Under the pieces are notes generated by a model, which saw nothing but the letters and a program-made list of their open reading frames with translations, had not been told where the DNA came from and did no database searches. From contig JAWAQR010000021.1 in the NCBI GenBank assembly GCA_038893835.1, forward strand, positions 1-22,730: 22,730 nt of DNA, in the 5' to 3' direction. The stretch is from Archaeoglobaceae archaeon. Lineage in GTDB: Archaea > Halobacteriota > Archaeoglobi > Archaeoglobales > Archaeoglobaceae. Position numbers and translations under genes: made by a program. Positions 1-22,730 of this stretch are shown piece after piece; the stretch's first letter is position 1, and the number at the start of each line of letters is the position of its first letter.

Positions 1-279
1 CTTTAAGCTCATCCTGTACAGAGAAGCGCTGAGATGGATTTTTGACTTCTTTCAATCCCATTTTTGGTAGAGCTTAAGAATAAAAATATTAAAGCTCCGA
101 TTTGAAAAGGGTAAAGCATAAAAATAATTTATGTAATAATAAAGGGAAATTTTATCGCTTGCGACATACGAAGGAATAAAGGAGAAGTAGAAGAGTTGCT
201 TTGAAGGAAAATAAAGAAAATAATTGAGGAGCTGAGTTATAGGGAGCTCAACTTTCGAGCTAAAAAATCTTTGAGAAAG

Positions 280-1059
280 TTACAAAAACAACGATTCTAA
301 AGATGGTAGCACATAGTCAGGCTTGATTTCAGCCTTTTCAACGTCTTCCTTCTTTGTAACACCAGTTAAAACTAACAAGGTTTCCGCATCTATGCTTTTC
401 CCGGCTAAAACGTCAATTTCTATCTGATCTCCAACAACTACAACCTCTTCTGGTTTCAAATTCAACTTCCTCAAAGCTTCCAACATTATAACCCTTGATG
501 GCTTTCCAACGATCACATCTGGCAGTCTACCAGTCATCCAGTAAAGCGCACCTATTATCATCCCAGTTCCAGGCGTTGGACCATCTTCTGAGGGAAAAAT
601 CTTGTCTGGATTTGTTGCAATATATCTTACTCCTCGAAGACAGCAACGAAGAGCTTTTGTCATCAAATCATAGTTTATTTTCCTATTTGATCCCACAACA
701 AGATATTCTGCCTCATTATAATCTACTAGTCTCAAACCAGCTTCTATTAGCTCAGCCTTCAAACCATCTTCACCAGTTGTAAAAACCTTCGCCCTTTCCC
801 TTTCCATCGCTATAAACCTTGCAGTCGCATGAGTTGCAGAAACTATGTTTTCTTCCCCAACTTCTATTCCAAAAGATTTCAGTCTTTCCATTAATACTTT
901 CCTACTCCTCGTTGAGTTGTTCGAGACAAAAACAACTTTTTTACCAAGCTCAAGCAACTTCTTAACTCCTCTTACTCCTTCCTCAATTGGCTCAACGCTC
1001 CTGCTTATAACTCCATCGATGTCCACAATGAATCCCTTCTTTTTCAGCAAGGGATGCAT
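280..1059 (-). CDS. HAD-IIA family hydrolase (NagD/p-nitrophenyl phosphatase-like)
   Basis: Motif I DIDGV, SNNS motif, ATNPD, GKP and VGDQIEIDV motif IV. Its ATG overlaps the tbp stop by 1 nt (TAATG). Confidence 0.93.
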   Translation of the reverse strand: MHPLLKKKGFIVDIDGVISRSVEPIEEGVRGVKKLLELGKKVVFVSNNSTRSRKVLMERLKSFGIEVGEENIVSATHATARFIAMERERAKVFTTGEDGLKAELIEAGLRLVDYNEAEYLVVGSNRKINYDLMTKALRCCLRGVRYIATNPDKIFPSEDGPTPGTGMIIGALYWMTGRLPDVIVGKPSRVIMLEALRKLNLKPEEVVVVGDQIEIDVLAGKSIDAETLLVLTGVTKKEDVEKAEIKPDYVLPSLESLFL

Positions 1060-1607
1060 TACATCAGCCCTAACATTTTTAGTTCCTGCGAAATCTTTTC
1101 CACAGCCTTTTGCGCATCATCTGGATTTTTTCCTCCAGTCACCACCATCTTTCCAGAACCAAAGATTAAAACAACAACTCTTGGATTATCCAATCTGTAA
1201 ACCAATCCCGGAAACTGCTCCGGTTCATATTCAACGTTTTCAAGCCCAAGACCGACGGCGATTGCATTCAAGTTCAACTCTGTACCCAAATCAGCGGAGG
1301 CAACTATGTTCTGCACTTTAACTTCTGGCTCATCGATGACGGGTATATTTATATCTCTGAGCATTTTCACTATCTGCTTTACGGCTCTCTTTGCATCTTC
1401 AACACTCTTCGAACCTGTGCACACGATCTTACCACTTCTGAAAACAAGGGCAGCTGCTTTAGGCTCCTTAGTTCTCAAAACAAGTCCGGGAAACTGTTTT
1501 GGCTTATATTCAGAATCCTTTATTTCTCTTGCAATCCTTGGCAGATCTATGTTATCCCCAATCTGCGTCGATGCCACAACATTTTCAATCTTAATTTTAT
1601 ATTGCAT
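1059..1607 (-). CDS. tbp: TATA-box-binding protein
   Basis: Two direct repeats ([52 protein letters not shown]). GGGGGT SD-like sequence upstream. Confidence 0.99.
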
Positions 1608-1626
1608 GAATACCCCCAGAAAACAA

Positions 1627-1647
1627 GGTTTATAAAGTATATAAACC
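1627..1647 (-). promoter_or_regulatory. tbp promoter: tandem TATA boxes forming an 8-bp inverted repeat
   Basis: + strand reads GGTTTATA-AAGTA-TATAAACC. - strand reads TTTATATA-C-TTTATAAA, 21-38 nt upstream of the tbp ATG. Confidence 0.7.
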
Positions 1648-2625
1648 CTACGCAGATTCCAGCTTCATAAGTTCTTTTCTCGCATCAGAGATCAGCTCGT
1701 TCAAATACTTGGCCACCGCTTTCTTCAAGTCAAACGGATGAAGCTTCATCGCCCTAAAGTCTTCAACAAGGGATTCAAAAGATTCGTATTCAACGTCTCC
1801 CCCAAACTTCGAATCCCTCTCAATCATAATCTTTCCAAAAGATGGAAATATGTAATGTTTGACTAAGTCTATTATAGGATTTCCTTCAACAATTCCCTGT
1901 GGACAGTAAGCCTTCATTATCTTCCTCTCTAACTCTTCAGCAGAGTCTCTGAGAGAAATATAGTTCCCCTTTGACTTGCTCATCTTCTCTCCATCCAATC
2001 CCGCAATTATTGGAGTGTGAATGCAGATTGGCGCTTTATAGCCCAGACTTGGCAGATTTTCCCTTGCGAGCATGTGGATCTTTCTCTGATCCATTCCACC
2101 AACGGCAACATCTATTCCTAGATAAGCTATGTCCAGAGCCTGCATCAATGGATAGATCATCTGGGAGACCATTGGATCTTCCTTCCTTCTGCTCACCTCA
2201 TCCATACTCCTTCTAGCCCTGTTTAGCGTCGTAATTCTCGCCAGTTTCAGCACGTCGAGCATGTAATCTCTGTTCAGCTGATACTCGCTACCCAAGATGA
2301 ACTTCGTGTTTTCCTCCTTCAAACCAAATGCTATGAAAGTCTTCATATTTCTCTCTGCAAGCTTTCTTATTTCCTCAAAACTACCCTTTTCGTTTAGATA
2401 AGCATGTATATCTGCTAAGAGGACTATTATCTCAAATCCAGCTCTCTGAAGATCTTTCAGCTTGTTTACGGTTATCAAATGTCCTAAATGGATGTCGCCA
2501 CTCGGTTCATAGCCAACATAGGCCCTAGGTTTCTCCTTTGTTTCCAACAATTTCCTCAATTCCTGAACAGTTATGATTTCCTCCGCATTCCTAGTTATCA
2601 ACGCAATTTTCTCTTCAAGATCCAT
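1648..2625 (-). CDS. tyrS: Tyrosine--tRNA ligase (archaeal)
   Basis: [12 protein letters not shown]-like [21 protein letters not shown] and KMSKS motifs. Confidence 0.98.
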
Positions 2626-2699
2626 AAAGATTGCTCACCCAAGATTTTTATATTTCTTTCTGTCAGCAAATTTAAAAAACAGACTTGCAATGCAGCTAT
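2626..2699. promoter_or_regulatory. Divergent back-to-back promoters for tyrS and lysS
   Basis: - strand TATAAAAA (2645-2652) plus GGGTGA SD before tyrS. + strand TTTAAAAA (2671-2678) lies about 21 nt before the lysS ATG at 2700. Confidence 0.55.
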
Positions 2700-4175
2700 A
2701 TGCACTGGGCAGATGTCATAGCTTCAGAACTCATCGAGATTTCAAGCTTTCATCGCATAGGCACAGGTATATCTCCCTCTGGCCATATACATCTTGGTAA
2801 CCTCAGAGAAATGGTAACAGCCGATGCTGTGAGGAGAGCGATAATTGAGGCTGGTGGAAGAGCTGAAATAATCTACATAGCGGACGATATGGATCCATTG
2901 AGAAGGAGATACCCATTTCTACCAGAGAAATATAATGAATACGTAGGAATGCCCCTTTGCAACATTCCAGATCCATCAGGATGCCATGAAAGTTATTCTG
3001 AACACTTTCTACAACCTTTTCTCGAATCTCTTGAAATACTTGGAATTCCTGTAGAGACAAAAAGGGCTAGCGAGATGTATAAGCAAGGTTTGTATGAAGA
3101 GGCTATAAAGACTTCTTTGAAGAACAACGAGAAAATATCCAAAATTATAAGGGAAGTAACCGGTAGAGAATTGGAAGAAGATTGGTATCCATTCATGCCC
3201 ATCTGTGAGAACTGTGGAAAGATAAATTCCACAAAGGTTACAGGTTTTGATGAAAATTGGGTCTACTATTCTTGCAGCTGTGGAAATTCTGGAAAGGTGA
3301 GCTATAGAGGAGGAGGAAAGCTTAGTTGGAGACTAGATTGGGTTGCAAGATGGAAGATTTTGAAGATAACTTGTGAACCTTTTGGAAAGGATCATGCCAC
3401 TGCAGGAGGAAGTTATGATACTGGAAAAAGGCTTGCGAGAGAAATATTCGATTATCCCCCTCCTTTCCCGATTCCATACGAGTGGATTCACCTAAAAGGC
3501 GTTGGAGCTATGAAGAGCTCAAAGGGAATTGTAATACCGGTCAGGGAGTTAGTAGAAACTCTTCCGCCGGAGCTTGTGAGGTACATAATAATGAGGGCAA
3601 AACCGGAAAGACATATCGAATTCGATCCAGGACTTGGATTGCTTGAAATAATCGACGAGTTCGAGGAAAAGTTCAAGGAAAGGGACAGAAGCGTGCAGCT
3701 GAGCCTTGTTCATGAGGTTGAATACACAGAGGTCCCATTTAGACATCTGATAATCGTGGGGCAGATAGCGAAATGGGACGTTGAAAGAGTTCTGGAAATT
3801 CTGGAAAGAAATGGATATGAGAGGGAAAAGGTTAGAAATGATGTTGAGAGGAGGTTAAAATATTGCAAGGCCTGGCTTGAAAAGTATGCTCCCAAAAACC
3901 TAAGATTCGAGCTGATAACTGGAAAGGTTGAAATCAGTGATGAGGAAAGAAAATTCGTTGAAAGATATGCTGAAAGACTCAAAGAAGATATGAACGCTGA
4001 AGAAATACACAAACTAGTATACGAGGTTGCCAGAGAAGTTGGCATAGATTCGAGCAGGGCTTTTAAAGTTGTTTATAGAATTTTAATTGGCAGAGACCAT
4101 GGACCAAGGCTTGGATATTTCATAAAATCGCTCGGAGTAGATTGGGTTAAAAAGAGGATTCATGAAGCGTATTGA
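2700..4175 (+). CDS. lysS: Lysine--tRNA ligase, class I
   Basis: N-terminal MHWAD, PSGHIHLGNLRE, Zn-binding CxxC motifs, EPFGKDH, MKSSKG (KMSKS-like) and GPRLG. Start moved from 2685 to the ATG at 2700 on family N-terminus and TATA spacing. Confidence 0.97.
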   Translation: MHWADVIASELIEISSFHRIGTGISPSGHIHLGNLREMVTADAVRRAIIEAGGRAEIIYIADDMDPLRRRYPFLPEKYNEYVGMPLCNIPDPSGCHESYSEHFLQPFLESLEILGIPVETKRASEMYKQGLYEEAIKTSLKNNEKISKIIREVTGRELEEDWYPFMPICENCGKINSTKVTGFDENWVYYSCSCGNSGKVSYRGGGKLSWRLDWVARWKILKITCEPFGKDHATAGGSYDTGKRLAREIFDYPPPFPIPYEWIHLKGVGAMKSSKGIVIPVRELVETLPPELVRYIIMRAKPERHIEFDPGLGLLEIIDEFEEKFKERDRSVQLSLVHEVEYTEVPFRHLIIVGQIAKWDVERVLEILERNGYEREKVRNDVERRLKYCKAWLEKYAPKNLRFELITGKVEISDEERKFVERYAERLKEDMNAEEIHKLVYEVAREVGIDSSRAFKVVYRILIGRDHGPRLGYFIKSLGVDWVKKRIHEAY

Positions 4176-5142
4176 AGCTGGAAGTTATTACAGTTACCTT
4201 CCCGAAGGATGCAGATTATGTAGGAGAGGTGCAAAGCTCACATTATTCATAACCGGGATTTGCAATAATTCCTGCTTTTACTGTCCTGTTTCAAAGCAAA
4301 GATTTGGAAAGGACGTAGTCTTCGCAAATGAAAGAGAAGTTAAAAAAATAGATGATTTCATCGCTGAAGTAGAAGCTATGAGTGCGGAAGGTGTTGCGAT
4401 CACTGGAGGGGAGCCAATGCTTAAGCTTGATAGATTAATGGAATTCACGAAGATTTCTAAAAGTTACGATCTTCACGTCCATGTTTACACTTCAATCCCT
4501 GTTAAAAGAAATGTTCTGGAAAAGATAAAAGTGGACGAGATTCGTTTTCATCCACCAGAGCTCAAGGATGTTGAAAAGTATGCTGAATCAATAAAGGAGG
4601 CAAAAAAGCTCGGAATCGATGCAGGCTTCGAAATTCCGGCCATAGCTTTTGAGAAAAAGTTGGTCGAAATTGCGAATGAAGTCGATGCATTTTTAAATCT
4701 CAACCAACTAGAGGCAAGTGAAAGGAACTGGTTTGAACTCGAAAAAAGGGGTTTCGTGATAAAGGATTATTACGTAGAAAACGGTGAAGTAGTGAAGCTT
4801 TATGAGAGAGTCAGAAAATTCCATTATTGCACCGCAAGATTTAAGGACTCTGTGCAGTTCAGAAGGAGACTTATAAGGATGGCGATGAACTTACCAGACT
4901 TTTACCTAGTGACAAGAGATGGGACCGTGCTTTGCACGAGGATAGAGGGAGATCTTAGAAAGGCTGAAAAGATATTAAGGGAAAGAGGGATAGAGTTTCA
5001 GCGCTTTGAAGACTGCATCGAAACCAGTCCAAAGATTGCAGAAGAGCTTGGAAAAATTCTGAAAGCAGAGGGTTTAAAGATTGCACTCGTTGAAAGATAT
5101 CCGACGTTTAATAGAACGATAATCGAGCTGATGTGGGTTTGA
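4162..5142 (+). CDS. Uncharacterised radical SAM protein (COG2108-like, PFL-activase related)
   Basis: GCRLC followed by CNNSCFYC (CxxxCxxC) and TGGEP. Overlaps the lysS end by 14 nt. Confidence 0.88.
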   Translation: MKRIEAGSYYSYLPEGCRLCRRGAKLTLFITGICNNSCFYCPVSKQRFGKDVVFANEREVKKIDDFIAEVEAMSAEGVAITGGEPMLKLDRLMEFTKISKSYDLHVHVYTSIPVKRNVLEKIKVDEIRFHPPELKDVEKYAESIKEAKKLGIDAGFEIPAIAFEKKLVEIANEVDAFLNLNQLEASERNWFELEKRGFVIKDYYVENGEVVKLYERVRKFHYCTARFKDSVQFRRRLIRMAMNLPDFYLVTRDGTVLCTRIEGDLRKAEKILRERGIEFQRFEDCIETSPKIAEELGKILKAEGLKIALVERYPTFNRTIIELMWV

Positions 5143-5144
5143 GT

Positions 5145-5432
5145 ATGGACGTGGAGACGAGACTTAAAAAATATTTGGAGAATGATAAAAATGGAATAAG
5201 AAAAGAGCTCTTACTCGTATTTCTGGATGGAAAAAAGCATACGAGCGATGAAGTTTACGAGATACTCAAAAGCAAAGGATTTGCTATGAACAAGAGAAGC
5301 GTTTCTGCAATGTTGGGAGTAGTGAGTTCAAAGCTCGGAATAGTCAAAACAGAGCTCGGAGAGAAGAAGAAATATTACATAAAAGGCGAATATGTCGAAC
5401 TTGTGGAAAGGGTTGTCAAAACCAGTGTATAA
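5145..5432 (+). CDS. DUF2551-like small winged-helix protein
   Basis: RLKKYLENDKNGIRKELL...SVSAMLG...SKLGI pattern, recalled from archaeal DUF2551. ATG at 5145 lies 2 nt after the upstream stop. Confidence 0.7.
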   Translation: MDVETRLKKYLENDKNGIRKELLLVFLDGKKHTSDEVYEILKSKGFAMNKRSVSAMLGVVSSKLGIVKTELGEKKKYYIKGEYVELVERVVKTSV

Positions 5433-6177
5433 AGTATATGAGAGGATTTTAACAAAAACTGTGATGAAGGGCGAGATTCCAAAACACATAGCCATAATAA
5501 TGGATGGAAATCGGAGATTTGCGCGAAAAATGGGGATGAAAGAAGTAATGGGTCACGAATTTGGATCTAAAAAGGCTGAAGAAGTTCTGAAATGGTGTTG
5601 GGAGCTCGGAATTAAAATGCTTACATTATACGCATTTTCAACGGAGAACTTTAAGAGAAGTGAAGAAGAAAAAAGAAACATTTTCAGAATATTTGAAAGG
5701 GAATTGAAGAGAATTCTGGAGGATAAAGAAGTTTACGAGAAAAAAGTCAGAGTTAAAGTAGTTGGAAAAAAGAACCTGCTGCCTGAAAACATTCTCAAAC
5801 TCGTCGAAGAAGTAGAAAAAGCTACAGAAAATCATGATAAATGCTTTTTGAACATTGCAGTGGCATATGGAGGTAGGCAAGAGTTAGTAGATGCAGCTAG
5901 GAAAATCGTCGAAAAGGTTATGAAGGGAGAACTGAAGTTTGAAGAGATAGATGAAAGGGTTGTGGAGAAAAATCTTTACAACGATCACGAACTCTACACG
6001 AAGGTGGACATCGTGATAAGGAGTGGTGGGGAGCAAAGATTATCGAATTTTCTTCCCTGGCAAACTGTGAATAGTTTTGCTTATTTCTGCGATGTTTATT
6101 GGCCAGAATTCAGAAAGATAGACCTGCTTAGAGCTATAAGAGAATGGCAGAGGAGAAGGATATGTCGAAGAAGTTGA
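5392..6177 (+). CDS. uppS: cis-prenyltransferase (undecaprenyl/polyprenyl diphosphate synthase)
   Basis: HIAIIMDGNRR, YAFSTENFKR, AYGGRQE, IRSGGEQRLSNFLPWQ and YWPEF. Exact start uncertain. Confidence 0.97.
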   Translation: MSNLWKGLSKPVYKVYERILTKTVMKGEIPKHIAIIMDGNRRFARKMGMKEVMGHEFGSKKAEEVLKWCWELGIKMLTLYAFSTENFKRSEEEKRNIFRIFERELKRILEDKEVYEKKVRVKVVGKKNLLPENILKLVEEVEKATENHDKCFLNIAVAYGGRQELVDAARKIVEKVMKGELKFEEIDERVVEKNLYNDHELYTKVDIVIRSGGEQRLSNFLPWQTVNSFAYFCDVYWPEFRKIDLLRAIREWQRRRICRRS

Positions 6178-7376
6178 TGTACGAATTTAAAAGAAAACTG
6201 GAAGAGTTGGAAAAATATAGGGGGAGGGGGACGGAGCTGATAACGCTCTACATACCTCCAGATAGGAACATAGCAGACGTTGCAAATCAGCTGAGAGAAG
6301 AATTGAACCAGGCTTCAAACATAAAATCAAAGCAGACAAGGACGAACGTAATTTCAGGACTTGAAGCGATATTGAACAGGTTGAAGTTATACAGGAAACC
6401 ACCTGAACATGGAATGGTCATATTCAGCGGTATGGTGACTATAGATGGAAAGGAAAAGCATATAACAGAAATCCTTGAACCACCGGAACCTGTGCCGCTT
6501 TACAAATACCACTGCGATTCCAAGTTTTATCTGGAACCTCTTAAGGAAATGCTGAAGGAAAAGAAGCTCTATGGCTTAATAGTGCTGGATAGGAAAGAAG
6601 CGACAATAGGGCTGTTGAAGGGGAGGAGAATTGAAATCCTAGATTACGATACTTCCATGGTTCCAGGAAAGCATAGACAAGGAGGGCAGAGCAGTGTTAG
6701 GTTTGAAAGGTTGAGAGAACAAGCAATACATGAGTTCTACAAAAAAGTTGGAGAAATGGCAAACAACGCTTTTTTACCTTACAAGGAGAGAATTGTCGGA
6801 ATAATCATCGGCGGTCCATCGCCGACAAAAGAAGAGTTCTACCAAGGAGAATACATGCACCACGAACTACAGAGAAAAGTTCTTGGACTTTTTGACGTTG
6901 GATATACAGATGAGAGTGGTCTTTACGAGCTTGTAGACAAGGCAAAAGATCTTCTTTCAGAAGTTGAACTCGTAAAGGAAAAAGAGCTTATGAATCGTTT
7001 TCTTTATGAGGTTTCAAGGGATGGACTGGCTGTTTATGGGGAGGAGGAGATAAGGAGATATCTGGAACTCGGAGCTGTGGATGTTCTCCTGATTTCTGAA
7101 GATCTCAGATTTGAAAGAGTTCTCTACCGCTGCCCTATGTGTGGTGGGGAAAGAATGTTAACATTGAAGGATGAAGTCAAGTCGAAGCAGATTTGTGAAA
7201 AAGACGGCATTGAAATGGAGGAAGTTGAGAGAGTAGATGTCGTCCTAGAACTTTCAGAGATAGCTGAAAAAATGAACACGAAGGTTGAATTTCTCTCCAC
7301 CGAAACAAAGGAGGGAGAGATACTGTTGAAAGCCTTTGGGGGGTTAGCTGGAATATTGAGATTCAAGCCAAAGTGA
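6144..7376 (+). CDS. prf1: Peptide chain release factor aRF1
   Basis: GTELITLYIP, NIKS, YHCDSKF (YxCxxxF), GGQS and a C-terminal GGLAGILRF. Confidence 0.99.
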   Translation: MAEEKDMSKKLMYEFKRKLEELEKYRGRGTELITLYIPPDRNIADVANQLREELNQASNIKSKQTRTNVISGLEAILNRLKLYRKPPEHGMVIFSGMVTIDGKEKHITEILEPPEPVPLYKYHCDSKFYLEPLKEMLKEKKLYGLIVLDRKEATIGLLKGRRIEILDYDTSMVPGKHRQGGQSSVRFERLREQAIHEFYKKVGEMANNAFLPYKERIVGIIIGGPSPTKEEFYQGEYMHHELQRKVLGLFDVGYTDESGLYELVDKAKDLLSEVELVKEKELMNRFLYEVSRDGLAVYGEEEIRRYLELGAVDVLLISEDLRFERVLYRCPMCGGERMLTLKDEVKSKQICEKDGIEMEEVERVDVVLELSEIAEKMNTKVEFLSTETKEGEILLKAFGGLAGILRFKPK

Positions 7377-7380
7377 ATGC

Positions 7381-7394
7381 GAAAAAATTTATAT
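7381..7394 (+). promoter_or_regulatory. BRE-TATA for the small ORF at 7421
   Basis: GAAAAAA-TTTATAT ends 26 nt upstream of the ATG at 7421, typical spacing for a leaderless archaeal transcript. Confidence 0.55.
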
Positions 7395-7420
7395 TTCAGA
7401 GGGTGTCTTTTTTGAGAAAC

Positions 7421-7579
7421 ATGAAACATTTAAAGAAGTTTAAGGAATATTTCGAAGACATAAGACCAGTGACGGATGAGGAACTTGAGGAGCTCCTGAA
7501 CGATCCACCGAAGAAGGATGAGAAGAAAAAGAACTTGAAGAGGGCCAAAAAAGAACTTTACAGACAGAAAGAGTTCTAG
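7421..7579 (+). CDS. Small highly charged hypothetical protein (52 aa)
   Basis: ATG at the right distance from a BRE-TATA. Purine-rich coding bias. Fills the prf1-tpiA gap, and its stop overlaps the tpiA stop (CTAG). Confidence 0.6.
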   Translation: MKHLKKFKEYFEDIRPVTDEELEELLNDPPKKDEKKKNLKRAKKELYRQKEF

Positions 7580-8232
7580 CGCAGACCGACTAAGTCTTCT
7601 AGCGCTCTTTTTTTATCTTTAGCCTTCACAACACCACTTGCAAGGAGAACTCCATCTGCGCCGAGTTCGAGGGCTCTGATGTAGTCTTCATACCCAGTAA
7701 TCCCTGCACCGCAGAGAACTTTTATATCACTACAGATTTCCTTGGCAGACCTTACAGACTTCTCAACAATCTCCGGCTTTGCTTTACTTACTGCAATTCC
7801 TGTACCTATCAGCTCTGGAGGTTCCACAGCTACGAAGTCTGGTTTTAAAGCAGCAACGGCTCTTGTTGTGGAAACGTTGTTCGTGCAAACAATGGAAATT
7901 AGCCCGAGCTTCCTCATTTTAGAAATGCAGAAATCTATATCAGCTAGCTTCATCCTTTTCTCCGAGTGATTCAACAGGCTCCCCTTTGCCCCATATTCCT
8001 TTATCATCTCCGCATTAACAGCTCCAGTAAAGCTACCAAAGTCAACAGCATCTATGTGCTGCGCAAAGACGTCGATGCTGACTTCTCTAGCTATTAGTGG
8101 GAGATCCAAATAGTTGACTGCAACTGCTATGTAAACACCGCTTTTCTCAGCCACTTCTTCAGCAATCTTTGCCAGCTCAAGCGCATTTTTTCCAAAACCC
8201 TCAAAATAAGCTTTGAAGTTTATGACTATCAT
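7576..8232 (-). CDS. tpiA: Triosephosphate isomerase (archaeal type)
   Basis: INFKAY, NHSEKR, AVEPPELIGTG, CGAGI and GVLLASGV. Confidence 0.98.
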   Translation of the reverse strand: MIVINFKAYFEGFGKNALELAKIAEEVAEKSGVYIAVAVNYLDLPLIAREVSIDVFAQHIDAVDFGSFTGAVNAEMIKEYGAKGSLLNHSEKRMKLADIDFCISKMRKLGLISIVCTNNVSTTRAVAALKPDFVAVEPPELIGTGIAVSKAKPEIVEKSVRSAKEICSDIKVLCGAGITGYEDYIRALELGADGVLLASGVVKAKDKKRALEDLVGLR

Positions 8233-8233
8233 A

Positions 8234-9415
8234 TCAGAAGTCCGTCATTATTCTAAACTGATCCGTATCTGGCTTCAAATGTATCATGAATTTTCTCACA
8301 GCTCCTTCGACGTCTCTTGCCTTCGTTATCGCCCTGCCAACGATTACTATATCTGCTCCAGCTGATATCACTTCTGGAAAGTTTTCAGGTTTTATTCCTC
8401 CAGCAACAGCAACAAGGACCTTGAACTTCTCCTTTATCTTCCTTGCAAGAGCCCATGGTGGCTGGGATTGTTCAACATCTATAGCCCTATGCAGCTCAAC
8501 AACGTCTGGCAAAGCTTCGCTTGCAATCTCTTCTAATCTAGCCACTGGATTTTCAACGTTCAGCATATCAACAAATGCCAATATTCCTGTCTTCTTCGCC
8601 TCATTTATTCCCTTAACAATCGTGCTCTTTGGTGCTAAACCAGAAATTACGACCGCATTTGCTGTAGCATCAGCAGCCATTCTCGCTTCGAGATTTCCAA
8701 CGTCTAAGGTTTTCAAATCTAGTATGAAGAAGGCATTTGGCTTTATATCCCTCAATTTCAGAACAACATCGCATCCGTATTTCTTAACAAGTGGAGTCCC
8801 TATTTCGAAGATTATGTGATCGCTTTCTGGAATCTGAGATAATATAGAAATAACTTCTTCCAGATCTGGGATATCAAAGGCTATCTGCAAATACGGAGGA
8901 TCCCAGAGCTTCGTAAGCTTTCTACCAACAAGTGGATGCACACTGCGATCTTTCTCATATAGCACGGTTTCAACATCTGGAAAGTTGCTCATAGCTCTCT
9001 TTATAGCCAGCTTTGTGGCTCCATAGTTGTAGTAGTAGATCTTGTGCTTGTTCTTTGCCATTGGATGTATGAAGACGCTTACGATTATAAGATACTCTTC
9101 CGCCTTCTCCTTCGGAATATACCCTTCCTCAACTGCATCTGCTATAGCTTTTGCCACTGCTGCCTGTGCAACACCAAATATTAGCTCTGCTTGCTCCATA
9201 GTCTTAACCGTTACCTTTGGAACTATGATTGCAGGTGGTTTTGTTATTAAGTTTGGTCTGAGGACTGCTAGTAAAGGCGTATGTCCTGCAGAGAGATTGG
9301 AGAGAGCATTTGCAAATGCAAATGCTACAGGGCTATCTTTTGTTCCTATTAACAAATCTATGTGAGCAACCTCATAGCCTTCACCAATCAAAGCTTCACC
9401 AACTCTGAATTCCAT
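8234..9415 (-). CDS. fae-hps: Bifunctional formaldehyde-activating enzyme / 3-hexulose-6-phosphate synthase
   Basis: N-terminal Fae domain (GEALIG, EVAHIDL, GHTPLLAVLRPN, VFIHP). C-terminal HPS barrel (LQIAFD, EIGTPL, DLKTLD, LHRAID, AVAGG, IVGRAIT). Confidence 0.96.
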   Translation of the reverse strand: MEFRVGEALIGEGYEVAHIDLLIGTKDSPVAFAFANALSNLSAGHTPLLAVLRPNLITKPPAIIVPKVTVKTMEQAELIFGVAQAAVAKAIADAVEEGYIPKEKAEEYLIIVSVFIHPMAKNKHKIYYYNYGATKLAIKRAMSNFPDVETVLYEKDRSVHPLVGRKLTKLWDPPYLQIAFDIPDLEEVISILSQIPESDHIIFEIGTPLVKKYGCDVVLKLRDIKPNAFFILDLKTLDVGNLEARMAADATANAVVISGLAPKSTIVKGINEAKKTGILAFVDMLNVENPVARLEEIASEALPDVVELHRAIDVEQSQPPWALARKIKEKFKVLVAVAGGIKPENFPEVISAGADIVIVGRAITKARDVEGAVRKFMIHLKPDTDQFRIMTDF

Positions 9416-9468
9416 GCTCCAATTCTTGGTTTAGTAATAAACTTTTTGTTCAAGAACAGGCTTTTTAG

Positions 9469-10227
9469 ATGAAGCAGATAATCGTTTACTTCATAGGCAT
9501 AGCTGGATCTGGCAAAACATATCTAACAAAGGCCTTCTCCGATTGGCTAGACTCGCGAAAAGTGGACTTCATGACTGTAAACCTAGATCCTGGAGCTGAT
9601 TTCGTTCCATATTCAGCGGACTTTGACGTCAGGGAATGGTTTACACTTGAGGATGTTATGCAAAAGTACGGAGTAGGACCAAATGGGGCGCAGATAATCT
9701 GCTCAGATCTGCTCGTAACGATAATCGATGACCTAACATATGAAATAGATCTGGCAAATCCCAGTTTTATTCTAATAGACACGCCTGGGCAGATGGAAAT
9801 TTTTACCGTTAGAGAAAGCAGTAAAATACTCATTGAAGCATTGGGAAGAGAAAGAAGTGCAATGGTGTTCCTATTCGACCCGGTAGTTTCAAAAACTCCT
9901 CTAGGATTTCTTTCCCAGCTATTCATGGCAAATTCAGCTGTATTTCGCTTGGAAATTCCACAGATAAATGTTTTGGCAAAATCAGATACGCTTGGAGATG
10001 ATGAAATTGAGAAAATAGTCAGATGGAGCACAGATCCGGATTATCTGATGAGCTTCATAGAAGGAAAGACGCTAAGCTTGGAACTTTTTCACGTTCTGAA
10101 AGATTCAGGATTATTTAGGCCAATAATCCCAGTCTCAGCATTAAAGGGCTATGGAATTGAAGACATATACGATGGGCTTCAGGAATTCTTCTATGGAGGA
10201 GAGGACATAGAGAGAGTTCTGTTCTGA
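9469..10227 (+). CDS. GPN-loop GTPase (PAB0955/PRK13768 family)
   Basis: GIAGSGKT, NLDPG, GPNG loop and DTPGQME. Confidence 0.95.
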   Translation: MKQIIVYFIGIAGSGKTYLTKAFSDWLDSRKVDFMTVNLDPGADFVPYSADFDVREWFTLEDVMQKYGVGPNGAQIICSDLLVTIIDDLTYEIDLANPSFILIDTPGQMEIFTVRESSKILIEALGRERSAMVFLFDPVVSKTPLGFLSQLFMANSAVFRLEIPQINVLAKSDTLGDDEIEKIVRWSTDPDYLMSFIEGKTLSLELFHVLKDSGLFRPIIPVSALKGYGIEDIYDGLQEFFYGGEDIERVLF

Positions 10228-11555
10228 ATCTGCTTCCCAACAAACTCATCAAGAATTTTAAGAAACTTTTCCTCAGTATCAAATGGAATTAAAGCACCCG
10301 CTGCAACGCTATGTCCCCCTCCACTACCCCCAACAGCCTCTGCAGCCATCTTAATCGCCTCGCTCAAATTCAGGCCTAGATCCACGAGCTTATACGTTGC
10401 CCTTGCAGAAACCTTTATACCGTTCTCACTTTCTGCAAATGCGATTATTGGTTTCCTTGGATTTTTAGCCAGGCTCATTCCAGCTATTATTCCGACTATT
10501 GTATCCCTTATTTCTCTTCCAGCATGAAAATACTGGATGTTTTCAAGCTCCTTTATTCCAATTTCCTCCACAATTCTCAAACCTTCAGCCAAGTTCTTTC
10601 TGTGATTCTGTAACAAAGTCCTCGCTCTACTTAAGGCTCTTTCATCCCCAAAGCATACGGCCAAGCCAACTTCAGCTTCCCCATATCTGGCAGTCGCATT
10701 TAAAAGGGTTGAGAATTCCATCGCATCCCTCTTTTCACAGCCCTCGGGATGATTTAGGAGAACGTAACACTCTCCAGCTATCCTCTTTATCTCATCATAA
10801 CCCATACCGATGTTCATGCAGTATCTTACCAAAGTTGATACAAACCTTCTTTTCTTCTCTCTCCCTATTTCAATCCACCTAACCCATGGATCTATTTCGA
10901 GGGATGAAAGGAAACGAAGACATCCTACCTCATCCCCCGTCAATCCCGGAATCATGGGGTCGATGTTATATTCGAGCATTTTAACAATCGGTCTAGTCTG
11001 CTTCCCAAAAAATCTGATATCCTTCTGAATTTCCACTATTTCACCATTTACAAATTCCAGAAGTTTTCTATTAAATCCAACAAGTTTTCCAAATCTTGAA
11101 TCCTGCAAATCTCCAACAGCTCCAACTATTGCAAGCTCTGCAAGTTTTCTATTTGGCGATAAACGATTTGCTACTAGAAGGGTTGCAACCGCGCCAGACA
11201 TCTCAATGCTTCCATCCATTCCAAAGTCATGTGGATTCAGTTGCCTTTCATGCCTTGCTTCAGGAACATGATGATCCGTAACTATGAACTCCAAGCCATC
11301 AAGCTTGCTCAGATGCCCACTGCCTAGATCCGTGAACCAAACGAACTTGTTGCGATCCCTTATTTTTTCTATCTCAAATTTATCGAGCTGTTTCACAAAT
11401 CTAATCTCAGCCTCAATTCCGTAATCTAGGAGAGACATCATCGCAATTGAACCAGCAGTTATTCCATCTGCATCTATATGAGTGACGATAAGCACTTCTT
11501 TCTGCTTTTTCAAAACTTCGGAAAGTTCAGAAGCTCTTGAGATCAATTTTATCAC
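10191..11555 (-). CDS. RecJ-like DHH/DHHA1 phosphoesterase (exonuclease)
   Basis: HIDADG, DLGSG, DHH, GAVGD and C-terminal SAR...GGGHSVAAGA. GTG start; 37-nt convergent overlap with the GTPase. Confidence 0.93.
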   Translation of the reverse strand: MIKLISRASELSEVLKKQKEVLIVTHIDADGITAGSIAMMSLLDYGIEAEIRFVKQLDKFEIEKIRDRNKFVWFTDLGSGHLSKLDGLEFIVTDHHVPEARHERQLNPHDFGMDGSIEMSGAVATLLVANRLSPNRKLAELAIVGAVGDLQDSRFGKLVGFNRKLLEFVNGEIVEIQKDIRFFGKQTRPIVKMLEYNIDPMIPGLTGDEVGCLRFLSSLEIDPWVRWIEIGREKKRRFVSTLVRYCMNIGMGYDEIKRIAGECYVLLNHPEGCEKRDAMEFSTLLNATARYGEAEVGLAVCFGDERALSRARTLLQNHRKNLAEGLRIVEEIGIKELENIQYFHAGREIRDTIVGIIAGMSLAKNPRKPIIAFAESENGIKVSARATYKLVDLGLNLSEAIKMAAEAVGGSGGGHSVAAGALIPFDTEEKFLKILDEFVGKQIQNRTLSMSSPP

Positions 11556-11592
11556 AAGAAGAAGTTTTATTTGGAAAATAAAAATTTTGCTA

Positions 11593-12408
11593 TCAGATTA
11601 CGACCTTTTTCAACTGGACCGGAATTTCTTCGTCACCTTTGTAGCCAATTGCTTCATCAACTGCGTGCCTTGCTATGTAACCAGCAACGTGAAGGAGAGT
11701 GTCGTTGTACTCCATATCCTTTTCCATGCTTGCAGTGCAAGGATAGCTGTGATGCGCTTCGCTGACTAACTTCCAAAGTTCTCTGATCTCGTAGTTTGAA
11801 AAATCAAAACCTCTAAGCTTTATTCCAATATACCAAGCAGCCCCACAAGGTTGGGATCTCAACACTCTTACCTTTCCATCCTCAATTTCGAATTTTGGAT
11901 AACCTATTCCAAACTCCTCTATAAAGCGATCTATTATCCTTTTTCCACTCTTTTTCATACTGCAGAATGGTTTTGGAGCAAGAAATTCTATGCCAAATTT
12001 CTCACATTTTTCTTCCAACTGCTTTGCTAAGCCTAGTGTGCACCATCTCGGTTCTTCAACAGGAACTATAAGAGCTGAAGCTTTTCCTTCGATTTTTTTC
12101 GGTAATGCTAAAAGAATGTCGGCATGCAGATTTATGGCTATTACAACGTCGCATTCCGGAATGAATTTTGGAAGATAATCTTCTGCATTTTCTATGAAGC
12201 TCGGTAACGTCTTTGGATCCACCATGTGAAAACTCGCAAGAATATTTTTAGAGAAGCTGTATAAACCTTCTTTACATCGTGTGCAGCTATTTATCCCGCA
12301 AGCTCCATAAGATGGACATGAGTTCGTATAGTTCATGAGATTCGCTATGAATCTTTCCCCAAAGAATCCGTAGTGGAAAATCACAACTCTTAGATTTGAC
12401 TGAAACAT
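11593..12408 (-). CDS. DUF166 (COG1810) family protein
   Basis: PKPFCS, RSQPCGAAW, HHSYPCTASM and LLHVAG motifs, plus an N-terminal four-Cys cluster. Confidence 0.78.
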   Translation of the reverse strand: MFQSNLRVVIFHYGFFGERFIANLMNYTNSCPSYGACGINSCTRCKEGLYSFSKNILASFHMVDPKTLPSFIENAEDYLPKFIPECDVVIAINLHADILLALPKKIEGKASALIVPVEEPRWCTLGLAKQLEEKCEKFGIEFLAPKPFCSMKKSGKRIIDRFIEEFGIGYPKFEIEDGKVRVLRSQPCGAAWYIGIKLRGFDFSNYEIRELWKLVSEAHHSYPCTASMEKDMEYNDTLLHVAGYIARHAVDEAIGYKGDEEIPVQLKKVVI

Positions 12409-12449
12409 AAATAAAATGCAATAGAGCCATTAAAAAGTTTGCCCCTAAT

Positions 12450-13232
12450 CTATTCAGAAATTAGCGATTTTACAATGTTTTCTCTTGCCCACTCCTTCCC
12501 ACTAACCATTTCCATGATCAAAGCCTTTTCAGGTGGATTTGGGAACAGCTCGGAAACTATCTCATCTACACTCCTCCCCCTTCTGTAAAGATCCTCAGCC
12601 TTTTTCCTAAGTTCTTCCAGATAAAAAAGGTAATCCTCAACCTTTTCCCTATCCAAAACTCCAATCCCCGTGTAGGCATATTTGAAATCGAGATCCAAAA
12701 TTTTTCGAATTGACTTCATCGTCTCCTTTAGCTTTTCCTCCCTCATGCAAACAACCTGCCCCCTCGTTATAACCAAGTCTCCACAGAAAAGGTTTCCATC
12801 GACCAGAAAGGAGACGTGATCAAAGGTGTGCCCAGGAGTTTCTAAGACTTCAATCTCAAGATCTCCAAATTTCATGAATTTATCCAGCTTTTCTGCAAAT
12901 ATCGGCCTAGGCTGTCCCCATACTATTTTCCTGTACTCTGGTATTTCCGGGGGATTTCTAAGGATTTCCAGTGATTTCTCTGGAGCAAATACCTTCATAA
13001 CCCTCTGCAGCTCTATAGCTCCACCAACATGGTCTTCATGATAATGCGTTACTAGAACTGCTCTCTTATCTTTAAAAGCCTCGAAAACTTCTAAAGCTGT
13101 GTGAGGACAGCCGGAATCGAAGAGAACGTTTTTGTAAACATAAAAGTATACCCAATACAAAACCCTTCCTCCAACTTCATTTCCGCAGCGCACAACTTTG
13201 ACTTCACCGTGATCTGAAGGAATAAGAACCAT
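12450..13232 (-). CDS. Metallo-beta-lactamase fold hydrolase
   Basis: LFDSG, THYHEDH (HxHxDH), TPGHTFDH and FCGD. Confidence 0.92.
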   Translation of the reverse strand: MVLIPSDHGEVKVVRCGNEVGGRVLYWVYFYVYKNVLFDSGCPHTALEVFEAFKDKRAVLVTHYHEDHVGGAIELQRVMKVFAPEKSLEILRNPPEIPEYRKIVWGQPRPIFAEKLDKFMKFGDLEIEVLETPGHTFDHVSFLVDGNLFCGDLVITRGQVVCMREEKLKETMKSIRKILDLDFKYAYTGIGVLDREKVEDYLFYLEELRKKAEDLYRRGRSVDEIVSELFPNPPEKALIMEMVSGKEWARENIVKSLISE

Positions 13233-13318
13233 GGTAAAAGTAAAAAAATTTAAAATATAAATCTTTTGTCCTTTGTTGTTTTCAAAGATTTTTTATACCA
13301 TTGTGATTAGAATTTTTA
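13233..13318. promoter_or_regulatory. Divergent promoters for the MBL hydrolase and the hydantoinase-like operon
   Basis: AT-rich 86-bp gap. + strand TTTATA (13292-13297) is about 21 nt before ATG 13319; - strand TTTATAT (13255-13261) is about 22 nt before ATG 13232. Confidence 0.5.
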
Positions 13319-14797
13319 ATGATCGGTATAAATGTGGGTGGTGCGAACATAATTTGTGCGGAAGTCAAGGATGATGGGATAAGACTTTTGAGAAAACCCT
13401 CAGATTTTGGGTTAAAGAGTATCGTAGAAGATTTTCCTGAGATAAAAAAGGAGAGAGTGATTGTAAGCACATCTCTTCCAATAAATCACATCCTTTTAAA
13501 GTACGAGAAACTCAAAACACTCGTACTTCTGATTCCAGGACCGGGATTGAACTACTCCCAATACGGCTATGTGCTAAAAGGTTACGTAAACCACCGTGGG
13601 GATGTTGTTGAGAAAATAGATGAGAACGAAGTTAGAAAAATACTAGAAAAATCCGGATTTAACAACATTGCGATAGCGTCAAAATTTTCAGTGAGAAACC
13701 CAATTCTCGAGGAGGAAGTCAAGAAAATAGTCTGTGAAAAGTTTGAGGAGAAGAAAGTAGCGCTTAGCTATTTCATTGGAGGGCTGAACTATCCTGCAAG
13801 GATAAACACGACTGTAATAAATGCGAAATTAAAAGAAGTAATCTGGGATTTGACAGAAGAGTTGAAAGCTCAGATTCCAAATTTCTATTACCTTCTTGGC
13901 GATGGTTCCATTTCCACTCCAAAATCGGTTGTTGAGAATCCCTCTCTTCTTTACAATTCCAGCGCGGTAGCATCTGCATTTGGGGCGATATATCTCACGG
14001 AAATGAAGGATGGAGCTGTTGTAGACATTGGAGCCTTTTCAACCAATCTAATACCAATAGAGAACGGAAAACCAAGATTTGTAACAGGAATTGAAGTCAT
14101 GGGAAAACAAACGCTGATTAGGAGTGTAGACGTGATCACGATCCCATTTGGCGGAAATTCGGTTGTTTCAGAAGGAAGGATAACTGAAGAATTGAGCAAA
14201 CCACTCGCATTTGGGGGGGATAAATTCACGCTGACCGATGCGATTAACTGTTTAGGAAATGAGATTGGAGATTTCAAAGCTTCGAGAAGTTATGAGGAAA
14301 AAGTCGACTACGATATTGCTCTTGCCCAGTTCATCTCAATAGTTGCAGAGAATCTCAGAGAAATGGGTGTTGAAAAAATAATTGGAGCCGGATATCTTGC
14401 TCCATATATAATACCAGAAATTGCGAGAAAGGCGAAGGTCAGCTATGTGATTCCAAAGTTTTTCGATGGAATAAGGGCAATTGGTTCAGCCGTTTCTAAA
14501 ATTAGCCTGACTTTGCACGCGAGATTTGATACGGAAAAGGGGATAGCGATATACAATGGAGTATTTGAGAGAGCCCCATTCAGAGTAGGGAGCATTCCAA
14601 GGGATGATGAAATACTAGAAGCCGCAAGGAAGAAAATAGTGGAGATAGCGAAGAGTTTTGGCAGCGATGAAGTAGGTGAAATAAAGCTACTAGACTTTTA
14701 CTCCTTCACAATAGTAAAAGGAGGAATGAAAAGGGGATTGATAGCTGATGTTACAATGCAAATAGAACCTGGGATAATATGGAGGAAGAAGTGCTGA
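13319..14797 (+). CDS. Hydantoinase/oxoprolinase A family protein (degenerate motifs)
   Basis: GINVGGAN, IPGPG, GYVNHRG, ASKFSVRNP, NYPARINTTVINA, VDIGAFSTN, GGNS and FTLTDA align with the family pattern. Confidence 0.85.
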   Translation: MIGINVGGANIICAEVKDDGIRLLRKPSDFGLKSIVEDFPEIKKERVIVSTSLPINHILLKYEKLKTLVLLIPGPGLNYSQYGYVLKGYVNHRGDVVEKIDENEVRKILEKSGFNNIAIASKFSVRNPILEEEVKKIVCEKFEEKKVALSYFIGGLNYPARINTTVINAKLKEVIWDLTEELKAQIPNFYYLLGDGSISTPKSVVENPSLLYNSSAVASAFGAIYLTEMKDGAVVDIGAFSTNLIPIENGKPRFVTGIEVMGKQTLIRSVDVITIPFGGNSVVSEGRITEELSKPLAFGGDKFTLTDAINCLGNEIGDFKASRSYEEKVDYDIALAQFISIVAENLREMGVEKIIGAGYLAPYIIPEIARKAKVSYVIPKFFDGIRAIGSAVSKISLTLHARFDTEKGIAIYNGVFERAPFRVGSIPRDDEILEAARKKIVEIAKSFGSDEVGEIKLLDFYSFTIVKGGMKRGLIADVTMQIEPGIIWRKKC

Positions 14798-15144
14798 AGG
14801 CCATCGAGGAATTGAAAGAAAAGGCCAGAAATGGGTGGGTAATAGTTGTCGAGGGCAATAAGGATAAAAATGCTCTCCGCCTTCTCGGAGTTGAGGGAGA
14901 AATAGTTGTCTTCAACGGATTTTCGAAGACAGTTGAGAAGTTGAGGGGAAGAAAAATAGTGATACTTACAGATTACGATGAAAAGGGGATAAAGATAGAA
15001 AAGGGGCTGATTGAAGTCCTTTCTGAATGCAGAAATGTTGATGTTGAGATAAAGAAAAGGATCTTCTGCTATTTGAAAAAAGAGGTTACCAAAGTCGAAG
15101 AACTTTACGACTATTTGATGAGGGAGGGTTATGTTGGATTTTGA
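14779..15144 (+). CDS. Small TOPRIM-domain protein (COG1658, RNase M5/primase-like)
   Basis: IVVEGNKD and ILTDYDEKG (E...DxD) TOPRIM motifs. Confidence 0.9.
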   Translation: MEEEVLKAIEELKEKARNGWVIVVEGNKDKNALRLLGVEGEIVVFNGFSKTVEKLRGRKIVILTDYDEKGIKIEKGLIEVLSECRNVDVEIKKRIFCYLKKEVTKVEELYDYLMREGYVGF

Positions 15145-15946
15145 TCATTTTGTTGTAGTTCTAAAGGAAATGATATTCAAAGCGCACACAGAACTTCCAG
15201 AGGATGTTTTAGATGCCATAAAAAGGGCTTATAAGGCTGAAGAAAACGAAATAGCAAAAAGAAATCTGGAAATAATATTAGAAAACGTTGAACTGGCCAA
15301 AAAAACTGGATTGCCAATTTGCCAGGACACAGGTGTTCCATTTTTCTTTGTGGAGATCGGTAAGGAACTTGAGCTAGGCTTCGATGTCAGGGATGCCATT
15401 GTAAGGGCAGTAAGAGAGATGACCCCAAAACTTCTTCGCCCAAATGCTGTTCATCCAATAACCAGAAAGAATTCGGGAGATAACACCGGAATTGGTGTAC
15501 CGATAATAAACCTAGAAATAGTCGAAGGGGATAGGCTTAGAATCGTTTATCTGCCGAAAGGAGCTGGAAGCGAAAATGTTTCCGCTTTGAAGATGTTGCT
15601 TCCGACTGAAGTTGAAAAGATCAAGAGATTCGTTTTGGAAGTCGTGGCAAATGCCATGGGTCTTCCATGTCCTCCGATCATAGTTGGACTGGGAATTGGA
15701 GGGAGCTTCGATCTATCTGCAAAGCTCGCCAAGAAAGCTTTACTCAGAAGACTTGACAGCATGAACGATTTTGAACTGGAAATCCTCGAAGCTATAAACT
15801 CGCTCGGAATAGGGCCAATGGGGCTTGGCGGTAAAACCACTGCTTTAGCGGTTCTTTCAGAAATAGCACATTGCCACACAGCTTCCTTACCGGTTGCTGT
15901 GAACATACAATGCTGGGCAAACAGAAGGGCGGAGGTGGTTTTGTGA
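15131..15946 (+). CDS. Fe-S fumarate hydratase (class I / tartrate dehydratase family), alpha subunit
   Basis: [30 protein letters not shown] and QCWA. GGAGG SD upstream. Confidence 0.95.
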
Positions 15947-16494
15947 TATTAAAAGCACCTGTTGGAGAAGAGATTTTGAAGTTAAAGGTTGGAGATATCG
16001 TTTACGTTGAAGGAGATATATTGACTGCGAGAGATAAAGCGCATGCAAGAATTGTGGAAAAGCTTCAGCATGCAGATTCCTTGCCCTTTACTCTGAACAG
16101 GGCTATAATATATCATTGTGGTCCAATCGTTGTAAGTGAAAAAGTGATCTCAGCAGGACCAACGACTTCAGATAGAATGAGTCCCTTCATACCAAGGATA
16201 ATGGAAAAAGTTGACTATATAGCCTTTATAGGCAAAGGAGGATTCAGCGAAAGTGCCGTGAATTCGATGAAAGGTAAAGCAGTTTATCTCGCATTTACTG
16301 GCGGCGCTGGAGCGTTTGCAGCTAGTAAGATAAGGAAGATAAAAGGAGTTTTCTGGGAAGACTTAGGAATGGCAGAAGCTGTCTGGGCTTTTGAAGTTGA
16401 AAAGTTTGGACCATGTATAGTTGCAATAGATTCCAGCGGAAGGAGTATTTATGAAGAAGTGAGAAAGAAAGTGCTGGAAAAGTTGAGAAAATGA
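15943..16494 (+). CDS. Fe-S fumarate hydratase, beta subunit
   Basis: [24 protein letters not shown] and LGMAEA. GTG start at 15943 (GTGA overlap with the alpha stop) preceded by GGAGGTGG. Confidence 0.94.
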
Positions 16495-16742
16495 TCATCC
16501 TTCACATCTCCGGCCACTGCATAGAAAAGGCTGCGAGAAAAAAGTATGAAGAGTTGGTGATGGAACTTTTGAGGGAAGAAAATAGAAAAAAAGAGGAAGA
16601 GCTCGAATTTCTCTTGGAATTTCTTAAAAGGGCAAATTTCTCCGAACTTCGAAGACGAGGATTTGATGGAAGAGAAGAGATGTTCGTAATGGTTAAGAAA
16701 GAGGGTAATGAATTCGTTGTTGAAAAGATATGCTCTTCCTAA
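16491..16742 (+). CDS. Hypothetical protein (83 aa)
   Basis: ATGA overlap with the fumarase beta stop, overlap with the dph5 start, and normal codon bias. Confidence 0.75.
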
Positions 16743-17482
16743 TTGGAATTGGTCTTTGGGATGAAAAGGACATAACTATCAGAGGATTGGAAGCTGTTAA
16801 GAGTGCTGACGTCGTATTTGCCGAATTTTACACCTCAATAATCGGTGCAAGTGTTGAGGATTTGGAGAAGTTCTTTGAAAAGAAGATAAATGTGCTGAAG
16901 AGAGAAGATCTAGAAGAAAGGAGTAAGGAAATAATAGGGATGGCAAAGGATAAAAAAGTGGCTATAATCACAGCTGGAGACCCAATGATTGCCACAACAC
17001 ATGTTTCTTTGCTGATCGAGGCGAAAAAAATGGGTGTTGAGGTTAAAGTGATAAACAATGCCAGTATAATAAATGCTGTCTGCGCCCTTACAGGGCTTCA
17101 GAATTACAGGTTTGGAAAGTCCGCAACTATTAGCTGGCATAGATCAAGAGCATTCGTAGATGTTATAAAGGCGAATCTGAGCATAGATGCACATACTTTG
17201 CTCTTCCTAGACCTAAATCCACCCATGAAAATAAAGGAGGCGATTGAAAGGATTTTAGAGCTTGAAAACAACTTTGAAAACCACTTTGCAGTAGGAGTTG
17301 CCAGAGCTGGAAGTCCTAGGGCTGAGGTGAGATGTGATAGATTGAAAAAGTTGTACAAGCATGACTTTGGAGACCCTCCACATTCACTGGTGATACTTTC
17401 GCGGAAAATACATTTCATGGAATTCGAATCGCTCAAACTGCTTGCATCTGCTCCTGAAGAACTGAGAGAGTGGGTAGCTTGA
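16730..17482 (+). CDS. dph5: Diphthine synthase
   Basis: LIGIGL..EKDIT.RG, EFYTS, GDPMIATTH, GLQNYRFGKSATI, HTLLFLD and DFGDPPHSL. Confidence 0.97.
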   Translation: MLFLIGIGLWDEKDITIRGLEAVKSADVVFAEFYTSIIGASVEDLEKFFEKKINVLKREDLEERSKEIIGMAKDKKVAIITAGDPMIATTHVSLLIEAKKMGVEVKVINNASIINAVCALTGLQNYRFGKSATISWHRSRAFVDVIKANLSIDAHTLLFLDLNPPMKIKEAIERILELENNFENHFAVGVARAGSPRAEVRCDRLKKLYKHDFGDPPHSLVILSRKIHFMEFESLKLLASAPEELREWVA

Positions 17483-17556
17483 AGGAGAAATTTGGAATTC
17501 TACTTCTAATTCTAGGCATTGGTATGACTTTCCTTATCTGGTGGTTTTATGGATAG
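17479..17556 (+). CDS. Putative 25-aa single-pass membrane microprotein (MKEKFGILLLILGIGMTFLIWWFYG)
   Basis: TTG start overlaps the dph5 stop (TTGA); an alternative in-frame GTG lies at 17470. The stop overlaps the next ATG (ATGGATAG). Charged N-terminus, 21 uncharged residues and an aromatic cap. Below the ORF-track cutoff. Confidence 0.55.
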   Translation: MKEKFGILLLILGIGMTFLIWWFYG

Positions 17557-17896
17557 AAAAGCCGAGATAATGGACAGATTTGGGGACTTGCTTGACGAAG
17601 AAACTGCTGAACTTCTTGCAAGACATGAAGAAGTTAGATTTAGTAAGATATCTGAGATAAATCCTGGAAGAGTGAACGTTCGCGGAACAATAACTGGAAT
17701 TGGAGATCCAGAGAGTGGAAATGAGATATACATTTCAGACGAAACCGGTAGGATAAAAGTTTTTGTGAGCAGAGAAATTTACATGAAAGCAGACATAGGC
17801 AAGGAGATCGAAATATACAATGGCTTTGCAAAAGCCGGAAAAAAGGGGATTGAAATCTATGTGAACAGATTTTCAATTGTCAGGATTTTAGAATAA
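17549..17896 (+). CDS. Short RPA-like OB-fold nucleic acid-binding protein
   Basis: N-terminal FGDLLDEETAELLA helix (RPA N-terminal, DUF2240-like), then OB signatures KISEI..VNVRGTI and ISDETGRIKV. GGTGG SD. Confidence 0.75.
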   Translation: MDRKAEIMDRFGDLLDEETAELLARHEEVRFSKISEINPGRVNVRGTITGIGDPESGNEIYISDETGRIKVFVSREIYMKADIGKEIEIYNGFAKAGKKGIEIYVNRFSIVRILE

Positions 17897-18201
17897 AAAA
17901 GATGGGATTCGCATTTGCAATCTGAGCATCCAAAGCCCTTTATTTTTTCAAGCTTTAGCTTAGATGCAAGTTCGCATTCGGGAATCTTGAATAAAATTGC
18001 CCCCACTATTTCGAATTCATCTAAGATGTAATCGATGTGCCATTTCCTTCCCTTTTTTTGAAAATGTCTTTTAATTCTGCTCATTTTCTTCGCGCTTCCG
18101 ACGTAGTAATAAAAACCTGGCTTGAAAAGAAACTTTCCGAGTTTTCCTATTTCCAATTCCCTCTCCTCCTCATTTTTCAGGATCAAAACGTATGAAGTCA
18201 T
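17857..18201 (-). CDS. GIY-YIG (Uri superfamily, DUF123) nuclease-like protein
   Basis: SYVL...YYYVGSA...RIKRH...WHIDY...EC...GFGCSDCKCESHLF. ATGA overlap with the upstream gene. Confidence 0.88.
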   Translation of the reverse strand: MTSYVLILKNEEERELEIGKLGKFLFKPGFYYYVGSAKKMSRIKRHFQKKGRKWHIDYILDEFEIVGAILFKIPECELASKLKLEKIKGFGCSDCKCESHLFYSKILTIENLFT

Positions 18202-19163
18202 AAGGAGTAAGCTTTATAACAGGTTCTACATCCCTCAGGTAATTCCCGGGAGAAATAAATTCTTTCCTCAAACATTTTTCTGAAATTTACGTAATCTTTA
18301 CACTTCCAAACACTCTTAAAGTCCTCAGCTCTTCCAAAATAAACTTTCCTAACTCTCCTTTCTTCCCCTTTAAAATATCTGACTATCCATTCTCCATTTG
18401 TTGGAAGATGAAGATACGCGCAGGGTGCAATCAGACCTTCTACTGTAACAAAGCAATTTCTAATCGGATTCTCTGCACAAACTGCAGCCTCTTCAAACTT
18501 CAAAGGTCTGACAACAAATTCTATCCCGATTTCTTCAGCCCTTCTTTTTGCCCTTTCAACGATTTCAAATATTTCTCTATCAACCTCGTTCGAAAAAACT
18601 TCCAAGCCAACTAGGTTTTTGGAAGGTATGTAATCCAAGTTGTTGGCGATTACCTGATCGACACCAATCTTCTTTGCCATTTCAACTAGAGCTGGGAGCT
18701 CAGCTATCGTGTTTCTCATCATCAGCGTCGCAATAACGATTTTTGGTCTCTTTTTTCTCAAAGCCAATTCCTGGATTTTTGGAGCTATTTCCTCAATCCT
18801 GCTTTTCCTAACTTCTCTCTGAGCATTTATCCCAGCAATTGATACTGCTAGCAAATCCAGCTTGAGCAAACTTTCTTTCCATTCATCGATCAGCAGACCA
18901 TTCGTAGTCAAACCTACTCTACACTTTTTCTTCGCAAACTCTATCATCTCTCCTATTTCGGAATTCAACAAAGGTTCTCCCCAGCCCTGCAGATGCGCAT
19001 AGCTGAATTTGCTAAAGGGCAATTTCTTGAAATCCTCAAAATCCATGTCCATCGATTTCCATTCAAAAAAAGATCTCGGACACATTAGACAGCTCAACTG
19101 ACATCTCGTTGAAACCTCTACCTGAATCGAGTTTAGTTTAAAAAAAGGAAAAAGAAGGGACAT
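18198..19163 (-). CDS. Radical SAM/SPASM-domain protein
   Basis: CQLSCLMC, HLQGWGEPLL, TTNG, and C-terminal C..CFVTVEGLIAPC...CRTC auxiliary-cluster motif. ATG abuts the upstream TAG. Confidence 0.92.
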   Translation of the reverse strand: MSLLFPFFKLNSIQVEVSTRCQLSCLMCPRSFFEWKSMDMDFEDFKKLPFSKFSYAHLQGWGEPLLNSEIGEMIEFAKKKCRVGLTTNGLLIDEWKESLLKLDLLAVSIAGINAQREVRKSRIEEIAPKIQELALRKKRPKIVIATLMMRNTIAELPALVEMAKKIGVDQVIANNLDYIPSKNLVGLEVFSNEVDREIFEIVERAKRRAEEIGIEFVVRPLKFEEAAVCAENPIRNCFVTVEGLIAPCAYLHLPTNGEWIVRYFKGEERRVRKVYFGRAEDFKSVWKCKDYVNFRKMFEERIYFSRELPEGCRTCYKAYSL

Positions 19164-19490
19164 CTAAGATTTTTTCTTCTCTTCCTTAACCGTCTCAAAT
19201 TTTGGAGTCATTTCCAGCATTTTGTTGTATATCTCATCTTGTTGCTTTTCTATTTGTTCAATCAACTTCTTGAAGCTTTCAAAGACCTTTGTCTGCGAAT
19301 CTGAGTATAGCTGAATTGCCTTCCTTATACTCTCAAAGCTCTCCCCAGGGACTAGCTGGCGAACGTAGAATTCATACATGCTTATGTAGCTATCCATCCC
19401 CACTTTCAAAAGGTCCAAAGATGTCTTAGCTATTCCGAACGCCATCTTGTAAAATCCCCTTCCCGCTTCCAAAAACTCCCTCATCTCCAT
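19164..19490 (-). CDS. All-helical amphipathic protein, phasin (PhaP)-like (108 aa)
   Basis: ATG at 19490 preceded by GGGGGTGG SD. No Cys, Trp or His and only two Pro, with a central VPG break between helical segments. Lies directly after a PhaR-like gene. The CDS is solid; the phasin call is inference. Confidence 0.55.
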   Translation of the reverse strand: MEMREFLEAGRGFYKMAFGIAKTSLDLLKVGMDSYISMYEFYVRQLVPGESFESIRKAIQLYSDSQTKVFESFKKLIEQIEKQQDEIYNKMLEMTPKFETVKEEKKKS

Positions 19491-19746
19491 ACTTTCCACC
19501 CCCTTCTTTAATTATTATTACTTTAACTATGTCACCATCGTTTATACCCAAAACGATCTTTTCAGCTTCTGGAATTGAAATCCTTCCACCAGCTTGGACC
19601 TTTGCTCTGAAAACAGCTATTTCTCTGCTCACAATGCTGAATCCAACAAAAAATTTCATCATGGATGAGATTGTGTCCATGAAATCTCTCTGCAGCTTCA
19701 GAGCATCTTCCCAGATTTTCTGAAATTCGCTGAAATTTGGAACCAT
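19426..19746 (-). CDS. AbrB/MazE/SpoVT-domain regulator, haloarchaeal PhaR-like
   Basis: C-terminal FRAKVQAGGRISIPEAEKIVLGINDGDIV swapped-hairpin domain, preceded by an F/M-rich amphipathic segment of about 44 aa. The tail overlaps the next gene by 65 nt. The AbrB fold is secure; PhaR orthology is from recalled similarity. Confidence 0.75.
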   Translation of the reverse strand: MVPNFSEFQKIWEDALKLQRDFMDTISSMMKFFVGFSIVSREIAVFRAKVQAGGRISIPEAEKIVLGINDGDIVKVIIIKEGGGKYGDEGVFGSGKGILQDGVRNS

Positions 19747-19752
19747 CTATTG

Positions 19753-19785
19753 GTATTTATTGCCAAAAGTATAAATACTTTTCGG
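19753..19785 (-). promoter_or_regulatory. BRE-TATA of the PhaR-like operon, with overlapping inverted repeats
   Basis: - strand CGAAAAG-TATTTATA ends 23 nt before ATG 19746. Dyads are AAAAGTAT-AA-ATACTTTT (19765-19782) and GTATTTAT-N10-ATAAATAC (19753-19778). Confidence 0.7.
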
Positions 19786-19823
19786 TTTATTAGTTTTTAA
19801 GGATGGCGAAATACTGCGACAGA

Positions 19824-19830
19824 TTTTTAA
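19824..19830 (+). promoter_or_regulatory. Candidate TATA box for fprA
   Basis: TTTTTAA 21 nt before ATG 19852. Confidence 0.4.
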
Positions 19831-19851
19831 CTAATAACACCCATTAAATTC

Positions 19852-21009
19852 ATGAAAGCAGTTCAGATGGCAGAAGACATTTTCTGGGTTGGCGTTCTGG
19901 ATTGGGATGAGAGAGATTTTCACAACTTCCAAACTCCGAGGGGGTTGACTTATAACAGCTATTTAATAATCGATGAAAAAAGGGTTTTGATCGACGTCGT
20001 TAAACGCAAGTTCGTTGGAGAGCATCTAGAAAAGATTTCCAGCATCGTTGATCCGAGTGAATTGGATTATGTCATCGTAAACCACATAGAACCAGATCAT
20101 GCGAGCGGACTTGCGGATGTCATGAAGGTTGCGAAAGATGCTACCATTATCTGTTCCAATAAAGGTAAGGAAGGGATATGTAAGAACTTTGACTGCAAAG
20201 ATTGGAAAATAAACGTTGTAAAAAATGGGGATAAGCTGAAAGTAGGAAAGAGGACGCTTATGTTCATCGACATGACGATGCTCCACTGGCCGGATAGCAT
20301 TGCCACTTATTCGATGGAAGACAAAATCCTTTTCTCAAACGACGCCTTCGGTCAACATATAGCTACTGAAGAGAGATTTGCAGAAGAAATTGGAGTTGAA
20401 GAAGCTTTAAAATGGGCTAAAATCTACTATGCAAACATTCTAATGCCACTATCGCAGCTGGTTAAGAAGAAGCTCGAGGAATTGAAAGATCTGGAAGTCA
20501 AAATGATCCTTCCGAGCCATGGAGTTGCATGGAGAGAGCCAAAAATTATAATAGAAAATTATGCCAAATGGGCGAGCTTTGAAGTTGAGAACAAAGTAGT
20601 AGTCGTTTACGATACGATGTGGGGATCTACGGAGAAACTTGCAAGAGCGATAGCTGATGGTGCTTCAAAAAATGCTAAAGTCAGGATTTTCAACACGAGA
20701 AAGGATTCCTGGACAGAAATAGTTACGGAGATACTGGATGCAAAGGCAATTGCCATTGGGGCTCCAACGATTCACAACTCCATATTTCCACCTGTTGCAG
20801 GATTCTTGAGTTATCTGAGAAGTTTGAGACCAAGAAATAAAAAAGTGCTGGTTTTCGGCTCCTATGGCTGGAATGGGGTTGCTGTGAAGGAAATGGCAAA
20901 GCTGTTTGAGGAACTTGGCTTTGAAGTCATGCAATTTGCAGTCAAATTCAAGCCAACGAAGGAAGAGCTTGAAAAAGCTTATGAACTAGGGGTTGAGTTG
21001 GCAAAATGA
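19852..21009 (+). CDS. fprA: Flavodiiron protein (A-type flavoprotein FprA; O2/NO reductase)
   Basis: TYNSY, HIEPDH, LHWPD, SNDAFGQH and PSHG diiron ligands. Flavodoxin domain YDTMWGSTE, GAPT, GSYGW. Confidence 0.96.
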   Translation: MKAVQMAEDIFWVGVLDWDERDFHNFQTPRGLTYNSYLIIDEKRVLIDVVKRKFVGEHLEKISSIVDPSELDYVIVNHIEPDHASGLADVMKVAKDATIICSNKGKEGICKNFDCKDWKINVVKNGDKLKVGKRTLMFIDMTMLHWPDSIATYSMEDKILFSNDAFGQHIATEERFAEEIGVEEALKWAKIYYANILMPLSQLVKKKLEELKDLEVKMILPSHGVAWREPKIIIENYAKWASFEVENKVVVVYDTMWGSTEKLARAIADGASKNAKVRIFNTRKDSWTEIVTEILDAKAIAIGAPTIHNSIFPPVAGFLSYLRSLRPRNKKVLVFGSYGWNGVAVKEMAKLFEELGFEVMQFAVKFKPTKEELEKAYELGVELAK

Positions 21010-21211
21010 TCCTCGGAATAAGTGGTGGCCACAGAATTCGTGCTGAGCAAGGCACTGGAAATGATGAACGAGGCTGGATTTGAACTTTACGATCTGCTGG
21101 ACAGATGCAGGGCTCTGGTTACGAGAGATTTCGATTTCTTCAGAGAAAAAATTGGAATGGCCATAGCTATGGGGGTAGGAGATCAGGATTTTGGTGCAAA
21201 TTTGAAGTGCT
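21006..21211 (+). pseudogene. Decayed iron-sulfur flavoprotein (Isf / NADPH-dependent FMN reductase family) remnant
   Basis: ATGA-coupled start gives MILGISG. After a frameshift come ATEFVLSKALEMMNEAGFE, LDRCRAL..DFDFFREKIGMAIA and FGANL, in the family order. The Cys motif and most of the core are missing. Confidence 0.75.
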
Positions 21212-21775
21212 ATGAAGGTCGCCTGGGGGATAACGGGAAGCGGTGACAGATTAAGGGAGACTGTTAAAACTATGCTAAAGATAAAGGAAATGTATCCCGA
21301 AGTTGAGATAAGAGTCTACCTTTCTAAGGCAGGACGGCAGGTTGTACTTTATTACAAACTCATGGATTTGTTAAAGGAAAACTTCAAGGTATGGGTGGAA
21401 GTAAATTCGAACTCCCCATTTTTGGCTGGGATGCTTCAGATGAGAAAGTTTGAATTCCTTTTAATCGCCCCAGCGACTTCCAACACTGTGGCAAAACTTG
21501 CAGTAGGGATTGCAGATACCTTGCTCACGAACTCTGCAATAATGGCTTTAAAGGCATTTGTCCCTGTCTACATAATGCCCTCGGATTATAAAGAAGGGAT
21601 TGTTGAAACTGAACTGCCAGATGGGAGAAAGATAAAGATAAGAGTTAGAAAAGAAGATGCTGAAAACGTTCAAAAGCTTTCTAAGATGGATGGAATCTTT
21701 ATTTTAGAAAAACCGGAAGATATTTTTGGCGTTTTTGAAAAGCATTTTGGAAAACGACAATCTTTTCAAAATTAA
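21212..21775 (+). CDS. afpA: Archaeoflavoprotein AfpA (HFCD-superfamily flavoprotein)
   Basis: KVAWGITGSG, LSKAG, APATSNTVAK, IADTLLTN and YIMPSD. No ferredoxin domain, so AfpA rather than DmrX. Confidence 0.88.
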   Translation: MKVAWGITGSGDRLRETVKTMLKIKEMYPEVEIRVYLSKAGRQVVLYYKLMDLLKENFKVWVEVNSNSPFLAGMLQMRKFEFLLIAPATSNTVAKLAVGIADTLLTNSAIMALKAFVPVYIMPSDYKEGIVETELPDGRKIKIRVRKEDAENVQKLSKMDGIFILEKPEDIFGVFEKHFGKRQSFQN

Positions 21776-21804
21776 TTTTAAAAATAAAAGAAAAATATTG
21801 AGAA
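21776..21804 (-). terminator. U-rich terminator between convergent afpA and the surface protein gene
   Basis: - strand TTTTTCTTTTATTTTT shortly after the stop at 21805. Confidence 0.5.
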
Positions 21805-22730
21805 TTACTGTCTTCTCCTAAGCAGATAGGCAATCGCTAAGAGCCCAGCGATTGCGAAGATTGCTTCAAATCCAGGTATTCCTGGTGCTGGTGTTGGAGT
21901 TGGTGTTGGAGTTGGAGTTGGCGTTGGAGTTGGTGTTGGTGTTGGAGTCGGCGTTGGTGTTGGTGTTGGAGTTGGAGTCGGTGTTGGTGTTGGAGTTGGC
22001 GTTGGCATCTCTTTAACGAGCTGGATTGTTCTCTTCACAACTATGTCGTCATGGGCATCGTAGACTTTAGCCATTGGGCTTGCTGGATCGAGATCGTAGA
22101 GATCTTCAACAAAGTCAAGCTCAGTCTTGTCGTTATACTTGCAGGTTCCAGCCGTGTCTCTGACCCAGAGTGCATAGATTCCCTCTGCAAGTCCATAAGT
22201 TTCAAATTCAACCGTTGCTTTCCCTTCACTGTCAAGTGTAACTATCTGCGTTGCCTTATAGTTCACTCCTACGAGCGTTGCATATATGTGATCATATCCT
22301 GCAGGTCCAACTCTGTTCGTTGAAATCTTGACAACTATCTTCTCACCGATGACCACGGTTGAAGGTACTTCAACGTCGAGCGTCTGAGCTACGATTTCAA
22401 CGATCTTCGACGTCCTTGCTGAGTCTATTTCTTCGCCATCTTTGAATCTCATCTTTACTGTGAACAGATACAGCCCTGGCTCAAGTGGATTAGCTCCGGT
22501 GTAATCCTTGAAGTCGATCGTCCAGTTGACATAGTTCTCAGCGTTTGGACGGCTCCATTCAGCTAATCCAAAGTTCTGAGGTCTTGCCTTTACGTTGCTT
22601 CCTTCGAAGACAAAGGTTAGTTCAACGTTCTCTCTCTTTCCAGGATCTGTAAGCACCGCAACTTCTATCCTGCCCTGATATGGTATCTTTGTTGGAATGT
22701 CAACGCTTATAATTCTCGGATCCGTGACAA
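21805..22730 (-). CDS. PGF-CTERM cell-surface / S-layer-like glycoprotein, 3' part (5' end outside window)
   Basis: The frame stays open to the window edge ([14 protein letters not shown]...). Beta-rich domains, a (PT)n linker, then PGF + TM helix + RRRQ, the archaeosortase A signal. Confidence 0.92.
21892..22005 (-). repeat. Coding hexamer tandem repeat encoding (Pro-Thr)19
   Basis: 19 units of CCR-ACN (+ strand NGTYGG) with synonymous variation. Confidence 0.95.

Follow-up and report, generated by a model that had tools for sequence, protein, structure and literature searches.

The stretch of DNA analysed here (22,730 nucleotides from an Archaeoglobaceae archaeon, henceforth 'the window') carries two short, overlapping open reading frames on its minus strand, at 19746..19426 and 19490..19164 in the ORF list. 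As originally predicted, a 106-aa ORF of AbrB type is followed by a 108-aa helical one. The genes and sites at this locus are:

19426..19746, minus strand: phaR-like gene, 106 aa, whose product has an amphipathic helix at its N-terminus and an AbrB-type (swapped-hairpin) domain for DNA binding at its C-terminus
19164..19490, minus strand: gene in the phaP position, encoding a 108-aa amphipathic two-helix hairpin that turns at a VPG
19497..19503, minus strand: Shine-Dalgarno-like GGGGGTG within the 3' end of the phaR-like gene, 6 nt upstream of the phaP-like ATG
18198..19163, minus strand: radical SAM/SPASM gene, whose ATG immediately abuts the phaP-like TAG stop

The helical ORF encodes 108 aa from its ATG and 111 aa if the GTG at 19499 is used, and the family alignment indicates that the ATG is the start in its relatives. 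It shares 65 nt (19426-19490) with the AbrB-type ORF, compared with a 32-nt overlap in close kin. When the junctions of the window and seven kin loci were compared, the window was found to carry a GGT>GGA change that is synonymous in the helical gene and abolished the TAG stop of the phaR-like gene, and this loss accounts for 11 extra C-terminal codons in the latter, a read-through tail specific to this lineage. At the Shine-Dalgarno-like position the same kin carry GGAGGTGA, and we take this putative site inside the 3' end of the phaR-like gene as a sign of translational coupling. The order phaR-phaP-radical SAM recurs in kin loci L009-L012, L018 and L022, and in the window's subclade the pair is flanked by a flavodiiron-type gene and the radical SAM gene, away from phaEC. 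The radical SAM/SPASM gene may be co-transcribed with the pair; we know of no role for it in polyhydroxyalkanoate (PHA) metabolism. Contigs of one metatranscriptome (X6) cover both ORFs, as contigs that cannot show transcription level, strand or ends, and one RNA-library contig spans the junction of the phaP-like and radical SAM genes, which does not prove a single transcript; no X6 contigs fall in 19761-19883 and a second RNA run (X9) gave none, and such gaps in cover carry no evidential weight. A Pfam scan of the window detected no PIN or MazF gene after the AbrB-type gene, and neither phaE nor phaC was found within the 22,730 nt, in keeping with the original prediction on both points.

Both proteins represent conserved families and are not chance ORFs: the PhaR-like family comprises 21 of 23 candidates at E<=0.001, with a mean column identity of 50%, and the helical family 30 of 34 candidates at the same threshold, with a mean column identity of 63%. 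The AbrB-type ORF contains FRAKVQAGGRISIPEAE...LGINDGDIV, and residues Q51, G53-P59 and E60 of its Q-x-GGRISIPE loop are invariant across the 21 PhaR-like family members. No Pfam model matches the AbrB-type protein and NCBIfam TIGR01439 gives it only 13.3 bits; the C-terminal AbrB domain that had been proposed is supported by a match of the family profile to PDB entry 2glw (E 8.4e-8), with AbrB/SpoVT chains matched weakly. The AlphaFold2 model of the PhaR-like monomer was poor (pLDDT 60.9), as we suppose because AbrB domains fold as swapped dimers.

The likeness to haloarchaeal PhaR extends over the full length of the protein. BLASTP against Haloferax mediterranei PhaR gave 45% identity over 60 aa (E 1e-14), and hhalign of the PhaR-like profile against Haloferax PhaR gave 98.6% over 77 columns, from residue 6 to residue 82 and thus including the N-terminal half. 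The recognition loops are near-identical, with VQAGGRISIPEAE in the window protein and VQSGGRISIPDAE in H. mediterranei PhaR, and the haloarchaeal motif cited in the original prediction is real. When a sample of 301 genomes of the phylum was searched with the PhaR-like profile, 33 genomes matched, of which 15 belong to the protein's own family and the remaining 18 are spread over six further families; 15 of these 18 matches begin by model position 16 of 89 and end at positions 80-82. A tblastn search with the 106-aa protein against 72,556 plasmids matched six records, all of them haloarchaeal megaplasmids. The four matches inspected are all AbrB genes, and three, from H. mediterranei pHM300, Haladaptatus and Halogeometricum, lie directly upstream of phaP(-like), phaE and phaC genes; that on pHM300 is phaR itself (HFX_RS16465), upstream of phaP-phaE-phaC. 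The fourth, from Haloarcula, precedes a gene for a 183-aa hypothetical protein, with no phaE or phaC in the 3.2 kb viewed. Judged by this similarity, the AbrB-type protein is a true relative, and a predicted orthologue, of haloarchaeal PhaR, and the identity first proposed for it is borne out both by the full-length match and by plasmid matches that are haloarchaeal only.

Since a small AbrB-domain protein encoded next to a small overlapping gene has the usual look of a type II system, we considered whether the locus could instead be a toxin-antitoxin-like pair, that is, an AbrB/MazE-type antitoxin of the ordinary kind whose partner is unusual. The generic AbrB/MazE model PF04014 is over its cut-off for three other genes of this genome but misses the phaR-like gene at E<=1, so that the homology comparison proposed with the original prediction sides with PhaR and not with ordinary antitoxins. 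The 108-aa partner, as had been expected, is no PIN or MazF toxin and matches no other toxin family; the plasmid search (72,556 records) matched nothing but AbrB genes of haloarchaea, and of the four looked at three stand at the head of pha clusters; and synteny and co-occurrence with PhaC, described below, likewise speak against such a pair. With no toxin partner, a generic model that passes the gene by and a linkage to pha genes, we rejected the toxin-antitoxin reading, which we regard as extremely improbable.

The region upstream of the phaR-like ATG contains a TATA box and candidate operator half-sites:

19770..19777, minus strand: TATA box TATTTATA, 24-31 nt upstream of the phaR-like ATG, at a position kept in 27 aligned upstream regions
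19751..19755, minus strand: candidate half-site TACCA at -9, the proximal site of the predicted operator, between TATA box and ATG
19761..19765, minus strand: candidate half-site TGGCA (TGGTA in many kin) at -19, exactly 10 nt from the -9 site
19783..19787, minus strand: third, weaker candidate half-site AACCG (TACCA or TACCG in kin) at -41, abutting the upstream edge of the TATA/BRE region

The spacing between TATA box and ATG suggests that the phaR-like transcript would be leaderless or nearly so, and the half-site at -41 may in part be the BRE. In the 27 upstream-80 regions of Archaeoglobaceae phaR genes TACCA/TGGTA occurs 48 times, compared with 0.117 expected per region, and the spacing between half-sites peaks at 10, 22 and 32 nt. 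After dereplication at <70% identity the remaining 18 promoters hold 31 sites, where shuffling gives a mean of 2.1 (maximum 10 in 2000 shuffles), and seven half-site pairs exactly 10 nt apart against 0.03 in shuffles. In a control with 824 ORFs of the own genome the mean was 0.067 sites, and only two ORFs had at least two. Upstream of haloarchaeal-type phaR genes, nACCA/TGGTn is paired at a spacing of exactly 10 nt 32 times across 19 promoters (shuffle mean 0.32 and maximum 4 in 1000 shuffles), with at least one pair in 16 of the 19. The core of the putative operator, TACCA/TGGTA, and its 10-bp phase are common to the phaR promoters of Archaeoglobaceae and haloarchaea. In H. mediterranei, according to the excerpts of PMC9049629 used here, the phaRP promoter contains four repeats in tandem, the presumed PhaR site, and PhaR represses phaRP. 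An 8-bp palindrome around the window's TATA box was rejected as an operator since it is not conserved in most kin, and for this reason the half-sites are preferred. No operator-like motif was found upstream of the phaE gene or the gene for a 186-aa protein, which mark the two synthase loci of the own genome; genome-wide, strict 10-nt half-site pairs numbered 2 against 2-7 in shuffles, giving no sign of a wider PhaR regulon; and a relaxed scan of the own genome returned seven ORFs, including phaR itself, none of which is PHA-related.

The helical protein has the architecture that had been described for it, an amphipathic helical protein of 108 aa with a central VPG (residues 47-49). Its AlphaFold2 model consists of two helices, 2-46 and 50-107 (mean pLDDT 88.3), and its mean hydrophobic moment is 0.384 compared with 0.220 +/- 0.038 in 500 shuffles (z = 4.3). 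Modelled as a complex, the PhaR-like and helical proteins scored 0.02 with a mark of 0.32, values that speak neither for nor against binding. A single-pair BLASTP comparison with H. mediterranei PhaP gave 21% identity over 67 aa (E 0.005), and hhalign against haloarchaeal PhaP detected no relation, at 0.6% both for one sequence and for an 11-sequence alignment. None of 21 helical-family members matched the phasin models of Pfam and NCBIfam (Phasin, Phasin_2, PhaP_Bmeg and others) at E<=5. Comparison by hhalign with the genome's own PhaE-like protein (0.8%) and with the 186-aa partner of its second PhaC (2.1%) revealed no relation; a Foldseek search of the PDB with the model returned nothing at E<=0.001, only generic helical hairpins of WXG100-like type, and a sequence-profile search of the PDB with the family had a best E of 0.061. 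When 1.84 billion representatives were searched exhaustively with the HMMER profile of the helical family, nine matches were obtained at E<=0.001: four are short and within the family's size range, two of them already known family matches, and five are proteins of 374-1324 aa matched in multiple stretches, which we take as coiled-coil noise. One homologue of the helical protein is labelled 'Phasin family protein' in UniRef, a soft lead. All four of the named ESM-Atlas clusters closest to it are connected with PHA, with scores of 0.84-0.87 that lie below the 0.9 line; Phasin_2 and PhaP_Bmeg are among these neighbours at 0.84, as a lead only.

In four kin loci (L024, L025, L034, L037) the order is phaR-phaP-phaE-phaC and the helical gene occupies the slot between phaR and phaE. 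The pair adjoins PhaC_C2-type genes in L023, L026, L028, L030, L033 and L035 also, here with a PhaE-like gene alongside where the locus reaches, and in L019, L027, L031 and L032 it adjoins the gene for the 186-aa partner of a second PhaC type. Among 92 species-level Archaeoglobaceae genomes, PhaC-like proteins (counted at E<=1e-30) are present in 36, the helical protein in 32 and the PhaR-like protein in 31. All 32 carriers of the helical protein have PhaC and none of the 56 PhaC-less genomes has the helical protein, counts that overstate independence because the genomes are kin. PhaC is likewise present in 29 of the 31 carriers of the PhaR-like protein, the two exceptions being weak or partial matches. 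The pattern is patchy yet concordant within genera (1 of 6 genomes in g3, 5 of 10 in g12 and 2 of 3 in g11), and a 99%-complete genome of genus g1 (G085) lacks PhaC, the helical protein and the PhaR-like protein alike. In three genomes (G002, G003, G011) the helical gene lies directly upstream of phaE-phaC with no phaR-like gene, and these three loci have no phased half-site arrays. That the helical gene is kept with phaE-phaC in the absence of phaR argues for a role linked to the synthase or the granule and not for a partner of PhaR only.

These observations bear on an alternative in which the PhaR-type regulator is genuine and the helical protein is an anti- or co-repressor acting on it, not a granule coat. 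Small helical anti-repressors of AbrB-type regulators are known in bacteria, the two genes here overlap and look translationally coupled, a small helical hairpin is a generic protein-binding fold and no phasin resembles the protein in sequence. Against it, the helical gene directly precedes phaE-phaC in three genomes that have no PhaR-like gene, it is absent from all 56 PhaC-less genomes, and it fills the phaP slot in phaRPEC clusters. We consider an anti- or co-repressor very unlikely. In our preferred reading, the helical protein is the positional and probably the functional counterpart of PhaP, and a candidate phasin of a family that, in the searches made, is restricted to Archaeoglobales. 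Only its position, co-occurrence and architecture liken it to a phasin, and no sequence homology to phasins was detectable; of the original PhaP-like assignment, the slot, the co-occurrence with PhaC and the architecture stood, whereas every sequence and profile test against haloarchaeal PhaP and bacterial phasin models failed to support it.

A synthase encoded elsewhere in the genome had been predicted, and it was found: a PhaE-like and a PhaC-like gene lie on contig C2 and a second PhaC-like gene on contig C7, so that the pair, the PhaE-PhaC locus and the second PhaC locus are on three different contigs. The PhaE-like gene, which overlaps the PhaC-like gene of C2, scores 26.9 bits with PF09712 (cut-off 25.7). 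The PhaC-like protein of C2 is 41-42% identical to two haloarchaeal PhaC proteins, and the catalytic Cys, Asp and His (C119, D271, H300) are invariant in all four aligned PhaC, with boxes GYCLGS and GYCMGG. The two PhaC-like genes score 338.7 and 299.4 bits with TIGR01836, under its cut-off of 365.3, which is reached by none of the 92 Archaeoglobaceae genomes. The search for precursor genes proposed alongside the original prediction was answered in part: two MaoC dehydratases and seven thiolase-family genes are over cut-off in the own genome, but an SDR-type acetoacetyl-CoA reductase of PhaB type (TIGR01829) was not found at E<=0.001.

We considered whether the module could serve something other than classical PHA granules, the PhaC-like proteins making another polyester or acting as hydrolases, or the detached pair having drifted together with the radical SAM/SPASM gene. 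The sub-threshold TIGR01836 scores and the missing PhaB-type reductase would fit this alternative, as would the place of the pair in the window's subclade, between flavodiiron-type and radical SAM genes and not beside phaEC; moreover, in the excerpted literature PHA in Archaeoglobaceae is predicted from genes alone. Yet the Cys-Asp-His triad is intact in a protein so similar to haloarchaeal PhaC, its PhaE-like partner is over the Pfam cut-off, and MaoC hydratases offer a precursor route independent of PhaB. In four related genomes of its genus (G076, G077, G078, G090) the pair still lies next to both PhaC genes, and the haloarchaeal system, which has been studied by experiment, shares the conserved operator motif and DNA-binding loop. 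Such a different role appears unlikely to us.

Overall, we think it probable that the two genes form a phaR-phaP-type operon of an Archaeoglobaceae archaeon from hot-spring metagenomes, with granule-linked autoregulation as follows. PhaR oligomers would bind half-sites (TACCA/TGGTA, 10-bp phase) that lie on both sides of the TATA box and cover the presumed leaderless start, and would so repress their own operon. PhaE-PhaC synthases encoded elsewhere in the genome would make polyester granules, probably from (R)-3-hydroxyacyl-CoA supplied by MaoC-type hydratases, and the granules would draw PhaR onto themselves, whereupon the operon would be derepressed. The helical protein would then be translated via the internal Shine-Dalgarno site and coat the granules. 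The PhaR homology, the gene order in kin, the co-occurrence with PhaC, the conserved promoter motif and the intact synthase genes are directly supported. In its widest form, the proposal is that hot-spring Archaeoglobaceae build polyester granules at high temperature and coat them with an unrecognised phasin family (the 108-aa hairpin) under a PhaR-operator pair that is intact across Archaeoglobi and Halobacteria, the regulator-phasin unit having in this genus become detached from the synthase genes and placed with a radical SAM/SPASM gene; this we advance tentatively, as a possibility that falls slightly short of an even chance.

If true, PHA storage would extend to anaerobic, thermophilic archaea, which would bear on the upper temperature limit of polyester granules and could supply bioplastic production with a heat-stable synthase, phasin and regulator. 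The gene-level idea of pha genes in Archaeoglobaceae is already known from a 2025 preprint, and PHA production in the present organism is a prediction. What is new beyond that preprint is that the set of pha genes is widespread in the family (PhaC-like proteins in 36 of 92 species-level genomes), that the archaeoglobal 'phaP' is a separate family recognisable by position and co-occurrence only, and that the predicted PhaR recognition loop and phased half-site operator are common with haloarchaea, which provides a concrete DNA target.

The PhaR-like protein has the fold class of its C-terminal domain in common with AbrB/MazE/SpoVT proteins, and differs from them in that it adds an N-terminal helical half, has no toxin partner and is missed by the curated generic models. 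In bacterial PhaR-PhaP systems, the phasin gene is under the control of a repressor that can bind to DNA and to granules alike, and phasin is made only when polymer exists. The circuit of Cupriavidus necator and Paracoccus denitrificans is analogous in logic to that proposed here, although bacterial PhaR (PHB_acc/PHB_acc_N) is unrelated to the AbrB-type PhaR. According to the excerpts of PMC9049629, bacterial phaR and phaP have separate promoters.

The closest known gene sets are those of Ferroglobus placidus and Geoglobus ahangari, in which the excerpts of a preprint (bioRxiv 10.1101/2025.05.06.652502) describe phaC, a putative phaE and homologues of phaR and phaP. The idea, which the original prediction did not know to be described for Archaeoglobi, had already been put forward for these two genera; the excerpts of PMC9696306, for their part, make no mention of PHA in Archaeoglobales. 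The gene set is the same, including a PhaC with the full triad and phaR- and phaP-like genes predicted to form an operon, and the clusters are contiguous in F. placidus and G. ahangari whereas here they are spread over three contigs. The preprint's excerpts report seven PhaC hits in 860 genomes, compared with PhaC-like proteins in 36 of 92 Archaeoglobaceae genomes in the present scan; they contain neither a promoter analysis nor a test of phaP homology, and themselves call for experiments on PHA in Archaeoglobaceae.

Haloarchaeal PhaP homologues are confined to haloarchaea, as stated in the excerpts of PMC9049629. H. mediterranei PhaP differs from the helical protein in being longer and acidic (154 aa and pI 4.08, compared with 108 aa and pI 6.36). 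Like the latter, it is a small and strongly amphipathic protein made up wholly of helices, the first long one of which ends in a Pro-Gly turn, and its gene directly follows phaR, overlaps it and, as in the kin, precedes phaE. With regard to the regulator, H. mediterranei PhaR is tabulated in the excerpts of PMC9049629 as a 'PHA-responsive autoregulated repressor', and it is for haloarchaeal PhaR only that they give experimental support for repression and granule association. The window protein is near-neutral (pI 6.25) compared with H. mediterranei PhaR (pI 4.35), its gene does not adjoin maoC, phaE or phaC, and the half-sites flank the TATA box in Archaeoglobaceae (-41, -19, -9), in contrast to haloarchaea, where a tandem array of them lies immediately upstream of the box. 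The two regulators (106 and 110 aa, the latter encoded by HFX_RS16465 on pHM300) are nonetheless alike in having an N-terminal helical part and a C-terminal AbrB-like domain, in being encoded by a gene that overlaps the next and in lying behind a promoter with 10-bp-phased nACCA/TGGTn repeats.

The pair lies on the minus strand, with the two reading frames overlapping as follows:

19746..19426, minus strand: phaR-like ORF, 106 aa
19490..19164, minus strand: helical (phaP-like) ORF, 108 aa from ATG, or 111 aa if a GTG at 19499 is the start

ATG is the start used by kin of the helical gene. The ORFs overlap by 65 nt in the window and by 32 nt in close relatives, where the phaR-like protein has 94-95 aa; the window carries a GGT>GGA change that is silent in the helical-gene frame and, in the phaR-like frame, abolished the TAG stop and added 11 codons. 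A Shine-Dalgarno-like GGAGGTGA (GGGGGTG in the window) lies within the phaR-like 3' end, immediately ahead of the helical-gene ATG. Both proteins are conserved, with 21 of 23 phaR-like and 30 of 34 helical-protein candidates being homologues at E<=0.001, and the organism names given for these were all Archaeoglobaceae, Archaeoglobales or Archaeoglobus. Near-identical DNA is present in hot-spring metagenomes, and one metatranscriptomic library has contigs across both ORFs and the junction of phaP with the following radical SAM gene, and none across the intergenic promoter; these contigs, silent on level, strand and ends, give only a weak hint that the pair is expressed.

Both flanks of the pair recur in kin. 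A radical SAM/SPASM gene (18198-19163, minus strand) starts, with its ATG, immediately after the phaP-like TAG stop, an order repeated in six kin loci (L009-L012, L018, L022); its top NCBIfam match is a tungsten-cofactor oxidoreductase maturase (138.5 bits, far under the cut-off of 380), and it is not known to have a role in PHA. Divergent from the phaR-like gene, across a 105-nt intergenic region, is a flavodiiron-type gene (19852-21009, plus strand) with ODP metallo-beta-lactamase and flavodoxin domains that resembles flavorubredoxin (391 bits, cut-off 635); this neighbourhood is kept in L009-L012 and L022.

The phaR-like protein had no match in a Pfam scan and a weak AbrB domain match (13.3 bits) in NCBIfam, and its family profile matched PDB entry 2glw at E 8.4e-8 and AbrB/SpoVT chains weakly. 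When the 106-aa protein was compared by tblastn with 72,556 plasmid records, the six records matched were all haloarchaeal megaplasmids. Among the four inspected for gene neighbourhood, the match on Haloferax mediterranei pHM300 is an AbrB gene flanked by maoC and phaP-phaE-phaC, those in Haladaptatus and Halogeometricum share this layout, and that on a Haloarcula plasmid is an AbrB gene whose next gene encodes a 183-aa hypothetical protein. A BLASTP alignment of 60 aa with H. mediterranei PhaR (E 1e-14) has 45% identity and sets VQAGGRISIPEAE opposite VQSGGRISIPDAE, the haloarchaeal motif that the original prediction had cited, and profile comparison with the same protein gave 98.6% over 77 columns, the N-terminal half included. 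In a phylum sample of 301 genomes the profile matched 33, of which 15 belong to the same family and 18 are spread across six other families; 15 of these 18 matches begin by model position 16 and end at 80-82 of 89, and the products of the 16 outside-family loci fetched are acidic and end in the haloarchaeal PhaR motif. The protein falls outside the ordinary antitoxins, since the generic AbrB/MazE Pfam model (PF04014) misses the gene in its own genome even at E<=1 but finds three other genes over cut-off. Orthology with PhaR is thereby established, as the original prediction had proposed, and we consider it very probable that the 106-aa protein is PhaR. A further PhaR-like copy, more divergent than the first, lies close to the pha cluster in four genomes (E 1e-14 to 1e-21 with the family profile):

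G047, contig C6, 117221-117451: second PhaR-like copy
G048, contig C38, 12435-12659: second PhaR-like copy
G031, contig C39, 8511-8738: second PhaR-like copy
G046, contig C10, 405-611: second PhaR-like copy

In its model (pLDDT 88.3) the helical protein forms two long helices, residues 2-46 and 50-107, with VPG at the turn; its amphipathicity is strong (z = 4.3 relative to shuffled sequences). Every sequence-based test for a phasin failed: the Pfam scan returned sub-threshold noise only, BLASTP against H. mediterranei PhaP aligned 67 aa at 21% identity (E 0.005, single pair), hhalign gave 0.6% against both that protein and an 11-sequence haloarchaeal PhaP alignment, none of 21 family members scanned matched the phasin models of Pfam/NCBIfam, and Foldseek returned generic hairpins. 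When the family profile was run exhaustively against 1.84 billion representatives, nine matches reached E<=0.001, of which four are short proteins within the family's own size range and the other five (374-1324 aa, multi-stretch) were taken to be noise. One homologue bears the UniRef label 'Phasin family protein', a soft lead, and the nearest four named ESM-Atlas clusters are PHA_synth_III_E, PHB_acc, Phasin_2 and PhaP_Bmeg (0.84-0.87, under the tool's 0.9 line).

Genomic context is where the phasin claim of the original prediction found strong support. Four kin loci (L024, L025, L034, L037) have the order phaR-phaP-phaE-phaC with the helical gene in the phaP slot; in six more the pair lies beside PhaC_C2-type genes, with a PhaE-like neighbour where the locus extends, and in four it adjoins the 186-aa partner of a second PhaC type. 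The operon structure is conserved. Of 92 species-level family genomes, 36 have PhaC-like genes (E<=1e-30), 32 encode the helical protein and 31 a PhaR-like one. PhaC is present in 32/32 genomes with the helical protein, which occurs in 0/56 PhaC-less genomes, counts that overstate the statistics because kin are non-independent; the informative part is a distribution that is patchy yet concordant within genera (1/6 in g3, 2/3 in g11 and 5/10 in g12). Linkage of the pair to PhaC is established. G085, a 99% complete genome of the window's genus, lacks all three genes; the helical protein is missing from four PhaC-positive genomes, two with a completeness of 78-84% and two in which PhaC lies at a contig edge. 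Genus g2 has three genomes (G002, G003, G011; L065-L067) in which the helical gene lies immediately 5' of phaE-phaC and neither genome scan nor fetched loci contain a PhaR-like gene; this speaks for a role tied to the synthase or the granule rather than for one as a partner of PhaR only. The helical protein is thus phasin-like through context, and a phasin role is probable. In G003 the helical gene follows a 431-aa gene that by eye resembles a fusion of 3-hydroxyacyl-CoA dehydrogenase with enoyl-CoA hydratase (crotonase-like motif).

As originally noted, phaE and phaC are absent from the window, whose remaining genes are housekeeping. Separately, a surface-type protein (21805-22728, minus strand), extending past the window end, has a long linker of Thr-Pro repeats, carries a PGF-CTERM sorting signal and is read as an archaeosortase substrate, and a gene at 8234-9415 (minus strand) fuses a formaldehyde-activating enzyme (Fae) domain to an OMP-decarboxylase/HUMPS-family domain.

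The synthase predicted to lie elsewhere was found in the same assembly, of which the window is contig C21 and which, at 1.17 Mb (estimated to be 97% complete), is small within a family whose other genomes span 0.9-2.8 Mb. On contig C2 a 292-aa PhaE-like gene (PF09712, 26.9 bits, cut-off 25.7) overlaps a 326-aa PhaC-like gene with 41-42% identity to two haloarchaeal PhaC, and on contig C7 a 186-aa protein of no family precedes a 370-aa PhaC-like gene. Neither PhaC-like gene reached the TIGR01836 cut-off of 365.3 bits (338.7 and 299.4), and both copies retain the lipase-box Cys, the Asp and the His and are intact. The 186-aa protein (L008:5596-6156, plus strand), without a Pfam family, lies immediately 5' of its PhaC-like gene, is kept beside the phaRP pair in L019, L027, L031 and L032, and may serve the second PhaC type as a PhaE-like subunit that has escaped recognition. 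The whole-genome search also recovered two MaoC dehydratases and seven thiolase-family genes over cut-off, and no SDR-type acetoacetyl-CoA reductase (TIGR01829) at E<=0.001; this combination favours a PhaJ-type route from beta-oxidation as the likeliest precursor supply. On balance we lean towards actual PHA synthesis. The idea of a PHA module in Archaeoglobi was right yet not new, since a preprint predates it: its accessible text (bioRxiv 10.1101/2025.05.06.652502) reports seven PhaC matches with full triad, all Archaeoglobaceae, among 860 extremely thermophilic archaeal genomes, predicts a putative phaE and homologues of phaR and phaP alongside phaC in Ferroglobus placidus and Geoglobus ahangari, and describes no experiment on these archaea. 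The window contributes a further lineage with a dispersed pha layout, and our analysis adds the family-wide distribution, 'phaP' as a distinct family and a predicted operator shared with haloarchaea.

Upstream of the phaR-like ATG, 27 kin loci share a fixed layout of half-sites phased around the core promoter: a TATA box at -31..-24 is closely preceded by one half-site at -41 and followed by two more, at -19 and -9, which are spaced by exactly 10 nt and have the sequence TACCA or, as its complement, TGGTA. The window has:

19783-19787, minus strand: predicted half-site AACCG (-41), just 5' of the TATA box
19770-19777, minus strand: TATA box TATTTATA (-31..-24)
19761-19765, minus strand: predicted half-site TGGCA (-19)
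19751-19755, minus strand: predicted half-site TACCA (-9)

Strict sites numbered 48 in the 27 upstream-80 regions, against 0.117 expected per region. In the 18 promoters left after dereplication (<70% identity), 31 sites were counted where shuffles averaged 2.1 (maximum 10 in 2000), with seven pairs at exactly 10 nt against 0.03, and 824 control ORFs of the same genome averaged 0.067 sites, with at least two in only 2. The phased array is absent from the three phaR-less phaP-phaE-phaC loci; in the window's own genome no operator-like motif was found upstream of the synthase loci, and no wider PhaR regulon. The window's TATA box also sits within an inverted repeat (19765-19782, minus strand) whose 8-bp arms are perfect and separated by 2 nt; a similar palindrome is present in L016 and L017 and absent from most kin.

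This arrangement suggests that PhaR oligomers on half-sites between the TATA box and the start of a predicted leaderless mRNA would keep the operon off. Forming granules would pull PhaR away and derepress it, according to a titration model that comes from bacterial systems, and the helical protein, presumably made via the internal ribosome-binding site, would coat them.

The accessible part of a review (PMC9049629) describes four tandem repeats in the H. mediterranei phaRP promoter that are thought to be the PhaR site, states that PhaR represses phaRP, and terms haloarchaeal PhaR 'PHA-responsive'. We found no published statement of the repeat sequence, or of its conservation beyond haloarchaea, the primary paper on the repeats lying outside the search. 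Upstream of H. mediterranei phaR, CACCA, TACCA, TACCA and TGGTG follow in 10-nt steps, and Halogeometricum phaR has five sites. In nineteen haloarchaeal-type promoters, 32 site pairs had a spacing of exactly 10 nt where 0.32 were expected (maximum 4 in 1000); spacing peaks lay at 10, 20 and 30 nt, and 16 of the 19 had at least one pair. The phaR promoters of Archaeoglobaceae and haloarchaea therefore have both the half-site core and its phase in common.
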